This document shows positions 1-64,000 of a stretch of 64,000 bases of DNA, piece by piece (positions within the stretch are counted from its first letter, which is position 1; the number at the start of each line of letters is the position of its first letter). The notes under the pieces are model-generated. The model searched no databases. It was given only the letters and a program-made list of their open reading frames with translations, and was not told the origin of the DNA. The position numbers were made by a program, and so were the translations under genes. Source of the stretch: Candidatus Bathyarchaeia archaeon. Lineage in GTDB: Archaea; Thermoproteota; Bathyarchaeia; Bathyarchaeales; Bathycorpusculaceae. The stretch spans positions 1 to 64,000 of the forward strand of contig JAVZLQ010000004.1 of the NCBI GenBank assembly GCA_038883655.1, written 5' to 3'.

Positions 1-507
1 GGAGAGGCTTGGCAGCTTAAATGGACTGATTTTGACAACGTAAACCTGAACGTAAGGGTGACGCCAGAAAAGGGTAGTAGCCCAAGAATACTGAGAATTT
101 CAGCGAAACTCGCGGCAATTCTTAACACGATTCCGAAAAATTCTCCATTAATCTTTGGAGGCTACCCCATTAGGGGCTTCGCAAGGCAGTATGCGCGACA
201 AAGGAGGAAGGCCGCTGAAAAGCTTGGAAACCCGAGGCTTTTGCAGATAACTTTTCACACCTTTCGCCATTGGAAAGCTACCATGGAATATTATAAGACA
301 AGGGATATCCTCTATGTAATGAGGCTTCTCGGCCACAAAAACATTAAGAATACGCTGGTTTACACGCAGCTGGTGGATTTCAAAAACGACGATGATTTCG
401 TCTGTAAGGTTGCATCAACCAACGAAGAAATAGCCCAACTAATAGAGGCCGGGTTTGAATATGTATGCGAGCATAACGGAGCTAAATTCTTCAGAAAACG
501 CAAATGA
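1..507 (+). mobile_element. Tyrosine recombinase/integrase, C-terminal part (5' truncated by window edge)
   Basis: Frame is open from position 1 (GEAWQLKWTDFD...). Catalytic K (PEKG), HxxR (HTFRH), LGH and TLVY motifs are present. Ends 57 bp from the 3' end of a tRNA. Confidence 0.9.
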
Positions 508-519
508 GTTAGCCGTTGC

Positions 520-574
520 AGGCCGGGGGTTCATTCCATCTAGGCCTGGGGTTCATCCAACCAAGCCGGGGGTG
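520..574. repeat. Three degenerate ~22-bp direct repeats; the last is the tRNA-Cys 3' end (possible att-associated sites)
   Basis: aggccgggggttcattccatct / aggcctggggttcatccaacc / aagccgggggt. Confidence 0.55.
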
Positions 575-636
575 GGAGTTGAACCCACATATAGCTGCTC
601 TGCAGGCAGCCGCCTGAACCGTTCGGCCACCCCGGC
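564..636 (-). tRNA. tRNA-Cys (GCA), intronless, CCA not encoded
   Basis: Reverse complement GCCGGGGTGGCCGAACGGTTCAGGCGGCTGCCTGCAGAGCAGCTATATGTGGGTTCAACTCCCACCCCCGGCT folds as a cloverleaf. Anticodon arm is GCTGC-CTGCAGA-GCAGC, with GGTTCAA T-loop and U73 discriminator. Confidence 0.95.
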
Positions 637-670
637 AATTTAAGAGTATTTTGAACTTGGATAAATGTGT

Positions 671-1714
671 TTAGGCAATGTTGGCTGCGAGTTTTTTGGT
701 GATTTCTTTGTAGATTTTTAGGGCTTCGTCTTCGTTTTCGACGTTTTTTATTAGCATTCGTCCGCCTTTGAATAGGCTTATTTCGTGGTTTTTGTGGTTG
801 AATATTATTGCGAGTTGGGATTTTACACGTACTTTGAAATTGTGTTTGATTTTTTCGTAGATTTGGTTTAGGTCTAGCGTTAATGGTTTTTCTGGGTTTA
901 TGTTTACCGTGTTTCTTCCGCAAAGCCAAACGAGTTTTTCTTGTTTTTGTGGGGCTGCCGTGCCTTGGCATGTTGGGCAGTTTTCTCTTTTGAATATGTC
1001 TATTGTTGTGAAGTACATGTCGCTGAAGTCGCAAATCATAAGTTTACCCTTCAGCGTGGAGCCAATTCCAGTTAAAACCTTTATTGTTTCCATTGCTTGC
1101 ATTGTTCCAATTATGCCTGGTGTAGCTCCAATGACGCCCCGCACATCGCATGTTAAAATGTTTCTGTCATCTAGGTCTGGGAAAACGCATTCTAAGCATG
1201 GTGTTTCTGGCGGGGCGAAAACCGAGAGGTTTCCCTCTATTCCTATGGCTGCTCCAAAAACGTATGGAATTTTAAGCTTTGTGCATGCACGGTTGATGAT
1301 GTAGCGTGTACTCATGTTGTCTAAGCCATCGACAACGCAGTCGACTCCCTTGATGAGTTTTTCGGCGTTTTTTGTGTTCACGTTTTCGGAGACGGGTTCA
1401 ACCTTTACCAGAGGATTAATTTTCTTTAGTCTTTTTGCGGAGACCTCCGCTTTTGGATAGCGTAAGTCATCTTTGCTGTACAAGACTTGCCTGTGCAAGT
1501 TGTGCAGCTCAACAGTGTCTTGATCTATGAGGCGTAAGTGTCCAACGCCCGCGAGTGCCAAGTATAGGGATGATGCTGTTCCCAATCCGCCCAGTCCAAC
1601 AACCGCAACTTTTGAGTTTGCGAGTTTTCTTTGTCCTTTTCTGCCAAGTTCATGCATCACTATTTGGCGACTGTAAAATCCGTCGTAAAATGATTCTCTC
1701 AGTTTTTTGGGCAT
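671..1714 (-). CDS. MoeB/ThiF-family adenylyltransferase (E1-like)
   Basis: YSRQ, GLGGLG, NLHRQ, CLEC/CPTC Zn pairs and catalytic-loop TCDVRGV. Confidence 0.9.
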   Translation of the reverse strand: MPKKLRESFYDGFYSRQIVMHELGRKGQRKLANSKVAVVGLGGLGTASSLYLALAGVGHLRLIDQDTVELHNLHRQVLYSKDDLRYPKAEVSAKRLKKINPLVKVEPVSENVNTKNAEKLIKGVDCVVDGLDNMSTRYIINRACTKLKIPYVFGAAIGIEGNLSVFAPPETPCLECVFPDLDDRNILTCDVRGVIGATPGIIGTMQAMETIKVLTGIGSTLKGKLMICDFSDMYFTTIDIFKRENCPTCQGTAAPQKQEKLVWLCGRNTVNINPEKPLTLDLNQIYEKIKHNFKVRVKSQLAIIFNHKNHEISLFKGGRMLIKNVENEDEALKIYKEITKKLAANIA

Positions 1715-1735
1715 GAATGTTCGCCACTTTCATTA

Positions 1736-3433
1736 CTAGTTAGCTATGCTATATCTACCTTTTTTCAAGAACTGCTTTTCATATATCTCTTTAACCCTTT
1801 GTATAGTGTCTGCTTCTTCTGGAGATTTGTCCTCCCTTATGCGGCTTATTCTTGCGAAACGTAGAGCCATGCCGCACTTGTATTTTGAGCTCCTCTGAAT
1901 CTCGTTATATGTTACTTCAACAACTATTTTTGGGGCGACAAACACTCTTCTTGGCTCCTCTTTTATGGTTATTTCTTTGAGTCGCTTTGTCATCTCAATA
2001 ATTTCAGCATCTGTTAATCCCTTAAATGTCTTGCCAACAACTAGGTATTCGCCAGTTTCAGCGTCACGCGCAGCTAAGTAATAATCTGAAAGCCACTCAT
2101 GCCTCCTCCCGTAGCCGTATTCCGCGGCAACAATAACCAAATCTAATGGTTCAAGAACCGGCTTTATTTTGTACCAGTGTTTTCCGCGCGTTCCTGGCAC
2201 ATAGGGACTGTCTGGCTTTTTAGCCATTAATCCTTCATGCCCGTTGTCTAATGCTTCTTTCAAGAATTGTTCTGCCTCCTTGACATTGTCTGTTACTATT
2301 TGTTTTGTTAATGGAATTTCTCCAGCATTTTCTGCCAATTTTTGTCTCCTTTGCGTGTATGGAAGCGAAATTAGGCTTTCGCCGTTTAAGTACAGAATAT
2401 CAAACAAGTAGAGTTTTATGGGAATCTTTTCGGCTACGTCCTCTATTTCGCGTAATCTTTTGAACCTTCGCATTAAATGTTGAAAAGGTATTGGGTTTCC
2501 AGCTTTGTCTACGGCTATGACTTCGCCTTCAACGATTGTTTCTTGAGCTTTAAAGCCTTTCTTTATCGCCTCAACGATTTCTGGTAAGCTTTCTGTGACA
2601 TCCGTTAATCTTCGACTAAATATGCGGACTTTGTCACCAAGCTTGTGTATTTGAACTCTTGCTCCGTCTAATTTGTATTCGAAAGCTGTTTTTCCGCCAT
2701 GCTCTTTTAAGGCTTCAGTAACATCATTTGCCATCTGCGCCAACATCAGTTTGACTGGTTTAAAAACTTTAAAACTGACTTTTAGTAGTCCATCAGCGCC
2801 CTCTTTTTTGGCTATGGTTGCAACTTCGCCTATATCGCCCACAGTCATGCCGGCTTTTTGAATGACTTCTAATGGAATTTTGAAGGCTTTTGATATTGCT
2901 TGTTCCATTAATCCTTCATGGAAGCCCGTTCGCATTTCGCCTATGAAAATTTTCACAATGTATTTGGCTTCTACGGGTGAGGCTAGGCTTAACAGGGCTT
3001 CTATTAGGCGTTCTTTTCTTTCTCTTGAGCCCTGCCCCACAGCTTCGGCTATTTCCTCGAAGCTTCGTCTAACCTCGGTTATTGTTAAGGCTCTCTCCAA
3101 AAGTGTTGCTTGTCTCTTGATTCTGCCTCTTTCGAATATTGTTTTTGTGGCTGAGCCTATGTCGCCTGTTTCGCCGAAAACTTTTGTGAATGTACTCCAG
3201 TCCACGTTGGTTATTCGCATTATTATACCGCTCAGTGTTGCCCAACTTACCTCAAGCGTTTTTTGGCTCCATTTCGGGAACGGTCTTCCAAGAATCATAG
3301 CCACCGCCGGCTCAACCTCGTTTGGCTCAAGATTTTTTATAAAATCTGCTACAGCGTCTATCATGGCGAGCCTTTTTGTTGTAGCTTCCAGTCTTTCGCA
3401 CAGTTCAGCCAATGCTTTAAATGGTGTAGGCAT
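1736..3433 (-). CDS. lig: ATP-dependent DNA ligase
   Basis: EYKLDGARVQIH motif I, EGLMAK, KIKP, LRFARI. Confidence 0.97.
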   Translation of the reverse strand: MPTPFKALAELCERLEATTKRLAMIDAVADFIKNLEPNEVEPAVAMILGRPFPKWSQKTLEVSWATLSGIIMRITNVDWSTFTKVFGETGDIGSATKTIFERGRIKRQATLLERALTITEVRRSFEEIAEAVGQGSRERKERLIEALLSLASPVEAKYIVKIFIGEMRTGFHEGLMEQAISKAFKIPLEVIQKAGMTVGDIGEVATIAKKEGADGLLKVSFKVFKPVKLMLAQMANDVTEALKEHGGKTAFEYKLDGARVQIHKLGDKVRIFSRRLTDVTESLPEIVEAIKKGFKAQETIVEGEVIAVDKAGNPIPFQHLMRRFKRLREIEDVAEKIPIKLYLFDILYLNGESLISLPYTQRRQKLAENAGEIPLTKQIVTDNVKEAEQFLKEALDNGHEGLMAKKPDSPYVPGTRGKHWYKIKPVLEPLDLVIVAAEYGYGRRHEWLSDYYLAARDAETGEYLVVGKTFKGLTDAEIIEMTKRLKEITIKEEPRRVFVAPKIVVEVTYNEIQRSSKYKCGMALRFARISRIREDKSPEEADTIQRVKEIYEKQFLKKGRYSIAN

Positions 3434-3522
3434 AACTTTTACCTAAACGCAGCTAAATTTTGCTAGGGTATTTTAAAATAAAAACGTGTTTGCCAAATTA
3501 AAGGAAAAGAGGTGTTTAGAAT

Positions 3523-3921
3523 CTAGAATGAAGCTTCCAGCTTCTCTTTTATCTCCCTTATCTTTTTCTTCAATTCTTCTACTTTTTCTTTATTCTTTAA
3601 AGCTTCATAGCAGTCTCTGGCATATTCCAGTGCGCTGACACCGTATCTGTCGAATCCCTTGTTGAAGGACAGTTCTGCGGATTTCATAAAATGTTCAACG
3701 GCGGTTTCATAATCCTTAAGCATGTAAGCGCATTCTCCAGCCTTGTAAAGCATCGACGTAGCATCGAAAAAGTTGTTTTTCTTTAGGTAAAGCTCTGATG
3801 CTTTTAGAAATTTTTCTAGGGCTTCCTTGTACTTGCCAGTTTCAAAGAGCGTGTTTGCATCTTTGTGCAGCTTTACAGGGTCTTCCTCAACTTTTTCTCC
3901 GTTCATACCCAATCCGCTCAT
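3523..3921 (-). CDS. Short TPR/alpha-SNAP-like helical repeat protein
   Basis: Repeated helix pairs (GKYKEALEKFLKASELY, KDYETAVEHFMKSAEL). Confidence 0.7.
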   Translation of the reverse strand: MSGLGMNGEKVEEDPVKLHKDANTLFETGKYKEALEKFLKASELYLKKNNFFDATSMLYKAGECAYMLKDYETAVEHFMKSAELSFNKGFDRYGVSALEYARDCYEALKNKEKVEELKKKIREIKEKLEASF

Positions 3922-4042
3922 GGCTTGCTATTTATCAGCATCATACTCGCATTTAGAGTTTTCCCATTTTCTTAACGCTTGTAAACGCTTAAAAGAACTT
4001 TAAAGGGCAAATAATTATAGTACAATTTCGCGGACTGGAATT

Positions 4043-5434
4043 ATGACTTTAGAATGCCTTAAATGCGGCGCAGAATTTCCAATGTTCCCTCCACGTAGCT
4101 TATGCGAGAAGTGTGGAGGCTTACTAGGCTATAATCTGCCTGTTTCCTCTACACGTAAACTAGGAGTTTTGGGTTATGCTGGCTTTTGGAGGTATAAGCG
4201 TCTGCTTCCGCCAGTTAGGCACATGATAACTTTGGGCGAGGGCGGCACACCCCTACATAGGGCTGATAGGCTCGCCAAACTTTTGGGTTTAAAAGAGCTT
4301 TACTTGAAAGATGAAACTAGAAACCCAACAAACTCATATAGAGACCGCGCCGCGGCTCTGCTGACATCAAATGCCCTAGACCTCAAACATGATACACTCG
4401 TATGCGCGAGCATGGGAAACCTCGGCGCCTCTGTGGCTGCTTACTGTGCAAAGGCTGGGCTGAACTGTCACGTCATAGTGCCCAAACTCGTTGATGTTGG
4501 TAAACTGGCGCAGATGCTAGTTTATGATGCTGTTATTGAAGAATTTGGCGAATTCATTGACGACGCAATACATAGAGCTGAGGCGTTGGCAAGAGAGATG
4601 AACTGGTATCAAGCAACCGCGGAATTGAATCCCCTTGTAATTGAGGCACAGAAAACAATTTCGTACGAAATTTTCGAACAGTTCGGGGCTCCAGACTGGA
4701 TGATAGTTTCCATGGGTAGCGGCGGAACAATATATTCGCTTTGGAAGGGCTTCAAAGAACTTGAACGGTTAGGCTTGGCGAAAAGGCTTCCGAGAATGGT
4801 CGGTATCCAACCTGAAGGAAGCTCGGCAATAATTAAGACGCTGCTTAAGAGAGGACGTATATCAGCAAAGCCTTCAACAAAAGCCCTTGCCCTGCTTGTT
4901 AAAGAGCCGATGCAAAGCGAACTCGCAATAAAGGCGATAAAAGAATCAGGAGGCTTAGCCTTAACAGTTTCTGACAGCGAAATTTTCGCGGCTGAACTCA
5001 CCATAGCCAAGTATGAAGGAATATTTGCAGAACCATCAAGCTCGGCTGAAATTGCCGCTTTGGAAAAACTTGTTAAAGAAGGACATATCACCAAAGAAGA
5101 AAGTGTCGTGTGTCCAATAACTGGAAGTGGGCTCAAAGCTACGGATATACTTCAAGCGTTAACTAAGAAGCAGAAGACGGCAGTTTTAGGTTTAGAAATA
5201 AGTACAAAAGAGAAAATTTTGAGGATTCTCAAGGAAAGGGATGCTTACGGCTACGATTTGTGGGAAAAACTTGGGAAAACAATGACAAGAGCCGCCATAT
5301 ACCAGCACTTAACAGAACTATATGAAAAAGGTTTGATAGTAAGCTACAGAAAGGACAGACGAAAATTCTTCAAAATAACACAACGCGGCAAAAAAGTTCT
5401 ACAAGCAATTGATGATTTAAAACTGCTTCTATAA
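4043..5434 (+). CDS. Threonine-synthase-like (fold-type II PLP) protein lacking the Schiff-base Lys, fused to a C-terminal PadR-like winged HTH
   Basis: N-terminal CxxC..CxxC, TLGEGGTPL, NPTNSYRDR (canonical NPTGSFKDR), ASMGN, ITGSGLK; tail ILRILKERDAYGYDLWEKL...IYQHLTELYEKGLI...RKFFKITQRG. Confidence 0.85.
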   Translation: MTLECLKCGAEFPMFPPRSLCEKCGGLLGYNLPVSSTRKLGVLGYAGFWRYKRLLPPVRHMITLGEGGTPLHRADRLAKLLGLKELYLKDETRNPTNSYRDRAAALLTSNALDLKHDTLVCASMGNLGASVAAYCAKAGLNCHVIVPKLVDVGKLAQMLVYDAVIEEFGEFIDDAIHRAEALAREMNWYQATAELNPLVIEAQKTISYEIFEQFGAPDWMIVSMGSGGTIYSLWKGFKELERLGLAKRLPRMVGIQPEGSSAIIKTLLKRGRISAKPSTKALALLVKEPMQSELAIKAIKESGGLALTVSDSEIFAAELTIAKYEGIFAEPSSSAEIAALEKLVKEGHITKEESVVCPITGSGLKATDILQALTKKQKTAVLGLEISTKEKILRILKERDAYGYDLWEKLGKTMTRAAIYQHLTELYEKGLIVSYRKDRRKFFKITQRGKKVLQAIDDLKLLL

Positions 5435-5449
5435 TGGAAAAAGCTAATA

Positions 5450-5471
5450 TAGTATAGTTATAACTATACTA
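5450..5471. promoter_or_regulatory. Perfect 22-bp palindrome, putative operator
   Basis: TAGTATAGTTA|TAACTATACTA lies immediately upstream of the ECF S-component gene. Confidence 0.7.
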
Positions 5472-5473
5472 AA

Positions 5474-6223
5474 TTGATCACGATGAACGGAAAGATTCAA
5501 CCTTTCAAATTCGCCATCACAGCTGTTTTCACAGCGCTTGTCTGCATAGTAACAGTAATTTTTTCGATTTATGTCCCTGCAACCAAGGGCTTCTTCAACA
5601 TAGGTGAATCCATGATTTTTCTTGGTGCGCTCCTTTTTGGACCCTTTGTTGGCGCTTTTAGTGGAGGGGTAGGCGCCATGTTGGCTGATTTGCTGTTAAA
5701 TTATCCGCATTATGCACCAGCTACGCTTTTTATAAAGGCATGCGAGGGGGCTGTTGTCGGTTTGCTCAAGAAAAGGAATCCTAAATTTAGTTCGAAATTC
5801 CAATGGAAATTTTTCACCATGCTTTTGGGTGTTATTGCTGGGGTTCTCTTAGGCTGGGTTGGCTCAACATACTATAGCGGTGAAATTCGGCTTACTCTAG
5901 GCTGGAGTACATTCACCTTTTATATGCCGATGGAGTTTTGGCTTATTTTGGGCGCGATAGTGGCAATATCCATAAGCGCGTTAGGTTTTTTGGCTGAGCC
6001 AGAATTCGGGTGGATGGTTTTTTCAGTTGTCGTAGGCGGTTTCGTGATGGTTTCTGGATATTTCCTCTATCAAATGTTTCTGATTTACCCGCTCTTCAAA
6101 ATTGAAGCTGTGGCAATAGCGGAAGTCCCAATTAACATTGGGCAGATGATGATAGGGGCAATCGTGGCATTACCTCTAGCAAAAGCGATGTGGCGCATAT
6201 TCCCGTACCTAAAAGAAAAATAG
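5474..6223 (+). CDS. ECF transporter substrate-specific (S) component, with extra central TM segments
   Basis: AVFTALV...VPATKGFFNIGESMIF...FGP..GAFSGGVGAMLADL...YAPATLFIKACEG. Confidence 0.85.
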   Translation: MITMNGKIQPFKFAITAVFTALVCIVTVIFSIYVPATKGFFNIGESMIFLGALLFGPFVGAFSGGVGAMLADLLLNYPHYAPATLFIKACEGAVVGLLKKRNPKFSSKFQWKFFTMLLGVIAGVLLGWVGSTYYSGEIRLTLGWSTFTFYMPMEFWLILGAIVAISISALGFLAEPEFGWMVFSVVVGGFVMVSGYFLYQMFLIYPLFKIEAVAIAEVPINIGQMMIGAIVALPLAKAMWRIFPYLKEK

Positions 6224-6263
6224 GCGAGGGCAATCAAGTTTAAAATCTATTAAGGAGGCTAAA

Positions 6264-7283
6264 GTGTTGTCTATTCCTTTTGGAAAAATTCCAATAAACC
6301 TACTAGAAAAGGTTGTTTTCAAAAATCTAGGAGTTAAACGCAAAGAAGTGATTGTTGGACCATCAGCGGGTTTTGATGGCACAGTTATAGATGTTGGCGA
6401 CAAATCCCTGATTGTTTCTATGGACCCTATTACTGGGGCTTTGGAGCGTATAGGCTTGTTGGCTTTGAACATTAACGCGAATGATGTTGCCACTTTCGGC
6501 GTTGAGCCGGCCTTCTTCTTCTCTTGCATATTGCTCCCAGAAAAAGCCGATAGAAGAATGCTTAAAACCATATGTACGCAGATGGATGCAGCAGCGAAAA
6601 ATTTGGGAATGGCGATTGCTGGAGGACATTGCGAAGTAACACCTGAACTAACTCATCCAATAGTTGTTGGCTGCGCCATGGGAGTCACGGAAAGAGGAAA
6701 TTATGTGACTGCTGGAAACGCCAAAGCTGGAGACAAGATAATTCTAACAAAAAGCGCTGGAATTGAAGGAACCGCAATCCTTGCTTCAGACATGGAAAAA
6801 GAACTAAAAATGGTTGTTGACGAAAAAACTTTGGCTAAAGCAAAGAAATTCTTCGAAAAAATCAGCGTTGTTAAAGACGCCATAACCGCCTTCAAAACAG
6901 GCGCAGTTCACGCCATGCACGACCCAACAGAAGGCGGCGTCGCCGGCGGCGTACACGAAATGGCAGATGCTTCGAAACTTGGCTTTAAAGTATATGAAGA
7001 GAAAATTCCAGTAGCCAAAGAAACCCTCCAAATTTGCCGCTTCTTTGATATTGACCCGCTTTGCTTAATTGCCTCTGGAAGCATTCTAATCGCTGCTAAA
7101 CGAGATTTAGCTAGCATTGTTTTGCAGAGTCTGGAGATAAATGGAATATCTGCAAATGTTATTGGCGAGTTTCTGCCAAATGCGGATAAGCGCCTAATCA
7201 AATGTAAGGATGGAAGCGAAAAAGAGTTGGTTAGACCAGAAAGTGACCATTTATGGCTAGTTTTAGAGAAGAAGTTAGGCTAG
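6264..7283 (+). CDS. AIR synthase (PurM/HypE/ThiL superfamily) protein
   Basis: DPITGA, NANDVA, GGHCEVT, AMHDPTEGG; lacks the HypE C-terminal PRIC. Confidence 0.85.
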   Translation: MLSIPFGKIPINLLEKVVFKNLGVKRKEVIVGPSAGFDGTVIDVGDKSLIVSMDPITGALERIGLLALNINANDVATFGVEPAFFFSCILLPEKADRRMLKTICTQMDAAAKNLGMAIAGGHCEVTPELTHPIVVGCAMGVTERGNYVTAGNAKAGDKIILTKSAGIEGTAILASDMEKELKMVVDEKTLAKAKKFFEKISVVKDAITAFKTGAVHAMHDPTEGGVAGGVHEMADASKLGFKVYEEKIPVAKETLQICRFFDIDPLCLIASGSILIAAKRDLASIVLQSLEINGISANVIGEFLPNADKRLIKCKDGSEKELVRPESDHLWLVLEKKLG

Positions 7284-8066
7284 GAGTTTGCTGAAGGATT
7301 TTCTAGGTCTTTTTAGCCTATTTATTTTCTGCTGTAGCCGTCTATAGATAAAATAGCCCCTAATATTTCGCATCATTTCATTAATTCCTTTTCCGTGGGA
7401 GTGTAAAACGCTGAATGATGGGTCAACAATTATTTTGTAGCCTCTGAAAAGCATTTCTTTACTCCAATCGTAGTCTTCTAAACCATACTTTCGGGTTTGC
7501 GGTATAATTTTTGGCAGGTTTTCATCGAAGGGGTAAACTTGCCATAGCGACTTTCTGATTATGCAGTTAATTGTGGAACACCAGTCTTGGCGCAAAACAA
7601 ATTTCTGCGAAAAATAGTATAAAAGTTTATCAAGATTTCCAAAAACCTTGCCCTCGCCATGGGGCAAAAAGAACCCGCTCACTCCTGCGACACTTGGATT
7701 TGTGAAATGTCTTACGCCATCTTGAAGCCAATGAGACGATGTTGGAAGAGAATGCGCGTTTGTTATGCAGACTAACTCGTTTCCTGCAGCATGTACACCT
7801 AGGTTCGTGGAGTACGCATGCGAAAATTCTTCATCTGATAAGGCGATAATTTTAAGGGCGATTTTCTTTTCTCGGAAAAAGTTCCAAAAATACTCTGACA
7901 CGTGGCTTTCAAGGAATCGCCTTTCCTCTTCTGAAGAATAATTGTTTACAATTATTATTTCTGATGGCGGCAGCGTCTGCATAGCCAGTCTTTCTAAAAG
8001 GCTTTCTAGGAACTTTTCCTTATCCCTTGTTCGAATCACAACTGAAACTTGCTTTTTGCTGTTCAT
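7275..8066 (-). CDS. Glycosyltransferase family 2 (degenerate DxD)
   Basis: VSVVIRT..., EIIIVNNYS, YPFDE, EDYDW. Confidence 0.8.
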   Translation of the reverse strand: MNSKKQVSVVIRTRDKEKFLESLLERLAMQTLPPSEIIIVNNYSSEEERRFLESHVSEYFWNFFREKKIALKIIALSDEEFSHAYSTNLGVHAAGNELVCITNAHSLPTSSHWLQDGVRHFTNPSVAGVSGFFLPHGEGKVFGNLDKLLYYFSQKFVLRQDWCSTINCIIRKSLWQVYPFDENLPKIIPQTRKYGLEDYDWSKEMLFRGYKIIVDPSFSVLHSHGKGINEMMRNIRGYFIYRRLQQKINRLKRPRKSFSKLLA

Positions 8067-8069
8067 TTG

Positions 8070-8825
8070 TTACCCGCTGTTCTGGCGGTTGATTTTCCGG
8101 GATAAACTTCTATAAAGAACATAAACCGTATAAAAAGCGTAGGCAACAAACAACTTTGGCAGTTTTCGAAAAGATCCAAAGCGCAGGTTATCGGCAAGTA
8201 TCCTTATGCTCCCCTTTATTGTCCAAGTTTCTGGAGGTCTGTAATGTATGCAATATGGGTCGTAGGTGGACACTATTCTATAACTCTTCTTTTCTATCCA
8301 TTCCTTGATAAACATGTCTTCGAAAACATGTAGGTCTCCTGGAATTTCTATGTCTCTTATTGCATCGTAGCGCACCAGCAAGTCGTGTGTTCCTCCTCTT
8401 AACTCGAAAATTTTCCGCGTTATTTTTAAGAAAAGTTTTAGCGTTTTTGGGTTTTGTATGCCTTCCCAGATTTCTATGCCCCAGACTGCTCCAACATCGT
8501 TGCCCACAAACTTTTTGGCTTTTTCATACCATCCGTTACATAAGGTTACGTCACTATCAACAAAGATAAACCAGTCCGTTTTAACCTCCCTTATCCCCCT
8601 CATTCTCGCGCTGCCACGTGTACCATTATCCATGACCAAAACAACATTTCCATATTTTTCATGAAATTTTTTGGCGATTTCTAAAGTTGAGTCCGTAGAG
8701 TAACCGTCAACAATTATCAAGCGGTTAACTGGCACATTCTTGTAAACGGAATTCAAGCATTTTTCCAGCATTCTTTCGCTGTTTTTTGTAAGTATAACAA
8801 CGTCAACGGACTCGTTGTCCATCAA
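8070..8825 (-). CDS. Glycosyltransferase family 2
   Basis: IIVDGYSTDST, FVDSD, FED. Confidence 0.88.
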   Translation of the reverse strand: MMDNESVDVVILTKNSERMLEKCLNSVYKNVPVNRLIIVDGYSTDSTLEIAKKFHEKYGNVVLVMDNGTRGSARMRGIREVKTDWFIFVDSDVTLCNGWYEKAKKFVGNDVGAVWGIEIWEGIQNPKTLKLFLKITRKIFELRGGTHDLLVRYDAIRDIEIPGDLHVFEDMFIKEWIEKKSYRIVSTYDPYCIHYRPPETWTIKGSIRILADNLRFGSFRKLPKLFVAYAFYTVYVLYRSLSRKINRQNSG

Positions 8826-8832
8826 ATGGCAC

Positions 8833-9501
8833 CTATTTCTTAATCAGTATACGCGTATCCATCCCAAAAGGTAACCTAAAAGACTTAAAAAACAATCTGT
8901 CAGCTACACTAAAAGTGAAGTCCGCAAAGCATTCAACTCTGACAAGGCTATTGCTCAAAGAATTCCTGATGTACCTTTCCCACTCGCGCGGGGTTTTCAC
9001 GTTTACATGCGTCTTGTCAAAATCCTTCAAAATTTTCTTGACAATTCGTTCAACAGTCTTGTTTGGTGTTGTACAAAGAACTGCGCCCTCGCAAACATCA
9101 TACATGTTTTGTAGAGCTAAAAGAGGATTTTGGAGGTGCTCCAAAACTTCAAGGCATATCACTAAGTCAAACTTCTTTTTAAATGGCAGATTCCACTGTA
9201 CATCGCAAATGACAAACTCGTTTTCATGATTCCTTTTCTTGGCTTGTGCTACACCAAACTTTGATACGTCTACACCTATGGCCTCATAGCCAAGCGCTGT
9301 CAGAAGGTTTACGCCATATCCGAAAGCGCAGCCCACATCCAAAGCGGATTTTCCACGTCCATCAAGCAAGTTTAACCCTGAATTTTTGGATCCCCACTTA
9401 AGCAATTCCAATACATGGCTTTTGATTGCCTTCTCTCTTTTTGAATATTTTAGGTGAGCAAAGTATTCTTTGCCGAATTTTCTAAGAGCCTCTGTTTCCA
9501 A
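8833..9501 (-). CDS. Class I SAM-dependent methyltransferase
   Basis: ALDVGCAFG, GVDVS, FDLVICLEVLEHL, TTPN. Confidence 0.9.
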   Translation of the reverse strand: METEALRKFGKEYFAHLKYSKREKAIKSHVLELLKWGSKNSGLNLLDGRGKSALDVGCAFGYGVNLLTALGYEAIGVDVSKFGVAQAKKRNHENEFVICDVQWNLPFKKKFDLVICLEVLEHLQNPLLALQNMYDVCEGAVLCTTPNKTVERIVKKILKDFDKTHVNVKTPREWERYIRNSLSNSLVRVECFADFTFSVADRLFFKSFRLPFGMDTRILIKK

Positions 9502-9631
9502 CGGTTGACACGCACAAATTTAGAACAAAAGCCGTTTAAAACCTTTTATTATTGGATAAATGGAGTTGACTGTAAGTTGCTAACGGTTTATATTTAAAAG
9601 CAAGTATTTTACGATAAACTAGAGCGAAAGC

Positions 9632-10687
9632 GTGGTGCAAAAATTGCCGTCAATGTCTCCTAGAAAAGCGTTAAGCATACTGTCACGAGCATTAACCCCA
9701 AACAGGCCATACCACGTGCAATGGATGGTTACAAGAAGGTGCAACTATCGATGCGCAGGATGCAACGTCTGGAGAGAACAAGATGCAGAGGAGCTATCAA
9801 CAGAAGAGGTTAAACGAGGCTTGGACATTCTCCGAAAACTTGGCGTTTTAGAAATCGTGATATCTGGTGGCAACCCGCTTTTGAGGCCTGACATTGACGA
9901 AATCATCGAGTATGCGTCTCGCTTTTTCATAACGACAGTTTATGATAATGGGAGTATGGCGGCGGAAAAAATTGATGCCTTGCGCAACGCGGATTTTGTT
10001 GCAATTTCAATAGACAGTCTAGACCCCGAGAAGAACGATTCCATTAAGGGTGTTAAGGGTTCATGGAAAAAAGCAGTGGATGCTGTTGAAAAACTGCGCA
10101 GTGAAGGAATTAACGTAAGCATCTCGCCAACAATTTCGCAGTTTAACCTTTATGAAATTATGGATTTTACCAAATACTTCTTGGAAAAGGGAGTTCCATT
10201 ATGGTATTGTCTATACTCCTTTGACCTTTCAGACCGGGCGAATTCGCTTTTTGGTATAGGTAAAGCAAACGACGAATTCCTCATAGAGGATGGTAAGACG
10301 ATGGTTAAACTGTGCGATTCTCTGATGGATTTGAAGCGTAAAAATGGCAAAATTTTGATGACTACAAAAGTTTTGGAAGCAGTTAAATCTCTTTACGCAA
10401 CTGGTGAGAGAACATGGAGGTGCTGCGCTTTACGGAGTTTCTTTGTAATAAACCATTTGGGCGAGGTTTCTGGTTGCCACCTCCACAAGCCTGCTGCCTC
10501 AATTTTTGAGTTACCAAAGGTTTGGAACAGCAAAAAGTTTAACACCCTGAGGGAAGCGTATGGCAAGTGCCATGATTGTACTTACCTCTGTTACATCTTC
10601 TATTCCATTCATGGAAGTGTAATTGGCAACATGCAAATAGCCAGAGATAGGTGGCGAAGCGCAAAACTTTTTTTGAAGAGAGATTAG
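9632..10687 (+). CDS. Radical SAM protein with C-terminal SPASM/twitch-like Cys domain
   Basis: CNYRCAGC, SGGNPLLR, ISIDS, C-terminal CC..GC..CHDC..LC. Confidence 0.9.
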   Translation: MVQKLPSMSPRKALSILSRALTPNRPYHVQWMVTRRCNYRCAGCNVWREQDAEELSTEEVKRGLDILRKLGVLEIVISGGNPLLRPDIDEIIEYASRFFITTVYDNGSMAAEKIDALRNADFVAISIDSLDPEKNDSIKGVKGSWKKAVDAVEKLRSEGINVSISPTISQFNLYEIMDFTKYFLEKGVPLWYCLYSFDLSDRANSLFGIGKANDEFLIEDGKTMVKLCDSLMDLKRKNGKILMTTKVLEAVKSLYATGERTWRCCALRSFFVINHLGEVSGCHLHKPAASIFELPKVWNSKKFNTLREAYGKCHDCTYLCYIFYSIHGSVIGNMQIARDRWRSAKLFLKRD

Positions 10688-10947
10688 GCTTCCAAATTGT
10701 ACAAAAAGCTGAGTATTCCAGCAACTTTCTGCGTCAGTTGCTGGTCAAAATGATGTTCATCTTCCACGTTGGATAGCATTCTTCCTCTCACTTGCGGAAT
10801 CATGTTAAACTTTTCTATCATCCTTGGTCCAGCATCCTTCGGCCTTTTAATTTCGATTAGTGCCGGCAAAAGCATGATGAAAATGAAGGCTGCGATTCCT
10901 AAGATTATGGCTGAAAATTCTGTTGAGTTCGGATTCGGAACGGTCAT
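10684..10947 (-). CDS. Small single-TM membrane protein
   Basis: Hydrophobic N-terminal helix; start overlaps the stop of the upstream GT2 gene (ATGA). Confidence 0.65.
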   Translation of the reverse strand: MTVPNPNSTEFSAIILGIAAFIFIMLLPALIEIKRPKDAGPRMIEKFNMIPQVRGRMLSNVEDEHHFDQQLTQKVAGILSFLYNLEA

Positions 10948-12242
10948 CTTTTTGTTGATATGCTACGATTCAAAATATAACCATTTCCATTGCCAGAATG
11001 AAATGTTTTTGTCCAGTTAAGTTCACTCCTTCTGAGTAGTTTTTCAACACACAAGTCTACAAGTGCCTTCGTGCATATGGGTATGTTATATATGAAGGCG
11101 AAAACTAGAAGTGGAAGAAGCCAGTGTGCCCTCGTTCTTCCATCAAGGTATGTTCCTGTTCCAACCTCAAAAAATGGGGCAAAGTTCCCCACAAAACTGT
11201 AAATTGAGATGGGAATCGTCGACCAGAGTATGTGTATTTGATGCTGTTTAAGCATAAACAGCGCAACTCCTATGATAAGTGAGAATAGGACGATTATGGG
11301 CATGAAATACACGTTTAGAAGGAGGAAACCGTCAATTTTCTCTTTTAAATTTAAATTTCTGCTCTTTAAAACGTTCAGCGTATGTTTGAAGGCGCATTGC
11401 ATGTGCCCCTTAGCCCATCTGTACCGTTGTTTCCAGTAGGCTTGCCAACTTTCAACGGCCTCCTCATAACATTCTGCCTCATTTACATAACGCACTTTAT
11501 AACCTTCAAGGTAGGCGCTAAAGGTTAAATCAGTGTCCTCCGCAAGCATGTTTTCATCCCAACCGCGCAAAAGCTCTAGTAAGTTGCGTCTTATTCCACC
11601 AACTGTTCCGCCGAATTGTGGGATAAGCCCCAAATCATTCCTTGCTTGCTGGTCAATTCTGTATCCACCTATCCTTTCCAGCGCAACAAGTCTTGTTACA
11701 ATGTTTTGTGGTTCATTTAGAACCGTGATTCTTCCCTGCACTATTCCAACTTTTGGATCTGCAAATTCTCTTACAAGTTTTTCAATTATGTCACATTGTG
11801 GGTAATAGTCTGCGTCAAAGCAGAAGATGAATTCGCCGCTTGAATGTGCGAATCCAGCATTTAATGCTGACGCCTTTCCCTTTCCGCCCTCTTTTTCGCT
11901 TCTGTGTATAACTTTGATGTAGTTATTTGCTGTCGCATATTGATTTGCTATTGCGCCAGTTTTGTCTGTTGATGCGTCGTTGATGACTATTACTTCCATT
12001 TTATCCTTTGGATAAGTCAGCTCTGTCATTCTTTGAAGTATTCTTCCGATTACATTTTCTTCGTTGCGTGCTGGAATCAATATTGAAACTTTAGGATAGC
12101 CCATCTCGCTATTGTTAGTGGCTCTTTTGCGTTTGTCTACGTTTTTCAGAACGGTTAATGTGAAAACGTAGTGTCTTATAAGATAGGCTGTCATTAAAAT
12201 TGCCAAAACTATGAATAGTGCCTCTAAAACTTCAATGATCAA
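10944..12242 (-). CDS. Processive membrane GT2 (cellulose synthase/BcsA-like)
   Basis: DASTD, GKASALN, FDAD, AEDTD, QRYRW (D,D,D,QxxRW) plus TM helices. Confidence 0.9.
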   Translation of the reverse strand: MIIEVLEALFIVLAILMTAYLIRHYVFTLTVLKNVDKRKRATNNSEMGYPKVSILIPARNEENVIGRILQRMTELTYPKDKMEVIVINDASTDKTGAIANQYATANNYIKVIHRSEKEGGKGKASALNAGFAHSSGEFIFCFDADYYPQCDIIEKLVREFADPKVGIVQGRITVLNEPQNIVTRLVALERIGGYRIDQQARNDLGLIPQFGGTVGGIRRNLLELLRGWDENMLAEDTDLTFSAYLEGYKVRYVNEAECYEEAVESWQAYWKQRYRWAKGHMQCAFKHTLNVLKSRNLNLKEKIDGFLLLNVYFMPIIVLFSLIIGVALFMLKQHQIHILWSTIPISIYSFVGNFAPFFEVGTGTYLDGRTRAHWLLPLLVFAFIYNIPICTKALVDLCVEKLLRRSELNWTKTFHSGNGNGYILNRSISTKR

Positions 12243-12634
12243 ATGGCTTCACCCTTTCTTCGCAGTGCCGTTAGGCTGATTGACCAAAAGAAAACAGTCC
12301 ACATGACGTTTAAGAATGGGTTAATAAGCGCGTATAGGATCTTGAAGGGCTCTCCGATGTAGTATGCTCCAAAATGGGAGAATAGAAAGAAAAGGTGATT
12401 CCAATAGAAGCCGCAAGCGTTACCTAAGAGTAGAAGACAGGCTTTACGTGTTGCGGAACCTTCCAAATAAAATGTTAGGGTAGTAAAGAGGATGTTAAAA
12501 ACAGCAAGCATGACGGTTGATTCCGCATTTATGAAAATTGCTGATAAAAGCAGGCATAACGTAATGCCCATCACGGAAAGTGCGGCTATTATTGTCTTTT
12601 CAAATTTGATTATTTTCAACAGCCTTCCCTCCAT
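12239..12634 (-). CDS. Hypothetical 4-TM membrane protein
   Basis: Hydrophobic throughout; stop overlaps the GT2 start. Confidence 0.65.
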   Translation of the reverse strand: MEGRLLKIIKFEKTIIAALSVMGITLCLLLSAIFINAESTVMLAVFNILFTTLTFYLEGSATRKACLLLLGNACGFYWNHLFFLFSHFGAYYIGEPFKILYALINPFLNVMWTVFFWSISLTALRRKGEAI

Positions 12635-12724
12635 GATTTAGAATTTAATTCTAGAAGGCAAAACTAGAGAATTGTTCTAGAAGTTTTTAAAATTTGCGCA
12701 ATTCTCTATAAACTGCTAAACACG

Positions 12725-13333
12725 TTATTCTTTTCCTCTTCTACGGAGAACCATGTTATCTATTACGCTGCAGAGGGTTTGAAAAACCTCCTCAGCCCCG
12801 AGGTTTTCCGTATCCAAGATTAGGTGGAATGGCGCGAAGTCTTCTCCGAGGCAAAAGCCATAAAGCCTCTTGTATATTTCCTTTGTCTGCTCTTCCTTTT
12901 TCTCTAGAGCCTTTAGAGCTTGTTCGACCCTTATTCCATCCCGTTTCGCTATTCTTTCAGCCCTTTTCCTCGGCGAGGCTTCAAGCCATACTTTGAATCC
13001 ATTTTCGAGAAGCCATGGCATCGTCCAGCTGTCTAAGACCACGTTTCCTTCCTTCGCTAGTTCCAAGAGTTTCTCATCGACCTTCCTGTCAAATTTTGGG
13101 TCTCTTCCTCGTCTTTCAAGGAAGCGCATTCCCTCTGGGCTTTCCCACCATCCGCGCTCAAATGGCTTGTAACCCTCTTCTATGGCTAGAGCTTTTAATG
13201 CATCACCGCCCGAATAATATGTTAAGCCGTATTTTTCAGCTAGCTTTTTTGCAAGTGTGCTTTTTCCGCTTCCAGCTAATCCGCAAATGCAGATAATTAT
13301 GTTCTCTTTTTCCGTTTTTCTGCCTTTTTCCAT
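12725..13333 (-). CDS. cmk: Cytidylate kinase (archaeal type)
   Basis: GLAGSGKST P-loop, DRKVD, RAERIAKRD; follows rpl34e. Start refined to ATG 13333. Confidence 0.88.
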   Translation of the reverse strand: MEKGRKTEKENIIICICGLAGSGKSTLAKKLAEKYGLTYYSGGDALKALAIEEGYKPFERGWWESPEGMRFLERRGRDPKFDRKVDEKLLELAKEGNVVLDSWTMPWLLENGFKVWLEASPRKRAERIAKRDGIRVEQALKALEKKEEQTKEIYKRLYGFCLGEDFAPFHLILDTENLGAEEVFQTLCSVIDNMVLRRRGKE

Positions 13334-13356
13334 TCGCCTTGGCTCCTGGAGACCGC

Positions 13357-13626
13357 TTACATTGCTCTTGCTGCTTGTTTTAAAGCCTTTTTTAGGCAGC
13401 TGTGGCATATTTTTCCGCCATGCAGGCGCCAAATTCTTCTTTTTGTTCTGTTGAGTTTACGTGCTTCAGCTGTTGTTAAGTGCGGTATCCCAGCTAATGG
13501 TTTTTTGCATAAGGCGCATGTTGGTGCCGCATTTAACTCCTTTTTGTAGCGTGTCGTGTTTCTGCCGCCTGGCAGCGCCACCGTTAAGCGCTTCTCGCTT
13601 CTTGTTCTAAGGTGAGGCTGCGGCAT
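13357..13626 (-). CDS. rpl34e: 50S ribosomal protein eL34 (divergent)
   Basis: LPGGR...CALCKKPLAGIP...GGKICHSCL; conserved operon position. Confidence 0.85.
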   Translation of the reverse strand: MPQPHLRTRSEKRLTVALPGGRNTTRYKKELNAAPTCALCKKPLAGIPHLTTAEARKLNRTKRRIWRLHGGKICHSCLKKALKQAARAM

Positions 13627-13641
13627 TTTCGCTATCCCCCC

Positions 13642-14097
13642 TTATTCTATTGGCATTATGCCCAACAATCTGTTAAAAATTGTGCCGAAGAAGAATGAGC
13701 ATATAAAGTACCACCAAATTACAGGAATCGACATGACGCCTGGAATGTAAGCAACATTATCTACGCCATGTAATACGTTGGGCAATACAAATAACCATAC
13801 AACAATATAGCTTAGGGAGATGACAAACAGCACCATTTGGGGTTTAGCCATCTTCGCTTGCATGCTCAAGATTTGGGGTTCTTTTTTCTTCAGTTTCTCG
13901 AGAAGTTTCTTGTCTTTTGTGCGTATTGCCACAGACGTCTGGGAGCGGTATTCTGCAATCTCTTTTTGCATTCGTCTGTATTGTTCCCAGCCTACAAAAT
14001 GGCTTATGAGCAGACGGTTAATTGAGGAGCTTGTAAACGAGATTGCCATGCATATTAGCATTACAACGAATGTGTCTTGTGGAATTAGGGCTTGCAT
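13642..14097 (-). CDS. DUF106 / EMC3-TMCO1 (Oxa1 superfamily) membrane insertase
   Basis: TM, coiled coil, TM, WWYFICSF; located downstream of secY. Confidence 0.85.
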   Translation of the reverse strand: MQALIPQDTFVVMLICMAISFTSSSINRLLISHFVGWEQYRRMQKEIAEYRSQTSVAIRTKDKKLLEKLKKKEPQILSMQAKMAKPQMVLFVISLSYIVVWLFVLPNVLHGVDNVAYIPGVMSIPVIWWYFICSFFFGTIFNRLLGIMPIE

Positions 14098-14185
14098 TTT
14101 TGCAGCATCCTTTTCTCTTTGTTTGCTTTCAACTTAATAACTATTATTACTGATGCATTGCAAAGTTTAAAATATGCTAAATGGT

Positions 14186-15613
14186 TTATTCGCCGAATAT
14201 GCGCCTAAACGCTGGGTACATTTCTGAGACTCTTTCACGCGTCAAAATTTCATAGTACTGGTAGATTATGCCAACGGAAAGCATTATGCCTATTCCAGAG
14301 CCGAAAACGCCGAAGATGTCTGAAACTCCGGCAATCAACCCAACGATTATTCCGCCTAGAACAGTGACCGTTGGAATATAACGTTTCAATATTGGCTCCA
14401 CAGCCTTTTCAGAACGCCTATAACCCGGAATCTGCATGCCAGCGTCAACAAGCTGCTTAGCCACAGTTGATGGTCCGAGTCCGCCAACCTCAAGCCATAT
14501 AAGCGAGAAAAACGCACAGAAAGCCACCAGAATTGCTATGTAACCAACAGTCCTTATCGGGTCTTCCATCGCCCTTGCGAAGTTTCCAGGCGAGGTTACA
14601 TAATAAACGAGCCCGCCTACTGGTTCGAGGCGCCGGTTTTGTCCTTCTCCGACGAATTGAAATTGTCCTAGAAGGTTGAACCAGAATATTTCATTGGTTC
14701 TGTTGTAGGAGCTCCAGAAAAGTTGTGAGAAGAAGTATATGTTTGCGAATAGCGCTGAAGCGAATATTACTGGAAGGTTTGACACGTACAGTAGCTTTAT
14801 TGGGTAGCGGCTGCGAAACCCCTTGTAACCAGCATAAGAAAGTGGCAATTCTACTCTAACTCCTTCAGCGTAGATTATAATCAAAAATGCGGCGATTGTG
14901 GCTATGAAACCCAACATGGAAGGATATTGTCCCCTAACCAAGAGACCGGTTATGGGCTTTCCGCTTGATAACGTTTGGAATAAAGCCACAAAAAAGCCTG
15001 TGCTTCCGAATTCATCAACTTGCGCTGTTACGGCAAAGCAGTCCCAGAATATGCGCTGTGCAACACCTGCCAAGATAAAAAGGCTTATTCCGCTGCCGAA
15101 GCCCCAACCTTTCTGTACAAGCTCGTCCAGAAGCAGAATTATAATTCCAGCTGCTAAAAGTTGTAGAAAGACTATTACGGCTATTGAGGGTTGTAGTTGG
15201 CCGTACATCCCCCCAATTATGTAGGCTAGCGCTTGAACGCCAGTTAACACCATTGCAAACGCCTTACTTGCCACGGTGAATAATTTTCTATCTTCAGGGT
15301 TTGACATGTTGCACTCTATCATTGCCGAGCCAATCAAAAGCTGCAGTATTAATCCGCCAGTAACTATTGGCCCTATGCCCAGTTCTGCGAGTGTGCCGCG
15401 GTTTGATGCAAAAATTATTCTGAGGGCAGCAAGTTCTCCTAGGGCCGTTCTTTCGATGCCGAAAAGTGGGACTTCAGCCATTATTAGATATATTATTGCT
15501 GCGAGTGCCGTCCAGAAAAGCTTTTCGTTGAAGCGCACTCTTCTTTCCGGAGCCTTAATTTCTGGTATGATTCTTGCAATAGGCTTGAACGCATTTAGGA
15601 ATCTGCCAGCCAT
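14186..15613 (-). CDS. secY: Preprotein translocase SecY/Sec61alpha
   Basis: ELGIGPIVT, GFGSGISLFI, YPIKLLYVSNLPVIF, IPGYRR. Confidence 0.97.
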   Translation of the reverse strand: MAGRFLNAFKPIARIIPEIKAPERRVRFNEKLFWTALAAIIYLIMAEVPLFGIERTALGELAALRIIFASNRGTLAELGIGPIVTGGLILQLLIGSAMIECNMSNPEDRKLFTVASKAFAMVLTGVQALAYIIGGMYGQLQPSIAVIVFLQLLAAGIIILLLDELVQKGWGFGSGISLFILAGVAQRIFWDCFAVTAQVDEFGSTGFFVALFQTLSSGKPITGLLVRGQYPSMLGFIATIAAFLIIIYAEGVRVELPLSYAGYKGFRSRYPIKLLYVSNLPVIFASALFANIYFFSQLFWSSYNRTNEIFWFNLLGQFQFVGEGQNRRLEPVGGLVYYVTSPGNFARAMEDPIRTVGYIAILVAFCAFFSLIWLEVGGLGPSTVAKQLVDAGMQIPGYRRSEKAVEPILKRYIPTVTVLGGIIVGLIAGVSDIFGVFGSGIGIMLSVGIIYQYYEILTRERVSEMYPAFRRIFGE

Positions 15614-15626
15614 TATTTAACAGCCC

Positions 15627-16067
15627 TTATTCCACTTGTTCTTCGCTTGCTGCTATAATTTCTCCGCCAGCCTCTTTTATCTTTTCAGCCGCAGAGCTTG
15701 AACAAACTGCGATTTTCACTTTAAGCGGTTTCGTCACTTTGCCAGCGCCTAGAAGTTTTGTGTAACCTAAACTCTCCAGGTCTATGAATGTTTTTTCTTC
15801 ATCCTTTGTTTGCGTCATTTTTTCGGCTATTTCATCGAGTTCTCCAACGTTTATGATTTTTTCCTTTGTTTTGAGGCTTTTTGGTGAGGTAAATCCTTTC
15901 TTGCCGAAGTATTCGGGCTCGTATTTTATGACGTAGCTCCATCCGTGCTTATGTCTTCCAGCCTTACGATAGCCTTTAGAGCCTGTTTTTCTGTGCTGTC
16001 CTACTCTGCCGTAGCCGCATGTTCTTGAACCACGCTTTTTTCGGATTTTCCTAAGTTTATGTGGCAT
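15627..16067 (-). CDS. rpl15: 50S ribosomal protein uL15
   Basis: RGSRTCGYG, GKKGF, INVGEL, KLLGAG, AAEKIKEAGG. Confidence 0.95.
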   Translation of the reverse strand: MPHKLRKIRKKRGSRTCGYGRVGQHRKTGSKGYRKAGRHKHGWSYVIKYEPEYFGKKGFTSPKSLKTKEKIINVGELDEIAEKMTQTKDEEKTFIDLESLGYTKLLGAGKVTKPLKVKIAVCSSSAAEKIKEAGGEIIAASEEQVE

Positions 16068-16521
16068 TCTCTAAACCAGCTATTTTGTCCATTACCTTCT
16101 TTTCAGCAGCCTTCTTTAATCGTACTTCAAGCACGCCATTTTTATATGTTGTGCGCAAAGTGTCTGGAATCACTTGCGAAGGAAAATTTAAACTTTTATG
16201 AAAACGCCTATCAAAAGCTTCTGCGGAAAGAATCAGTTGCTGTTCCTTAGCTCTTATCTTTAGATTTTCTCTAGAGAAGCCTGCAAGCCCCGCCACAACT
16301 ACTATTTCATCATCTTCTTCGAAAACATCCACCAAGGGCTTCGGTTCCCTCCACTTTTTCGCTTTGTGCAATTTTATTGAGATTTTATGGGCATTATGGT
16401 TCCTTCGCGCTTTGACTTTCCTTACATTTACGTGTTTCTTGATGTCGACGAAATCCTTGTCTTCCCTGAAGGCTTTTAGCCATCTCGAATTTTTCTTGCT
16501 TCTCCTCCACTTTGCGCTCAA
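16057..16521 (-). CDS. Hsp20/alpha-crystallin-domain protein with basic N-terminus
   Basis: PLVDVFEEDDEIVVVAGLAG...TYKNGVLEVRLKK. Confidence 0.8.
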   Translation of the reverse strand: MSAKWRRSKKNSRWLKAFREDKDFVDIKKHVNVRKVKARRNHNAHKISIKLHKAKKWREPKPLVDVFEEDDEIVVVAGLAGFSRENLKIRAKEQQLILSAEAFDRRFHKSLNFPSQVIPDTLRTTYKNGVLEVRLKKAAEKKVMDKIAGLENAT

Positions 16522-16602
16522 AGTTTTCTCCCCTAGGATACAAAGGCATTCCAGAAGTTACTATAAAATGTATCGCAAAAGAACTTGTTAAAACGAATAT
16601 GG

Positions 16603-17091
16603 CTATATCATCCGCTTTATTAACTCATTGATTTTTTCTCCGCGATATCCAAGCTCGCCGCCGACGCTATAGCTCTTCTTGATTTTTCCCTTGAAACCCT
16701 TTGTGGGCGGATGAAGCCTAAAAACAGGTTGGATTTTCGGCAATTTCCAGTATTCAACCTTGCAGTTTAAAATGGCTTCTGCAAGCTCTTCAAGCGATTT
16801 ATAACCTACACTCTGCGCATACTCGTCGGTCAACTTCTTGCCACCGACAAGCTTTCCACGCTTCTTTATCAGCGCTGTTATCGTCTCTTTTGAGGCTTCT
16901 CCCCAGGTTATAAAGTTCTGTGCCGTTCTTAACATGCCGAGGAATGAAGGGCGGTTGTCAATTAATACGGCATAGTTATTTCTTGTCAAGCGGAGCATTT
17001 CTAGGGTTTCCCTTACCTCCAGCGGGGCGCTAATTGTCCCGCGCACCCTCAAAGCGATTATGCATTTGCGTTCTTCTGCTTTTTCAGCCAC
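16603..17091 (-). CDS. rpl30: 50S ribosomal protein uL30
   Basis: LRVRG, TLEMLRL, ITWGE, FRLHPP, GELGYRG. Confidence 0.95.
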   Translation of the reverse strand: MAEKAEERKCIIALRVRGTISAPLEVRETLEMLRLTRNNYAVLIDNRPSFLGMLRTAQNFITWGEASKETITALIKKRGKLVGGKKLTDEYAQSVGYKSLEELAEAILNCKVEYWKLPKIQPVFRLHPPTKGFKGKIKKSYSVGGELGYRGEKINELIKRMI

Positions 17092-17739
17092 CTACTTCAC
17101 CCAATCCATCGGCGTTATAAGGCTGTAAGTCTTTTTCAAAGCATCAAAAACCGCATGAGCGAATGAAGGAACAGTTCTTGTTGAACCATAACTTCTAGTC
17201 CAACAATCCTTTATTCCAGCTAAACCCAAAATCACTTTTGAAACTTCGCTTGCAACAAGACCCAAGCCTCTCGGACCTGGAATAATGACTACTTTTACAC
17301 CGCCGCATTTTCCCTCAACTTGGAATGGCACTGAATGCGGTTTTCCACAGCCGCATTCCCAGCTTCCGCAACCCCTTCTTACTGGCGTTATATTTAAGCG
17401 GGCTTCAGCCGCCGCCTTTTCGATGGCTGTTCGCACTTGACTTGCCTTTCCAGCTCCTAAGCCTATGTAGCCGTCCCTGTTTCCAACCGCGACTATCGCC
17501 TTGAATCTTGATTTTTCGCCAGCGTCCGTTTGTTTTTGAACAAGGTTTATGTTTATGACTTCCTCCTCCAACTCTGGTAAAAGCACATCAACTATTTGCG
17601 GTTCGCGTATCTGATAACCGCCTGCAAAAACTTCTTCGATTGATGTTATCCTTCCTTCTTGAATCATTTTTCCAAGGCGGGTTTTTGGAACCCATTGTTC
17701 CAGGGCTTCAGATTTTCCTCTTTCCTCATTTCTGGACAT
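17092..17739 (-). CDS. rps5: 30S ribosomal protein uS5
   Basis: WVPKTRLG, VQKQTDAG, RRGCGSWEC, PRGLGLV. Confidence 0.97.
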   Translation of the reverse strand: MSRNEERGKSEALEQWVPKTRLGKMIQEGRITSIEEVFAGGYQIREPQIVDVLLPELEEEVININLVQKQTDAGEKSRFKAIVAVGNRDGYIGLGAGKASQVRTAIEKAAAEARLNITPVRRGCGSWECGCGKPHSVPFQVEGKCGGVKVVIIPGPRGLGLVASEVSKVILGLAGIKDCWTRSYGSTRTVPSFAHAVFDALKKTYSLITPMDWVK

Positions 17740-18344
17740 CATTTCTTTTTGCCTCCGCCCTTAAATGCGGCTAAAATGCTTGTCCTAACATGGGCAAAAT
17801 GTTTTGCAATGTTTTCAGGTGGAACTTCATTCTTTAAATATTGTGAGAACCTTAACTGATAACTTTCCGTGTTTGAGGCTAAAATTTTTGCGTATTCGGC
17901 AATGTGTTCACCGTTTATCCTTTTCTCATCTGGCAGTTTTTCCTCGCTGTGCGGAACTTCAACTTTAGCGTCTAAAAATCCTTTGAGGGCGGCGAAAACC
18001 CTTGCACCCTTTGATGGCGAACGCAATCCAATGTCTAAAATTGCCTCTTCCACACCATTTGATTTCGCCCTCAACCCACATAGAAGACCCGTCAAGTAGG
18101 CTGCTGGGATGTTTCCCCTAGGAGCCTTCCACCCAAAATCTTCCAGTTCTCTGCTGTGCGCTGAAACTAAAACTTTGTCTCCCTCTGGCTCAGCTATGAT
18201 GACTTGTGCAATCACGTTTTTAAGTGATGGACGAACAACAAGGCGTGGCTTACCAGAAATTATTAGAGCCTTCCTTTTTCTATAGTCGGTCTTTCCCTCT
18301 CTTTTGCGGCGGAATGGCACACAATAGTTTGAACCCCTTGCCAT
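17739..18344 (-). CDS. rpl18: 50S ribosomal protein uL18
   Basis: RRKREGKTDY, PRLVVR, AAYLTG, ILDIG. Confidence 0.96.
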   Translation of the reverse strand: MARGSNYCVPFRRKREGKTDYRKRKALIISGKPRLVVRPSLKNVIAQVIIAEPEGDKVLVSAHSRELEDFGWKAPRGNIPAAYLTGLLCGLRAKSNGVEEAILDIGLRSPSKGARVFAALKGFLDAKVEVPHSEEKLPDEKRINGEHIAEYAKILASNTESYQLRFSQYLKNEVPPENIAKHFAHVRTSILAAFKGGGKKK

Positions 18345-18799
18345 CAGCGTTTCCTCCAGAGTTCATGAGCCTTTAAATAACGTTCCATGTCGGAGACGGA
18401 GCTGAATCTTCCGCTGCTCGCCATTTTGTAGAGCTTTCTATAGGCGCTTTCGGTGATAATCTTCTTAGCCTTTAACTCGCGGAGCCTCTTTCTTAAAGCC
18501 CTAATCCTAGTCATCCAAGCCTCCTTTTTCGAAATCTTTGCGTGTGCCGCGCCGCTTCTGCTTCCTGTGCCGCGTCGTCTTCCACGCTTCTTCTTTTCAT
18601 GCAAGATTCGTGCTCTTGCGCGGCTTACCCCCCTCTCCGGTAACGGCTTAATCACGCCTTCATGGATAAGTTTTCTAATTTCCTCCCTTGTTATCGCAGC
18701 CTCTACATCATCAGCTCTTTCCGGGTCTATCCATACTCTGCTCTCGCCAACCTTAAGTATCTTCGCTGCTAATCGTCTTTGACTTCTAAGCTGTGTCAA
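18344..18799 (-). CDS. rpl19e: 50S ribosomal protein eL19
   Basis: QRRLAAKIL, RVWIDP, AITREEIR, WMTRIRALR; TTG start inferred. Confidence 0.95.
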   Translation of the reverse strand: MTQLRSQRRLAAKILKVGESRVWIDPERADDVEAAITREEIRKLIHEGVIKPLPERGVSRARARILHEKKKRGRRRGTGSRSGAAHAKISKKEAWMTRIRALRKRLRELKAKKIITESAYRKLYKMASSGRFSSVSDMERYLKAHELWRKR

Positions 18800-19313
18800 T
18801 GCTCTTCTGCTCTCCTTCAACCTTCTTTCTTCTTGGTTTTCGCTTTACTGCTTTTTCCATTACTTCCTCTTTGGCTTCAGTTTCCTTTTCTTCCTCAGCA
18901 ATTTCTTTTGTTTCTTTAACTTCCTTAACGTTTAAGATAACTATCCGCTTTTTCCTTGCCTCGGTCAGAATTTGAGCGCGCTTCTTCTTTCCAACAGTAT
19001 GTGCAATTCTTATAGCTTGCGTTTTAGGGTCAATCTTCTTAAGATCCTCAACTTTGTAAACGAGAATTTCTTGATAACCTGATGGATGAAGCCCTCTTGC
19101 AGCTTTTGGTCCCCTATAGCCAGTGTTCACTGTCGGCGGCCATCCCTTTATTTTTCTTCGCATTTTGTTGTCTATGCCCTTTGGTCTCCGCCAGTTTTCC
19201 TTCAAACGTTTGTATCGCCAACTCTCTTGCCTAACAAAGTCTGGTTTTTTGGCTTTCACTCGACTGCGGATTTCTAATGCCTTTTCGATGGCAAGTGCTT
19301 TTGGTTTTTTCAT
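18786..19313 (-). CDS. rpl32e: 50S ribosomal protein eL32 (charged C-terminal tail)
   Basis: FVRQES, WRRPKGIDNK, RGLHPSG. Confidence 0.96.
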   Translation of the reverse strand: MKKPKALAIEKALEIRSRVKAKKPDFVRQESWRYKRLKENWRRPKGIDNKMRRKIKGWPPTVNTGYRGPKAARGLHPSGYQEILVYKVEDLKKIDPKTQAIRIAHTVGKKKRAQILTEARKKRIVILNVKEVKETKEIAEEEKETEAKEEVMEKAVKRKPRRKKVEGEQKSIDTA

Positions 19314-19858
19314 TCTTCCATTCCCTCGGTTCTTTCATAAACGTATATGCCGTCTAGGAAAACACGTGGGTCCTTCTTTTTCACTTTTGTTGCTTGTTCG
19401 ATGTTTGCTGCTGTTTGGCTGACTTCTTCCAGGTTTATGCCTTGAATAATAATGTCTTCGCTTAAAACTTTGATTTTCGGATTTCCAATTATTTTCGCCT
19501 TTCTTGGGTTTCTTTCGCCAGTGAAATTCTCAATAAAAACGTAATTGTCTTTGACCTTGACTGATATTGGGAAGTGAGAGAAAACTATTTTTAGTTTGTA
19601 TGTGAAACCTTTCTGAACGCCCTTTATCATGTTTTGGATGTGGGCGCAAATCGTGCCTACGAGTGCCGCCTCCTTTTTGCTTGGCCATTCAGCCCAAATG
19701 TTGATTTCCCTATCCTTAAGTTCAATTGATATTGGGGCGTATGAAAAGTCTCTTGTCAGCGTTCCCTTGGCGCCTCTAACAGTCACTCTTTTTCCCTCTA
19801 GTGTGACTTCGACGTCTTCTGGCACGCGAATTGTCCTTGAAACTTCTATTGCCCGCAT
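19310..19858 (-). CDS. rpl6: 50S ribosomal protein uL6
   Basis: HIQNMIKGV, SHFP, NFTGE, DPRVFLDGIY. Confidence 0.96.
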   Translation of the reverse strand: MRAIEVSRTIRVPEDVEVTLEGKRVTVRGAKGTLTRDFSYAPISIELKDREINIWAEWPSKKEAALVGTICAHIQNMIKGVQKGFTYKLKIVFSHFPISVKVKDNYVFIENFTGERNPRKAKIIGNPKIKVLSEDIIIQGINLEEVSQTAANIEQATKVKKKDPRVFLDGIYVYERTEGMEE

Positions 19859-19870
19859 CTAAAAGCCTCC

Positions 19871-20272
19871 TTAATAGACGAATGCTATCAGTTTGCCTCC
19901 AACGTGTTTTTCTTTTGCCTCTCTATGGGACATTAGGCCTTTTGATGTTGAAATTACGAGTATTCCAACGTCTCTTGATGGAAGAAACTTTTTCTCCCAA
20001 TCCTCTATCTCGTCAACCCCAACAGAAAAACGTGGTCTTATCGCGCCACACTTGTTTATTCTGCCTAAAAGCTGAACTTTAAACTTTCCAGAACGCCCAT
20101 CATCTATAAATTCAAACTCGCCAATGTACCCGTTTAACTGCATTATACGCAAGACTCTGCCCAAAAGTTTGGAGGCTGGGCTAATGACGCATTCTCTTTT
20201 GTTGCGCGCCTCATTGTTCAATATTGCTGTCAAACCATTCGACACCGTGTCCATCACAACATCCTCTTTCAC
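19871..20272 (-). CDS. rps8: 30S ribosomal protein uS8
   Basis: [31 protein letters not shown]. Confidence 0.96.
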
Positions 20273-20433
20273 TCATACTTTTTAAACCCAAGTTTTTTGG
20301 CAACTTCCCTAAAACAATGCCTACACAAATATAAATTGTAACGTCGAATAACAGGCCCGTATGACCCGCATCTGCTGCATGGCCTTGCCCCTTTGCCGTA
20401 TTTTCTTTCCTTTTTAGGTTTTATTTTACCCAT
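20269..20433 (-). CDS. rps14: 30S ribosomal protein uS14 (Zn-binding; below ORF-track cutoff)
   Basis: Manual translation [54 protein letters not shown]. Confidence 0.95.
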
Positions 20434-20447
20434 CTAAGCCCTCCGCC

Positions 20448-20996
20448 TCATACTACTTCAACTCCAAGAGCGTCTTTAACGAAAAACATGGCTTCCTCCG
20501 GCGTTAAAACATGTTTCGAGCCCACCTTCGCCTTTCCAATCCTGCGCTCTTTCACACGGTATCCGGGACGACTTAAGGAAACGCATACGTCCATGCCGAA
20601 TATTCCTATTTCTGGGTCATACTTTACTCCTGGAATTTCTATATGTTCTTTTATGCCAAATGCAAAATTGCCATGCGTGTCGAAACTTTCTCTTGAAATT
20701 TTGTTGTCAACTACTGGCAGGACTTTCTTTAAAAATTCTATTGCGCGCTGTTTTCTGAGGGTCACCATGCACGCCATTGGTTCGCCCCTTCTTATTCCGA
20801 AGTCCCTTATGGTTTTCTTTGCTTTCCTCTTACACGGCGTCTGCCCAGTTAATTCCTTCAAAACTTTCGTTGCCTTCTCGAGGGGTTCCCCGGACTTTCC
20901 AACGCTTATGTTTACAACTACTTTAGCTATTCTTGGTTTAAGCATCGGCTGGTTTTCCCACGTCTTGCGGATTTCATCTTCAGACAATCGCTGCAA
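20448..20996 (-). CDS. rpl5: 50S ribosomal protein uL5
   Basis: KVVVNISVG, TIRDFGIR, FGIKEHI, GIFGMDV. Confidence 0.96.
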   Translation of the reverse strand: MQRLSEDEIRKTWENQPMLKPRIAKVVVNISVGKSGEPLEKATKVLKELTGQTPCKRKAKKTIRDFGIRRGEPMACMVTLRKQRAIEFLKKVLPVVDNKISRESFDTHGNFAFGIKEHIEIPGVKYDPEIGIFGMDVCVSLSRPGYRVKERRIGKAKVGSKHVLTPEEAMFFVKDALGVEVV

Positions 20997-21747
20997 CCTC
21001 CGGAAGAGTTATTGTCGGTTTGTTTTCTCCCAACGCAAAGGTGAAGTTCAGAATTGTTTGGTATTTTGTTCCATTTTCAGCCTCTATTGTCACTAAGGCG
21101 TTTCTTCGTTTCTTGTTCTCAACCTTTTCAATTTCGATGATTTTACCGTGTTTTCCAACGTTTTTTCCACCAGTAATTATGGCGTAGCATCCCTCATCCA
21201 TCTTTATGTGTTCAAGGATTTGTTTATCTGGCAAACTTATTTTTAGAGTGTCGAAGGTTTTGTAGATGTCTTCTTGCGGGTTCTTTGTATCCGCAACTTT
21301 GATTTGAATGTTAGAACCGTCGTGAAGGTGAAGTTGCACATGTCCTCCTTTAAGGGTGGTTTTGTTTTCTATTCTGCAGAGCTTGAAGGTGATTTCTTCC
21401 TTGCTTATAGGGTGCAAAATTAAACCTTTTTCTGCTGGTAAAATTCTGAAGTGCTGGTTAACCTCTGGTATTGATATAACATCCATCAAGCCTACTGGAA
21501 AATCGTCTGTGCGCCTAATCCTCCCGTCAACATGAACTTTTCCATCAGCAACTATCTTTTTTGCCTCTTTCCTCGTTTTGGCAAATCCCAGCATGTCACG
21601 CAAAATTATGGTTAAGGGCAAGCTTTTCTCGGTTGCATGTGGTCCGGGAGAAGGTTTCACAATCCAAACGCTTTCTTTTCTATGGATGGGCCAAAATCTT
21701 GGGGCTGGTTTGCGTTTTAGTCCCTTTGACTCACCTTTTCTTCCCAT
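20980..21747 (-). CDS. rps4e: 30S ribosomal protein eS4
   Basis: [34 protein letters not shown]. Confidence 0.96.
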
Positions 21748-22378
21748 TTTCACGTTTCTCCTTCAGTTTCTTTGCGGATTTTCGTTTAGTCCTAGTTTTT
21801 CTTGGCTTTTTCTTTTCTAACATCTCTTCTTTTGCTGTTTCCTTCTCGGCCTTTTCCGCTGGCGCTTTCTTTGAAACTCTTTTTCTACGTTTAGGCTTGG
21901 GCTTTTCAAGCGGTTTTTCTGCAACAGCCTCTTTTTCTGGCTCTATACTTTCTTCAGTAATTTTTTCGGGAGGCTTTTCCACGACTTCTTCAACCCTTGC
22001 CAAGATGCCCTTCTTTCTTTCCAAGATTTTTTTACGCCATTTATCGTCTAGGTTTAGTTTTGTTATCATAACTTTTGATGGATGAATCGGAACAAAAACT
22101 GTTGTTCCATCAACCTTCTCGCGTGTTAAACCTTCCACATAAATCCTATACTTTTCTCTGTCGACGCGTGTAACTTTCCCCTCAAACCCTTTGTGATCAC
22201 CCCTCAATACGCGGACAGTGTCTCCGCTTCTAACTGGTAGACTTTTTACTTTGTGAGTGGTTCTTAATTCGGGTGAAAGTGGGGCTGCGAAGAGTTTTTG
22301 GCGTATGTGGTCTGGCGCCTTGAAAACCATTTTTCGCTGTTTTGAAGGTTTACTTGGCATGGTTTTTATTGTTTGCAT
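21731..22378 (-). CDS. rpl24: 50S ribosomal protein uL24 with long Lys/Glu-rich tail
   Basis: [26 protein letters not shown]. Confidence 0.95.
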
Positions 22379-22388
22379 AATATTTCAC

Positions 22389-22829
22389 CTACACGATTAT
22401 TGTTGCGGCACTTGCAATCCTCGGCCACCTTTCTGCGGCTTCTCTTGCCACTGGACCGCGGATTTCGGAGCCTTTCATTTCCCCGTCTGGAGTTATTATT
22501 ACTGCGGCGTTATCTTCAAATTGGACCCAGACGCCTTCTGCTCTCCTGAACGGTTTTCTCTGTCTAACGACTACTGCCTGGAAGATTTTCTTTCGCATAT
22601 CTGGTGTCCCATGCCTAACGGAAACTGTGATTCTGTCGCCTACTGCCGCTGATGGGTAGCGGCGCAGTCTTCCCTTGTAGCCCATAACTTGAATTAGGCG
22701 CAGTTCTCTTGCGCCAGTATTATCTGCACATCGGAGTATTGCACCCATTGGCAATCCGCGTGATATTTTCGGTCCGTGTCCAAGCATTCCCTTCGCAACA
22801 AGTGCACGTTGTTTTGCTTTTGCCGCCAT
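22389..22829 (-). CDS. rpl14: 50S ribosomal protein uL14
   Basis: [23 protein letters not shown]. Confidence 0.97.
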
Positions 22830-22830
22830 C

Positions 22831-23148
22831 CTACTTTTCCTCCAACTTTTCAACAACAACGAAGGAAACTGTCTTGCTTATTGGTCTGCACTCGGCTATT
22901 ATTACGCGGTCTCCCTCTTTCGCGTCTATGCATGGCGGGTTATGCGAAGGAATGCGACTATGCCTTCGCTCATATCTCATGAACTTTGGAACGTAATGAA
23001 GATAATCGCGTTTAACAATAACAGTCTTATCCATTTTCGCGCTTACGACATAGCCCTCTAAAACTCGCCCTCTCACGGGTAAGTCGCCGTGAAATGGGCA
23101 GTTTCTGTCATTGCATGTTTTTTTAGGCTTCTTAAATGTGAGCGACAT
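22831..23148 (-). CDS. rps17: 30S ribosomal protein uS17
   Basis: [17 protein letters not shown]. Confidence 0.96.
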
Positions 23149-23435
23149 TACCATAGCCTCCTTAGACGCCTTTTCAGTCGGTCTTCGGGTCTTCCAACCA
23201 AAAGTTTGCCGTCAATTTCAACAACTGTTCCATCTGGAAAGCTGAAGTGGAAAACCGCCGAATCTTTTACAATAATTTTCCTTTTTCCTTCATGTTCATG
23301 TAAAATCGTGAAAGTGTTTCGTGTTTCGTCTATTACCTTGCCAGCTAATCCAACACAGCTTGGATTGGTGCTTTTTGCAACTTTCGCTTTTGTTCCAATG
23401 AATTCATAACGGATTATGTCTGGCGTAACCTTCAT
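23148..23435 (-). CDS. rnp1: RNase P protein Rpp29 (Pop4)
   Basis: EFIG, GKVIDETRNT, IDGKLLVGRPEDR. Confidence 0.93.
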   Translation of the reverse strand: MKVTPDIIRYEFIGTKAKVAKSTNPSCVGLAGKVIDETRNTFTILHEHEGKRKIIVKDSAVFHFSFPDGTVVEIDGKLLVGRPEDRLKRRLRRLW

Positions 23436-23671
23436 TTCTTCTCCGCCCCCTCTTTTCCAGCCTTTGCCAGTTTCGCCTTCTCTTCCCTCTCTATGGTTAG
23501 TATTCTTGCAATTGTCTTGCGGAGTTCTCTCATCATTGATGGATTTTCCACAGCACCACCAGCCTTAATCATCGTTTTAAGTCTAACAAGCTCTGTCCTT
23601 AACTCCCTAAGCTTCTTCATCCTTTCTTCAGAAGACATCCCTCGTATTTCCTTAACCCGCAGAATAGGCAC
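23432..23671 (-). CDS. rpl29: 50S ribosomal protein uL29
   Basis: LRVKEIR, LRELRTEL, RKTIARILT. Confidence 0.95.
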   Translation of the reverse strand: MPILRVKEIRGMSSEERMKKLRELRTELVRLKTMIKAGGAVENPSMMRELRKTIARILTIEREEKAKLAKAGKEGAEKK

Positions 23672-24378
23672 TACTCTTCTTCCTCCTCTTCTGCCTTTTC
23701 CTCGCTTACTTCGCCGGTTTTCGCTTCCTCGTCGGCAACCTCAAGCGCTTCTTCAGCTGGCTTTTCCTCTTCTGGTGGTGGGGCTTCAGCTATCTGGATT
23801 TTGTCTGGAAAAACAGCGTCTGGAGGCATTATCCTGACCTTTACTCCAAATATTCCTGGTTTGAGTTGTACGTGAACTTCTGCCTTTCGCATGTATTTCA
23901 TCGGGGGATCTCCGCATCGTGGCAAGTATCCAGCTCTAAACTTTTCGTATCTAGCCCTTTCCGTCCTCAACTTTCCACTTATAACTATTTCAACGCCTAA
24001 TGCTCCAGCTTCCATAACTTGGTTTAGAGCCCAAAATCCAGCCCTTCTGAAGTGAACCCCTCTTTCAAGGGCTGCCGCAATTCGTGAAGCCACAACGTAG
24101 GGGTTTAACTCTGGAATTTCAATTTCAGAAACGGAAATTTGCGGGTTTGGAACTTTAAACTTCTTCTCCAAAATTGTTGCAAGTTCCTTTATTGTTTCGC
24201 CGCCGCGCCCAATAACTAAGCCTGGGCGCATGGCGTAAATGACTATGTGGGTTCCAAGCGGGGTTCTGGAAATCGTCACCCCGCCGTAACCTGCCTTCTC
24301 AAGTTTTTTCTGCAAGAATTCGTCGATTTCCGTTCTTTTTATAGACTCTGAAATAAAATGTTTCACGGCTGCCATCAA
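23671..24378 (-). CDS. rps3: 30S ribosomal protein uS3
   Basis: RPGLVIGRGG KH domain, LERGVHFRRA, SGKL..ERA. Confidence 0.97.
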   Translation of the reverse strand: MMAAVKHFISESIKRTEIDEFLQKKLEKAGYGGVTISRTPLGTHIVIYAMRPGLVIGRGGETIKELATILEKKFKVPNPQISVSEIEIPELNPYVVASRIAAALERGVHFRRAGFWALNQVMEAGALGVEIVISGKLRTERARYEKFRAGYLPRCGDPPMKYMRKAEVHVQLKPGIFGVKVRIMPPDAVFPDKIQIAEAPPPEEEKPAEEALEVADEEAKTGEVSEEKAEEEEEE

Positions 24379-24860
24379 GTTTCACCCGACTCTGCTTGCT
24401 CTTCTAAGGCTACCTCAACGTGCGTTAGCGTTTCAAAGTCTGGTGTTGCTCTTCCATGAGCCCTCGGCATATAACGCTTAATCTTCATTCCAGGATAGGC
24501 GCATGCATGAATTATCTTTAGTCTTTCAGCGTCCAAGCCCTTGTATTCCGCATTTGCCTCTGCGCCTTCAAGAATCTTAAGAATGTGTTTTGCGGCTTTT
24601 ACCGGGTATCTGCCCGCATATGCCTTTTCAATTCCGTGGCGGTGTCCTGCCTTCTTTTTAAACCGTTTGAATGGAACTGCCTTTTTCTTGGCTATAACGT
24701 CTTTTAGGAATTGCTTTGCCTGAGTGAGTGTCATTCCCTTAATTGTTCTACATATTTCGTGGGCGGATTTATGGGATACTCTAATCTCTCGCCCACTTGC
24801 CTTTACGGTTTTTTCTGGGTCTAATTCTTCTTCTGCTATTGAGTATCCCCATTTTGGCAC
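24375..24860 (-). CDS. rpl22: 50S ribosomal protein uL22
   Basis: VSHK, VPFKRF, GRYPVKAA, PRAHGRA; GTG start inferred. Confidence 0.95.
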   Translation of the reverse strand: MPKWGYSIAEEELDPEKTVKASGREIRVSHKSAHEICRTIKGMTLTQAKQFLKDVIAKKKAVPFKRFKKKAGHRHGIEKAYAGRYPVKAAKHILKILEGAEANAEYKGLDAERLKIIHACAYPGMKIKRYMPRAHGRATPDFETLTHVEVALEEQAESGET

Positions 24861-25020
24861 TTTATGCGCACTCCAACTGTGCAATTGAACAGCGTCGATG
24901 CGATTTATATGGTTTTCCTTTAGCGTAACATTTTTCAGAAGAATCAGACTTTATAAACATTCTATTCCACTTTTAAAGCGGTTCATTAGCTGAACTTGTG
25001 GGCAAGAAACATTTGATAAA

Positions 25021-25913
25021 TTATCTTTTGGCTTTCGGCTTGTAAAATAGAAGCAGTATTCCTATCAAAGCAAGTACTATCCCCATAATTTGTGGCGGCT
25101 CAAAGTTCTCGCCTAGAATTGTTGTTGAAAATGCTGCCGCGGATAGTGGTTCTATTAGGGATAGTATGCTTCCTTTTGTGGATTCGACATATTTTAGGGC
25201 GTGGGAGAATAATAGGTAAGCTGTCAATGAAGGAAATAGCGCTATTGCGCATATTAAATACCATAGTTCAGGCGTGTAACTTGCAATTTCTGGGTAAACA
25301 AAGAGGAGTGCTGGTGCCAAGGCTATTGCACCTATTCCGTCGCCGTAAAAAAGCAATGTCCAGTTAGTGTAATGTTCTCTCAGCTTTTTGGTCATCAAAA
25401 AATAGAGCGCGAAAAGAACGCTTGTTAATATTCCAAAGGCTAGCCCAAGTGTATTAGCGTTAAGCCATGATGTTTCATAGGCTCTCACGATAAGTGCAAC
25501 ACCAAAGAATGCTAGTGTTATTGCAGTTATCGTTAACGGAGTTATTCTTTCTTTCAGGAATATTGCAGTGTAGGCCGTGATGAATATTGGGTAAGTGTAA
25601 AACATTATGGCTGCTATTGTTGCTGTTGTCAAGTCCACAGTGTAGAAGTAGGCTACTCTTTGGAGGGCAACCGCAAACACGCCGAACAAGATTAGTTGGG
25701 GTAAGTGTTGCCTTCTAATTTTGAGCAGTTTCCTATTAAAGATGGCTATTGAAAACAGCGCCGTGGCGGACGAAATTACTATTCTCAGCGCCGTTAGTGT
25801 AATTGGGTAATTGGGCGTATGCCATATGCGAATGCCATTTTTCCGAATATGCCCATTGTTCCCCAAATCACTGATGCAGCGGCGATTAGCAGGTATCCCT
25901 TAGCCCTTTCCAT
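25021..25913 (-). pseudogene. EamA/DMT-family transporter, frameshifted by an 8-bp duplication
   Basis: ATG at 25913 gives MERAKGYLLIAAASVIWGTMGIFGKMAFAYGIRPIT then stops. Removing one copy of the tandem taattggg (25800-25815) joins it in frame to the 10-TM EamA body (YTYP, IEP, LGE). Confidence 0.8.
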
Positions 25914-26030
25914 AGCCAGTCAAAAACGTTTCCAAACTTAAAAATTGATGGGATATTTTTCGCTTTTTTACGATTTATTTATGTTCAACTTTGGGGTATG
26001 TATTCAAACTGAAGGCGAGTGTGAAAGGGT

Positions 26031-27098
26031 TTGACGGTTAAAGATGAGCGTATTACCATGTTGCATGGCGCTGGCGGAACGGTGATGCACGATTTAGTTA
26101 AGAACTATATTGTGAAGTACTTTGGCGGCACGTCAGATTTTGAGGTGCCTCTCGAGGCTTTGGATGACGCCGCGGTTGTAGGCGACATTGTTTTGAAAAG
26201 TGATTCGCATGCTGTCAAGCCAATCTTCTTTCCAGGCGGCGATATTGGGCGTTTAGCTGTTTCTGGAACCGTCAATGATATTGCTGTTTTGGGCGCTGAA
26301 CCTTATGCTTTGGCTTGCGGTTTCGTTTTGGAGGAAGGTTTAGCTTTGGCTGATTTTGAAAGAATTTTGGTTAGTATGAGGCAGACCTGCCTTGAAGCTG
26401 GTGTAAGCATAGTTACTGGCGACACGAAGGTTGTGGAGAAAGGAAGCCTTGGCGGATGTATAATTAATGTTTCTGGAGTTGGCGGAAGAACAGCAGCTTT
26501 AGACAGCAACATTGGAGTTGTCAGGCGCTTTAGAAAGGGCTTCAACGCACGTTGGATTTTAGACTCAAACCTTGCTGTTGGAGATAAAATAATCCTTTCC
26601 GGGACTATAGGCGACCACGGTTTGGCTGTCTTGTCCGCGCAAGAGGGCTTAAACTTTGGAAGCGACATAAAATCCGATGTTAAGCCATTAAATCGTCTAA
26701 TTCAGCGTTTGCTGGGCGAGATTGGCGGCATAGTCGCCATGAAAGACCCCACCAGAGGCGGTTTGGCAGATGCCCTAAACGAGTTTAGCGAAAAATCCCA
26801 TGTCGGCATACTTGTTTATGAAGAACGTATTCCCATAAGGGGCAATGTTAAAGCAGCATGTGAAATGTTGGGTTTAGATCCACTCGAAATTGGAAATGAA
26901 GGAAAAATAATCCTAGGCGTGATAAAGGAGAAGGCAAATGAGGTTCTAGATTTCTTAAGGGCGACTGAAGAGGGAAAAGGCGCGGAAATCATAGGCGAAG
27001 CCACAGCGGACTTTGATGGCGTTGCTATGCAGACGGTTGTTGGCGGAAAAAGGATTATTCCTAGACCGGTTGGCGACCCTGTTCCAAGGATATGTTAG
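26031..27098 (+). CDS. hypE: Hydrogenase maturation carbamoyl dehydratase HypE
   Basis: HGAGG, FFPGGDIG, GTVND, GDTKVV, MKDPTRGG, C-terminal PRIC. Confidence 0.95.
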   Translation: MTVKDERITMLHGAGGTVMHDLVKNYIVKYFGGTSDFEVPLEALDDAAVVGDIVLKSDSHAVKPIFFPGGDIGRLAVSGTVNDIAVLGAEPYALACGFVLEEGLALADFERILVSMRQTCLEAGVSIVTGDTKVVEKGSLGGCIINVSGVGGRTAALDSNIGVVRRFRKGFNARWILDSNLAVGDKIILSGTIGDHGLAVLSAQEGLNFGSDIKSDVKPLNRLIQRLLGEIGGIVAMKDPTRGGLADALNEFSEKSHVGILVYEERIPIRGNVKAACEMLGLDPLEIGNEGKIILGVIKEKANEVLDFLRATEEGKGAEIIGEATADFDGVAMQTVVGGKRIIPRPVGDPVPRIC

Positions 27099-27102
27099 GC
27101 TT

Positions 27103-27429
27103 TTATGCGTATTTTTTGCATTTGTAGCAGTACCAACGCTGATACTGCGGAACATATGTGAGCGGCCCCCTGCATGTTGGGCATACTTGCGGGGCTTGTG
27201 GAGCTTGCGTCGGTTCTGGCTTTAGAAGTACAAAGTCTCCCACTGCTTGTACTTGTTCCCATGGTATGTTTCTTCCTTCACCTTTCTTGCTTTCAACGTA
27301 AAGCGAAACTCCAGTTTTTCCAACAATGAACGAAACGTCCTTAACGGTCCCTACCAAATGTCCTTCAGCATCTATAACTTGCATTCCGATAAGCGTGTCC
27401 TTTGTGACGCCTTTTTCCTGTTTGGACAT
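27103..27429 (-). CDS. PRC-barrel protein with C-terminal zinc ribbon
   Basis: LIGMQVIDAEG..VGTVKDV, IPWEQVQAVGDFVLL; tail CPTCRGPLTYVPQYQRWYCYKCKKYA. Confidence 0.8.
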   Translation of the reverse strand: MSKQEKGVTKDTLIGMQVIDAEGHLVGTVKDVSFIVGKTGVSLYVESKKGEGRNIPWEQVQAVGDFVLLKPEPTQAPQAPQVCPTCRGPLTYVPQYQRWYCYKCKKYA

Positions 27430-28182
27430 AAACAAACCTCCATTTACATAGCTATATCCATGTTAACTTAAATAATTTCCCCATTTACTTTTATGCCAAA
27501 TTCCAAATCAGAATCTAGGCTTAAGCTTGGGTTAACATCCCTAAACAAATGTTAAATATCAAAATGGGAAACCTTTATTCTACGGATTGTGAGGAAACGA
27601 AATGAGCATAAAAGAAGAAGGCTACCTACACGACTACATCGTCGCTGGAATAGTCGGGTTCGCCATTGGAATGGCTATTGCTAGCGGTGGTGCCACCTTC
27701 ATAAATGTTGGCTGGATTTTTGGGGTTGACTGGAGTCGTGTTGCTGCGCAGGCATTTATTGCTGGGTTGTTCGGGTACTTCCCAGGCGGATTTGTTGCGG
27801 GTTATCTTAACTTTCGCTTGCACAAAACCGATGACAAGAGGATGGACGCTTTAGCGGTTGGTGTTTTAACACTAATAATACATTTGTTCATCACATTGTT
27901 CATGGCAATATTTGGCACAGCAATCTACTCTGGAAACCTCAGCACCAGCATGGGTCAATGGGCTCTATCGCTTCTTTTTGCAGTAATATTCTATCCACTT
28001 GGAACTTACTGCGCAGCAATAATGGAAGAAAAAACCGTACCGCTTCCACAATTCCTCAAATTCAAACTCGCTCCAGCCGCACCACCACCTCCACCACCGC
28101 CCGGCGTTGAGGTTTGTCCTACATGTGGCGGTCCATTGACTTATATTCCGCAGTATCAGCGTTGGTACTGCTACAAATGCAA
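27116..28182. repeat. 37-bp perfect inverted repeat (27116-27152 / 28146-28182) within the 3' ends of two divergent genes
   Basis: ttccgcagtatcagcgttggtactgctacaaatgcaa at 28146 and its reverse complement at 27116. Confidence 0.85.
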
Positions 28183-28195
28183 GAAGTATGCTTAA
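27602..28195 (+). CDS. 4-TM membrane protein with poly-Pro linker and C-terminal zinc ribbon
   Basis: Four hydrophobic segments, APPPPPPPG, CPTCGGPLTYIPQYQRWYCYKCKKYA. Confidence 0.8.
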   Translation: MSIKEEGYLHDYIVAGIVGFAIGMAIASGGATFINVGWIFGVDWSRVAAQAFIAGLFGYFPGGFVAGYLNFRLHKTDDKRMDALAVGVLTLIIHLFITLFMAIFGTAIYSGNLSTSMGQWALSLLFAVIFYPLGTYCAAIMEEKTVPLPQFLKFKLAPAAPPPPPPPGVEVCPTCGGPLTYIPQYQRWYCYKCKKYA

Positions 28196-28224
28196 CATCG
28201 TTAGTCTCCACTTTTCTTTGTTAG

Positions 28225-29310
28225 TTAGTTTGGGTTTTTGGCTTTAGCCCATATTCGGCATGTTCCTTCTACGCTTACCATGCATGCGCCAACCGGCTTT
28301 TGCGGCGTACATGTCTTCATAAATAGGGGGCATTCCGTCGGCTTTATCTTGCCAATTATTACTAGGTGGCATCTACAGCCATGCTGGATGTCAACGCCAT
28401 GTTCGACTTTTACATTATATTTAAGGTGCGCGTCATATTGTGTATAGTCCTCTTTCAGCGTAAATTTTGAAGAGGCTATGGTGCCGAGCCCTCGCCACAG
28501 TCCATCTTTAACGTCAAAAATCCTGTGCATTATCTCTTGGGCTTTTACGTTGCCATCCCAAGTTACAGCACGGACATACTCGTTTTCCAAGCGAGGTTTT
28601 CCATTTTTCAATTGTTTTAAAATCATGTATACGCCGAACAAGACGTCTAATGGCTCAAATCCAGCCACAACAGTTGGCATGCCATACTTTGTTGGAAAAG
28701 CTTCGTAGGCTTTGAGCCCAATAATGGTGCTCACATGTCCAGGTGCTATGAAGCCATCCAAGTTTAGGTCTTTCATTCCAGCTAAAAGTTCCATTGCAGG
28801 TGGAATCACACGATGAGAAATTAAGAATGTCATGTTTTTCGGCGGCTTTTTTAGGATTTCAATGGCTGTTGATGGGGCTGTTGTTTCGAAGCCAACAGCG
28901 AAAAAAGCGAATTCCTTATTCGACTCCCTTTCAGCCATTTTAACCGCGTCGCTGACGCTATAAACAACACGGACATCTGCGCCCTCGGTTTTAGCGCCCA
29001 AAAGCGAAGTTTTCGAGCCTGGAACACGTAAAACGTCGCCGAAACACGTTATTGTTATGCCTTTTAGGGCTAGCTGCACAGCCTCGTCAATTTCGGATGC
29101 TGGGACTATGCAGACGGGACAGCCTGGACCAGCAATAACTTCGACATTTTGTGGTAGCAAACTTCGTATGCCATAGTGTGTTATTGTCCACTCGTGTGTG
29201 CCGCAGACATGGCAAATTTTGACTGTTTCGTTTTTTGGTGCGGTTTCCCTTATTTTCTCTGCAACTTTCTTTGCGAGTTCTGGGTCTCTGAAGCGCAGTT
29301 TTTCAGTCAT
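28225..29310 (-). CDS. hypD: Hydrogenase maturation protein HypD
   Basis: CGTH, GPGCPVC, GFETT, PGHVS, CMVSVEGTC. Confidence 0.97.
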   Translation of the reverse strand: MTEKLRFRDPELAKKVAEKIRETAPKNETVKICHVCGTHEWTITHYGIRSLLPQNVEVIAGPGCPVCIVPASEIDEAVQLALKGITITCFGDVLRVPGSKTSLLGAKTEGADVRVVYSVSDAVKMAERESNKEFAFFAVGFETTAPSTAIEILKKPPKNMTFLISHRVIPPAMELLAGMKDLNLDGFIAPGHVSTIIGLKAYEAFPTKYGMPTVVAGFEPLDVLFGVYMILKQLKNGKPRLENEYVRAVTWDGNVKAQEIMHRIFDVKDGLWRGLGTIASSKFTLKEDYTQYDAHLKYNVKVEHGVDIQHGCRCHLVIIGKIKPTECPLFMKTCTPQKPVGACMVSVEGTCRIWAKAKNPN

Positions 29311-29546
29311 TTTTCTTCAACTTTTAATTCTGTTTGGAGAATCTCGTTCCACAAGCGTATTGTTTCTAGAGCTTCCTTTTCCTCTAGCACTTGGATTGCG
29401 TATCCAGCGTGAACCAAAACGTAGTCGCCCACTTTGGCGTTCACAAGCATTATATTTATCTCTCTTAAAACGCCTTCTCCAAAGTCAACTTTCGCCTTTT
29501 CGCCTTCAACGCTTATAACTTTCGCAGGAATCGCCAAACACATCAA
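29307..29546 (-). CDS. hypC: Hydrogenase maturation chaperone HypC
   Basis: MCLAIPA, GDYVLVHAGYAI. Confidence 0.96.
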   Translation of the reverse strand: MMCLAIPAKVISVEGEKAKVDFGEGVLREINIMLVNAKVGDYVLVHAGYAIQVLEEKEALETIRLWNEILQTELKVEEK

Positions 29547-29591
29547 TTATCGGCATAAACCAAAACGAGCGAACAATTTATCATTTATGGT

Positions 29592-31874
29592 CTAAACAGC
29601 GAAGAATCCACCTACAACAGCTTGACCAAACGATAGTCCGCCATCTCCAGGTGGAACCGCGTTATGAACGATGAAACGTAAGCCCGCAGCCTCAACTGTT
29701 TCCCGCATAATCTTCGTCAGTATTTCATTGCATGCAGCTCCGCCAGAAAAGCCAATTGCGTTTATGCTGTTTTCTTGCGCTTTTTTTATTGCTAGTTGCG
29801 CCAAACCTTTGGCTAGATATGCATGTGCGGAGTAAGCCAAGTTTTCTATGGGTTTCTTTCTTCTATTTTCGAAAATTTCCATGAGCATCTCCGTAGTTTT
29901 TAGAATGTTTCCATTAACTATTGGTTTTATGTTTAGTGCATCCTTGCCGTTGATGGCCACTGCTTCAAGCTTCATTGCTGGTTCGCCCTCGTATGTACGT
30001 TCATAACAAACGCCTAGAACAGCTGCGACTGCGTCTAAAACTCTTCCGCAACTGGTGGTTTGAGTTAGGCTGTTTGCTCCTTTTTCAAGCTGGTTTAGGA
30101 CTATTTGAATTTCTTTTTCGGCGTGTGGAAAATAGGCAACTTTTTCCAAGAGCCAGTTTTCTATGTTTGCTTTTTTGTGCAGAATGGCGGCCGCCATTCG
30201 AAGCGGATATTTTGTTGCCAAGTCTCCGCCGATTAATGGTTGTTTTTCGAGATGAGCCAACCGCTTGAATTCTGCGCTTTTTCTGCTGCCGAGTATTATT
30301 TCGCCTCCCCATGCCTCGCCGTCTTCGCCATAACCATAGCCGTCGCAGCATATTCCAACAATTTCTTCCACGTTGTGTTCAGCCATAAGCGCCGCGACAT
30401 GCGCATAATGATGTTGTACTTGTATCAGCTGCCAACCGTTCTGTTTTGCTAAGTCTTTGGCGAGACGGGTTGTTGTGAATTTTGGATGTAAATCGCACAC
30501 GACGGTGTCCACTTTGCTGTTCGTTAGATGGATTAGGTGTTTTGCAGCGTTTTCCAGAAACGCTCTTGTTTCAACGTTTTCCACGTCGCCGATGTGCTGG
30601 GAAACAAACGCCTTATCGCCTAACAAGATGCACGCAGTGTTGTTTAGTTCTCCACCTAATCCTAAAACGCATTTTTCCGCTTTTTCCTTTAGCATTATCG
30701 GTGCTGGCGCGTAGCCGCGTGAACGCCTTATGAAAACCAGGTTTTCGCCGTGTAAACGAACAACAGAGTCGTCGCATCTATGGGCTATTTGACGGTTATG
30801 GAATAGAAAGTAGTCAACAGTGCCGCTTAACTTCCGCAAAGCCTCATGGTTATCCTTTATTATTGGTTGGTTCGGCGGGTTAGCGCTTGTCATAACAAAT
30901 GCTACGTCATCCACATTGTCAAAGAGCATGTAATGCAAACCAGTGTACGGAAGCATGACGCCCACATTGTGCAATCCAGGGGCAACAAGGTCTGAAAGGT
31001 AATACGTGCCCTTTTTCTTCAGCAGGACTATTGGGCGAGTGTAAGACGTTAAAAGTTCAGCTTCTTTTTCGCTTATTTCTGCGAAGGTTTTTGCTGCTTC
31101 TAAACTTCTAGCCATAATCGCGAAGGGTTTTTGGCTTCTATGCTTAACTTTCCTAAGCCTTGCTAGCGGCTCATCTTTTACCGTCGAAGTTGCAACGTGA
31201 AAGCCCCCGTAACCTTTAACGGCAACTATAAAGCCTTCTGAAATGAGTTTTCCAGCCTCTCTTATCGGGTCGCTCGTCTCGACTTGTTCGCCATTAGCCG
31301 TTGTTAGGTACACTTTTGGTCCGCATTTTGGACAAGCAACTGTTTGGGCGTGAAAACGCCTGTTTAACGGGTCTTTGTATTCTTTTTGGCAGAAGCTGCA
31401 CATGTAGAAATCGCGCATTGTCGTGTTTTCGCGGTCGTAGGGCAGCCTTTTGATAATCGTGTACCTTGGACCGCAGTCCGTGCATGTTATGAAAAAGTAG
31501 TTGTAACGCGGGTCTGCTGGATCTCGCAGTTCTTTTAGGCATTCATCGCATATCGCTATGTCTGGAGGAATAACAGAACCAGAAAACTCCGCCTCTTCAG
31601 AACTCTTATAAATCGTGAAAGTTTCATACGCGTCTGCACCTTCCAACCGTTTAACCACAACTTCGTGGATTCTTGCTAGCGGTGGCTTTTTCTCCCGCAA
31701 GTCCCGCAGAAAAGCCTCTACGTTTTCTTCCGAGCCTTCAAGGAGTATTTCTACTCCAGCGTCACCGCGGTTCCTAACGTATCCCTTCAAACCGTTTTTT
31801 ACAGCTATTCGATATATGAAGGGGCGGAAGCCAACGCCTTGAACGATGCCCGCAACGTTAATTTTGACACGCAC
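29592..31874 (-). CDS. hypF: Carbamoyltransferase HypF
   Basis: GIVQGVGFRPF, two Zn fingers, QHHYAH, DGYGYG, GDGGLSFGQ. Confidence 0.97.
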   Translation of the reverse strand: MRVKINVAGIVQGVGFRPFIYRIAVKNGLKGYVRNRGDAGVEILLEGSEENVEAFLRDLREKKPPLARIHEVVVKRLEGADAYETFTIYKSSEEAEFSGSVIPPDIAICDECLKELRDPADPRYNYFFITCTDCGPRYTIIKRLPYDRENTTMRDFYMCSFCQKEYKDPLNRRFHAQTVACPKCGPKVYLTTANGEQVETSDPIREAGKLISEGFIVAVKGYGGFHVATSTVKDEPLARLRKVKHRSQKPFAIMARSLEAAKTFAEISEKEAELLTSYTRPIVLLKKKGTYYLSDLVAPGLHNVGVMLPYTGLHYMLFDNVDDVAFVMTSANPPNQPIIKDNHEALRKLSGTVDYFLFHNRQIAHRCDDSVVRLHGENLVFIRRSRGYAPAPIMLKEKAEKCVLGLGGELNNTACILLGDKAFVSQHIGDVENVETRAFLENAAKHLIHLTNSKVDTVVCDLHPKFTTTRLAKDLAKQNGWQLIQVQHHYAHVAALMAEHNVEEIVGICCDGYGYGEDGEAWGGEIILGSRKSAEFKRLAHLEKQPLIGGDLATKYPLRMAAAILHKKANIENWLLEKVAYFPHAEKEIQIVLNQLEKGANSLTQTTSCGRVLDAVAAVLGVCYERTYEGEPAMKLEAVAINGKDALNIKPIVNGNILKTTEMLMEIFENRRKKPIENLAYSAHAYLAKGLAQLAIKKAQENSINAIGFSGGAACNEILTKIMRETVEAAGLRFIVHNAVPPGDGGLSFGQAVVGGFFAV

Positions 31875-31980
31875 TTCGAATCAGCTTTTATTAGAGGAAA
31901 ACTCCACTCAATATACGTTTTGATGTTTTTAGAAAAGTTTTAATTCCGAAGTCAGTGATAGACATGCAGTGTTGATTGGA

Positions 31981-32181
31981 ATGGTTGAGGAAAAGAGGCA
32001 TGTTGGCAAGTGTTTCGATTGTGAAGGTGTCACCGAGCTTGTTGAGTTGGATGTTAAAAGGGGAACAAAAATTATGCGGTGCCAAGTTTGCGGCTTATTC
32101 CACTTTTATCAGAAGGATTTTTTGGGTAGATGGAAACTACTAAAGGTTTCAAAAAGCAGTGGTTTTGAACAGACGAAATAG
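31981..32181 (+). CDS. Small CxxC...CxxC zinc-ribbon protein
   Basis: CFDC and CQVC; occupies the intergenic gap, divergent from hypF. Confidence 0.6.
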   Translation: MVEEKRHVGKCFDCEGVTELVELDVKRGTKIMRCQVCGLFHFYQKDFLGRWKLLKVSKSSGFEQTK

Positions 32182-32187
32182 TTTTAA

Positions 32188-33930
32188 TTATTGTGTGGTT
32201 TCCGCTGCTTTTGCCTTTGCGCGTTCCTCTTCCTGCAGCACTCTCCGCAGTACTTTGCCGACCAGCGTCATTGGCAGTTCCTTTCTGAACTCCAACTCCC
32301 TTATAGCCTTGTATGGCGCAACCTTCTCGTTCACAAAATCCATAAGCTCCTTCTCTGTGGCCGTCATTCCATCCTTTAACACTATGAAGGCTTTTGGAAT
32401 TTCTCCAGCCACCGGGTCTGGTTTACCCACAACCGCGCAGAGTTTAACGGCCGGGTGCTCATAAAGCACGTCTTCAAGCTCTCTCGGGTAGACGCTGTAG
32501 CCCTTATACTTGATTAGGTCTTTCTTACGGTCTGTAATGTAAAAGTAGCCATCCTCATCCATCCTCCCAATATCGCCAGTGTAAAGCCAACCGTTCCGCA
32601 GAACATCCGCTGTTTCATCCGGCATTTTCCAATAACCCTTCATTACTTGCGGCCCCTTAACGACGAGTTCTCCAATCTCGCCTGGTGCAAGCTCTTTTTC
32701 GCCAGTTTCCACGTCCACAATCTTTGCGTCTGTGTCTGGCCATGGTATGCCTATCGAGCCTATCTTGACGGTTTTCAATGATTTGTCCAGTGGGTTGCAG
32801 TGTGTTACTGGAGAAGCCTCTGTAAGCCCATATCCCTCAACTAGTACGCCGCCAGTCACTTCCATAAACTTCTTTTGCACTTCTGGCGGTAACGGCGCGG
32901 AACCAGAAATGCAGTAGCGCACTGACCTGCAATCGTACTTGCCGAGGTCTGGATGTGCAAGAAGCATAGAATACATTGTTGGTGCTCCGCAGAAGACTGT
33001 AACCCTATATTTTTGTATAGCCTCTAACGTGCTTATTGGGTCGAATCGTGGAAGCAGAACAATTTTTCCAGCTAAGTGTATGGGCGCGTTCATGCCCGTT
33101 GTCATTCCATAAATGTGGAAGAGCGGCAAAACAGCAAGAAAAACCTCGTTTCCTTCGCGAGCGTCTTTAAACCAAGCCTTGCACATTATGGCGTTTGAAA
33201 CGAGGTTCATGTGCGTTAACATTGCGCCTTTCGCTGTTCCAGTTGTTCCGCCCGTGTACTGAAGCGCCACCAAATCCTCTTTCGGGTTAATATCCACGCT
33301 TGGCGGTTTCGCCTCATACTTATTCACGAGCTCTTTGAAGAAGTAAACGTTTGGTTTACGCTCAACTTTGTGCGAGGGAATTTTTCCAAGCAGCGAGCCA
33401 AGAAAGGCTTTAGTTGAGGGCATATAGTCCTTAAGCCCAGTCACAATTACGTGTTTCAGCTTTGTTTTCACCCAAACCTTTTCAATCGTCGGGTAAAGCA
33501 TGTCCAAAACAACGATTGTTTCGGCTTCAGAATCGTTTAGCTGATGCTCCACTTCCCGCTCCTTATACAGTGGGCTTATGGCGGTTACAACTGCTCCGGT
33601 TTTTATTGCTCCATAATATGCCATTACAAACTGTGGAATGTTTGGGAGGTAAATTGCCACTTTGTCGCCCTTTTTAACTCCCAAATCAGTCAGCGCGGCT
33701 GCAAACTTGTCTGTAAGTGAATCCAACTCCTTGTAGGTTATTTTATTGTCAAAGTAAACAAGCGCAATGTTATTTGGATACTTCTCAGCGCTTTTCCTTA
33801 AAAACTCGAAAAGCGGAATCTCCGGATAATCAATGTGCGTTGGAACCCCTTCAGGCCAAACCTTCAACCAAGGCTTTTCCAAAGGCTTTTCGACTTTTTT
33901 CACTTTCTCTTTCTTTTTTCTTGGAGACAT
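32188..33930 (-). CDS. fadD: Long-chain fatty acid--CoA ligase (AMP-forming)
   Basis: QYTGGTTG..KG, EGYGLTE, GWLYTGD, PMTLVGK. Confidence 0.92.
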   Translation of the reverse strand: MSPRKKKEKVKKVEKPLEKPWLKVWPEGVPTHIDYPEIPLFEFLRKSAEKYPNNIALVYFDNKITYKELDSLTDKFAAALTDLGVKKGDKVAIYLPNIPQFVMAYYGAIKTGAVVTAISPLYKEREVEHQLNDSEAETIVVLDMLYPTIEKVWVKTKLKHVIVTGLKDYMPSTKAFLGSLLGKIPSHKVERKPNVYFFKELVNKYEAKPPSVDINPKEDLVALQYTGGTTGTAKGAMLTHMNLVSNAIMCKAWFKDAREGNEVFLAVLPLFHIYGMTTGMNAPIHLAGKIVLLPRFDPISTLEAIQKYRVTVFCGAPTMYSMLLAHPDLGKYDCRSVRYCISGSAPLPPEVQKKFMEVTGGVLVEGYGLTEASPVTHCNPLDKSLKTVKIGSIGIPWPDTDAKIVDVETGEKELAPGEIGELVVKGPQVMKGYWKMPDETADVLRNGWLYTGDIGRMDEDGYFYITDRKKDLIKYKGYSVYPRELEDVLYEHPAVKLCAVVGKPDPVAGEIPKAFIVLKDGMTATEKELMDFVNEKVAPYKAIRELEFRKELPMTLVGKVLRRVLQEEERAKAKAAETTQ

Positions 33931-34033
33931 AAGGTTTTTCAACCATTTCTGAATATGCAACTAAAGGTTATAATAACACTTTCCATAAATGGACTCATTT
34001 GAAAGCGAGAAAGGTGAAAATACTGGATTGTGG

Positions 34034-34465
34034 CTATGGTGGTGAAACAAACTCATATGTTAGGTTTCCTTCTTGCGTAACTTTAGCCGTGAGCTTAACT
34101 TTCATGCCAACCTTGACCTGTGAAAGCTTGAATCCCGTAAGCCATGCGAGCACCCTAACGCCTTCTTTGAGTTTTCCGATAGCCACGGTGTATGGTTTGT
34201 TCTGTTGGAAGGATGTTGGTCTAACAACAACATGCGTAAAGGTTTCGATTTCCGCCTCGCTGCTCAGTTCTATCCATTCCATGTTTGATGTTAGGCATTC
34301 TGGGCAATCTGCTGCTGGTGGGAAATATGTTTTTCCACATTTTGTGCATTTTGTTGCGTAAACTTTTCCTTCTTTTAAGCCTTCCCAGAATTTCAAAGTC
34401 TTGCTTATCGGTATGTCCTGCACGATTTTGATCTCTCTCGATTTTATTGATGGCATAGTCGACAT
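34034..34465 (-). CDS. DUF35 Zn-ribbon/OB-fold thiolase partner
   Basis: FWEGL, CTKCG..YFPP...CPEC, OB fold; adjacent to thiolase. Confidence 0.9.
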   Translation of the reverse strand: MSTMPSIKSREIKIVQDIPISKTLKFWEGLKEGKVYATKCTKCGKTYFPPAADCPECLTSNMEWIELSSEAEIETFTHVVVRPTSFQQNKPYTVAIGKLKEGVRVLAWLTGFKLSQVKVGMKVKLTAKVTQEGNLTYEFVSPP

Positions 34466-34470
34466 ACCTT

Positions 34471-35643
34471 CTACCTCCTTAAAATTGTCACATAACAGTA
34501 GTGTCCAGTTCCGCCCACATTATGCGCCAGTCCAACGTAATTTTTAAGTGGAACCTGCCTACCCTTTTCGATGGCTTCTCCTCTAAGCTGTTTTGTTACC
34601 TCGTATATCATTGAGCATCCAGTTGTGCCTATCGGGTGTCCCTTCGCTTTTAATCCTCCGTCCATGTTTACTGGGATTTTTCCGCCGATTTCTGTTTGTC
34701 CTTCGCGGATTAGTTTTGCTCCTTCGCCCTTGCTGCAGAACCCAAGGTCTTCGTAAGCCATTATCTCGGCTATTGTAAAGCAGTCATGAACCACCGCAAA
34801 GTCAACTTGGTTTGGTGTTATCCCAGCAATTTTATATGCCATCTTCGCGGCGTGAACACTTGCCTCTAAACCAACGTAGTCCAGTCTTTTGCTCAGGTTT
34901 GCTGTTCCGGAAGAATAGCCTACACCAGCAACCCAAACTGGCGTGTCAATGCCCAACTGCCTAACCTTCTCTTCTGAGGCGAGAACAATTGCTGCTGAGC
35001 CATCAGTCATTGGGCAGCAGTCGAAAAGTTTGAGCGGCGAAGAGATAACCATCGAGGATAGCACATCATCAATCGTTATTTGATTTCGCAAGTGTGCAAG
35101 CGGGTTCATAGAAGCGTACTTATGGTTTTTGACAGCTACCAAAGCCAAGTCCTCTTCTGTTGTTCCGAACTTTGCCATGTGCGCCGTAGCATACAACGCA
35201 TAATACGCGGGGAAAGTCATTCCAAAATTGTGGAACTCCCAAAGGTAGTAGCCAGCCCTCCCAATCCACTCCATGGCTGTAGGCGTATCAATTTCACGCA
35301 TTTTCTCAACACCCAAGGCCATGGCGATTTCCGCTTGACCACTGGCAACAGCCGAATAAGCCGTGAAAAAGGCAGCGCTGCCGCTTGCACACGCTGCTTC
35401 GCATCGAACCAAACCAGCTTTTGTTAAACCACAATATTCCGCAGCAACAACTGCTGGGAGAAGCTCCTCATACCATGCGCCAGCGCCAACAGAGCCTAAA
35501 GCTACAAACTCTACGTCTTTGGCGGTTATTCCCGCGTCTTCAAGTGATGGCTTAACCGCCTCAAATGCCAGTTCAGCGACATTCACATCGTTTCTAACCC
35601 CAAACTTGGAGTTTCCAACCCCTATAACTGCAACTTTCTTCAT
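34471..35643 (-). CDS. Thiolase (SCP2/archaeal type acetyl-CoA acyltransferase)
   Basis: EAACASG, HDCF, KAKGHPIG, HNVGG. Confidence 0.93.
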   Translation of the reverse strand: MKKVAVIGVGNSKFGVRNDVNVAELAFEAVKPSLEDAGITAKDVEFVALGSVGAGAWYEELLPAVVAAEYCGLTKAGLVRCEAACASGSAAFFTAYSAVASGQAEIAMALGVEKMREIDTPTAMEWIGRAGYYLWEFHNFGMTFPAYYALYATAHMAKFGTTEEDLALVAVKNHKYASMNPLAHLRNQITIDDVLSSMVISSPLKLFDCCPMTDGSAAIVLASEEKVRQLGIDTPVWVAGVGYSSGTANLSKRLDYVGLEASVHAAKMAYKIAGITPNQVDFAVVHDCFTIAEIMAYEDLGFCSKGEGAKLIREGQTEIGGKIPVNMDGGLKAKGHPIGTTGCSMIYEVTKQLRGEAIEKGRQVPLKNYVGLAHNVGGTGHYCYVTILRR

Positions 35644-35712
35644 GTTAACACCACTCAATTTTGAAGCAAATTTTGATTGTGAAAAAAATGGAAAAGGGAT
35701 TATTTGACGCTT

Positions 35713-36501
35713 TTATTTGCCTTTGAATTCCGCCTTGCGTCTCGACATGAATGCTTCTACACCTTCTTTTAGGTCTTCAGTTGAAAATGTTAAGCCCATA
35801 AGCCCAGATTCTAGGCGTAAGCCGACCTCCAACGGCACTTGTGTTCCAAAGTTTAAGGCGTGCTTCGCATAGCGCATCGCTATTGGTGGTCCCTCTGCAA
35901 GCCTATTCGCTAAGGCTCTAACTTCATCCCTTAACTTATCAAAATGTACAACTTTATGAACTAAACCTATTTTTAGTGCTTCTTCTGCTTTAATGCGTTC
36001 GCCGAGCATAACCATTTCCTTAGCTTTGGCTAAACCCACGATTCTGACGAGCCTTTGTGTTCCGCCCCATCCTGGAATTAAGCCTAACGCTATTTCTGGG
36101 CTTCCCAGTTCTGCGTGTTCTGCTGCCACTCTGAAATCGCATGCCAATGCGAGTTCTAGTCCTCCGCCTAGGGCGAATCCGTTTATCGCCGCGATTACTG
36201 GTTTTGACATTTCCTCTATTTTTCCGAAGATTTTCTGTCCAAACCTTGAGAACTCTTCGGCTTTTGCCGGCGTTGCCTTTGGAAACATTGTTACATCTGC
36301 GCCTGCGCTGAAAGCCCTATCGCCTTCGCCAGTTATTACTACGCACTTGACTGATGGGTCTTTTTCTGCCGTGTCTAATACATCGCCGAGTTCTTCGAGC
36401 ATGACGTCGTTGAAGGTGTTTAGCCTATGCGCTCTGCTGAGTATTATCCACAAAACGCTTTGTTCTCTTTCCACCTTTATTGTTTCGTATGCTTTACTCA
36501 T
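35713..36501 (-). CDS. Enoyl-CoA hydratase
   Basis: FSAGAD, ALGGGLEL, PEIALGLIPGWGGTQRL. Confidence 0.93.
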   Translation of the reverse strand: MSKAYETIKVEREQSVLWIILSRAHRLNTFNDVMLEELGDVLDTAEKDPSVKCVVITGEGDRAFSAGADVTMFPKATPAKAEEFSRFGQKIFGKIEEMSKPVIAAINGFALGGGLELALACDFRVAAEHAELGSPEIALGLIPGWGGTQRLVRIVGLAKAKEMVMLGERIKAEEALKIGLVHKVVHFDKLRDEVRALANRLAEGPPIAMRYAKHALNFGTQVPLEVGLRLESGLMGLTFSTEDLKEGVEAFMSRRKAEFKGK

Positions 36502-36561
36502 ATTTTCACCACGCACAAACTTTGTTGTGCATAATTATTATCGTTTTTCTTTTTCATATTT

Positions 36562-37716
36562 CTAGAATTTCCGCAGCAGATACTTCAGCACCGTGAGTTT
36601 CTGAATTTCGCTTGTTCCCTCATAGATTTCGGTTATTTTTGCATCTCTATGATAACGCTCAACGCGGTAATCGCCCAGATACCCGTACCCGCCAAGAGTT
36701 TGTATTGCGAAGTCTGTGACTTCCATTGCCACGCGGCTTGCGTACTGTTTAGCCATGGCTGTTGCCATCGGGTCCATTTTTCCAACGTCTATGAGCCAAG
36801 CAGCCCTGTATGTTAGCCATCTTGCCGCCTCAATTTTTGTCATTGCTTCTGCTAGTCCACAACCTATCAGTTCATGTTGTAGTATTGGCTGTCCGAAGGC
36901 TTCTCTTTGTTTTGCGTATTTGAACGCTATTTCCCACGCGCCTTGAGCCATTCCAACTGCTTGGGCTGCTACGCCTACTCTTGTTTTGTCGAAGAACTCC
37001 ATTGAATGGTAAAATCCCCTGTTTAATTCGCCTACTATGTTTGTGTCTGTCACTTTTACATTGTCAAATTTTACTTCGCCAGTTACTGAGCATCTAATTC
37101 CCATCTTGTTGTGCAGTTTTGTTGTTTCAAGTCCCGGTGTGCCTTTGTCCACCACGAAGAGCGTTTCACCTCTGTACGTTGGTCTCACTTTTGTGTCTGT
37201 TTGTGTTAGGACGATTATGAAGTCGGCGATCGTTGCGTTTGTTATGAAGGTTTTTGTTCCGTTTATCCACCATTCGCTTCCATATTTTGTGGCTGTTGTT
37301 TCCATGCGCGTTATGTCGCTTCCGCTTACATTTGGCTCTGTGAAGGCCGCTGCTGAGAGGAATTCGCCTTTACAAATTGGCGGTAAATATTTTTCCTTTT
37401 GCTCCTTTGTTCCATAAGAAAGTATTAGTTCGCTTCCGAAGTTTCCGCTTGAAACGGCTACGCCAAGTGATGAGTCTGCTCTACACATTTCTTCGATAAC
37501 TAGGCACGTTTCAAGTAGTCCATAGCCTTGTCCACCATACTCTTCTGGGAAAAACATGCTTGTAAAGCCTAGCTGTGCCGCTTTCTTGTATATTTCCATT
37601 GGAAATTCCTCTTTTCTGTCAAGTTCGAGGGCTATTTCTGGTTTGAACTCTTTTTGGCAGAACTCCCTAACTGCGTTTACAATTCCAATGTGTTCTTCTG
37701 TCAATTCAAACTTCAA
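36562..37716 (-). CDS. Acyl-CoA dehydrogenase
   Basis: FTEP..GSD, NGTKTFITN, KMGIR, REAFG, GGYGY, IYEGT; TTG start overlaps the upstream stop. Confidence 0.95.
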   Translation of the reverse strand: MKFELTEEHIGIVNAVREFCQKEFKPEIALELDRKEEFPMEIYKKAAQLGFTSMFFPEEYGGQGYGLLETCLVIEEMCRADSSLGVAVSSGNFGSELILSYGTKEQKEKYLPPICKGEFLSAAAFTEPNVSGSDITRMETTATKYGSEWWINGTKTFITNATIADFIIVLTQTDTKVRPTYRGETLFVVDKGTPGLETTKLHNKMGIRCSVTGEVKFDNVKVTDTNIVGELNRGFYHSMEFFDKTRVGVAAQAVGMAQGAWEIAFKYAKQREAFGQPILQHELIGCGLAEAMTKIEAARWLTYRAAWLIDVGKMDPMATAMAKQYASRVAMEVTDFAIQTLGGYGYLGDYRVERYHRDAKITEIYEGTSEIQKLTVLKYLLRKF

Positions 37717-38903
37717 TGGTAGAACCCCCTTCCAGCTTTTTTGCCAGTCCAACCCTTGCTAACGTAATCTTCAAGCAGTGGACATGGCTTATACATTTCC
37801 ATGTTATATTTCGAGTATAACTCCTTCAACCTATCCAATATAATATCTAAGCCTACTCTGTCAGCGTACTCGCACGGGCCTGAAGGCCAATAAGTGCCAA
37901 GCTTCATTCCAGTATCTATATCCTCTGGATTTGCTGCGTCGTCGTGGATGAGCCACGCGGCTTCGTTTGCTGCTACTGCCCATGACCTTTCGACATCGTA
38001 CTCCTCGAGTAAGTTGAATGGTATGCGTGGTCTTCCTTTCGTCCAGTCGTAGAAGCCGACGCCTGTTTTTTGTCCGAATTTGCGTTCCTTTATTAGTGGT
38101 TCTATAACTTCTATGCATGGCTTCATTCTTTCGCCATAAGCCTCATACAATATTTTTCCGACTTCGTAGGCTATGTCAAGCCCCACAAAGTCTGCAAGTT
38201 CAAACCATCCCATTGGAAAACCGCCAGTATATTTCACTGAAGCATCTATCCCCTCCTTTGTTGCTTCTCCTCTGCGATAAGCCCAAAACGCCTCGTTGAA
38301 AACTGCACCTAAAATTCTGTTTACTATAAAGCCCCTAATGTCCTTTCGTACCGTTACTGGTGTTTTTCCAAGTTTTTTAGCGAGTTCTACAAGCGTGTTT
38401 AGCGTCTCTTGGCTTGTTTCTTCGCCCTTTATCACTTCCACCAGAGCCATAAGTTGCGGCGGGTTGAAGAAGTGCATTCCAGCAACCTTGTCTGGGCGTT
38501 TTGTGGCTCTTCCCATTTCTGTTATGCTAAGTGTTGAGGTGTTTGACGCTAAAATTGCGTGTGGCGGCGCTATAGAGTCCAATGTTGCAAAAACCTTCTT
38601 TTTTAGGTCTATGTTCTCTGGAACCGCCTCTATGGCAAGATCTATGTCCTTCGCGGCTTGCTCATAACTTGTTGTTGTGCTTATCCTAGCCAACGTAGCG
38701 TCAGCATCTTCCCGCCTAATCCTTTTCTTTTCAACAAACTTATCTAGGCTCCACCTAATTTTTTCAATCCCTTTTTGGAGAAATTCTTCACTTATGTCAA
38801 CCATCGTGACCGTGTGCCCATTCATGGCAAGAAGCTGCGCGATTCCATGCCCCATCGCCCCAGAACCGATAACAGCCGCTTTTTGAATGTTCCCAACAGA
38901 CAA
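37713..38903 (-). CDS. 3-hydroxyacyl-CoA dehydrogenase (duplicated C-terminal domain)
   Basis: GSGAMGHG, IEAVPE, ASNTS, GMHFFNP, GFIVNR. Confidence 0.94.
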   Translation of the reverse strand: MSVGNIQKAAVIGSGAMGHGIAQLLAMNGHTVTMVDISEEFLQKGIEKIRWSLDKFVEKKRIRREDADATLARISTTTSYEQAAKDIDLAIEAVPENIDLKKKVFATLDSIAPPHAILASNTSTLSITEMGRATKRPDKVAGMHFFNPPQLMALVEVIKGEETSQETLNTLVELAKKLGKTPVTVRKDIRGFIVNRILGAVFNEAFWAYRRGEATKEGIDASVKYTGGFPMGWFELADFVGLDIAYEVGKILYEAYGERMKPCIEVIEPLIKERKFGQKTGVGFYDWTKGRPRIPFNLLEEYDVERSWAVAANEAAWLIHDDAANPEDIDTGMKLGTYWPSGPCEYADRVGLDIILDRLKELYSKYNMEMYKPCPLLEDYVSKGWTGKKAGRGFYH

Positions 38904-39003
38904 AATGCTTCCTCCTTTTTGAGAAATATAAGTAATATTGAAAGCGTATAAAAGCTTTGAAACTATGTATTAATTGTGGATTGAAAAGAGAAAAGCAAAA
39001 TGG

Positions 39004-40158
39004 CTATGCTTGTTTCTGTAAGAAGTTAATTATAGTGAGTTTTTGAACTTCAGTTGTTCCTTCATAGATTTCTGTTATCTTCGCACAACGGTGAAAACGT
39101 TCCACGTGGTAGTCTGCTAGATAACCGTATCCGCCGAGAATCTGTATAGCATCGTCAGTTACCTCCATTGCCACGCGGCTTGCGTATGCTTTAGCCATTG
39201 ATGTCGCTGCCGGGTTCGGCTTTTCTTTATCGTAGAGCCAAGCTGCCTTATACGTCATTAGGCGCGCTGCTTCGATTTTCATTGCCATTTCAGCCAGCTT
39301 AAACGACACGCCTTGAAAGTTTATTATTGGTTGACCGAACTGTTTTCGTGTTTTCGCATAGTTTAATGCGCGTTCAAAGGCGCCTTGAGCCATTCCGACG
39401 GCTTGAGCTGCAACTGTTATGCGTGTTCCATCGAAAAGTTCTAAGGTGTAATAGAATCCCTTGTTTAATTCGCCTACAAGATTTGTTTCTGGCACCCTTA
39501 AGTCAGAGAGCGCAAGCGATCCCGTGACACATGGTTTTATGCCCATTTTTCCATGCAGTTTTGTCACGTCTAACCCTGGCATGCCCTTTTCCGCCAAGAA
39601 AAGGCTTTGTCCACGGTGTGGCGGTTGCGCGTTGGGGTCTGTTTGGCACAGTATTATGAAGGTGTCTGCTATCGGCGCGTTTGTTATGAACTGTTTGTCG
39701 CCGTTTATAATCCATTCATTTCCGCTTTTCACGGCTGTCGTGTTCATACGTGTTATGTCGCTTCCATGTTCTGGCTCCGTGAAGGCTGCAGCAGCTATTT
39801 TTTCGCCTTTCGCCAGTGGCGGAATGTACTTTTCTTTTTGCTGTTCTGTGCCATGTTTCAGCAGCACATCTGGAACCATGAGGTTTCCTAGGGACACCGC
39901 CACGCCTAAGCCCGGGTCTACTCGGCAAAATTCTTCTACGACTATGCATTCTTCTAGTACGCCGTAGCCTTGTCCGCCGTATTCTTGTGGGATGCGCATG
40001 CTTGTAAATCCAAGTTGGGCAGCCTTCTTGTACAGTGCCATTGGAAACTCTTCTTTCTGGTCGTATTCCAAGGCGAGTTCTGGCGTAAACTCCTTTTCTG
40101 CGAATTCGCGTGCTGCCTTCTTTATTTCAAGCTGTTCTGCTGTTAGTTTAAACTCCAT
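39004..40158 (-). CDS. Acyl-CoA dehydrogenase
   Basis: FTEPEHGSD, FITN, RKQFG, GGYGY, IYEGT. Confidence 0.95.
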   Translation of the reverse strand: MEFKLTAEQLEIKKAAREFAEKEFTPELALEYDQKEEFPMALYKKAAQLGFTSMRIPQEYGGQGYGVLEECIVVEEFCRVDPGLGVAVSLGNLMVPDVLLKHGTEQQKEKYIPPLAKGEKIAAAAFTEPEHGSDITRMNTTAVKSGNEWIINGDKQFITNAPIADTFIILCQTDPNAQPPHRGQSLFLAEKGMPGLDVTKLHGKMGIKPCVTGSLALSDLRVPETNLVGELNKGFYYTLELFDGTRITVAAQAVGMAQGAFERALNYAKTRKQFGQPIINFQGVSFKLAEMAMKIEAARLMTYKAAWLYDKEKPNPAATSMAKAYASRVAMEVTDDAIQILGGYGYLADYHVERFHRCAKITEIYEGTTEVQKLTIINFLQKQA

Positions 40159-40183
40159 TTTTGGATTTCCTCCTACCGTAATT

Positions 40184-41173
40184 TTATGCCTTTTGCCCTT
40201 TTAACTCTACTATCTTGTTCTTAAGCGCCGGCACAACTTTGAATAAGTCGTCGATCACGCCGTAGTCTGAAAAGTTGAATATTGGCGCGTTTGGGTCTTT
40301 GTTTATCGCTATGATTAGGTCGGAGTTTTTCATTCCTAACACGTGTTGGAAGGCGCCGCTTATGCCAACTGCAATGTAAAGTTTCGGCTTGACCGTTTTT
40401 CCTGAACTGCCAACTTGGCGGTCGCTTGGAAGCCAACCCTTATCCACAACTGGTCTCGAACAAGCGAGAACCGCGCCCAACGTGTTTGCAAATTCCTCCA
40501 TCAACGGCATGTTCGCTTGGTCTTTTATGCCTCTTCCTATGCCCACAAGCTTTTCTGCCGCTGTTATGTCCACTCCGCCAGGCGGAGGCAAGACGTACTC
40601 TATGAAGTGTTTTGTTGTTATTTCTTCTGTTAGTGGCGACGGTTTTTCTATTATTTCTCCGTTTAATGGTGGTTCTGGCTTTTTGGCTGTAAATGCTGCT
40701 TGGCGCACAGTAACCATGTAGTTGTCCGCCTTTTTAAGCGAAGCCTTAACGTTGACTTTGCCGCCATACATCTGCCTAATCACCGTTAGGTTTTCGCCTT
40801 CGAAGAATATGTCTATGCAATCCGTTGCGAGCGGAATGCCTAATGCGGCGGCAAGCCTAGGAGCAAGCTCGACGCCGTAGGATGTGTGTCCAATTATTGT
40901 CAGCAGTGGTTTCTCTTCCTTGATTAGGTTCGAGAGCACTTTTTGGTAAGCTTCTGAATTAAAGTTCTCAAGTTTGGTGTCTTCTACAACCAAAACTTTT
41001 TTTGCATACTCGGAAAGCACTTTCGCCTTTTCTTTAACATCTTTGCCTAATAGGACAGCGGTTAGTTCAGTGTTTGCCTTTTCAGCTATTTCCTTGCCTT
41101 TAGTTAACATTTCATATGTTATGTCTCTTATTTGTCCCTGCCTATGCTCGGCTAAAACGAATATTTCCGCCAT
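40184..41173 (-). CDS. etfA: Electron transfer flavoprotein alpha subunit
   Basis: SRPVVD, RQVGSSGKTV, GISGAFQH, INKDPNAPIF. Confidence 0.96.
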   Translation of the reverse strand: MAEIFVLAEHRQGQIRDITYEMLTKGKEIAEKANTELTAVLLGKDVKEKAKVLSEYAKKVLVVEDTKLENFNSEAYQKVLSNLIKEEKPLLTIIGHTSYGVELAPRLAAALGIPLATDCIDIFFEGENLTVIRQMYGGKVNVKASLKKADNYMVTVRQAAFTAKKPEPPLNGEIIEKPSPLTEEITTKHFIEYVLPPPGGVDITAAEKLVGIGRGIKDQANMPLMEEFANTLGAVLACSRPVVDKGWLPSDRQVGSSGKTVKPKLYIAVGISGAFQHVLGMKNSDLIIAINKDPNAPIFNFSDYGVIDDLFKVVPALKNKIVELKGQKA

Positions 41174-41962
41174 TTATATGAGCCCCCTCGACTTGAGAAT
41201 TTCAACAATTTTCGCTGCAATTTCGTCTGGGCTTCCCTTGAGGAATTCCGCTTGCTTCTCCACTGGTGGCACGTAAAGCTTCTCTATTCTAATCCATGAG
41301 CCTGCTTCTCCAACATCCGCCTCGCTTAGCCCAGTTTCAGCCAGACTCATGACTTTTATTTCTTTTTGCATTGCCTTGCGTATGCCCATTATCGAAACGT
41401 AACGTGGCTCGTTTATGCCTGTCTGAACCGCAAAAAGCGCTGGAAGCCTAACCTCTAAGACTTCTTCTAGTCCGCCTTCAAGTTCACGGTTAACTCGCGC
41501 TGTTCCAGTGCCCAACTCGATTTTCTTAACAAGTGTTGCGTGTGGTATTCCAAGCATTTCCGCCAGTATTGGACCAACCATTGAGTAGCCGTCGTCTCCA
41601 GCTTGAAAACCAGTTAAAATCAAGTCATAATGTAAGTTTTTGATTACGCTGTGTAGAATTTTTGCGGTTGCGTAGCCGTCTGAGCCCTCAAATTTTGGGT
41701 CTGAAACGCGTATGGCTTTATCTGCGCCGCGGGCTAGGCATTTGCGCAGTGTGCTGTCAGAATTTTCCGCGCCCACTGTTATGGCTGTGACTGTTCCGCC
41801 GAGTTTTTCTTTTATGCGCACTGCCTCTTCAAGCGCGTAGTCGTCCCACTCGTTGATGTCGAAGACCAATCCCGCTTTTTCTATGGTTTTTCCGCTTGCA
41901 TGGATTTTCAGTTCTGCCTCTGCCGTTTCTGGAACATGCTTAACACAAACAATTATATCCAA
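41174..41962 (-). CDS. etfB: Electron transfer flavoprotein beta subunit
   Basis: IIVCVKHVP, NEWDDYALEEA, GADKA, NEPRY. Confidence 0.95.
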   Translation of the reverse strand: MDIIVCVKHVPETAEAELKIHASGKTIEKAGLVFDINEWDDYALEEAVRIKEKLGGTVTAITVGAENSDSTLRKCLARGADKAIRVSDPKFEGSDGYATAKILHSVIKNLHYDLILTGFQAGDDGYSMVGPILAEMLGIPHATLVKKIELGTGTARVNRELEGGLEEVLEVRLPALFAVQTGINEPRYVSIMGIRKAMQKEIKVMSLAETGLSEADVGEAGSWIRIEKLYVPPVEKQAEFLKGSPDEIAAKIVEILKSRGLI

Positions 41963-42096
41963 AGTTTTCCCCTCTTAAATTGTGAAGTGTTGATAACAAA
42001 TCGTTTTCATATAACTTTTGCTTGTCTCACTTGCATTTCGAACATTAACTTTTGAAAAATCTAGAGGGGGTATCCAATTTGGCTGTTTCTGGAAGC

Positions 42097-44463
42097 CTAA
42101 ATTGTCAGTTGCTGCTTTATATTGGTTCTTTTTTCCTCCGCGAGAGGTCCAAACTTCTTTATTCTGTCCGTGAACATCGTGAAAAGTTCTGCTGCCTTCT
42201 TGTAAACTGGCAATGGAACATAACTGTAGCGCAGGCGCATTGATTCTACGCCGTATTTTGCTAGGTCTCTTCCCATGTCAATCATGCGTTTCTTTGTGAA
42301 CTTCTCGTCTATTTCCTCTGAGCCCTCAATCACTAGGATGCCGTCCGCTCCATAAGCAAAAGCGTATAGGATATGTTTTAATCCCAAGATTGCTGTTGAT
42401 GGCACAGCAACTATGCGAACGTTTTCCGGATAGTTTGTTCTGTCCAATCCCAAAAAGTCTATTCCAGTGTAACCAACATTTTTGTCGACAAAGGCGATTA
42501 TCCGCACTTCGCCAGCCTCTTTTTCCGCTAGTACGCCTCTCAATGTTGCGAGAATCTGCTTTGTCGTTGCATTCTTAAAGTCTATGGCTTCTTGTGGGCA
42601 CACTGGTATGCATGCACCGCATCCGACGCACTGAAACGGGTCTATTTTCGCTTTTCCTTCAACCATTGTTATGGCGTTCACTGGGCAGATTGGTACGCAT
42701 GCTTGGCAGCCATTGCACAGGTCCGATATGATGTAGGCTTTTTCTGGACTTGTGGTGACGTATTCGCTTTTGAGGAAGAGCGCCGCCCTCGCCGCTGCGC
42801 CCAAACCGTCTGAAACAGTGTCTCTAACGTCTTTTGGGCTTAGAGTGCATCCGCAAGCGAAAATTCCAGTGACAAGCGAATCGACAGGGTCAAGCTTTGG
42901 ATGCTTCTCGGTTATGAAACCGTCTTCGCCAATTGCCACCTTCATTTTTTCGGCAAGTTCCTTAAGTCCCGCTGGCGGAACCATGGGCGTAGCTAAAGCA
43001 ACCATATCATACTCGTCTTCGCGCATCTCGCCAGTTAATGTGTCTTCAGCCAAAACCACAAGCTTGCCATTGGCGTTGTTCTTGTAGATTTCAGCCACCT
43101 TGCCCTTGATGAAGACGACGCCAGCTTCTTGGTCACGCCAGTACAAGTCCTCATAGCCCTTTCCAGTCGCCCTAATGTCTATGTAATAGATGGTTACGTC
43201 TATTCCAAGCATCTTTTTAAGTACAAACGCTTGTTTAAGCGAGTACATGCAGCAGATGCGGCTGCAGTACGGGATGTAGTTTTTGTCACGTGAACCAGCG
43301 CAGAGGACAATCGCCATTTTCCTAACATCACTTCCGTCAGCCCTCTTAACAAAACCACCAGTTGGTCCAGTTGCGGATGTTAGCCTCTCCAGCTCCATCA
43401 TTGTTATTACGTCTTTGTATATGCCATAACCGTAAATCTCCAGCTTCCGCGCGTCGTAGAGCTGGTATCCAGTAGCCAAAATTATCGCGCCAACGTTTAG
43501 CTCAACCACTTTGCCCGCGTCGTCTATGTTTATGGCTTTTGCTGGGCAAAGCTGCTCGCATTTTCGGCATTTGTTGCAAGCGTTGAAGTCTATGGCGTAG
43601 GCTGATGGGACTGCCTGTGGAAACTCGATGTAGGCTGCTTTCCTCTGCGTTAAGCCTTCATTAAACTCGTCTGGAACCGTTATTGGACAAACTTTGGCGC
43701 ATACGCCGCAGCTTCTGCACTTTTCAACGTCCACGCCTCTTGGCTTCATGAAAACCTTAACTTTGTAATTACCTGGTCTCCCGCTTACTTCTTGCACTTC
43801 AGCATAAGTCAGCAAATTCACGTTCGGGTTTCTTCCAACCTCGGCCATTCTCGGCGTCAAAATGCACTGGGCGCAGTCCAATGTTGGAAAAACTTTTGTA
43901 AGCTTTGCCATGTTGCCGCCTATGCTTGGCTTTCGCTCCACAAGGTGCACCTTATAACCCAAATATCCAAGCTCAAGCGCAGCTGTTATGCCGGCTATGC
44001 CGCCGCCAATTATGAGGATTTCCCTTGACCCTTTCTCACTTATAGTTTCTAGTGGTTCAAGTTCGAAACTTCTTTCGTAACCGCCTCGGATTAGGCTTAT
44101 GGCTTTTTTTGTGGCTTCTGCCGAGGCATGTGGACCGTGAACCCATGAGCTTTGTTCGCGGATATTTACAAACTCAAGCATGTAAGGGTTTAGTCCAGCC
44201 CTTTCCAAAACGCTTTGGAACGTTTGCAAGTGCATGCGCGGCGTGCAACTTGCGACTACAACGCGGTCAAGGTTGTTCTTTTTTATGGCTTCAATTATCA
44301 TTTCCTGGGCGGGCTTTGAACACAAGTACTTGTGCTGTTTGGCGACAACGACGCCTTCCCAATTTTTAACAGCTTCAACAACAGCCTTAACATCCACCAC
44401 ATCGCCTATGTTTCCGCCGCATTCGCAGACAAAAATTCCAATTCTCGGCGTTTTCTTCTCCAT
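42097..44463 (-). CDS. hdrA: HdrA-like flavoprotein fused to a Cys-less MvhD-like domain
   Basis: FVCECG, GGGIAG, FPTLDC, CSRICCMYSLK, inserted and C-terminal ferredoxin domains; tail aligns to MvhD (YPENVRIV, GADG) but has no Cys. Confidence 0.92.
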   Translation of the reverse strand: MEKKTPRIGIFVCECGGNIGDVVDVKAVVEAVKNWEGVVVAKQHKYLCSKPAQEMIIEAIKKNNLDRVVVASCTPRMHLQTFQSVLERAGLNPYMLEFVNIREQSSWVHGPHASAEATKKAISLIRGGYERSFELEPLETISEKGSREILIIGGGIAGITAALELGYLGYKVHLVERKPSIGGNMAKLTKVFPTLDCAQCILTPRMAEVGRNPNVNLLTYAEVQEVSGRPGNYKVKVFMKPRGVDVEKCRSCGVCAKVCPITVPDEFNEGLTQRKAAYIEFPQAVPSAYAIDFNACNKCRKCEQLCPAKAINIDDAGKVVELNVGAIILATGYQLYDARKLEIYGYGIYKDVITMMELERLTSATGPTGGFVKRADGSDVRKMAIVLCAGSRDKNYIPYCSRICCMYSLKQAFVLKKMLGIDVTIYYIDIRATGKGYEDLYWRDQEAGVVFIKGKVAEIYKNNANGKLVVLAEDTLTGEMREDEYDMVALATPMVPPAGLKELAEKMKVAIGEDGFITEKHPKLDPVDSLVTGIFACGCTLSPKDVRDTVSDGLGAAARAALFLKSEYVTTSPEKAYIISDLCNGCQACVPICPVNAITMVEGKAKIDPFQCVGCGACIPVCPQEAIDFKNATTKQILATLRGVLAEKEAGEVRIIAFVDKNVGYTGIDFLGLDRTNYPENVRIVAVPSTAILGLKHILYAFAYGADGILVIEGSEEIDEKFTKKRMIDMGRDLAKYGVESMRLRYSYVPLPVYKKAAELFTMFTDRIKKFGPLAEEKRTNIKQQLTI

Positions 44464-44561
44464 GACGAGTAATCTCCACTTTCAATGATATTTTTGACTC
44501 ATAGAAGGGAAAACACTTATTAAAAATCTTACCCCCAAAAATCAGTCAAAGTGACATCTAA

Positions 44562-45671
44562 ATGAACGTTCAAGAACTCATCCAAAAACACAAACTTCTC
44601 GAATGCATACAATGTGGAATGTGCACGGGCAGCTGCCCAGTAGCCAAAAAAGCCAACTTAAACGTCAGGCGCTACATGCGCGAGGTCTCCGCGCTGGGAA
44701 GGTTAACAATTCATCCACAAAACGAGCTGTGGAGCTGTACAACGTGTTCCACGTGCGGCGTCCGTTGCCCGAAGGACCTTAACCCATACGAGTTCTTAAT
44801 AGACATCAGAAGCGTGGCTGTTGAAGAGGGACAAATAGCGCCAACTATACGCGATGCGCTTGAAAGCACATTTAAGAATGGAAATCCATGGGCTAGAATC
44901 CGAAGCAAACGCACTGAGTGGAGCCAAGGCTTAAACGTTAAACACATTTCACAAGGTGCAGAAATCCTCTATTATGTTGGTTGCACACCGGCTTATGACC
45001 CGCGTGTTCAAAACGTGGCTAAAAGTTTTGTTTTGTGCCTCCAAAAGGCTGGAGTAAGCTTTGGAGTTTTAGGCGAAGAGGAAAATTGCTGTGGAAGCGA
45101 AGTTTACGGCATGGGCGAGAAAGGCTTGTTTGAATTTCTAGTTGAGGAGAACATGAAAATCTTCAACAAATACGCCGTCAAACAAGCCGTAACAAACTGT
45201 CCACATGGCTTTCACGCCTTCAAAAACCGCTACAACCAAACAAGCTTTGAGCCGCTTCATCACACGCAGTTGCTAGCCAAACTTGTAGACGAGAAAAAAC
45301 TAACCTTCACAAAAGAAGTGAACAAAAAGGTAATTTACCATGACCCATGCTTCCTTGGCAAACAAAACGGCATATACGAAGAACCAAGAAAAGTTGTTGA
45401 GAGCATTCCAGGCGTGACGCTTTTAGAGTTTGACCGTTCAAGAGCCAGAAGCCTATGCTGCGAGGGAGGAGGCGGAAGAATGTGGGTTGACATTCCAGGT
45501 CCAAGATTGGCTGAAATACGCGTTAGGGACGCTGTAGCTGCTGGCGCTGAAATTTTAGCTGTGGCTTGTCCATTCTGCCTCTTAACGATTGAAGATGCTG
45601 TTAAAACAACTGGCAACGAAGGGAAAATCCAAGTCTTGGACATAGCCGAGTTTGTTACCCAGGCAATCTAG
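44562..45671 (+). CDS. HdrD/GlpC-like Fe-S oxidoreductase (2x[4Fe-4S] plus two CCG domains), soluble
   Basis: CIQCGMC, CTTCSTC, ENCCG, YHDPC, CCEGGGG, ACPFC. Confidence 0.9.
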   Translation: MNVQELIQKHKLLECIQCGMCTGSCPVAKKANLNVRRYMREVSALGRLTIHPQNELWSCTTCSTCGVRCPKDLNPYEFLIDIRSVAVEEGQIAPTIRDALESTFKNGNPWARIRSKRTEWSQGLNVKHISQGAEILYYVGCTPAYDPRVQNVAKSFVLCLQKAGVSFGVLGEEENCCGSEVYGMGEKGLFEFLVEENMKIFNKYAVKQAVTNCPHGFHAFKNRYNQTSFEPLHHTQLLAKLVDEKKLTFTKEVNKKVIYHDPCFLGKQNGIYEEPRKVVESIPGVTLLEFDRSRARSLCCEGGGGRMWVDIPGPRLAEIRVRDAVAAGAEILAVACPFCLLTIEDAVKTTGNEGKIQVLDIAEFVTQAI

Positions 45672-45742
45672 CGAAATTTTACTGATTTATGTTTCAAAAT
45701 GTTTTTACATCAACAAGGCGGTTAAATTACTTAGTGGTCTGT

Positions 45743-45925
45743 TTGGCGAGAGAGAAAAAGAAGCGCAAGGCTTCTAGAGAGGAAAGCGAAAAGAATTTTT
45801 ACTGTGAAGTTTGCGGCTGCGAAATTGACGAGGACGAATACGAGAATTTTGATGGCATGTGTTGGGAGTGCTGGGACGACCAGATGACAGAGGAATCAGA
45901 TGACATGTTTGGGGATGTCATGTAA
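45743..45925 (+). CDS. Small acidic CxxC...CxxC protein
   Basis: CEVCG..IDEDEYENFDGMCWEC; start uncertain (45689 or 45743). Confidence 0.65.
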   Translation: MAREKKKRKASREESEKNFYCEVCGCEIDEDEYENFDGMCWECWDDQMTEESDDMFGDVM

Positions 45926-46071
45926 TGGACGAGGAAACAGAAGTTTACAGATGCCTATTATGCGGAAAGCAAATCTCACAGGAGGAATACGAGCTTTTCG
46001 ATGGCTTATGCCAGGAATGCTACGAAATTGAAATAAGCGAACTTGACTTTGACATTGACGAAGACGATTAG
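45925..46071 (+). CDS. Small acidic CxxC...CxxC protein, paralog of the upstream gene (not in ORF track)
   Basis: Manual translation MDEETEVYRCLLCGKQISQEEYELFDGLCQECYEIEISELDFDIDEDD; TAATG stop/start overlap. Confidence 0.7.
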   Translation: MDEETEVYRCLLCGKQISQEEYELFDGLCQECYEIEISELDFDIDEDD

Positions 46072-46128
46072 GCGCATGCAAAATTGATAAGACTTGACAA
46101 CAAAATATTAGCGTGGAGGCTGCTACGC

Positions 46129-47064
46129 ATGGAAAAGTGGGACCTAATCATTATAGGCGGTGGCGCCGCTGGCTTGGCGGCTGGAATCTACGGCGCAAGA
46201 AGCGGACTAAAAACGCTGGTTTTAGAGGAAAAGATGGTTGGAGGCACAACTGCTGACGCCCCGCTCATTGAGAATTATCCGGGATTCGAAAGTATAAGTG
46301 GTATTGAGCTTGCCCAGAAAATGGCTGCGCACTGCAGAAAAGTGGGCGTGACAATACGCGAATTCGAGAAAGTTTTAGGCATGGACTTGAAAAGTGAAGC
46401 CAAGCTGATAAAAACAAACAAAGCCACCTACGAAGCTAAAGCGGTCATAATTGCGTCTGGCTCGCATTATCGCGAATTGGGCGTTCCAGGCGAAAAAGAG
46501 TTTCGCGGAAGGGGTGTAAGCTACTGCGGCATCTGTGACGGACCACTGTTTAAGGGTAAGCGTGTGCTCGTTGTTGGCGGAGGCAACTCCGCCGTTGTAA
46601 CGGCTTTGTATATGGCTGAAATTGCTAGCGAGGTCAAGGTTTCGCATAGGCGAGATGCTTTTAGGGCTGAGGAAGCACTTGTAAAAGCGTTAAAAGAGAA
46701 AGCCAACGTGGAAATTTTGTGGAACACTGAGGTTAGGGAGATTAGAGGCGAAAAACTCGTGAACAAGGCGGTAATCTTCAACAACAAAACCAACGAAACC
46801 AGCGAGTTGCCCATCGACGGCGTTTTCATACAAGTTGGCGAAGACCCAAACAGCCAACTAGCCAAAGAAGCAAGCGTAGCCACAGACGAGGAAGGTTACA
46901 TAATAATTGACATACGCCAGAGAACAAACATTCCAGGGGTTTACGCCGCTGGAGACGTCACAAACCATCCGGTGAAGCAAGTTGGAACGGCTGTTGGGCA
47001 GGGTATAACCGCCGCGCTTGAGGCTTATGGTTATATTCGCAGACCTTACTATTATAAACCCTAG
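46129..47064 (+). CDS. trxB: Thioredoxin-disulfide reductase
   Basis: GGGAAG, ENYPG, GVSYCGICDG, GGGNSA, HRRD, AAGDV. Confidence 0.93.
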   Translation: MEKWDLIIIGGGAAGLAAGIYGARSGLKTLVLEEKMVGGTTADAPLIENYPGFESISGIELAQKMAAHCRKVGVTIREFEKVLGMDLKSEAKLIKTNKATYEAKAVIIASGSHYRELGVPGEKEFRGRGVSYCGICDGPLFKGKRVLVVGGGNSAVVTALYMAEIASEVKVSHRRDAFRAEEALVKALKEKANVEILWNTEVREIRGEKLVNKAVIFNNKTNETSELPIDGVFIQVGEDPNSQLAKEASVATDEEGYIIIDIRQRTNIPGVYAAGDVTNHPVKQVGTAVGQGITAALEAYGYIRRPYYYKP

Positions 47065-47153
47065 GTGTGCTCCAAAACCATTATATTATTGGAGTTGCCA
47101 TCAAAAATCTTCTTAAGCCTTTACGCGTTAGGCGTGAGGCAAGTTTACGCTAG

Positions 47154-48395
47154 ATGGTGGAGAAATGGTGCATGAACGAAGCTACGTGCGCTGCTGCTGT
47201 GCGCATAAATCAGGACTATTGTAGTAAATGTGCGGTTTGCTATGCTGTTTGTCCCTATGAGGCTGTAAAGCGGGATCCAGAAAGCGGCAATTTCGAGGTT
47301 GACATTCAAAAATGCCAAGTCTGCGGAATCTGTTATAGCGCTTGTCCATCATTAGCCATAGAAATTGTCTATTACAATTACGAAAATTTGATGGAATATT
47401 TGGAGCATATGCGCGAGAAAGTCAAAAGCGAAACACTTGTTCTGATGTGTCGTGGCAATTCTCCCGCAACGTGTGAAGTTGAGGAAATTCTGAAAGCTCA
47501 TGGCTTAAACGTGAAGGATTACATTCCACTGCGGATTCCGTGTTCTGGTCGTGTGCCAACAGAATTTGTTTTTAGGGCTTTAAATTCTGGCATTAAAAAC
47601 GTAATTTCAATACAATGTGAGGACGAGTTCTGCCGCTTCAAAAGGGGAACAAAAATCAACACGAGGAGGCTTATGCTTGGCAAAGCCGTTCTGGAGCAGC
47701 TGGGCTTCAGCAAAGATGCTTTAAAAGTGGTAAAGTATTCACATAAGGCTGTTTACGACACTGAAAAGTGTGTTGGCTGCGATAAATGCGTTTTCATCTG
47801 CCCCTACGGCGCAATTGAAGCCGAAGAGTTTGCAACGCCACGGATAATCCAAGAGGCGTGTATGGGTTGTGGAGCATGCGCGTTGGTTTGTCCGCACTTG
47901 GCAATACAGGTTAAAGGTTTCGAATTTGAAAACATCAGCAAGCTTGTGAGGCTTTATGGAGAAGCTGCGAGAAAAATGAAGGGAGAAGCTAACTTTCCGT
48001 CAATACTTGTCTTTTGCTGTCAATGGTCAGAATTCTCTTGCCTAGACGACCCAGAATGCCTACTTTTCAAAAAGAAGGCTGTAGCCATGGAAATCCCATG
48101 CTTCAAGGCTTTAGATCCAGTTCACGTTGTCGAAGCATTACATAGCGGCTTCGACGGTGTAATGGCCGTTGTCTGCTCAGCTGAGGACTGCAAACTTCAA
48201 GAGGGAAGAGAAACAGCCGAAAGAAACATGGACGTTCTTAAAGATTTTCTAAAAAAGAATGGTTTACTTGAGCGTTTCGAGCTTTTCACGGTTTCTCCTC
48301 GCTGCGTAGGTGAATTTAACCAGAAATTTGAGGAGTTTTTCAAAAAGATTGCGTCTATGCCGCCCTTGAGGCTTGAGGTTTTGGAGGCGAAATAG
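47154..48395 (+). CDS. Tandem (2x[4Fe-4S] ferredoxin + MvhD-like)x2 protein
   Basis: Four CxxCxxCxxxCP motifs in two pairs, each pair followed by an MvhD-like segment (RIPCSGRV...QCEDEFC; VFCCQW...IPC...VCSAEDC). Confidence 0.8.
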   Translation: MVEKWCMNEATCAAAVRINQDYCSKCAVCYAVCPYEAVKRDPESGNFEVDIQKCQVCGICYSACPSLAIEIVYYNYENLMEYLEHMREKVKSETLVLMCRGNSPATCEVEEILKAHGLNVKDYIPLRIPCSGRVPTEFVFRALNSGIKNVISIQCEDEFCRFKRGTKINTRRLMLGKAVLEQLGFSKDALKVVKYSHKAVYDTEKCVGCDKCVFICPYGAIEAEEFATPRIIQEACMGCGACALVCPHLAIQVKGFEFENISKLVRLYGEAARKMKGEANFPSILVFCCQWSEFSCLDDPECLLFKKKAVAMEIPCFKALDPVHVVEALHSGFDGVMAVVCSAEDCKLQEGRETAERNMDVLKDFLKKNGLLERFELFTVSPRCVGEFNQKFEEFFKKIASMPPLRLEVLEAK

Positions 48396-48396
48396 G

Positions 48397-50635
<2,239 letters not shown>

Positions 50636-50724
50636 TGTCAAATTTAGGCGTCTGCTAAAGCATAAAATGGATACCCTCTCTACGTTTTTGGCTTAGTTTC
50701 CAATCAAGAATGACTCTCCCTCTT

Positions 50725-51147
50725 CTAGATTTTAGCTGCAAAATTTCCAATATTTCTAACAGCAGCTTCAAGAAAATCCTCGAATCTCTTTAGACACTTT
50801 GGCGGGACTATTCTAGCAACATTAAATGAAACCAACCTGTAAACTGTCCGTTCTTGTCCAGTCTCTACTTTAGCCACTACCATCGGTCTTTTACAATTAG
50901 GACATAAAGAAAAATAAACTGAAACCTTCTCTTTTTTATCTTTGCTTGTAACTACTAAATATTTAGGTTCAGGGCAAAGATGACCTTTAACATCTTCGGA
51001 GTATAAAGTTTTAACTTCATCAAAAAACGATATGTTGACAATGAGGGCATTTTCCACTAGACCCTTCTTTGTAGGATAATTCTTCCGACAAATCGCATAC
51101 CACTTAATTCTAAATTTCGAATTATTTTTATGTTTTTCACTTCCCAT
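50725..51147 (-). CDS. Hypothetical protein in AT-rich islet
   Basis: 140-aa ORF with GAGGTG RBS-like sequence upstream and a CPNC motif. Confidence 0.55.
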   Translation of the reverse strand: MGSEKHKNNSKFRIKWYAICRKNYPTKKGLVENALIVNISFFDEVKTLYSEDVKGHLCPEPKYLVVTSKDKKEKVSVYFSLCPNCKRPMVVAKVETGQERTVYRLVSFNVARIVPPKCLKRFEDFLEAAVRNIGNFAAKI

Positions 51148-51280
51148 TTATTACCACCTCAGCAAGGGATAAGAAATTTTATGTTTTCACTCTTTATGGC
51201 GTTAGGAGACGCTAGGCTTGTTTTCTGATTTTTCAGCTTAACCTTATCCATCAAGCACACATAGCGTCTTTGTTTTAGTC

Positions 51281-51616
51281 TTTCAAAGCACCATTTCAAA
51301 ATTGTCTTATATTCTTACATTGTTTCTAACTGTTATATCACTTCTGATTGCTTTTCCAATTCAAGGGCTTAACGAAACTATCCAATTAATAATTCGGGTA
51401 ATGCTTACAATTTTTATTGGCGTATTCTTTGTTTATACTATTTGATCTATTAATTCTATTTCAAGGAATTACGAACAAGAACTCCAAAAAATTTCTGAAA
51501 TGCTTGAAGAAGTTAAACAAGGAAATGAGCTGCCAAAACTTGAAGATATTGCCAAAAAATGTCAAAGAAAAAAGGTGTATGAAACTAGCTTCTGCCTTTA
51601 CCATAAACCCAAATAG
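51281..51616 (+). pseudogene. Decayed 2-TM + coiled-coil membrane protein remnant
   Basis: Frame FQSTISKLSYILTLFLTVISLLIAFP...FIGVFFVYTI*SINSISRNYEQELQKISEMLEEVK, with internal TGA at 51443 and no clear start. Confidence 0.4.
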
Positions 51617-51698
51617 TAAAGCCAAAATTATAACCGTACAAAATTTAGCTTCTGAAGGCAGATTATAATCTCATAAATCGCAACTATTGCCTTATCTT

Positions 51699-51908
51699 TC
51701 AGCTTTTTAGCGATTCTCCTAATGCCAGCACGCCAGCTGCTATAGTGGCGCCGATTAAGGCGATTATTGCTTGAAAGCCCCCGGGACTAGGCGGGTGCTC
51801 TATTAGTGCTCCTATAAGCCAGCCTGCAAGTGTGAATAGGGCTATGCCAATGAATGCGAAGCTAAACTTCACTTTATCCATTACCAATCCATCCTTTTTA
51901 TCAGACAT
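51699..51908 (-). CDS. Small 2-TM hypothetical protein
   Basis: Two hydrophobic helices, ATG start, AT-rich upstream promoter-like sequence. Confidence 0.55.
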   Translation of the reverse strand: MSDKKDGLVMDKVKFSFAFIGIALFTLAGWLIGALIEHPPSPGGFQAIIALIGATIAAGVLALGESLKS

Positions 51909-52014
51909 AAGTTGATTTTAAAGTTATAGGTTTAATTAACTTTGAAAATGCTGTTTATTTTTAGGTAAACTTTTAATCCTCGCCGCCGAATCTTCAAGGT
52001 GCTGGTGTCTTAGC

Positions 52015-54813
52015 TTGGTTACCCTACATCTCGACAAAATTTTTAACCCTAAAAGCGTGGCTGTTGTTGGCGCCAGCGATGAAGAAGGAAGCGTTGGATA
52101 TGCGCTTATGCGGAATTTTTTGGATTTTGGTTTTGAGGGTAGGGTTTACCCTGTTAACATTCGCAAAACCGAGATTTTGGGTTTAAAAGCCTACCCGTCA
52201 GTTGAGCAAATTCCAGAAACTGTTGATTTGGCGGTGATTGCAACTCCAGCAAAAACTGTCCCAGAAATTGTTGAGCAATGCGGAAGGGCGGGAATAAAGG
52301 GCATAATAATCATAAGCGCTGGCTTCAAAGAGGTTGGTCCAGAGGGCAAAGCCCTAGAAGACAAAATCCTAGAAATAAAACGTAAATATGGTTTGCGTAT
52401 TGTTGGACCGAACTGTTTGGGAATAATCCGCCCAAGCAACAAGTTAAACGCAACATTTCTAAAAAAGATGCCTAAAGAGGGAAACATCGCCTTCATAAGC
52501 CAAAGCGGTGCGTTAGGCTCCGCCATTCTTGACTGGGCTATGCATGAAAATATTGGCTTCAGCAACTTCGTCTCTGTCGGCTCCATGATAGATGTTGACT
52601 TTGGCGATTTGATAGACTATTTTGGAACAGACCCGAAGACAAGAAGCATACTCATGTATATTGAGGGGATAACGAACGCGAGAAAATTTATGAGCGCAGC
52701 ACGTCACTTCGCAAGAACAAAACCAATAATAGTTGTTAAGGCTGGAAAATTCGGCGAAAGCGCAAAAGCGGCAGCCTCACACACTGGTTCAATGACTGGC
52801 GAAGACGACGTTTACGACGCAGCATTCAAGCGTGCGGGCATAGTGCGCGTAGAAGAAATAGCCGACCTATTCAACTGCGCTGAAGTTTTGGGCTTGCAAC
52901 CGCTTCCTAAAGGTCCAAACCTCGCCATAATCACGAATGCTGGCGGTCCAGGCGTTATGGCTACCGACGCGCTTATAGCAAGAGGCGGAAAACTAGCCAA
53001 GCTTAGCCCAAAAACGATGGAGCTTCTTAATGGCATTTTGCCACATTACTGGAGCCATGGCAACCCAATAGACATTTTAGGAGACGCAAAGGCTGACCGT
53101 TACAAGGCTGTTCTCGAAGCTTGCCTAAAAGACGAGAATGTTGACGGAATCCTAATAATTTACACGGCGCAGGCGGTTGCTGAGCCAGTTGAAATCGCGA
53201 AGGGCATAGTTGAAGTTTACAAGAGCATGGCATACAAGAACAAAACGGTACTAACCTCCTTCATGGGTTATGGCGCTGTGGAAGAAGCCAACCGCATATT
53301 TAACGAAAATGGCATACCAACATACGCAACTCCAGAACAAGCCATAAAGACGTATCTTTACATGTACCAGTACAAGCGCAACCTCGAGCTGCTTTATGAA
53401 ACTCCAGAGGAGCTTCCAGTCGACGCTGCCCCGCCAAAGCGTCCAATACAAGTTATAATGCGAAACGCAGCCATGGAAAACCGCGAACTTTTAACAGAAG
53501 CCGAAGCGAAAAAGCTGCTTGAATATTACGGTTTTCCTGTTGCCAAAACCCTAGTAGCAACAACAGCTGATGAAGCCGTAGCCTGCGCTTCGCAGATTGG
53601 CTACCCAGTTGTGCTCAAAATCTTGTCTCCGCAAATTGTCCACAAAACGGATGCTGGCGGAGTCTTCCTAGACCTAAAAAACGAAGTTGAAGTCAGAGCA
53701 GCCTTTGAGCAAATCATGCACAACGCGAAAAACTATAATCCACAAGCGGAAATTCTGGGCGTAACTGTTCAGCCAATGATTAAAAAGAGAGGATACGAAG
53801 TTATACTTGGAGCAAAGAAAGACCCGCTTTTCGGACCAGTAATTCTCTTCGGCATGGGCGGCGTTGGCGTTGAACTTTTCAAAGACTTTTCAATAGGGCT
53901 TCCACCATTAAATCAGACCTTGGTTAGACGCTTAATGGAGGAGACAAAGGTTTATCAGCTTTTGAAAGGCTATAGGAATGTGCCGCCAGCAAACATCAAA
54001 CTTCTTGAAGAGATAATTTTGCGCTTCTCGCAGTTGCTCGTTGATTTCCCACAGTTAAAGGAAGTCGACATCAACCCACTTTTGATTAATGATAAAGATG
54101 CTTACGCACTTGATGCGAGAATCATAATTGACAAAGAACTGGTCTTCCAAAAATTTGAGCCACACCAACACCTGGTCATAAGCCCATACCCGAAGAAATA
54201 CGAAACTTTGTGGCGCATGCGCGATGGACGCACGGTACTGCTGAGGCCGATAAAGCCTGAAGACGAGCCCTTATGGCTTGAAATGTTCAAAAACTTCTCG
54301 GAAGAATCCATACGTTACAGGTTCTTCCAAATAATCAAGGACACGCCACATGAAGTGCGCGTTCGCTACTGCAACATTGACTATGATAGGGAAATCGCTA
54401 TAGTCGCTGAATTAAACGAGAATGGACAAAGGCGGATATTGGGCGTTGCCCGTGTAAGCCTAGAACCAGATAGGCGGGCTGGCGAAATAGCCTTTATAGT
54501 TGCTGACCCGTGGCAAGGCTTGGGCTTGGGCACAAAAATGGTGGATTACACCATTGAGGTTTGCAAGGACATGGGAGTGGAAACGCTTTACGCTATAATG
54601 CTTCCAGACAATTATAGGGCTATAAACCTAACAAGAAAGATGGGCTTTACCCTTAAATATCAAGAGGACGGCACAATCAAGGGCACCTTAAACCTGAAAG
54701 AGGAAGAGTCTGCGTCGCAATGCCAAGAAACTAGGAACATTCAAGAAGCGGAGAGTTCAGCATTAAGTCCCAAAAAGGAAGAACATCGAGAAGCGGAAAC
54801 AGTCGGCGTCTAG
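52015..54813 (+). CDS. ADP-forming acyl-CoA synthetase alpha+beta fused to a C-terminal GNAT (Pat/YfiQ-like architecture)
   Basis: GPNCLG, SQSGALG, ASHTGS, NPIDI, HKTDAGGV ATP-grasp, DINP; GNAT LLRPI...DYDRE...WQGLGLG. Confidence 0.92.
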   Translation: MVTLHLDKIFNPKSVAVVGASDEEGSVGYALMRNFLDFGFEGRVYPVNIRKTEILGLKAYPSVEQIPETVDLAVIATPAKTVPEIVEQCGRAGIKGIIIISAGFKEVGPEGKALEDKILEIKRKYGLRIVGPNCLGIIRPSNKLNATFLKKMPKEGNIAFISQSGALGSAILDWAMHENIGFSNFVSVGSMIDVDFGDLIDYFGTDPKTRSILMYIEGITNARKFMSAARHFARTKPIIVVKAGKFGESAKAAASHTGSMTGEDDVYDAAFKRAGIVRVEEIADLFNCAEVLGLQPLPKGPNLAIITNAGGPGVMATDALIARGGKLAKLSPKTMELLNGILPHYWSHGNPIDILGDAKADRYKAVLEACLKDENVDGILIIYTAQAVAEPVEIAKGIVEVYKSMAYKNKTVLTSFMGYGAVEEANRIFNENGIPTYATPEQAIKTYLYMYQYKRNLELLYETPEELPVDAAPPKRPIQVIMRNAAMENRELLTEAEAKKLLEYYGFPVAKTLVATTADEAVACASQIGYPVVLKILSPQIVHKTDAGGVFLDLKNEVEVRAAFEQIMHNAKNYNPQAEILGVTVQPMIKKRGYEVILGAKKDPLFGPVILFGMGGVGVELFKDFSIGLPPLNQTLVRRLMEETKVYQLLKGYRNVPPANIKLLEEIILRFSQLLVDFPQLKEVDINPLLINDKDAYALDARIIIDKELVFQKFEPHQHLVISPYPKKYETLWRMRDGRTVLLRPIKPEDEPLWLEMFKNFSEESIRYRFFQIIKDTPHEVRVRYCNIDYDREIAIVAELNENGQRRILGVARVSLEPDRRAGEIAFIVADPWQGLGLGTKMVDYTIEVCKDMGVETLYAIMLPDNYRAINLTRKMGFTLKYQEDGTIKGTLNLKEEESASQCQETRNIQEAESSALSPKKEEHREAETVGV

Positions 54814-54934
54814 CACTTATATGCCACACTTAAACCAAGTATAACGCACGTAGTTTTTTCTCTATTTACTATGGCTAAATTTAAATTACAGAAGCGCGAT
54901 TAGTAATTTTCCATTAAAACAAGCTGGTGCGAAG

Positions 54935-55870
54935 ATGGAGAAACTAAAATTTGCGTTTTATTGGGCTGCAAGTTGCGGCGGCTGCGAAATCGCCGTTCTC
55001 GACATAAACGAAAAAATCCTAGATGTCATAGCCAATGCCGACATAGTCTTTTGGCCAGTGGCAATGGACATAAAATGTAAAGATGTTGAGGCGATGCCAG
55101 ACAAGTACATTGACGTGTGCTTCTTTAATGGTGCAATTCGCAACAGCGAACAGGAATATATGGCGAAACTTTTAAGGCAAAAGTCAAAGGTGCTTGTGGC
55201 TTTCGGTTCTTGCGCATGTGACGGCTGCGTCATAGGGCTTGGAAACCTTTGGAATAGACAAAAAATCTTTGAAAGAGCATACTTTGAAACACCATCAACT
55301 AAAAACCTGCAGGGTGTTACTCCACAACCACGTCTAAAAGTTAAGGAAGGCGAACTTGAACTCCCAGAATTTTACGACACGGTTAAGACTCTAGCTCAAA
55401 CGGTTGATGTTGACTATTTCATTTCGGGATGCCCGCCACCAGTTCCGAGGATAATAGAAACTGTGGAGGCGATATTTAGCGGTAAACTACCGCCAAAAGG
55501 CGTGAGCTTCCTACTAAACAAGTCAATATGCGACGAATGCCCAAGAGAGAAAAAGGACAGAAAAATCACGCAAGTGAAGAGAATTTACGAGATAGAAGAC
55601 GACTTCAAAACATGCTTCCTAGACCAAGGCGTCATCTGCATGGGGCCAGCCACAAGAGGCGGATGCGGCGCCCAATGCCTAAAAGCCAACGTGCCATGCA
55701 CTGGATGTGGCGGACCAACGCCGAGAGTAACAGACCAAGGCGCAGCGATGATAAGCGCCTTCGCATCAATAGCTGCAGACCCAAGCGTAATCGAGCAAAT
55801 AGTGGACCCGATTGGAACCTTTTACAAGTATTCTCTTGCAAACTCCACCTTACGGAGGAAGGTGAGATAG
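54935..55870 (+). CDS. mvhG: [NiFe] hydrogenase small subunit, MvhG type
   Basis: SCGGC, GSCAC, GCPP, ICDEC, CMGPATRGGC, CTGC. Confidence 0.92.
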   Translation: MEKLKFAFYWAASCGGCEIAVLDINEKILDVIANADIVFWPVAMDIKCKDVEAMPDKYIDVCFFNGAIRNSEQEYMAKLLRQKSKVLVAFGSCACDGCVIGLGNLWNRQKIFERAYFETPSTKNLQGVTPQPRLKVKEGELELPEFYDTVKTLAQTVDVDYFISGCPPPVPRIIETVEAIFSGKLPPKGVSFLLNKSICDECPREKKDRKITQVKRIYEIEDDFKTCFLDQGVICMGPATRGGCGAQCLKANVPCTGCGGPTPRVTDQGAAMISAFASIAADPSVIEQIVDPIGTFYKYSLANSTLRRKVR

Positions 55871-57328
55871 ATGAAGGAAATAATCATAAACCCCATCACA
55901 AGGCTTGAGGGGCACGGAAAAATAACAATATTCCTAAATGAAGCTGGAAATGTGGAAGAAGCCTACTTCCAAGTTCCAGAACTGAGAGGCTTTGAAAGAT
56001 TCTGCGAAGGAAGAAGAGCCGAAGACCTGCCAATAATAACGACGAGGATTTGCGGTGTCTGCCCAGTCGCTCACCACATGGCAGGCGCAAAAGCCTTAGA
56101 CGCGGCGTTCAATGTTGAGCCGCCGCCAGCAGCTAAAAAGCTCCGTGAACTAATGTATTGTGGCTATTACCTCTACGACCACACATTACACTTTTACTAT
56201 CTGGGCGGTCCAGATTTTGTCGTTGGACCCGATGCTCCACCAGAAAAAAGAAACGTTATAGGCGTTATTGAGAAGGCTGGACTTGAAATAGGCAAAGAAG
56301 TCATAAAGCATAGGGCTTACGGGCAAAAGATAACGGAGATTTTGGGCGGAAAGGCGACCCATCCGGTTAACGCGTGCATACCAGGAGGGGTTTCAAAACC
56401 GCTCTCTGAAGAGGAGCGGCGCGAAATTGAGAAGATGGTTAGAAGCTGCCTTGAATTTGCAAAATTCAGCCTAAAACTCTTCGATGACATAGTGTTGAAA
56501 AACACGGACTACGTCAACCTAATAAAAAGTGAAGCCTATACGCTGCAGACCTACTATATGGGGTTGGTTGATAAAAACAACCACGTAAACTTCTACGATG
56601 GCGACGTGCGTGTGGTAGACCCAAACGGAAATGAGTTCGTTAAATTCAAGCCAAAAGAATACTTGGACGTGATTGAAGAGCATGTAGAACCATGGACATA
56701 CGTGAAGCTGCCATACCTAAAAAAGGTTGGATGGAAAGGATTCGTCGGTGGCTCCCAAAGCGGACTATACCGTGTTGGACCGCTTGGAAGGCTCAACGCT
56801 GCGGACGGCATGGCAACCCCATTAGCGCAGGCTGAATACGAGCGAATGTATAAGACGCTTGGCGGAAAGCCAGTTCACAACACTTTGGCATATCACTGGG
56901 CTAGGCTAATAGAACTTTTGTACGCGGCTGAACGCGCACTAGAACTTGTAACAGACCCAGAAATAACAAGCAAAGACATCCGAAATAAGCCAGGCAAGCC
57001 AGGCGAAGGCGTGGGCATAGTTGAAGCCGCACGTGGAACGCTTATCCACCATTACATACTTGACGAGAAGGCATTAGCCAAAAAAGTCAATCTTATCGTT
57101 GCTACAACGCATAATGCGCCGAGCATATGCATATCAATAAAGGATGCCGCGAAGGCGCTGATAAAAAATGGCAAGGTTAACGATGGCATTTTGAACATGG
57201 TTGAGATGGCTTTTAGGGCATATGACCCGTGCTTCGCGTGTGCTACGCACTTTGCAGTTGGGCAAATGCCGTTGCAGGTTGAAATTTATGATTCCGAGAG
57301 GCGGTTAATAAAGAAAATTGGAAGGTGA
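55871..57328 (+). CDS. mvhA: [NiFe] hydrogenase large subunit, MvhA type (group 3c-like)
   Basis: TRLEGHG, RGFE, RICGVC (L1), RAYDPCFACATH (L2) with cleavable C-terminal extension. Confidence 0.94.
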   Translation: MKEIIINPITRLEGHGKITIFLNEAGNVEEAYFQVPELRGFERFCEGRRAEDLPIITTRICGVCPVAHHMAGAKALDAAFNVEPPPAAKKLRELMYCGYYLYDHTLHFYYLGGPDFVVGPDAPPEKRNVIGVIEKAGLEIGKEVIKHRAYGQKITEILGGKATHPVNACIPGGVSKPLSEEERREIEKMVRSCLEFAKFSLKLFDDIVLKNTDYVNLIKSEAYTLQTYYMGLVDKNNHVNFYDGDVRVVDPNGNEFVKFKPKEYLDVIEEHVEPWTYVKLPYLKKVGWKGFVGGSQSGLYRVGPLGRLNAADGMATPLAQAEYERMYKTLGGKPVHNTLAYHWARLIELLYAAERALELVTDPEITSKDIRNKPGKPGEGVGIVEAARGTLIHHYILDEKALAKKVNLIVATTHNAPSICISIKDAAKALIKNGKVNDGILNMVEMAFRAYDPCFACATHFAVGQMPLQVEIYDSERRLIKKIGR

Positions 57329-59745
57329 TGGAAATGGAAGAGGCAAAAATTGGAGTATTCCTATCCGACTGCGGAAAACAGTTGGCAGAAATCCTAAACT
57401 TTGAAGAAATAACAAACTATCTGAAAGGCATACCACAAGTCTCCCTCGTGGCTGTTGGCAACGAATTTTGGCGAGGTCAAGGACTAAAAACATTAGTTGA
57501 AGCCGTAAAAAACGGAAAAATAAACCGCGTCGTCGTCGCAGAAAGCATACCAAAAATTGGTGAAATAAACATTGTTGAATCCCTAGAAGCAGTTGGGCTT
57601 AACCCAAACTTCGTTGAAGTTATAGACGTAAAAGACAACTGTGCATGGCCTCACCGTGACGCACCTAAAGAGGCAACGGAAAAGGCGAAGGCTATGCTTT
57701 TGGCTGCAATAGAACGTGTAAAACTTGCGGAGCCAATCGAGAAACTGGAGTTTCCAGCCGTAAAATCCATTCTCGTTATAGGCGGTGGACTGGCTGGAAT
57801 GCAGGCTGCAGAAGACCTAGCGGACATGGGTTTTGAAGTTTACTTGGTTGAGAAGGAGCCGTTTCTAGGAGGGTTAGCCGCGAAGGCTGGGCGTTTCTTC
57901 CCAACAGACGACTGTGCAATATGCATCCAATCGCCAGCTTCAGACGTGAAAACAATAACGCATACTTCGCGAAAATGCGTTTATCGTTCTGGCTTTTCAG
58001 AGATTCCAAACCTTAACGTGCTGACAAACTCTAGGGTTGTAAAGGTTGAGGGCGCGCCTGGAAACTATAAGGTGACCATTGAGAGAAAGCCGAGGTACGT
58101 TAATGAGGAAAAATGTGTTGCATGCGACTTGTGTGCCTCTGTTTGTCCAGTTGAGGTCCTAGACGAGTACAACGCGAGGTTGAAGAGTAGGAAGGCGATT
58201 TACATTAACACGCCGCTTGTTTATCCGCCAGTGTACGCTATAGACGCTAAAGCATGCAAATTCGCCGAGTGCGCCAAGTGCGTTGATGTTTGCCCCACAA
58301 AGGCAATTGAGTTGAACCAAAAAAGCAAGAAAGTTACGCTTAACGTTGGCAGCATAATCGTCGCCACTGGTTTTAAGGAGTATGACCCAAGCGTGATAAA
58401 AGAGTACCACTACGGCGAATATCCAGACGTGATAACGCAGCTTGAGCTTGCAAGGATGATTGACGCCTTCGGTCCAACAAAGGGCATGATAATTCGACCA
58501 TCAGACAAAAAGCCAGCAAAAAGAATAGTCTTCATCCAGTGTGTTGGCTCTAGGGATAGACGCTGGAACCCCTACTGTTCAAGCATATGCTGCATGATAT
58601 CGCTGAAACACGCCACACTGATTAAGTCGGCTTTTCCAGACACTGACATAACGATATGTTACATCGACATAAGAACCACTGGAAGAGAACACGAATACTA
58701 CTATGAACGCGCCCGCGAGATGGGAATAAAATTCGTGAAGGGAAGACCAACGGAAATCTTGCACGACCCAGAGGCAAACCTGCTAATAGTCGATGTTGAA
58801 GACGAACTTTTAAGAAGATTCTTGGAACTGGAAGCAGATCTTGTCGTCTTATCGCCAGCAATGGTGCCTGTTGAAGACGCAAAAGAGCTTGCGGAAATGC
58901 TTGGCTTGGAACTGGACAAGGACGGCTTCTTTAAGGAATATAACGCGAAACTTAGACCTACGGAGACGAAGAAGCGGGGCGTCTTCATCTGCGGTGGAGC
59001 GATATTCCCCAAGGATGCGCCTACAACTTCGCTTCAAGCTCACTCAGCAGCGGTTAAGGCTGCAAAATTCCTATTGAACGGCAAAATTGTCAAAGACCAG
59101 AAAACAGCCTACGTGAACGAGGATTATTGTGGAGACTGCGAATTCTGTCCAGTAACATGCCCATATGGAGCGATAACCCTAACGGAAAAGACTGACGGAC
59201 ACTTTGTCGCGCATGTGGACGATCTCTTATGCGAAGGCTGCGGCGTATGCGTTGGCACATGCCCAGTTGGAGCAATCGAACTTCGCCACTTGAAGCCAAA
59301 CCAGATTTTAGCTCAAATGAAAGCGCTGTTGTCCATTAATGGAACATCAAAACCGCTTGTTTTGGCTTTCTGCTGTTCAGAGTGCGGTCACGCCGCTGTG
59401 GATTCTTCTGGAATGGCTATGCTCAGTTATCCAGCAAACGTGCGCGTGCTGCGTGTGCCGTGCACTGGCATAGTGCAAGTACAGCATATACTGGAAGCCT
59501 TCAAGGCTGGCGCTCAAGGAGTCATGGTTGTCGGATGCAAGCAAGACGGTTGCCACTACGAGGTTGGAAGCCAGAAGGCACAGAAGAAAGTGGAGCTTGC
59601 AAAGGTTTTGCTGAAAGAGTATGGCATTGAGCCAGAACGCCTCGAAATGTTCAACATGGTTTACATAGAAGGTGACAAGTTCGCCGAAGCCGCAAGAGCC
59701 ATGACTGAAAAAGTGGAGAAGCTTGGTGCACTTCAACTAGCCTAA
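57328..59745 (+). CDS. hdrA: HdrA-MvhD fusion (intact MvhD, degenerate N-terminal cluster domain)
   Basis: GGGLAG, FPTDDC, QCVGSRD..CSSICCMISLK, ferredoxin domains, AFCCSEC...VPCTG...GCKQDGCHY. Confidence 0.92.
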   Translation: MEMEEAKIGVFLSDCGKQLAEILNFEEITNYLKGIPQVSLVAVGNEFWRGQGLKTLVEAVKNGKINRVVVAESIPKIGEINIVESLEAVGLNPNFVEVIDVKDNCAWPHRDAPKEATEKAKAMLLAAIERVKLAEPIEKLEFPAVKSILVIGGGLAGMQAAEDLADMGFEVYLVEKEPFLGGLAAKAGRFFPTDDCAICIQSPASDVKTITHTSRKCVYRSGFSEIPNLNVLTNSRVVKVEGAPGNYKVTIERKPRYVNEEKCVACDLCASVCPVEVLDEYNARLKSRKAIYINTPLVYPPVYAIDAKACKFAECAKCVDVCPTKAIELNQKSKKVTLNVGSIIVATGFKEYDPSVIKEYHYGEYPDVITQLELARMIDAFGPTKGMIIRPSDKKPAKRIVFIQCVGSRDRRWNPYCSSICCMISLKHATLIKSAFPDTDITICYIDIRTTGREHEYYYERAREMGIKFVKGRPTEILHDPEANLLIVDVEDELLRRFLELEADLVVLSPAMVPVEDAKELAEMLGLELDKDGFFKEYNAKLRPTETKKRGVFICGGAIFPKDAPTTSLQAHSAAVKAAKFLLNGKIVKDQKTAYVNEDYCGDCEFCPVTCPYGAITLTEKTDGHFVAHVDDLLCEGCGVCVGTCPVGAIELRHLKPNQILAQMKALLSINGTSKPLVLAFCCSECGHAAVDSSGMAMLSYPANVRVLRVPCTGIVQVQHILEAFKAGAQGVMVVGCKQDGCHYEVGSQKAQKKVELAKVLLKEYGIEPERLEMFNMVYIEGDKFAEAARAMTEKVEKLGALQLA

Positions 59746-59769
59746 ACCAATAAAGGAGCGTTAATCTTG

Positions 59770-60288
59770 ATGGCTGAGGAAACACAAAAGAAAGCGTTGG
59801 CAAAGAATTTTGCAAAAGAAATAACCAGCAGGCTCGGCGGAGAAACAATAACACTATGCTACCAGTGCGGGACATGCGCTTCAAGCTGTCCAGTAGCAAA
59901 AATTACTGACAAATACAATCCAAGAGAAATCATTAGGCTTGCGCTGCTCGGGTTAAGAGACGAAGTTTTGTCTGGCGGCGCCATTTGGCTTTGTTCCTCA
60001 TGCTACAACTGCCAAGAACGTTGTCCACAAAAAGTCGAAATAGCCGACGTAATTTACGCTTTGAGAAACATTGCCATCCGCGAGGGAAACATGCCAAACA
60101 TTTACGCAGAGTTTGCAGCTGGATTAATGAGCGAGGGACGCATAGTCCCTATATCAAAATTCCTCGAGAAAAAACGCGCCGAATACGGCTTACCCCAACT
60201 CAAACCAGCAGGCGTCGAAGCCGTGAAGCGTATTCTCTCAGCAACGGGATTTGACAAAATTCAGTTTAAGAAAGGTGAAGCGCAATGA
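59770..60288 (+). CDS. hdrC: Heterodisulfide reductase subunit C
   Basis: CYQCGTCASSCP, IWLCSSCYNCQERCP. Confidence 0.93.
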   Translation: MAEETQKKALAKNFAKEITSRLGGETITLCYQCGTCASSCPVAKITDKYNPREIIRLALLGLRDEVLSGGAIWLCSSCYNCQERCPQKVEIADVIYALRNIAIREGNMPNIYAEFAAGLMSEGRIVPISKFLEKKRAEYGLPQLKPAGVEAVKRILSATGFDKIQFKKGEAQ

Positions 60289-61160
60289 CGAGCTACGCCT
60301 TATTTTTAGGATGCACAATACCCGCGCGTCAGCCACACTACGAGTTGGCAGCGCGAAAAGCCCTAACAAAACTTGGAATAGAACTCGTCGACCTGGAGAA
60401 TATGACTTGCTGTGCTCCTCCACCGTTGCAATCAATAGATTTGGAAACAAGCCTTGCCATCGCCGCGTACAATATCTGCCTAGCCGAAGAAGCAGACCTA
60501 AATATAGTCACTTTATGCACTGGATGCTTCGAGTCGCTTGCCATGACTAATACCCTTCTAAAAGAGAAGAAAGAGCTTAAGGAAAGGGTTAACAAAATCC
60601 TCGCAGCTGTCGGTAAAGAGTTTAAGGGAAATAAGGAAGTGCGGCATTACCTTCAAGTTTTGATGAACGATGTTGGCTTAAATAACCTGAAAAAGAGTGT
60701 TGTAAAACCACTAAGCAAGCTGAAAGTTGCAGCCTTTTCTGGTTGTCACCTGCTTAGACCAAGCGCGCTCTTGAGGTTTGACGACCCAGAACGCCCAAAA
60801 ATCTTTGACGACCTAATCGAAGCGTTAGGCGCCAAAAGTATCTGGTACAGAAATAAGCTAAAGTGTTGTGGCGGTCTGTTGAGGGGCTACGCTGACGATG
60901 TGGCTTTAGCCATAGCCAGAGACAAAATAGTAAACGCTTTTAAGGCTGGCGCTGACTGCATATCAACGCTTTGTCCATTCTGCTTCTTAACGCTTGATCT
61001 TGGTCAGATGCTCATAAAAACCACGTACAAGGAAGAATATAGCATGCCAGTTATTCACTACGCTGAGCTTTTGAGCATAAGCCTAGGAGTAGACCCAAAA
61101 GAACTTGCGCTCGATTTTCACAAGGTAAAATTGGACCCAGTACTAAGCAAGATCGGCTAA
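60285..61160 (+). CDS. hdrB: Heterodisulfide reductase subunit B
   Basis: FLGC, CCAPP, CTGC, GCHLLRP, CCGG, CPFC. Confidence 0.93.
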   Translation: MTSYALFLGCTIPARQPHYELAARKALTKLGIELVDLENMTCCAPPPLQSIDLETSLAIAAYNICLAEEADLNIVTLCTGCFESLAMTNTLLKEKKELKERVNKILAAVGKEFKGNKEVRHYLQVLMNDVGLNNLKKSVVKPLSKLKVAAFSGCHLLRPSALLRFDDPERPKIFDDLIEALGAKSIWYRNKLKCCGGLLRGYADDVALAIARDKIVNAFKAGADCISTLCPFCFLTLDLGQMLIKTTYKEEYSMPVIHYAELLSISLGVDPKELALDFHKVKLDPVLSKIG

Positions 61161-61254
61161 ACTCATTTCTCTCTCTTTTTACCATTCTAATTTTAAAGTT
61201 GGCTGGATAAGTGTTAATAGTGCGAATTACGCTATCACGTTTTGGGAATAAAAC

Positions 61255-61455
61255 ATGAAGGTAACAGCCCTAAAAGAACACAAGTGCTTCTGTTGTGGAG
61301 CAACCATAAAACGTGGCGAGGAATGCTTCGCTTTTTTCGTGAATCCATCTGACCCGAGCAAAAGTGAGTTTGATGTTATCTACACTTGTATAAAATGTAG
61401 TGATGAGGAGAAGTGTAAAATTAGGATAAAGCGTCGAGAGGCAAGCGAATCGTAA
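61255..61455 (+). CDS. Small Cys-rich zinc-finger-like protein
   Basis: HKCFCCG..IKRGE...YTCIKC. Confidence 0.6.
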   Translation: MKVTALKEHKCFCCGATIKRGEECFAFFVNPSDPSKSEFDVIYTCIKCSDEEKCKIRIKRREASES

Positions 61456-61459
61456 ACAG

Positions 61460-61930
61460 TCAGTTTCCTTTTGGAATTTCTATTTCAAGTGCCTCGTTAT
61501 TGTTGCATTTCGTAACCATGCTTTCAATTTTTAGGTGATCAACTGGAAGAGTTATCTTTCGGCATTCGTCAACACAAACATCGTTTCCATCGCCCTTCTT
61601 GTAGCAAACCTTGTTGCAAATTTCTATGCCATCCACATCAGTGTGAACAGTTATTTTTTGTTCTCGGCACTTGCACTGTATTAGAATCCTAATATAATTA
61701 TCGTCCTCAAACACGTCTATCAGGGGTTCTTCAAGTTGTGGTAATGGAATTAAATGCCTAACTGGGCTTGACTCTATTTGCTCGCTGATTATGTACTTCT
61801 TGTATAGAAGTTTCTCCATAGGCTCCACAATGATATCGCTTCTTTCCTCCGCTTCACTTTCGATAAGTTTCTTTACCAAAACCTTGCAGAAAACGTCTAT
61901 GTTTCGGAGGGCTTCCTCAAAACTGCTCAT
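61460..61930 (-). CDS. Divergent Cys-rich Hsp20/alpha-crystallin-like protein
   Basis: EPLIDVFEDDNYIRIL...RKITLP...NNEALEIEIPK. Confidence 0.6.
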   Translation of the reverse strand: MSSFEEALRNIDVFCKVLVKKLIESEAEERSDIIVEPMEKLLYKKYIISEQIESSPVRHLIPLPQLEEPLIDVFEDDNYIRILIQCKCREQKITVHTDVDGIEICNKVCYKKGDGNDVCVDECRKITLPVDHLKIESMVTKCNNNEALEIEIPKGN

Positions 61931-62019
61931 TTTATCTCACGCCTCTCCTCATATTTATAATATTTACTTTTAACCATTTAAGGCTTCTTAAACCAGATTT
62001 AAATTAAGTTTGAAGCAAG

Positions 62020-63105
62020 CTATGCTTTCTTCTTCGCAGCCAATGGAATAGACCGTACATGCTTTACCACGCGGACAATATCTTCAACCTCTTTTTTAGG
62101 CTGTTCCAAGGCTCTGTTTATGGCTATGTCAGCAATAGTCGCTCCCTTATCCGCGATTTTGGTTAGGCATGAAATGTAAGCCCTCAAGTATGGAATTTCT
62201 GGGGCTTCGCGCATCAGCCTTTCAGCTTCTCCTTCAAGAACTTCCTTCATTTCTAGTACGCCGTTAGCCACGCGAAGGTCTCTAGTGAAAATGCAGTCCA
62301 ATGCCTTCTGGAATATTGTTTGGGCTAACTCGCCCATGTGGAAAATCCTCTGTACAACATCTGCTGGGATTCTGTTGCGGTAAACTTTAAGCTCAACGAT
62401 TTTTTTGGCTATGTCTTCAGAATAGTCCGCAATTAACTCCAAATACTGAAGTATCAACCGCGTGGCTGGTATGAAGAGCACGTCAGTCGAACCTATTTGC
62501 TCAGCAATTTCAGGTTTAGCCTGCGCAGAGAGTAACAAGCGGACAGCAAGATAATAAATGGTGTCAGCTTCATCCTCGCGGCTCACAGCCTCCATAGCCA
62601 AATCTTCGTTATTTTCTTGGAATGCCTGCATCGCCTCCGAAAGTATTGTTGACGCAATTAGTGCTAGGCGTCTAACGAGCATGTCGAGTTTGAATTTCGA
62701 TGGGTCTACTGAACACTGCAATAGTATGTTTTTTGGCGTTTCTTCGAGTATTCCGAGACCGATTAGTTTTGGAACTATCCGCCTAATTTCGTCGACGTGT
62801 TCCTTGCTTATTCTTGTTGATGACACGACCCTCAAAACGTCTCTTCCAAGAATGTAGCTTCCAACGATTATCCTTTCGAGCATGCCTTTCTCGTCGCAAG
62901 CATCTGCGTTGATGATGTATTCTTCTGCTTCCTCTTTTAGGGCGAAGTGGCTTGGCATAATCTTTAATGTGCCATCTCTTTCTTGCATTAGGAAAACTAG
63001 GTCTCCAGGGTTTATGTTGTTCTGTTTTGTCCATTCGCTTGGAAGCGAAACAGTCAGTGTTGAATAACCAACTTTTTGAACTTTTCTACTTTCCAAAAGC
63101 TTCAC
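62020..63105 (-). CDS. AbrB-PhoU family regulator (phosphate uptake regulator-like)
   Basis: RKVQKVGYSTLTVSLPSEW (AbrB/SpoVT), then PhoU repeats (REDEADTIY, LELIADYSEDI). Confidence 0.9.
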   Translation of the reverse strand: MKLLESRKVQKVGYSTLTVSLPSEWTKQNNINPGDLVFLMQERDGTLKIMPSHFALKEEAEEYIINADACDEKGMLERIIVGSYILGRDVLRVVSSTRISKEHVDEIRRIVPKLIGLGILEETPKNILLQCSVDPSKFKLDMLVRRLALIASTILSEAMQAFQENNEDLAMEAVSREDEADTIYYLAVRLLLSAQAKPEIAEQIGSTDVLFIPATRLILQYLELIADYSEDIAKKIVELKVYRNRIPADVVQRIFHMGELAQTIFQKALDCIFTRDLRVANGVLEMKEVLEGEAERLMREAPEIPYLRAYISCLTKIADKGATIADIAINRALEQPKKEVEDIVRVVKHVRSIPLAAKKKA

Positions 63106-63111
63106 CGTCTA

Positions 63112-63465
63112 TATGGTATTTACTATGCACATCAATTTAACGCATAGCCAATATTTTTCCGTTTCTATCATAACAAGACTTAATTAGAATTCCGCAGTTC
63201 TATTTGAATAAAGGAGAGATTTTAATTTGGAGAAACCTATTAGAAGTTTGGTGAAGGCGATTTCTTGGAGAATTGTGGCAACTTTGACGACAATCATTTT
63301 AGTTGTGATATTCAGTAAGGGCGATTGGAGTTTAGGCGGAATTGTTGGTATTTCTGAACTAATTTTGAAAACTGTTGTTTACTACTTTCATGAGCGTGTT
63401 TGGAACTTGTTGAGTTTTGGCAGGGAGTCGAAGCATTAGCTCTTTTTATGTATGGTATTTACTAT
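63112..63465. promoter_or_regulatory. Two identical 15-bp near-palindromic sites TATGGTATTTACTAT (63112-63126, 63451-63465)
   Basis: Exact direct repeat; ATGGTA-TT-TACTAT is a one-mismatch dyad; both copies are intergenic. Confidence 0.6.
63227..63439 (+). CDS. DUF2061-family small membrane protein
   Basis: RSLVKAISWR...KTVVYYFHERVW signature. Confidence 0.85.
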   Translation: MEKPIRSLVKAISWRIVATLTTIILVVIFSKGDWSLGGIVGISELILKTVVYYFHERVWNLLSFGRESKH

Positions 63466-63543
63466 TCGTTAAAATATATGCATCAAGTATATATTTTGCA
63501 TTTATGTTATATATGCTTCAGATGTAAAGGAGGGTGATGGAAA

Positions 63544-64000
63544 ATGTCTGAATGGAAAACCGTAAGTATAAGACAAGAACTAATAAAACAGATTGAAGAA
63601 GCAATCAAAACAGGGCGCTACAGAAGCATATCAGAATTCGTCTCAGAAGCCATCCGCCTACGCCTCGAAGACCTAATGCGCGCAGAAGGCATACCAGCAG
63701 AAAAACGCAAGGAATTGCTCCTAACACCTGAACTTCTCCTATACACGCCAAAGCACACGTGGGCACAAGTAACACCTGAAGGGAACATTCGCGTGGGTGT
63801 TTCAGACTACGCCCAGAGGCACTTGAAGGGTATAGCAAACATAATGACCGAACCAGTTGGAAAAGAAATAAGCCACATGGAGCCTTTCGGCGTTGCTGAA
63901 ACATGGATGTTCATGTTCGACCTTTACGCGCCAGTAAGCGGCAAAATAGTTAAAGTGAATGAGAAGCTAAAGAACGAGCCAAACCTTGTTAACGAAGACC
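63544..64000 (+). CDS. Ribbon-helix-helix domain fused to a GcvH-like domain lacking the lipoyl lysine (3' truncated)
   Basis: Manual translation MSEWKTVSIRQELIKQIEEAIKTGRYRSISEFVSEAIRLRL...YTPKHTWA...IRVGVSDYAQ...FGVAETWMFMFDLYAPVSGKIVKVNEKLKNEPNLVNED. Confidence 0.85.
   Translation, partial: MSEWKTVSIRQELIKQIEEAIKTGRYRSISEFVSEAIRLRLEDLMRAEGIPAEKRKELLLTPELLLYTPKHTWAQVTPEGNIRVGVSDYAQRHLKGIANIMTEPVGKEISHMEPFGVAETWMFMFDLYAPVSGKIVKVNEKLKNEPNLVNED

Follow-up and report, generated by a model that had tools for sequence, protein, structure and literature searches.

We describe here an archaeal gene whose 463-aa product appears to act as a one-component transcription factor and not as a threonine synthase. 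Our preferred reading, to which we give a probability of about 65%, is that this protein is a PLP-sensing homodimeric repressor of vitamin B6 uptake, in which a threonine synthase (ThrC)-like domain is fused to a PadR-type winged helix-turn-helix (wHTH). The gene lies in a 64,000-nucleotide stretch of a hot-spring Bathyarchaeia MAG (the window), where it is followed by a perfect palindrome, an ECF S-component gene and a gene of the AIR-synthase superfamily (AIRS; Table 1). A preliminary description made from the sequence alone had noted the fusion, the palindrome and the downstream genes, and this observation holds in every detail. Binding to PLP and to DNA is inferred here, as is the direction of regulation. 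No published description of such a system was found in the literature.

Table 1. Features of the locus (positions within the window)
Feature	Position	Strand	Basis or remark
ThrC-fold/PadR-wHTH fusion gene (proposed B6-sensing regulator)	4043..5434	+	ORF, 463 aa
N-terminal CxxC...CxxC zinc-ribbon-like motif (C5, C8, C21, C24)	4055..4114	+	translation
Fold-type II PLP-enzyme domain, residues 62-361 (proposed sensor)	4226..5125	+	Pfam PALP, E 4.7e-76
AGA codon, Arg100 at the PLP Schiff-base lysine position	4340..4342	+	motif NPTNSYRDR
Flexible linker, residues 375-387	5165..5203	+	pLDDT <50 at 375-384 (AlphaFold model)
PadR-type winged helix-turn-helix, residues 388-462	5204..5428	+	Pfam PF03551
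Putative TATA box of the ECF-S promoter, CTAATATA	5444..5451	+	inferred from sequence
Perfect 22-bp palindrome (proposed operator), TAGTATAGTTATAACTATACTA	5450..5471	.	15 bases past fusion stop
ECF S-component, PdxU/PdxU2(HmpT) family	5483..6223	+	PF07155, E 1.9e-35, 246 aa
AIR-synthase-superfamily (PurM-fold) gene	6264..7283	+	PF00586 + PF02769 (AIRS + AIRS_C)

In a fold search (Foldseek), the AlphaFold model of the fusion (mean pLDDT 91.6) most closely resembles threonine synthases, with E 1e-30 to 1e-32, TM 0.85-0.90 on target and 34-39% sequence identity. The database name of the product is likewise ‘threonine synthase’. Its four N-terminal cysteines are at least 90% conserved in a 50-sequence alignment, and the canonical ThrC paralogue of the same genome carries an N-terminal Cys motif of the same kind. 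The tail of about 75 aa, previously described as PadR-like, belongs to the PadR family by its match to PF03551 (residues 392-454; E 3.4e-11; 43.4 bits, cut-off 27), which spans profile positions 1-74 of 75. The modelled wHTH consists of helices at 388-398, 403-409 and 416-428, a beta hairpin at 432-445 and a closing helix at 447-462. The profile NF004170, which models the whole fusion, aligns end to end with it at 406.5 bits, below the cut-off of 421, and the NCBIfam thrC profile TIGR00260 scores 205.5, above its cut-off of 167.1, but both HMM scores are blind to a missing lysine.

This lysine is the one that would form the Schiff base with PLP. Reading the ORF bears out the earlier observation that codon 100 is AGA, and in alignments with 2ZSJ and 2D1F, Arg100 falls on the lysine of their SFKDR motif; the protein thus lacks the Schiff-base Lys expected of a functional threonine synthase. 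Sequencing error is excluded because Arg occupies this position in 120 of 120 close homologues among the matches listed, and because a contig from another study shows zero differences over 4330-4532. A more diverse sample, the best 150 cluster representatives at 50% identity, contained 76 full-length fusions and 64 tail-less ThrCs. All 64 of the tail-less representatives retain Lys, whereas 74 of the 76 fusions do not (L19, R16, I16, V6, T5, others), a computation that ties lysine loss to the fusion in these sequences. The genome also carries a separate canonical thrC (G000:C1; motif NPTGSFKDR).

In our tree with 14 canonical ThrCs, the fusions group together as a single clade (support 95), and the family comprises at least 120 clusters, at 69-100% identity, with members in several phyla. 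Which residue replaces lysine depends on the clade, Arg in one and Leu/Ile/Val/Met elsewhere, and this could reflect different ligands. Lys-bearing fusions account for 2 of the 76 representatives and for 6 of 34 loci (Asgard L026, L027, L029 and L031; Bathyarchaeia L023 and L024), and they form a small sub-clade nested inside the Arg clade. Their existence indicates that lysine loss is not obligatory for the family.

The fusion is predicted to form a homodimer with an ipSAE of 0.85 (best of three controls, 0.00), passing a mark that is attained by 20 of 30 solved homo-pairs and by 1 of 23 single chains. Contact agreement between runs was at least 69%, with a partner pLDDT of at least 86, and the predicted interface sits in the ThrC-like domain. 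Since solved ThrC dimers exist, this pass may come from likeness to them.

The gene downstream of the palindrome, which starts at ATG 5483 with an in-frame TTG at 5474, encodes an ECF S-component as had been proposed. Its product matches PF07155 at 122.8 bits (cut-off 26.7), and this family is given in PMC9997740 as that of PdxU and PdxU2/HmpT. The sole PDB sequence match is chain S of 4HZU (E 5e-10), the HmpT/PdxU2 protein, which according to PMC4860826 takes pyridoxamine as its substrate, although it was originally named for hydroxymethylpyrimidine. Four of the six pocket residues named there are identical in the S-component (E41, Y120, N140 and Q143), and the other two are changed (H84 to Lys, Q87 to Glu). 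At 246 aa the S-component is longer than HmpT (166 aa), and it contains an insert, residues 102-177, of some 75 residues. An EcfT gene is present in the same genome (G000:C3; PF02361, 115.7 bits). From its sequence, the S-component looks like a B6 importer.

The palindrome begins 15 bp after the TAA stop codon of the fusion (5432-5434), where it was first noticed. It occurs once in the window and in none of 100 shuffles, and it is the sole site within 5 mismatches in the 1.42-Mb genome. Perfect 22-bp palindromes number 4 in this genome, including the present one, and those of at least 20 bp number 6, compared with 0-2 in three shuffled genomes. Related palindromes recur upstream of ECF-S genes with the form TA(G/T)TA(T/A)AGTT-N2-AACT(A/T)TA(C/A)TA or as lineage variants (TATATAAGTTyAAACTTATATA; ATATATAGGyT-N4-...), and orthologous loci likewise show an A/T-rich box immediately 5′ of the palindrome. 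At least nine matched pairs were found in 17 of 24 ECF-S upstream regions versus 31 of 282 other genes of the same loci. A Thermococcus MAG has a matching palindrome upstream of an unlinked ECF-S gene; for two of the three unlinked strong PF07155 genes inspected (L090 and L091), no clear palindrome was seen.

The same element is found at genes for B6 synthesis. In three genomes of one family (L114-L116) the fusion and pdxS-pdxT point away from each other, and the 35-150 bp between them contain such palindromes; in another genome (G061) the motif is present both at the ECF-S promoter, as two tandem sites, and at an unlinked pdxS promoter. As a negative control, pdxS upstream regions from six genomes without a detected fusion carried the motif in 0 of 6 cases. 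One genome with both the fusion and pdxS (G087) showed no operator at pdxS. The location of palindromes between divergent genes means that a terminator reading fails. These results support the view that the palindrome, already described as operator-like, represents a conserved operator family.

Association of the fusion with a transporter gene also extends across several archaeal phyla. An ECF-S homologue adjoins the fusion in 24 of the 34 loci sampled (Bathyarchaeia, Promethearchaeota/Hermod/Thor, Nitrososphaerota and Desulfurococcales) and in 23 of the 28 that have 1 kb or more of sequence on each side, versus 0 of 43 loci of canonical thrC. One further locus has its ECF-S gene 2.9 kb distant, and the available sequence of nine others contains no ECF-S. 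Five of the 28 loci with at least 1 kb flanks have no adjacent ECF-S, and their neighbours are unrelated.

The 93%-complete host genome yielded no PdxS, no PdxT and no PF08543 match over the cut-off. With no PdxS/PdxT and no kinase of the PdxK/ThiD type, this host would be unable to make the vitamin and would depend on B6 salvage. A search of 10 additional genomes from other lineages that carry the fusion also gave no PdxS. Within the class sample, PdxS is present in 5 of 51 genomes with the fusion versus 19 of 100 without it, an anticorrelation that is not sharp and that was obtained with a 130-aa fusion query by which at least one long-type fusion (L123) was missed.

The cofactor cradle of the ThrC-like domain is conserved in the 76 fusions to the extent seen in the 64 canonical ThrCs: N94 (74), P95 (76), D101 (76), R102 (76), G125 (76), N126 (69), G225 (72), G227 (76), E330 (74), T360 (74) and K365 (73). 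In contrast, position 127 is mostly hydrophobic in the fusions (Leu in 49/76; Ala/Thr in canonical ThrCs), as is position 199 (Phe/Leu in 37/76; Arg/Thr/Gln in canonical ThrCs). Met124, Leu127 and Val199 of the fusion align with the Thr, Thr and Arg of 2ZSJ, which from the literature on Thermus thermophilus ThrC we take to be the residues that hold the O-phosphohomoserine phosphate. The preliminary description had offered either PLP/B6 vitamers or a phospho-amino acid as the ligand. The operators at pdxS/pdxT and the PdxU2/HmpT-like transporter favour the first of these and the hydrophobic positions weigh against the second, so that the ligand is most likely vitamin B6, as PLP.

It is unlikely, though it deserves some weight, that a regulator of this same operon senses something other than PLP (an unphosphorylated vitamer, a PLP-amino-acid adduct, O-phosphohomoserine or threonine), or that its control is reversed, the apo form repressing and the ligand inducing. 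Arg in one clade and hydrophobic residues in another leave room for different ligands, and four fusions (L016, L017, L018 and L020) lie head to head with, or close to, canonical thrC, with a homoserine dehydrogenase also near the fusion in L016. However, the regulated genes are pdxU-like and pdxS-pdxT with none from the threonine pathway, and the fusions retain the motifs for the PLP phosphate loop and the ring contacts, with 127 and 199 having become hydrophobic. It would also be sensible for a substrate to induce an uptake-plus-salvage unit, but such induction is unsuited to pdxS-pdxT, whereas end-product feedback repression suits both types of target.

In the PLP-sensing repressor that we favour, a ThrC-fold domain that has kept its cofactor cradle and lost its Schiff-base lysine would hold PLP only reversibly and thus report the free PLP pool. 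Dimerization through the predicted ThrC-like interface would bring one PadR-type winged helix to each half-site of the palindrome, which abuts the putative TATA box and covers the region just upstream of the S-component start. The PLP-bound dimer would sit on the operator and prevent transcription from initiating at the B6 importer gene; the AIRS-like gene that follows would probably be co-repressed. When PLP is scarce, the dimer would leave the operator and uptake would rise, if the direction of control is as we suppose. In relatives that make B6, the same regulator-operator pair would act at the pdxS-pdxT promoter. The earlier suggestion of a one-component pseudoenzyme regulator gains support from the lysine loss, the canonical thrC, the synteny and the operator family, in which every prediction of it that could be computed was borne out.

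The last gene of the locus has the AIRS and AIRS_C domains expected of the superfamily to which it had been assigned. HypE was rejected as its identity (TIGR02124, 121.4 vs 251.6): HypE requires a C-terminal Cys, and this protein ends in ...LEKKLG. A true HypE is encoded elsewhere in the window (26031-27098, 363.8 bits). ThiL was also rejected (TIGR01379, 80.4 vs 184.15), and a separate true ThiL is present in 126 of 151 class genomes. The AIRS-like gene itself is a distinct class-wide paralogue found in 133 of the 151 genomes, including 18 of 24 with PdxS, and therefore is not confined to auxotrophs. It is linked to an ECF-S gene in many families and, at one locus (L113), has pdxS-pdxT behind it in the same orientation.

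The AIRS-like protein is thus a candidate ATP-using B6-salvage enzyme, its candidate ‘activation’ role being drawn from this conserved gene linkage. Speculatively, it might catalyse a step of salvage that consumes ATP, for example the phosphorylation of a vitamer; to our knowledge, hydroxymethyl phosphorylation is not a known chemistry of the superfamily. It is possible, if doubtful, that the locus combines an archaeal B6 regulator, which arose independently of MocR/PdxR and whose fold-type II pseudoenzyme domain turned into a reversible PLP sensor through loss of its lysine, and the missing non-PdxK B6 kinase or salvage enzyme of auxotrophs. If this is true, the genes at 4043-7283 form a complete regulated uptake-and-activation module, and archaea own a widespread vitamin B6 regulator.

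We regard as very improbable that the locus serves thiamine/hydroxymethylpyrimidine salvage, with the S-component an HmpT in the original sense, the AIRS-like protein a thiamine-monophosphate kinase and the regulator a sensor of a thiamine-related compound. The first name of the nearest solved S-component (PMC4860826), the weak ThiL match, and a host genome in which neither ThiL (at E <= 1e-25) nor ThiD was seen would fit such a role. However, over-cut-off ThiL occurs separately from the AIRS-like gene in most class genomes, pdxS-pdxT carry the same regulator and operator and follow the AIRS-like gene in L113, HmpT binds pyridoxamine (PMC4860826), and the sensor domain has a PLP-enzyme fold. 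Least probable of all is that the fusion is no regulator, being instead a ThrC paralogue in decay or with a moonlighting function and with a tail that serves some other role, and that the palindrome is only a promoter or RNA-level element: the TIGR00260 score and a TATA-like palindrome centre (TTATAA) are countered by a large conserved family with an intact frame and a high-confidence fold, by a tail above the Pfam cut-off for PadR, and by a palindrome that keeps its two-fold symmetry across phyla despite sequence drift, has a centre that is not TATA-like in other lineages and also lies between divergent genes.

The proposed PLP-sensing repressor resembles bacterial PdxR and other MocR/GabR-type regulators in joining an enzyme-derived PLP-binding domain to a winged helix. 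The likeness extends to the regulon type, pdxS-pdxT plus a pdxU-type transporter, since PdxR regulons include pdxST, pdxK and pdxU according to PMC5320631, which also states that MocR is absent from Archaea. This is a functional likeness and not homology. Both would act as dimers, as predicted for the fusion, at operators that are repeats or palindromes and lie close to the promoter they control. However, in MocR proteins a GntR-type wHTH at the N-terminus precedes an aminotransferase-like domain of fold-type I that keeps its lysine, whereas the fusion has no GntR match, a C-terminal PadR-type wHTH and a fold-type II ThrC-like domain whose lysine is lost in most members. The two architectures are not homologous and so would represent convergent design.

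ThiR, an archaeal one-component thiamine regulator, combines a catalysis-dead ThiN biosynthetic-enzyme domain with an HTH and controls genes for vitamin synthesis and uptake; its enzyme fold, vitamin and DNA-binding domain all differ from those of the fusion. Classical PadR proteins are small, with an N-terminal wHTH and a C-terminal dimerization helix; they contain no enzyme-derived domain and respond to phenolic acids or other small molecules. The fusion shares with them the PF03551 winged helix-turn-helix and, by prediction, a dimer on an inverted repeat, but it carries its wHTH at the C-terminus, appended to a 370-aa sensor. With archaeal/bacterial ThrCs of the short type (such as PDB 2ZSJ, 1UIM and 6CGQ) it shares the fold and a predicted dimer through the ThrC-like surface; it differs in the added 90-aa linker plus wHTH and in a genomic context of vitamin uptake rather than threonine synthesis.

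The ThrC-fold/PadR fusion encoded in the window is, with a probability of roughly two in three, a PLP-sensing repressor, and the remainder is divided mainly between a different ligand and the opposite direction of control. The preliminary description had read this protein as a regulator, and that reading is supported as far as computation reaches, with the ligand now narrowed to vitamin B6. Each of the parts it named (the ORF, the arginine-bearing motif, the wHTH tail, the palindrome, the ECF S-component gene and the AIRS gene) was recovered from translation, Pfam and sequence. Specifically, the translated motif is NPTNSYRDR with Arg100 encoded by AGA at 4340-4342, and the SFKDR lysine of the solved threonine synthases 2ZSJ and 2D1F aligns exactly with this arginine. 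A separate, canonical thrC paralogue is present on another contig of the same genome (C1) and encodes a 369 aa protein with the motif NPTGSFKDR. The genes flanking the stretch from the fusion to the AIRS gene are unrelated to it (1736-3433, 3523-3921 and 7275-8066, all on the minus strand). A 565 aa flanking ORF reads, from its translation, like an ATP-dependent DNA ligase with a KLDGAR motif, and the others encode a TPR protein and a family-2 glycosyltransferase.

Features of the window and of the fusion protein; positions are window nucleotides unless residues are indicated
Feature	Position	Strand	Details
ThrC-fold/PadR fusion ORF	4043-5434	+	463 aa; stop codon 5432-5434
PALP domain of the fusion	residues 62-361		Pfam, E 4.7e-76
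PadR winged helix of the fusion	residues 392-454		Pfam, 43.4 bits against a cut-off of 27
Putative TATA box, A/T-rich CTAATATA	5444-5451		abuts the left arm of the palindrome
Perfect palindrome TAGTATAGTTATAACTATACTA	5450-5471		fifteen bases past the fusion stop
ECF S-component	5483-6223	+	PF07155, E 1.9e-35; ATG at 5483
AIRS + AIRS_C protein	6264-7283	+	Pfam domains
Bona fide HypE	26031-27098	+	TIGR02124, 363.8 bits against a cut-off of 251.6

Arginine at site 100 is a family trait and not an accident. A sequencing error or private mutation at this codon is rejected, as every one of the 120 proteins in the homologue listing has arginine at the site (identity 69-100%, length 463-470 aa with few exceptions, PALP and PadR domains throughout) and a contig from a separate study matches 4330-4532 without any difference. 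For a more diverse comparison, the best 150 representatives of 50%-identity clusters were used, and 76 full-length fusions (400-520 aa, tail aligned) were set apart from 64 tail-less ThrCs (340-450 aa). Residue 100 in the fusions is Leu (19), Arg (16), Ile (16), Val (6), Thr (5) or, in a few, another residue, and is Lys in only two, whereas all 64 tail-less proteins carry Lys. The loss of lysine noted in the preliminary description thus extends to 74 of the 76 diverse fusions. Representatives shorter than 400 or longer than 520 aa were dropped, including several fragments and four ThrC-like proteins of 614-622 aa (P0245, P0251, P0265 and P0267), which keep the lysine and whose C-terminal extension, although aligned to the tail region, represents a different architecture.

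A FastTree phylogeny was built from the query, all 76 fusions and, as outgroup, 14 of the 64 canonical ThrCs; 42 of its 88 inner branches are unresolved. One branch, with a support of 95, separates every fusion from the outgroup, and the fusions fall into two clades, an Arg-type one with 25 members and a hydrophobic-type one with 51. Two Lys-bearing fusions (P0123 and P0124) are nested within the Arg clade, next to the query. Because Arg to Lys takes one base change, reversion is compatible with this tree, which is too weak to decide. The Lys-keeping sub-clade (NPTNSFKDR; loci L023, L024, L026, L027, L029 and L031 together with P0123 and P0124) comes from Asgard archaea and a few Bathyarchaeia, and its members, which still adjoin an ECF S-component gene with tandem operators, may have reverted or may bind PLP covalently.

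The motifs that frame the cofactor are equally conserved in the 76 fusions and in the enzymes (N-P-T-x-S-F-x-D-R; G125 and N126; the Gly-rich loop G225-x-G227; E330; T360-G-x-G-L-K365). In contrast, position 127 is Leu in 49 of the 76 fusions rather than the Ala or Thr of the enzymes, and position 199 is Phe or Leu in 37 rather than Arg, Thr or Gln. The fusion of the window aligns Met124, Leu127 and Val199 with Thr, Thr and Arg of 2ZSJ. From work on Thermus thermophilus ThrC, we take positions 124, 127 and 199 to be holders of the substrate phosphate.

An AlphaFold model of the fusion (mean pLDDT 91.6) consists of a ThrC-like body (residues 1-374), a disordered linker (375-387) and a three-helix domain with a wing (388-462), and its top structural matches are threonine synthases. 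A homodimer prediction passes with an ipSAE of 0.85, compared with 0.00 for the best control, at a mark that is reached by 20 of 30 solved homo-pairs and by one of 23 single chains. Contacts agree across runs to at least 69%, the pLDDT of the partner is at least 86, and the predicted interface lies within the ThrC-like domain. Since ThrC dimers have already been solved, this pass indicates likeness rather than proof.

The preliminary description also proposed examining synteny with the S-component, and the gene association it saw in the window recurs in several phyla. One genome per species was scanned, giving 77 loci (34 with a fusion and 43 with a canonical thrC). Of the 34 fusion loci, 24 have an S-component homologous to that of the window immediately next to the fusion, and one more has it within 2.9 kb; among loci with 1 kb or more on each flank, the proportion is 23 of 28. 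No such homologue was found beside canonical thrC (0/43). The hosts are Bathyarchaeia, Promethearchaeota/Hermodarchaeota/Thorarchaeota, Nitrososphaerota and Desulfurococcales, and the S-component gene either follows the fusion in the same orientation or is convergent or divergent to it. In the Desulfurococcales locus, it is followed by an ABC ATPase gene. Apart from the ECF S-component, no informative neighbour recurred around unlinked fusions or unlinked AIRS-like genes. In four Bathyarchaeia loci (L016, L017, L018 and L020), a canonical Lys-bearing thrC of opposite orientation lies a short way upstream of the fusion, possibly a relic of the duplication from which the regulator arose; a homoserine dehydrogenase gene is also nearby in L016.

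The palindrome following the fusion gene occurs once in the window, is matched in none of 100 shuffles, and is the sole site within five mismatches in the 1.42-Mb genome. The regulon in this genome therefore seems to be single-site, with no second operator copy within that distance at, for example, another B6 gene. The genome contains four perfect 22-bp palindromes in total; the three others (C1:353882, C2:48425 and C5:27044) are possibly operators of other regulators.

The proposal that the palindrome is an operator is supported by its recurrence across lineages, where one palindrome family is found upstream of fusion-linked S-component genes. Its form is TAGTA(T/A)AGTT-NN-AACT(A/T)TACTA in Bathyarchaeia, TATATAAGTT(T/C)AAACTTATATA, often twice in tandem, in Asgard archaea, and ATATATAGG(T/C)T-N4-...TTATATAT in Thorarchaeota and Nitrososphaerota. 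The best palindrome has at least nine matched pairs in 17 of 24 regions upstream of ECF S-component genes, compared with 31 of 282 for other genes in the same loci. The symmetry is retained while the letters drift, and the element is also found between divergent genes, features that fit the site of a dimeric protein and not a terminator. In a Thermococcus MAG whose fusion is unlinked, a strong PF07155 gene has TTTCAAGTTAAAACTTGAGA upstream; nothing clear was seen at the corresponding gene in two other unlinked cases, and no palindrome was seen ahead of the L030, L036 and L040 fusion genes.

If the A/T-rich box is a TATA box, the operator would cover the stretch between TATA and start, the classic position for an archaeal repressor. 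In several metagenome contigs (runs X2-X5), the match is confined to 5440-5471 and is lost before 5439 and after 5471, marking the operator as an island of conservation among co-occurring strains whose flanks differ. Two runs carry a metatranscriptomic label but are flagged as probably DNA and are represented by contigs alone, and thus reveal no transcript start.

Two candidate ligands had been put forward, PLP or another B6 vitamer and a phospho-amino acid. The operators at pdxS-pdxT and the PdxU-like S-component favour the former, which makes the phospho-amino acid the less likely part of the proposal. According to the available text of PMC9997740, PF07155 is the family of the only known ECF transporters for B6, PdxU and PdxU2/HmpT. 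The only PDB sequence match of the S-component is chain S of 4HZU (E 5e-10), which is HmpT, shown to carry pyridoxamine (available text of PMC4860826). Of six conserved pocket residues named in that text, E41, Y120, N140 and Q143 are identical, H84 is replaced by Lys and Q87 by Glu, in an alignment whose second half is weak alone. The S-component is longer than 4HZU_S (246 versus 166 aa) because an insert of about 75 residues (102-177), which probably forms additional membrane helices, separates the two aligned halves.

Furthermore, three genomes from a single Bathyarchaeia family encode a long-type fusion (475-494 aa) divergently from pdxS-pdxT, and the spacer of 35-150 bp contains operator-type palindromes. 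Another genome (G061) has two tandem operator sites at its ECF S-component promoter and, directly upstream of an unlinked pdxS, TAGTAAAGTTCTAACTTGAATA, which has two mismatches to the clade consensus. No operator motif was found at six pdxS genes where no fusion was found, and none was seen at pdxS in G087, which has both genes.

The genome of the window (93% complete) has no PdxS, PdxT or PF08543 kinase (ThiD/PdxK) over cut-off and no ThiL at E <= 1e-25, and the organism may be auxotrophic for both B6 and thiamine. PdxS was likewise not found in ten other fusion-bearing genomes of other lineages, all of them MAGs of unknown completeness. Among 151 genomes sampled from the class, PdxS is present in 24, PF08543 in 71 and the fusion in at least 51. 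The PdxS count flags most of the class as B6 auxotrophs, which is useful for the design of cultivation media. PdxS occurs in 5 of 51 fusion-bearing and 19 of 100 fusion-less genomes, which is no sharp anticorrelation; the class is simply mostly B6-auxotrophic.

The nearest known counterpart is PdxR of the MocR family, in which a sensor derived from a PLP enzyme is joined to a winged helix and controls pdxST and pdxU (available text of PMC5320631), the same control that is proposed for the fusion. However, the sensor is of fold-type II in the fusion and fold-type I in MocR, the fusion carries a PadR-type wHTH at its C-terminus where MocR has a GntR-type one at its N-terminus, and the PLP lysine is lost, unlike in MocR. 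For these reasons the fusion is not a MocR member, a family stated in the same text not to be present in Archaea. It would belong with the enzyme-derived PLP-sensing transcription factors, and a search of literature outside subscription journals and supplements found neither a ThrC-PadR fusion nor any B6 regulator of Archaea described. The family would fill this gap with a B6 regulator that has a defined operator, and would be a clean pseudoenzyme case, convergent with PdxR, in which an enzyme became a sensor through loss of one residue.

NCBIfam NF004170 models the entire fusion under the name 'threonine synthase', and the source names of the listed homologues are alike, so the family is routinely misnamed. 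A regulator reading would correct this label, which inflates the apparent threonine-synthesis capacity of archaeal MAGs. In 14 named genomes, among them those of Sulfolobus acidocaldarius, Haloferax volcanii and two methanogens, no NF004170 member exceeded the cut-off, and no standard model archaeon of that set carries the family.

The AIRS-like protein scores below the HypE and ThiL cut-offs. Both identities are rejected, since a true HypE is encoded elsewhere in the window and a true ThiL co-exists with the AIRS-like gene in the class. With the AIRS-like gene in 133 of the 151 genomes and a separate true ThiL in 126, it is a distinct, nearly universal paralogue. Its sole recurrent informative neighbour is the PdxU-like S-component, in varying orientation. 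The AIRS-like gene is present in 9 of the 34 fusion loci, and the pairing recurs in further class genomes, in a Nitrosopumilales MAG and in 4 of 14 loci chosen because no fusion was found nearby. In one locus (L113), pdxS-pdxT follow the AIRS-like gene on the same strand.

Almost every PF08543 match in the class falls in an open frame of some 440-530 aa, read from size alone as a ThiD-ThiN fusion, and a dedicated PdxK thus seems rare. This rarity and the recurrent S-component linkage make the AIRS-like enzyme a tentative candidate for an ATP-dependent step of B6 salvage. Its presence in 18 of 24 PdxS-bearing genomes counts against this assignment, and to our knowledge a hydroxyl kinase would be unusual chemistry for the AIR-synthase superfamily. 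In the ESM Atlas, the AIRS-like protein matched generic 'AIR synthase family' clusters and nothing more specific. The 'alternative B6 kinase' that, in the available text of PMC9997740, remains to be found would have in this gene a concrete, if doubtful, candidate.

Away from the S-component, the AIRS-like gene adjoins Cdc6/Orc1 in 4 of 14 loci (L127, L128, L131 and L133). HAD-family hydrolase genes are near it in L127 and L130 and beside the fusion in L078. These recurring neighbours explain nothing yet about either gene. L078, from a Nitrosopumilales MAG, also carries a eukaryote-type topoisomerase IB gene (1333-4059) with weak, below-cut-off LAGLIDADG and intein-splicing matches inside. Finally, the bona fide HypE of the window suggests that the organism probably matures a [NiFe] hydrogenase.

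Follow-up and report, generated by a model that had tools for sequence, protein, structure and literature searches.

A ribbon-helix-helix-like head on a GcvH fold without its lipoyl-lysine: a probable gene regulator beside redox operons in Bathyarchaeia

What becomes of a protein with the fold of the glycine cleavage H-protein (GcvH) when the lysine that carries lipoate is gone and a DNA-binding-like head has been placed in front of it? This question is raised by a gene at the very end of the window, by which we mean the whole stretch of 64,000 nucleotides analysed here. A sequence-only reading had noticed an open reading frame running off the window (63544..63999) and described it as a ribbon-helix-helix (RHH) protein fused to a GcvH domain that cannot be lipoylated, possibly a transcription factor using a lipoyl-carrier mimic. 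Hundreds of Bathyarchaeia records give this protein the name “glycine cleavage system protein GcvH”, which NCBI and JGI apply to many members of the family. The loss of the lipoate lysine together with the RHH-like head leads us to a different view: the protein probably regulates genes rather than serving as the metabolic carrier that its database name implies.

On the contig the fusion gene occupies C4 63544-64134 (+) and encodes 196 amino acids, 100% identical to protein cluster P0001; its first 152 codons lie within the window (63544..64000). Pfam divides the product into an RHH-like head (residues 6-42), a linker and one complete GcvH fold (residues 65-188), and the two-part make-up read from the open reading frame is borne out, with a strong GCV_H match (E 2.5e-31, 108.6 bits) and a marginal RHH_1 match. 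The GcvH-fold domain, here called GcvH*, begins at 63736 on the plus strand and continues to position 64000, its last 36 residues lying past the window. It was modelled with pLDDT 85-98 across residues 71-180, and Foldseek matches it to 3ab9, the H-protein of E. coli, with an E of 4.5e-13 and a target TM of 0.92. The NCBIfam subfamily model NF002270 accepts the fusion protein as GcvH (122.6 bits, cut-off 117), whereas the gcvH equivalog TIGR00527 does not (102.9 bits, cut-off 115.85). A second GcvH domain or a lipoylated domain further on had been thought possible; the full reading frame on the contig holds neither, and the protein stops 8 residues after the Pfam match. The GcvH* domain has a pI of about 6.0 against 4.75 for the canonical GcvH of this genome, and surface charge was dropped as a pointer to ligase recognition since the pI of relatives spans 4.7 to 8.9.

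The hairpin of the GcvH* domain carries no lysine at the lipoylation site. In phmmer alignments with the solved H-proteins 3ift, 3hgb, 1onl and 3a8i, the ES[VT]K[AS] hairpin falls on E119-T-W-M122-F (63898..63912, plus strand), and Met122 (63907-63909) takes the position of the lipoyl-lysine, so that the replacement of ESVKA by ETWMF and the place of the Met codon are as first read. ETWMF is kept in all 120 of the close homologues listed, none of which retains the canonical lysine that homologues might have been expected to keep. Of 17 fusion-type genes taken from related loci, 14 have it as well, with synonymous changes in the codons for the residues Thr, Phe, Leu and Val around it. This combination rules out a pseudogene or sequencing error, and the earlier argument that a single-base error is unlikely was well founded. 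Judged from its sequence, the GcvH* domain cannot be lipoylated at the canonical site. In the wider lysine-less clade Trp121 at the hairpin tip is constant and the adjacent residues vary; a few relatives (P0124 and the gene of locus L026) have a Lys two residues later (ETWMFKF), which is not conserved. Metal sensing through Met and Trp, an idea modelled on CusF, was also considered and rejected, as across the wider family the Trp alone holds while the Met residues change, and the protein contains no Cys.

Among the genomes searched, the fusion is restricted to one order of Bathyarchaeia. A library search at 50% identity gave 149 aligned rows, 106 with the lysine and 43 without it; in a quick tree of 142 of these rows (36 lacking the lysine) the fusions fall inside a 25-row clade that is lysine-less throughout (SH-aLRT 87). 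A canonical GcvH with ESVKA is encoded in the same genome at C1:105669-106079, beside a disulfide oxidoreductase gene, and thus the fusion protein is a diverged paralogue. Some genomes carry two adjacent paralogues of the fusion, and in protein cluster P0121 two RHH-GcvH* units are found in one chain, both of which fit a protein that works as a dimer. A homodimer prediction with two full-length copies, run without controls, scored 0.24 where the mark is 0.42 and speaks neither for nor against a dimer. Another relative, P0132 (1391 aa), combines in one chain an FAD oxidase, an HdrD-like Fe-S/CCG module and three GCV_H domains that lack the lysine. A literature search covering journals outside subscription found no paper on the RHH and GcvH architecture.

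The head (63559..63669, plus strand) is the candidate DNA-binding part, indicated by Pfam RHH_1, the family profile, structure models and Foldseek. RHH_1 barely clears its cut-off of 20.5 bits on residues 6-42 of the full protein (20.6 bits, E 4.2e-4) and reaches 24.8 bits on the N-terminal 57 residues alone; among 12 diverse N-termini of the family only 4 match at E<=0.01. The conserved pattern is [KR]-x-[VI]-x-[VI]-x-x-E-L followed by two helices (9-22 and 29-47/48), and the monomer models give an extended N-terminus and then two helices, the N-terminal strand not being formed. When the N-terminal family profile is compared with the PDB, the best RHH match is the RHH domain of NikR (E 0.013), followed by ParD/CopG-family antitoxins; NikR models match the fusion protein in its head only, far under their cut-offs. 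Foldseek with the isolated head model ranks ParD, NikR, CopA and CopG at the top, almost all hits being RHH, at a non-significant best E of 0.39. Of the expectation that the N-terminus models as an RHH, the two helices and the nearest solved folds agree, the latter at non-significant E-values. The head would dimerise and bind DNA. An antitoxin of a toxin-antitoxin pair is ruled out because no toxin-like neighbour is present at the locus.

What lies around the gene suggests what might be regulated. The most constant neighbour, which the first reading did not consider and which is divergent at every one of the 17 loci whose sequence extends that way, is a gene for a 361-aa protein with an AbrB/MazE-type DNA-binding domain and a PhoU domain according to Pfam (62020..63105, minus strand). 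Between the two genes there is, in some loci only, a small DUF2061 membrane protein gene (63227..63439, plus strand; open reading frame and Pfam). The distance of 2.4 kb to hdrB given from the window alone is correct, an hdrB-like gene being found at 60285-61160; the more relevant neighbour is a second hdr/mvh operon that starts 100 nt downstream of the fusion gene, past the window end, with the order GltD-like/MvhD-like/HdrA/MvhD/HdrC/HdrB/MvhG/MvhA. In related loci, which were found with a single fusion protein as query, a GltD-like gene follows directly in 13 of 15, then MvhD-like and HdrA genes where the contig goes on; in 12 of these loci the GltD-like gene either measures about 570-587 aa or is truncated where the contig stops, and L024 has a 453-aa form; in locus L023 a TauE gene precedes the GltD-like gene. 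One genus has a different downstream operon, in 2 of 3 fetched loci consisting of TauE, a 124-127-aa gene, NuoE/F/G-like genes and the small then large subunit of a [NiFe] hydrogenase. The third locus of this genus, L019, has the NuoE/F/G-like part, and the two loci reaching far enough contain no hdr genes downstream of the fusion. The link of the fusion to the GltD/Hdr operon is not obligate: 6 of 14 fusion-carrying genomes (one genus; genomes in both samples) lack the 247-aa MvhD-like gene, and at least one genome (G072) that gave no fusion match has it.

Several non-coding elements are conserved around the gene. A 12-nt box, TGGTATTTACTA, lies 80-91 nt upstream of the fusion ATG (63453..63464, plus strand) as a promoter element or candidate operator, and reads T[AG]GTATTTACTA in related loci, or ..ATATTTACCA in one genus. 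Only two exact copies are found in the 1.42-Mb genome, both at the fusion locus; the second (63114..63125, plus strand), within a 15-nt exact repeat, lies 9-20 nt ahead of the start called for the AbrB-PhoU gene, the place expected for a TATA box if the AbrB-PhoU mRNA is leaderless. The box may be a promoter element, or it may be bound by the AbrB-PhoU protein and not by the fusion protein. Three TATAT-containing elements, ATATATGCATCA, GTATATATT and TTATATATGCTTCA (63474..63520, plus strand), are conserved in close loci with 74-90% protein identity and could represent a TATA box with flanking operator half-sites. They are followed by a Shine-Dalgarno-like TAAAGGAG 12-19 nt before the ATG (63525..63532, plus strand), with an AAAGGAGG-like form in nearly all aligned close loci. 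A C-run/T-run after the stop codon is seen in close loci, and a separate conserved TATA-like GGCTTAATATAT stands ahead of the next gene downstream. With promoter-like elements and a terminator-like T-run of its own, the fusion gene forms a putative separate transcription unit.

Another candidate operator is the tandem TRYGYTA-N4-TRYGYTA between the fusion and the GltD-like gene, present in 6 of 16 loci and absent from the other 10; its weight comes from conservation among related, non-independent loci. The tandem occurs nowhere else on either strand of the 458 kb of locus sequence. In 9 of the 16 loci a single half-site precedes the fusion ATG by about 41 nt. The genome itself has two copies of the tandem, one downstream of the fusion and one at C1:235691, which on a rough estimate is about what base composition predicts. 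When the whole genome was scanned for the 12-nt box and for the tandem half-site, no convincing regulon sites appeared outside the locus. As for expression, two runs labelled metatranscriptomic, flagged “probably DNA” and available as contigs, gave a summed depth of 199-672 over the fusion-gene bins versus 1.6-104 in the other 28 bins, a measure unsuited to ranking genes, and the pieces stem from relatives because they differ by 5-8% from the window. One raw-read RNA run placed a single read pair (2 reads) on the 12.1-kb stretch, at the fusion gene, which is too thin to use.

The explanation we favor, and hold tentatively, is a one-component RHH regulator with a NikR-like layout, in which the disarmed GcvH fold is the sensor or interaction module. 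The N-terminal head would dimerise and contact DNA, and the Trp-tipped, lysine-less GcvH* domain would serve to sense a signal, bind a partner or oligomerise. Its likeliest targets would be the promoter of the fusion gene itself and, next to it, the redox operon of the cytoplasmic [NiFe] hydrogenase, with control perhaps shared with the divergently encoded AbrB-PhoU protein. It is no glycine-cleavage H-protein, since the genome encodes a normal one elsewhere. Of the transcription factor first proposed, the RHH-like head, the GcvH fold that cannot be lipoylated at the canonical site and the conserved loss of the lysine are supported; the accompanying analogy to LbpA of the sHdr systems is weak.

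The alternative that stands up best, which we nevertheless regard as unlikely, is an accessory or decoy protein that binds no DNA, whose Trp-tipped hairpin docks into an enzyme normally taking a lipoyl-protein or a similar swinging arm. Its partners might be the adjacent Hdr/GltD/hydrogenase complex, lipoate ligase or the P and T proteins of the glycine cleavage system (GCS), leaving the N-terminal helices no task beyond dimerisation or tethering. The tight and conserved placement of the fusion ahead of redox operons speaks for such a role, as do the constancy of Trp121 amid variable neighbours, the marginal RHH score, and P0132, which in at least one lineage physically ties lysine-less GCV_H domains to CCG-type enzymes. 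Against it stand the RHH-like N-terminal pattern and nearest folds, and the gene's own promoter-like elements and terminator-like T-run without translational coupling to the operon. Moreover, the downstream operon changes between genera while the fusion protein stays 72-80% identical, as one would expect of a regulator more than of a fixed subunit.

A regulator of glycine cleavage or lipoate metabolism, in which the GcvH mimic reports the availability of P, T, L or ligase and the proximity to hdr/mvh is incidental, follows the idea first put forward from the window and seems to us improbable. The GcvH* domain is strongly similar to true H-proteins, passing NF002270 though not TIGR00527, and the genome offers possible partners in a full GCS and two genes of the lipoate-ligase family BPL_LplA_LipB. 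However, the neighbourhood, suggested earlier as a place to look for gcv or ligase genes, speaks against it: gcvT, gcvPA/PB and the canonical gcvH are on contigs other than that of the fusion, and the nearest BPL_LplA_LipB gene is 17 kb off. The conserved neighbours are instead hydrogenase/redox operons and AbrB-PhoU, and the candidate sites point the same way, the exact 12-nt box occurring at the fusion locus only and the tandem half-site there and at C1:235691. We give slightly less credence still to a carrier mimic in which the Trp-tipped hairpin would fill the lipoyl-GcvH site of an electron-bifurcating Hdr/GltD/hydrogenase-type complex, or of another enzyme, and relay the state of the complex to transcription via the RHH head. 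Finally, a functional carrier of acyl or lipoyl groups in which some other residue is modified, acting as an ordinary H-protein with an N-terminal extension, can draw on the database names and on the later Lys of a few relatives and is very hard to maintain, since the canonical lysine is missing from every homologue listed, the later Lys is not conserved, a normal GcvH exists elsewhere in the genome, and known ligases modify the hairpin-tip lysine (bioRxiv 10.64898/2026.10.01.755906).

The name “GcvH” is misleading for such proteins. The fusion protein passes the NF002270 cut-off, and reconstructions of glycine cleavage or of the reductive glycine pathway that count it as an H-protein can be wrong. 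If it is a regulator, the lipoyl-carrier fold joins the sensor modules of RHH regulators. We know of no regulators for the Hdr/Mvh/GltD-type redox operons of Bathyarchaeia, around which the energy metabolism proposed for these uncultured archaea centres, and the fusion protein is a candidate for that role. If the carrier-mimic reading were true, HdrB/CCG-type enzymes of Bathyarchaeia would handle lipoyl-proteins, as sHdr does LbpA; this would give a handle on what their Hdr complexes act upon, and a hint at the disulfide, long unknown, that Hdr uses as substrate in non-methanogenic archaea.

With GcvH (PF01597) the fusion protein shares fold and homology, with 30-40% identity to solved H-proteins and a TM of about 0.9 on the target, and of the hairpin motif it keeps the Glu, as well as the D-L-Y-A-P-V-S-G segment that follows; it differs in the Met at the lipoyl-lysine position, the Trp before it, the extra 60-residue RHH-like head and the lack of an adjacent gcvT or gcvP. 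GcvH-L of Staphylococcus and Streptococcus, which pairs with SirTM/macrodomain, has likewise diverged from GcvH and taken a role outside the GCS, and unlike the fusion it carries no RHH head; its structure 5a35 matches the GcvH* fold more weakly (E 6.2e-6). It has been described as carrying lipoic acid (PMC12440151). LbpA, a lipoate-binding protein similar to GcvH from sulfur-oxidising sHdr systems, resembles the fusion protein in being a GcvH-family protein encoded beside heterodisulfide-reductase-type genes (eLife 2018, PMC6067878; bioRxiv 10.64898/2026.10.01.755906). It needs a lipoylated Lys and has characteristic conserved Cys (bioRxiv 10.64898/2026.10.01.755906), whereas the fusion protein has neither the site Lys nor any Cys. 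LbpA has no DNA-binding head. The local hdr genes are moreover the mvh-linked hdrABC of the methanogen-type HdrABC-Mvh, accompanied by mvhD/G/A, and not an sHdr cluster for sulfur oxidation of the kind in which LbpA is encoded with dedicated ligase and LipS genes, so that the LbpA/sHdr analogy drawn from the window is weak. The small RHH repressors and antitoxins CopG, Arc, ParD and CopA resemble the fusion protein through the RHH_1 match and the nearest folds of the head (ParD, CopA and CopG); the fusion has no adjacent toxin gene, and its C-terminus is a folded GcvH of 130 residues in place of a toxin-binding tail. NikR differs in its C-terminal part, an ACT-like nickel-binding domain where the fusion has a GcvH barrel-sandwich without conserved metal-binding residues (no Cys, and variable Met residues near the hairpin), and it shares with the fusion the arrangement of an N-terminal RHH followed by a C-terminal non-DNA-binding domain in one small polypeptide.

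The fusion gene (plus strand) opens at position 63544 and is still open where the window, the first 64 kb of contig C4 in a 1.42-Mb, 19-contig genome that is 93% complete, comes to its end; on the contig it runs to a stop at 64134, so that the frame which the sequence-only reading saw leaving the window encodes 196 aa. Pfam places GCV_H on residues 65–188 (E 2.5e-31, 108.6 bits) and RHH_1 on residues 6–42, the latter at 20.6 bits against a cut-off of 20.5 with the full protein and at 24.8 bits with the head alone. The NCBIfam GcvH subfamily model NF002270 is passed (122.6 against 117), the cut-off of the gcvH equivalog TIGR00527 is missed (102.9 against 115.85), and those of the “not_gcvH” and “GcvH_rel_desulf” models are likewise missed. 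The C-terminus lies 8 residues past the GCV_H match, and the whole 196-aa chain holds no second GcvH domain.

In a phmmer alignment with four solved H-proteins, residues E119-T-W-M-F123 fall on the ES[VT]K[AS] hairpin, and the lipoyl-lysine position is therefore Met122, which bears out the earlier claim that ESVKA is replaced by ETWMF with the Met codon at 63907–63909. The AlphaFold model built on a 50-row alignment has a mean pLDDT of 83.8, with block means of 85–98 across residues 71–180, hairpin included, and Foldseek superimposes its GcvH part on the E. coli H-protein 3ab9 at an rmsd of 1.0 (E 4.5e-13; TM 0.92 relative to the target); the 22 matches at E<=1e-3 are without exception H-proteins or GcvH-L. 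ETWMF is present in all 120 listed homologues (85–100% identical, 196–202 aa; the best 120 of 1352) and in 14 of the 17 fusion-type genes of related genomic loci, the remaining three being upstream paralogues with ETWWF or ESWWF. The codons of this region vary among the related loci (four Thr codons, both Phe codons, varied Leu and Val codons), and since the motif is kept nevertheless, the hairpin is under purifying selection. Sequencing error or recent decay as the cause of the lost lysine is ruled out by this conservation and codon variation, and the earlier judgement that a single-base error was unlikely thus holds. The fusion is almost certainly not a lipoyl carrier. Its sequence places it in the GCV_H family, yet it lacks the defining functional feature of an H-protein.

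The genome possesses a canonical GcvH of 136 aa with VESVKAVSD on contig C1 (105669–106079), GcvT on contig C3, GcvPA/PB on contig C2, and two BPL_LplA_LipB family genes, one on C5 and one at C4:81377, 17 kb downstream of the fusion. The fusion is a paralogue and not the H-protein of the cell. The canonical gcvH adjoins neither gcvT nor gcvP. Immediately downstream of it, in the same orientation, comes a 448-aa ORF (the pair spans C1:104307–106079) that by eye resembles a pyridine-nucleotide-disulfide oxidoreductase and could be its dihydrolipoyl-reoxidising partner.

The N-terminal head follows the pattern [KR]-x-[VI]-x-[VI]-x-x-E-L and then two helices, kept across 12 diverse family members, only four of which reach RHH_1 at E<=0.01. 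When a profile of these 12 heads was compared with the PDB, the RHH domain of H. pylori NikR was matched at positions 6–41 (E 0.013) and ParD and CopG-family antitoxins more weakly; the top match, a coiled-coil peptide (VASP), is taken as compositional. Modelled alone (pLDDT 83), the head shows helices at 9–22 and 29–48 behind an extended N-terminus. No Foldseek match of this isolated model is significant; RHH proteins (ParD, NikR, CopA, CopG, B. subtilis MazE) make up 20 of the 28 listed rows, ranks 1–22 among them, the best being 8c24_F (TM 0.64/0.75, rmsd 1.3 over 40 columns). The head is probably an RHH, and we predict, with reasonable though not high confidence, that the fusion binds DNA through it.

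The 90%-identity database gave 1352 matches at E<=1e-3; among the best 120 every source name is Bathyarchaeia or Bathyarchaeota, and the records are mostly called “glycine cleavage system protein GcvH”, sometimes “ribbon-helix-helix protein, CopG family”. Among the 150 matches listed (417 weaker rows besides), full-length matches occur in 22 of 300 other genomes of the class, all within the 86 sampled genomes of the window's own order: 10/48 in its own family, 8/16 in family f2 (all of genus g24), 2/12 in f5 and 2/6 in f4, and none in the 214 sampled genomes of other orders. The 19 loci covering the head in a species-representative collection are all titled Bathyarchaeota or Bathyarchaeia, and an ESM Atlas search agrees with this restriction. 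An exhaustive search of 50%-identity representatives yielded 17 clusters at E<=1e-30. In 149 aligned rows (the query, the canonical GcvH and listed matches under 300 aa) the lysine is kept in 106 and absent in 43; lysine-less rows with an N-terminal extension of ~60 aa carry ETWMF, ETWLS, ESWWF, ETWWF, ETVARWPL and ETPGWW among other hairpins, so that Trp, and not Met, is the shared element. When 142 GcvH domains were placed in a quick maximum-likelihood tree, every clear fusion fell in a group of 25 rows, all lysine-less, with SH-aLRT 87, under the 95 mark, a grouping partly helped by the trait itself because the hairpin columns were included; another 11 lysine-less rows fall at various places among the canonical H-proteins.

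In more remote relatives two paralogues stand side by side (L024:3079–4319, L025:5730–6995, L026:9346–10609), the upstream copy with ETWWF or ESWWF and the downstream one with ETWMF, and one cluster, P0121 (417 aa), has two such units in a single chain, both of which fit a dimeric way of working. In the library representative P0132 (1391 aa), three lysine-less GCV_H domains in tandem share a chain with a GlcD/HdrD-like part made of FAD_binding_4, FAD-oxidase_C, a 4Fe-4S dicluster and two CCG domains; in at least one natural protein the GcvH fold is thus physically tied to CCG-type enzymes. P0139 (185 aa) has a MoCF_biosynth (molybdopterin-binding) part at its N-terminus and a lysine-less GcvH part at its C-terminus; it may represent one more fusion, or a chimera produced by assembly or gene calling.

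The most constant neighbour, divergent in all 17 loci with sequence on that side, is a 361-aa protein that combines an AbrB/MazE-type DNA-binding domain with a PhoU domain (window 62020–63105, minus strand), and for this reason the two genes may form a regulatory pair; AbrB-PhoU is presumably the other DNA-binding fusion of which the sequence-only reading spoke. A 70-aa DUF2061 gene lies between them. The fusion is flanked by two separate Mvh/Hdr gene sets: upstream mvhG-mvhA-hdrA (806 aa)-hdrC-hdrB at 54935–61160, and downstream, beyond the window and beginning 100 nt past the stop, eight genes in a row (C4:64235–74010) for a GltD-like Fe-S flavoprotein (575 aa), an MvhD-like protein (247 aa), a long HdrA (1009 aa), MvhD, HdrC, HdrB (CCG), MvhG and MvhA. 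A GltD-associated HdrA with mvhADG is noted for Bathyarchaeota in passages of PMC12054007. Between hdrB and AbrB-PhoU are two ORFs without Pfam match, at 61255–61455 (plus; 66 aa, Cys-rich) and 61460–61930 (minus; 156 aa); by eye, their N-termini resemble those of ORFs found close to the fusion in g24 loci (128 aa in L090 and L091, 70 aa in L092).

The next gene downstream is GltD-like in 13 of the 15 loci with downstream sequence, of about 570–587 aa or cut by a contig end in 12 and a 453-aa form in L024, and on contigs that extend further, MvhD-like and HdrA genes come next. In L023 the first gene is for a TauE permease, and in L019 TauE leads on to NuoE/F/G-like genes; three further loci, from genus g24, read abrB-phoU, divergent fusion, tauE and a 124–127-aa gene, followed in two by nuoE/F/G-like genes and the small and large subunits of a [NiFe] hydrogenase. 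What the downstream sides share is a redox operon linked to a cytoplasmic hydrogenase, rather than Hdr in itself. Among the 14 fusion carriers present in both genome samples, eight carry the gene for the 247-aa MvhD-like protein no more than about 4 kb away on the fusion's own contig and the other six, all g24, lack it; at least one genome (G072) has it without a fusion match. The permease of the TauE/SafE family (sulfite/organosulfonate exporters) directly after the fusion (L019:989–1957, L023:7053–8018, L090:6061–7038, L092:4131–5111) might hint at a sulfur compound as the signal.

Close loci share a 12-nt box T[AG]GTATTTACTA (..ATATTTACCA in g24) about 80–100 nt before the fusion ATG, three TATAT-containing elements and a Shine-Dalgarno AAAGGAGG. 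The exact 12-mer occurs only twice in the 1.42 Mb genome, at 63453–63464 and at 63114–63125 just upstream of the AbrB-PhoU start, as the core of a 15-nt exact direct repeat, TATGGTATTTACTAT (63112–63126 and 63451–63465), that flanks the DUF2061 gene, which suggests that a promoter or operator element was doubled by a putative DUF2061 insertion; loci with only a short spacer between AbrB-PhoU and the fusion have a single box for both sides. The box may be a promoter element, because its distance to the AbrB-PhoU start fits, as we infer, the TATA box of a leaderless mRNA, or else a candidate operator of either protein. Past the fusion stop, close loci have a C-run and then at least five T, resembling an archaeal terminator, and then a conserved GGCTTAATATAT ahead of the GltD-like gene. 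Between the fusion and the GltD-like gene, 6 of 16 loci hold a tandem TRYGYTA-N4-TRYGYTA with an 11-nt period, found nowhere else on either strand of 458 kb of locus sequence, and 9 of 16 have one half-site about 41 nt before the fusion ATG. The own-genome count of two tandems is roughly chance level by a base-composition estimate, and the argument for TRYGYTA thus rests on conservation among related loci.

The layout comprises a small RHH-like head, a folded C-terminal domain, a putative promoter and terminator belonging to the gene alone, conserved repeat elements at this promoter and at the one after it, and a place in front of redox operons whose make-up changes from genus to genus; the simplest reading is a one-component regulator built like NikR. 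That it would regulate the adjacent redox operon is a tentative proposal, to which we give slightly less than an even chance. The conserved Trp at the hairpin tip suggests that it would insert into a pocket of a partner; like the P0132 architecture, this is a lead towards a possible binding partner.

The likeness to NikR is one of layout only. LbpA is ruled out as an identity by the absent Lys, the absent Cys and the lack of sHdr context. A literature search run mostly outside subscription journals gave no paper that describes an RHH-GcvH fusion or the use of a lysine-less GcvH as a regulatory module. RHH one-component regulators are already known, and what would be new here is a GcvH-fold C-terminal module on such a regulator.
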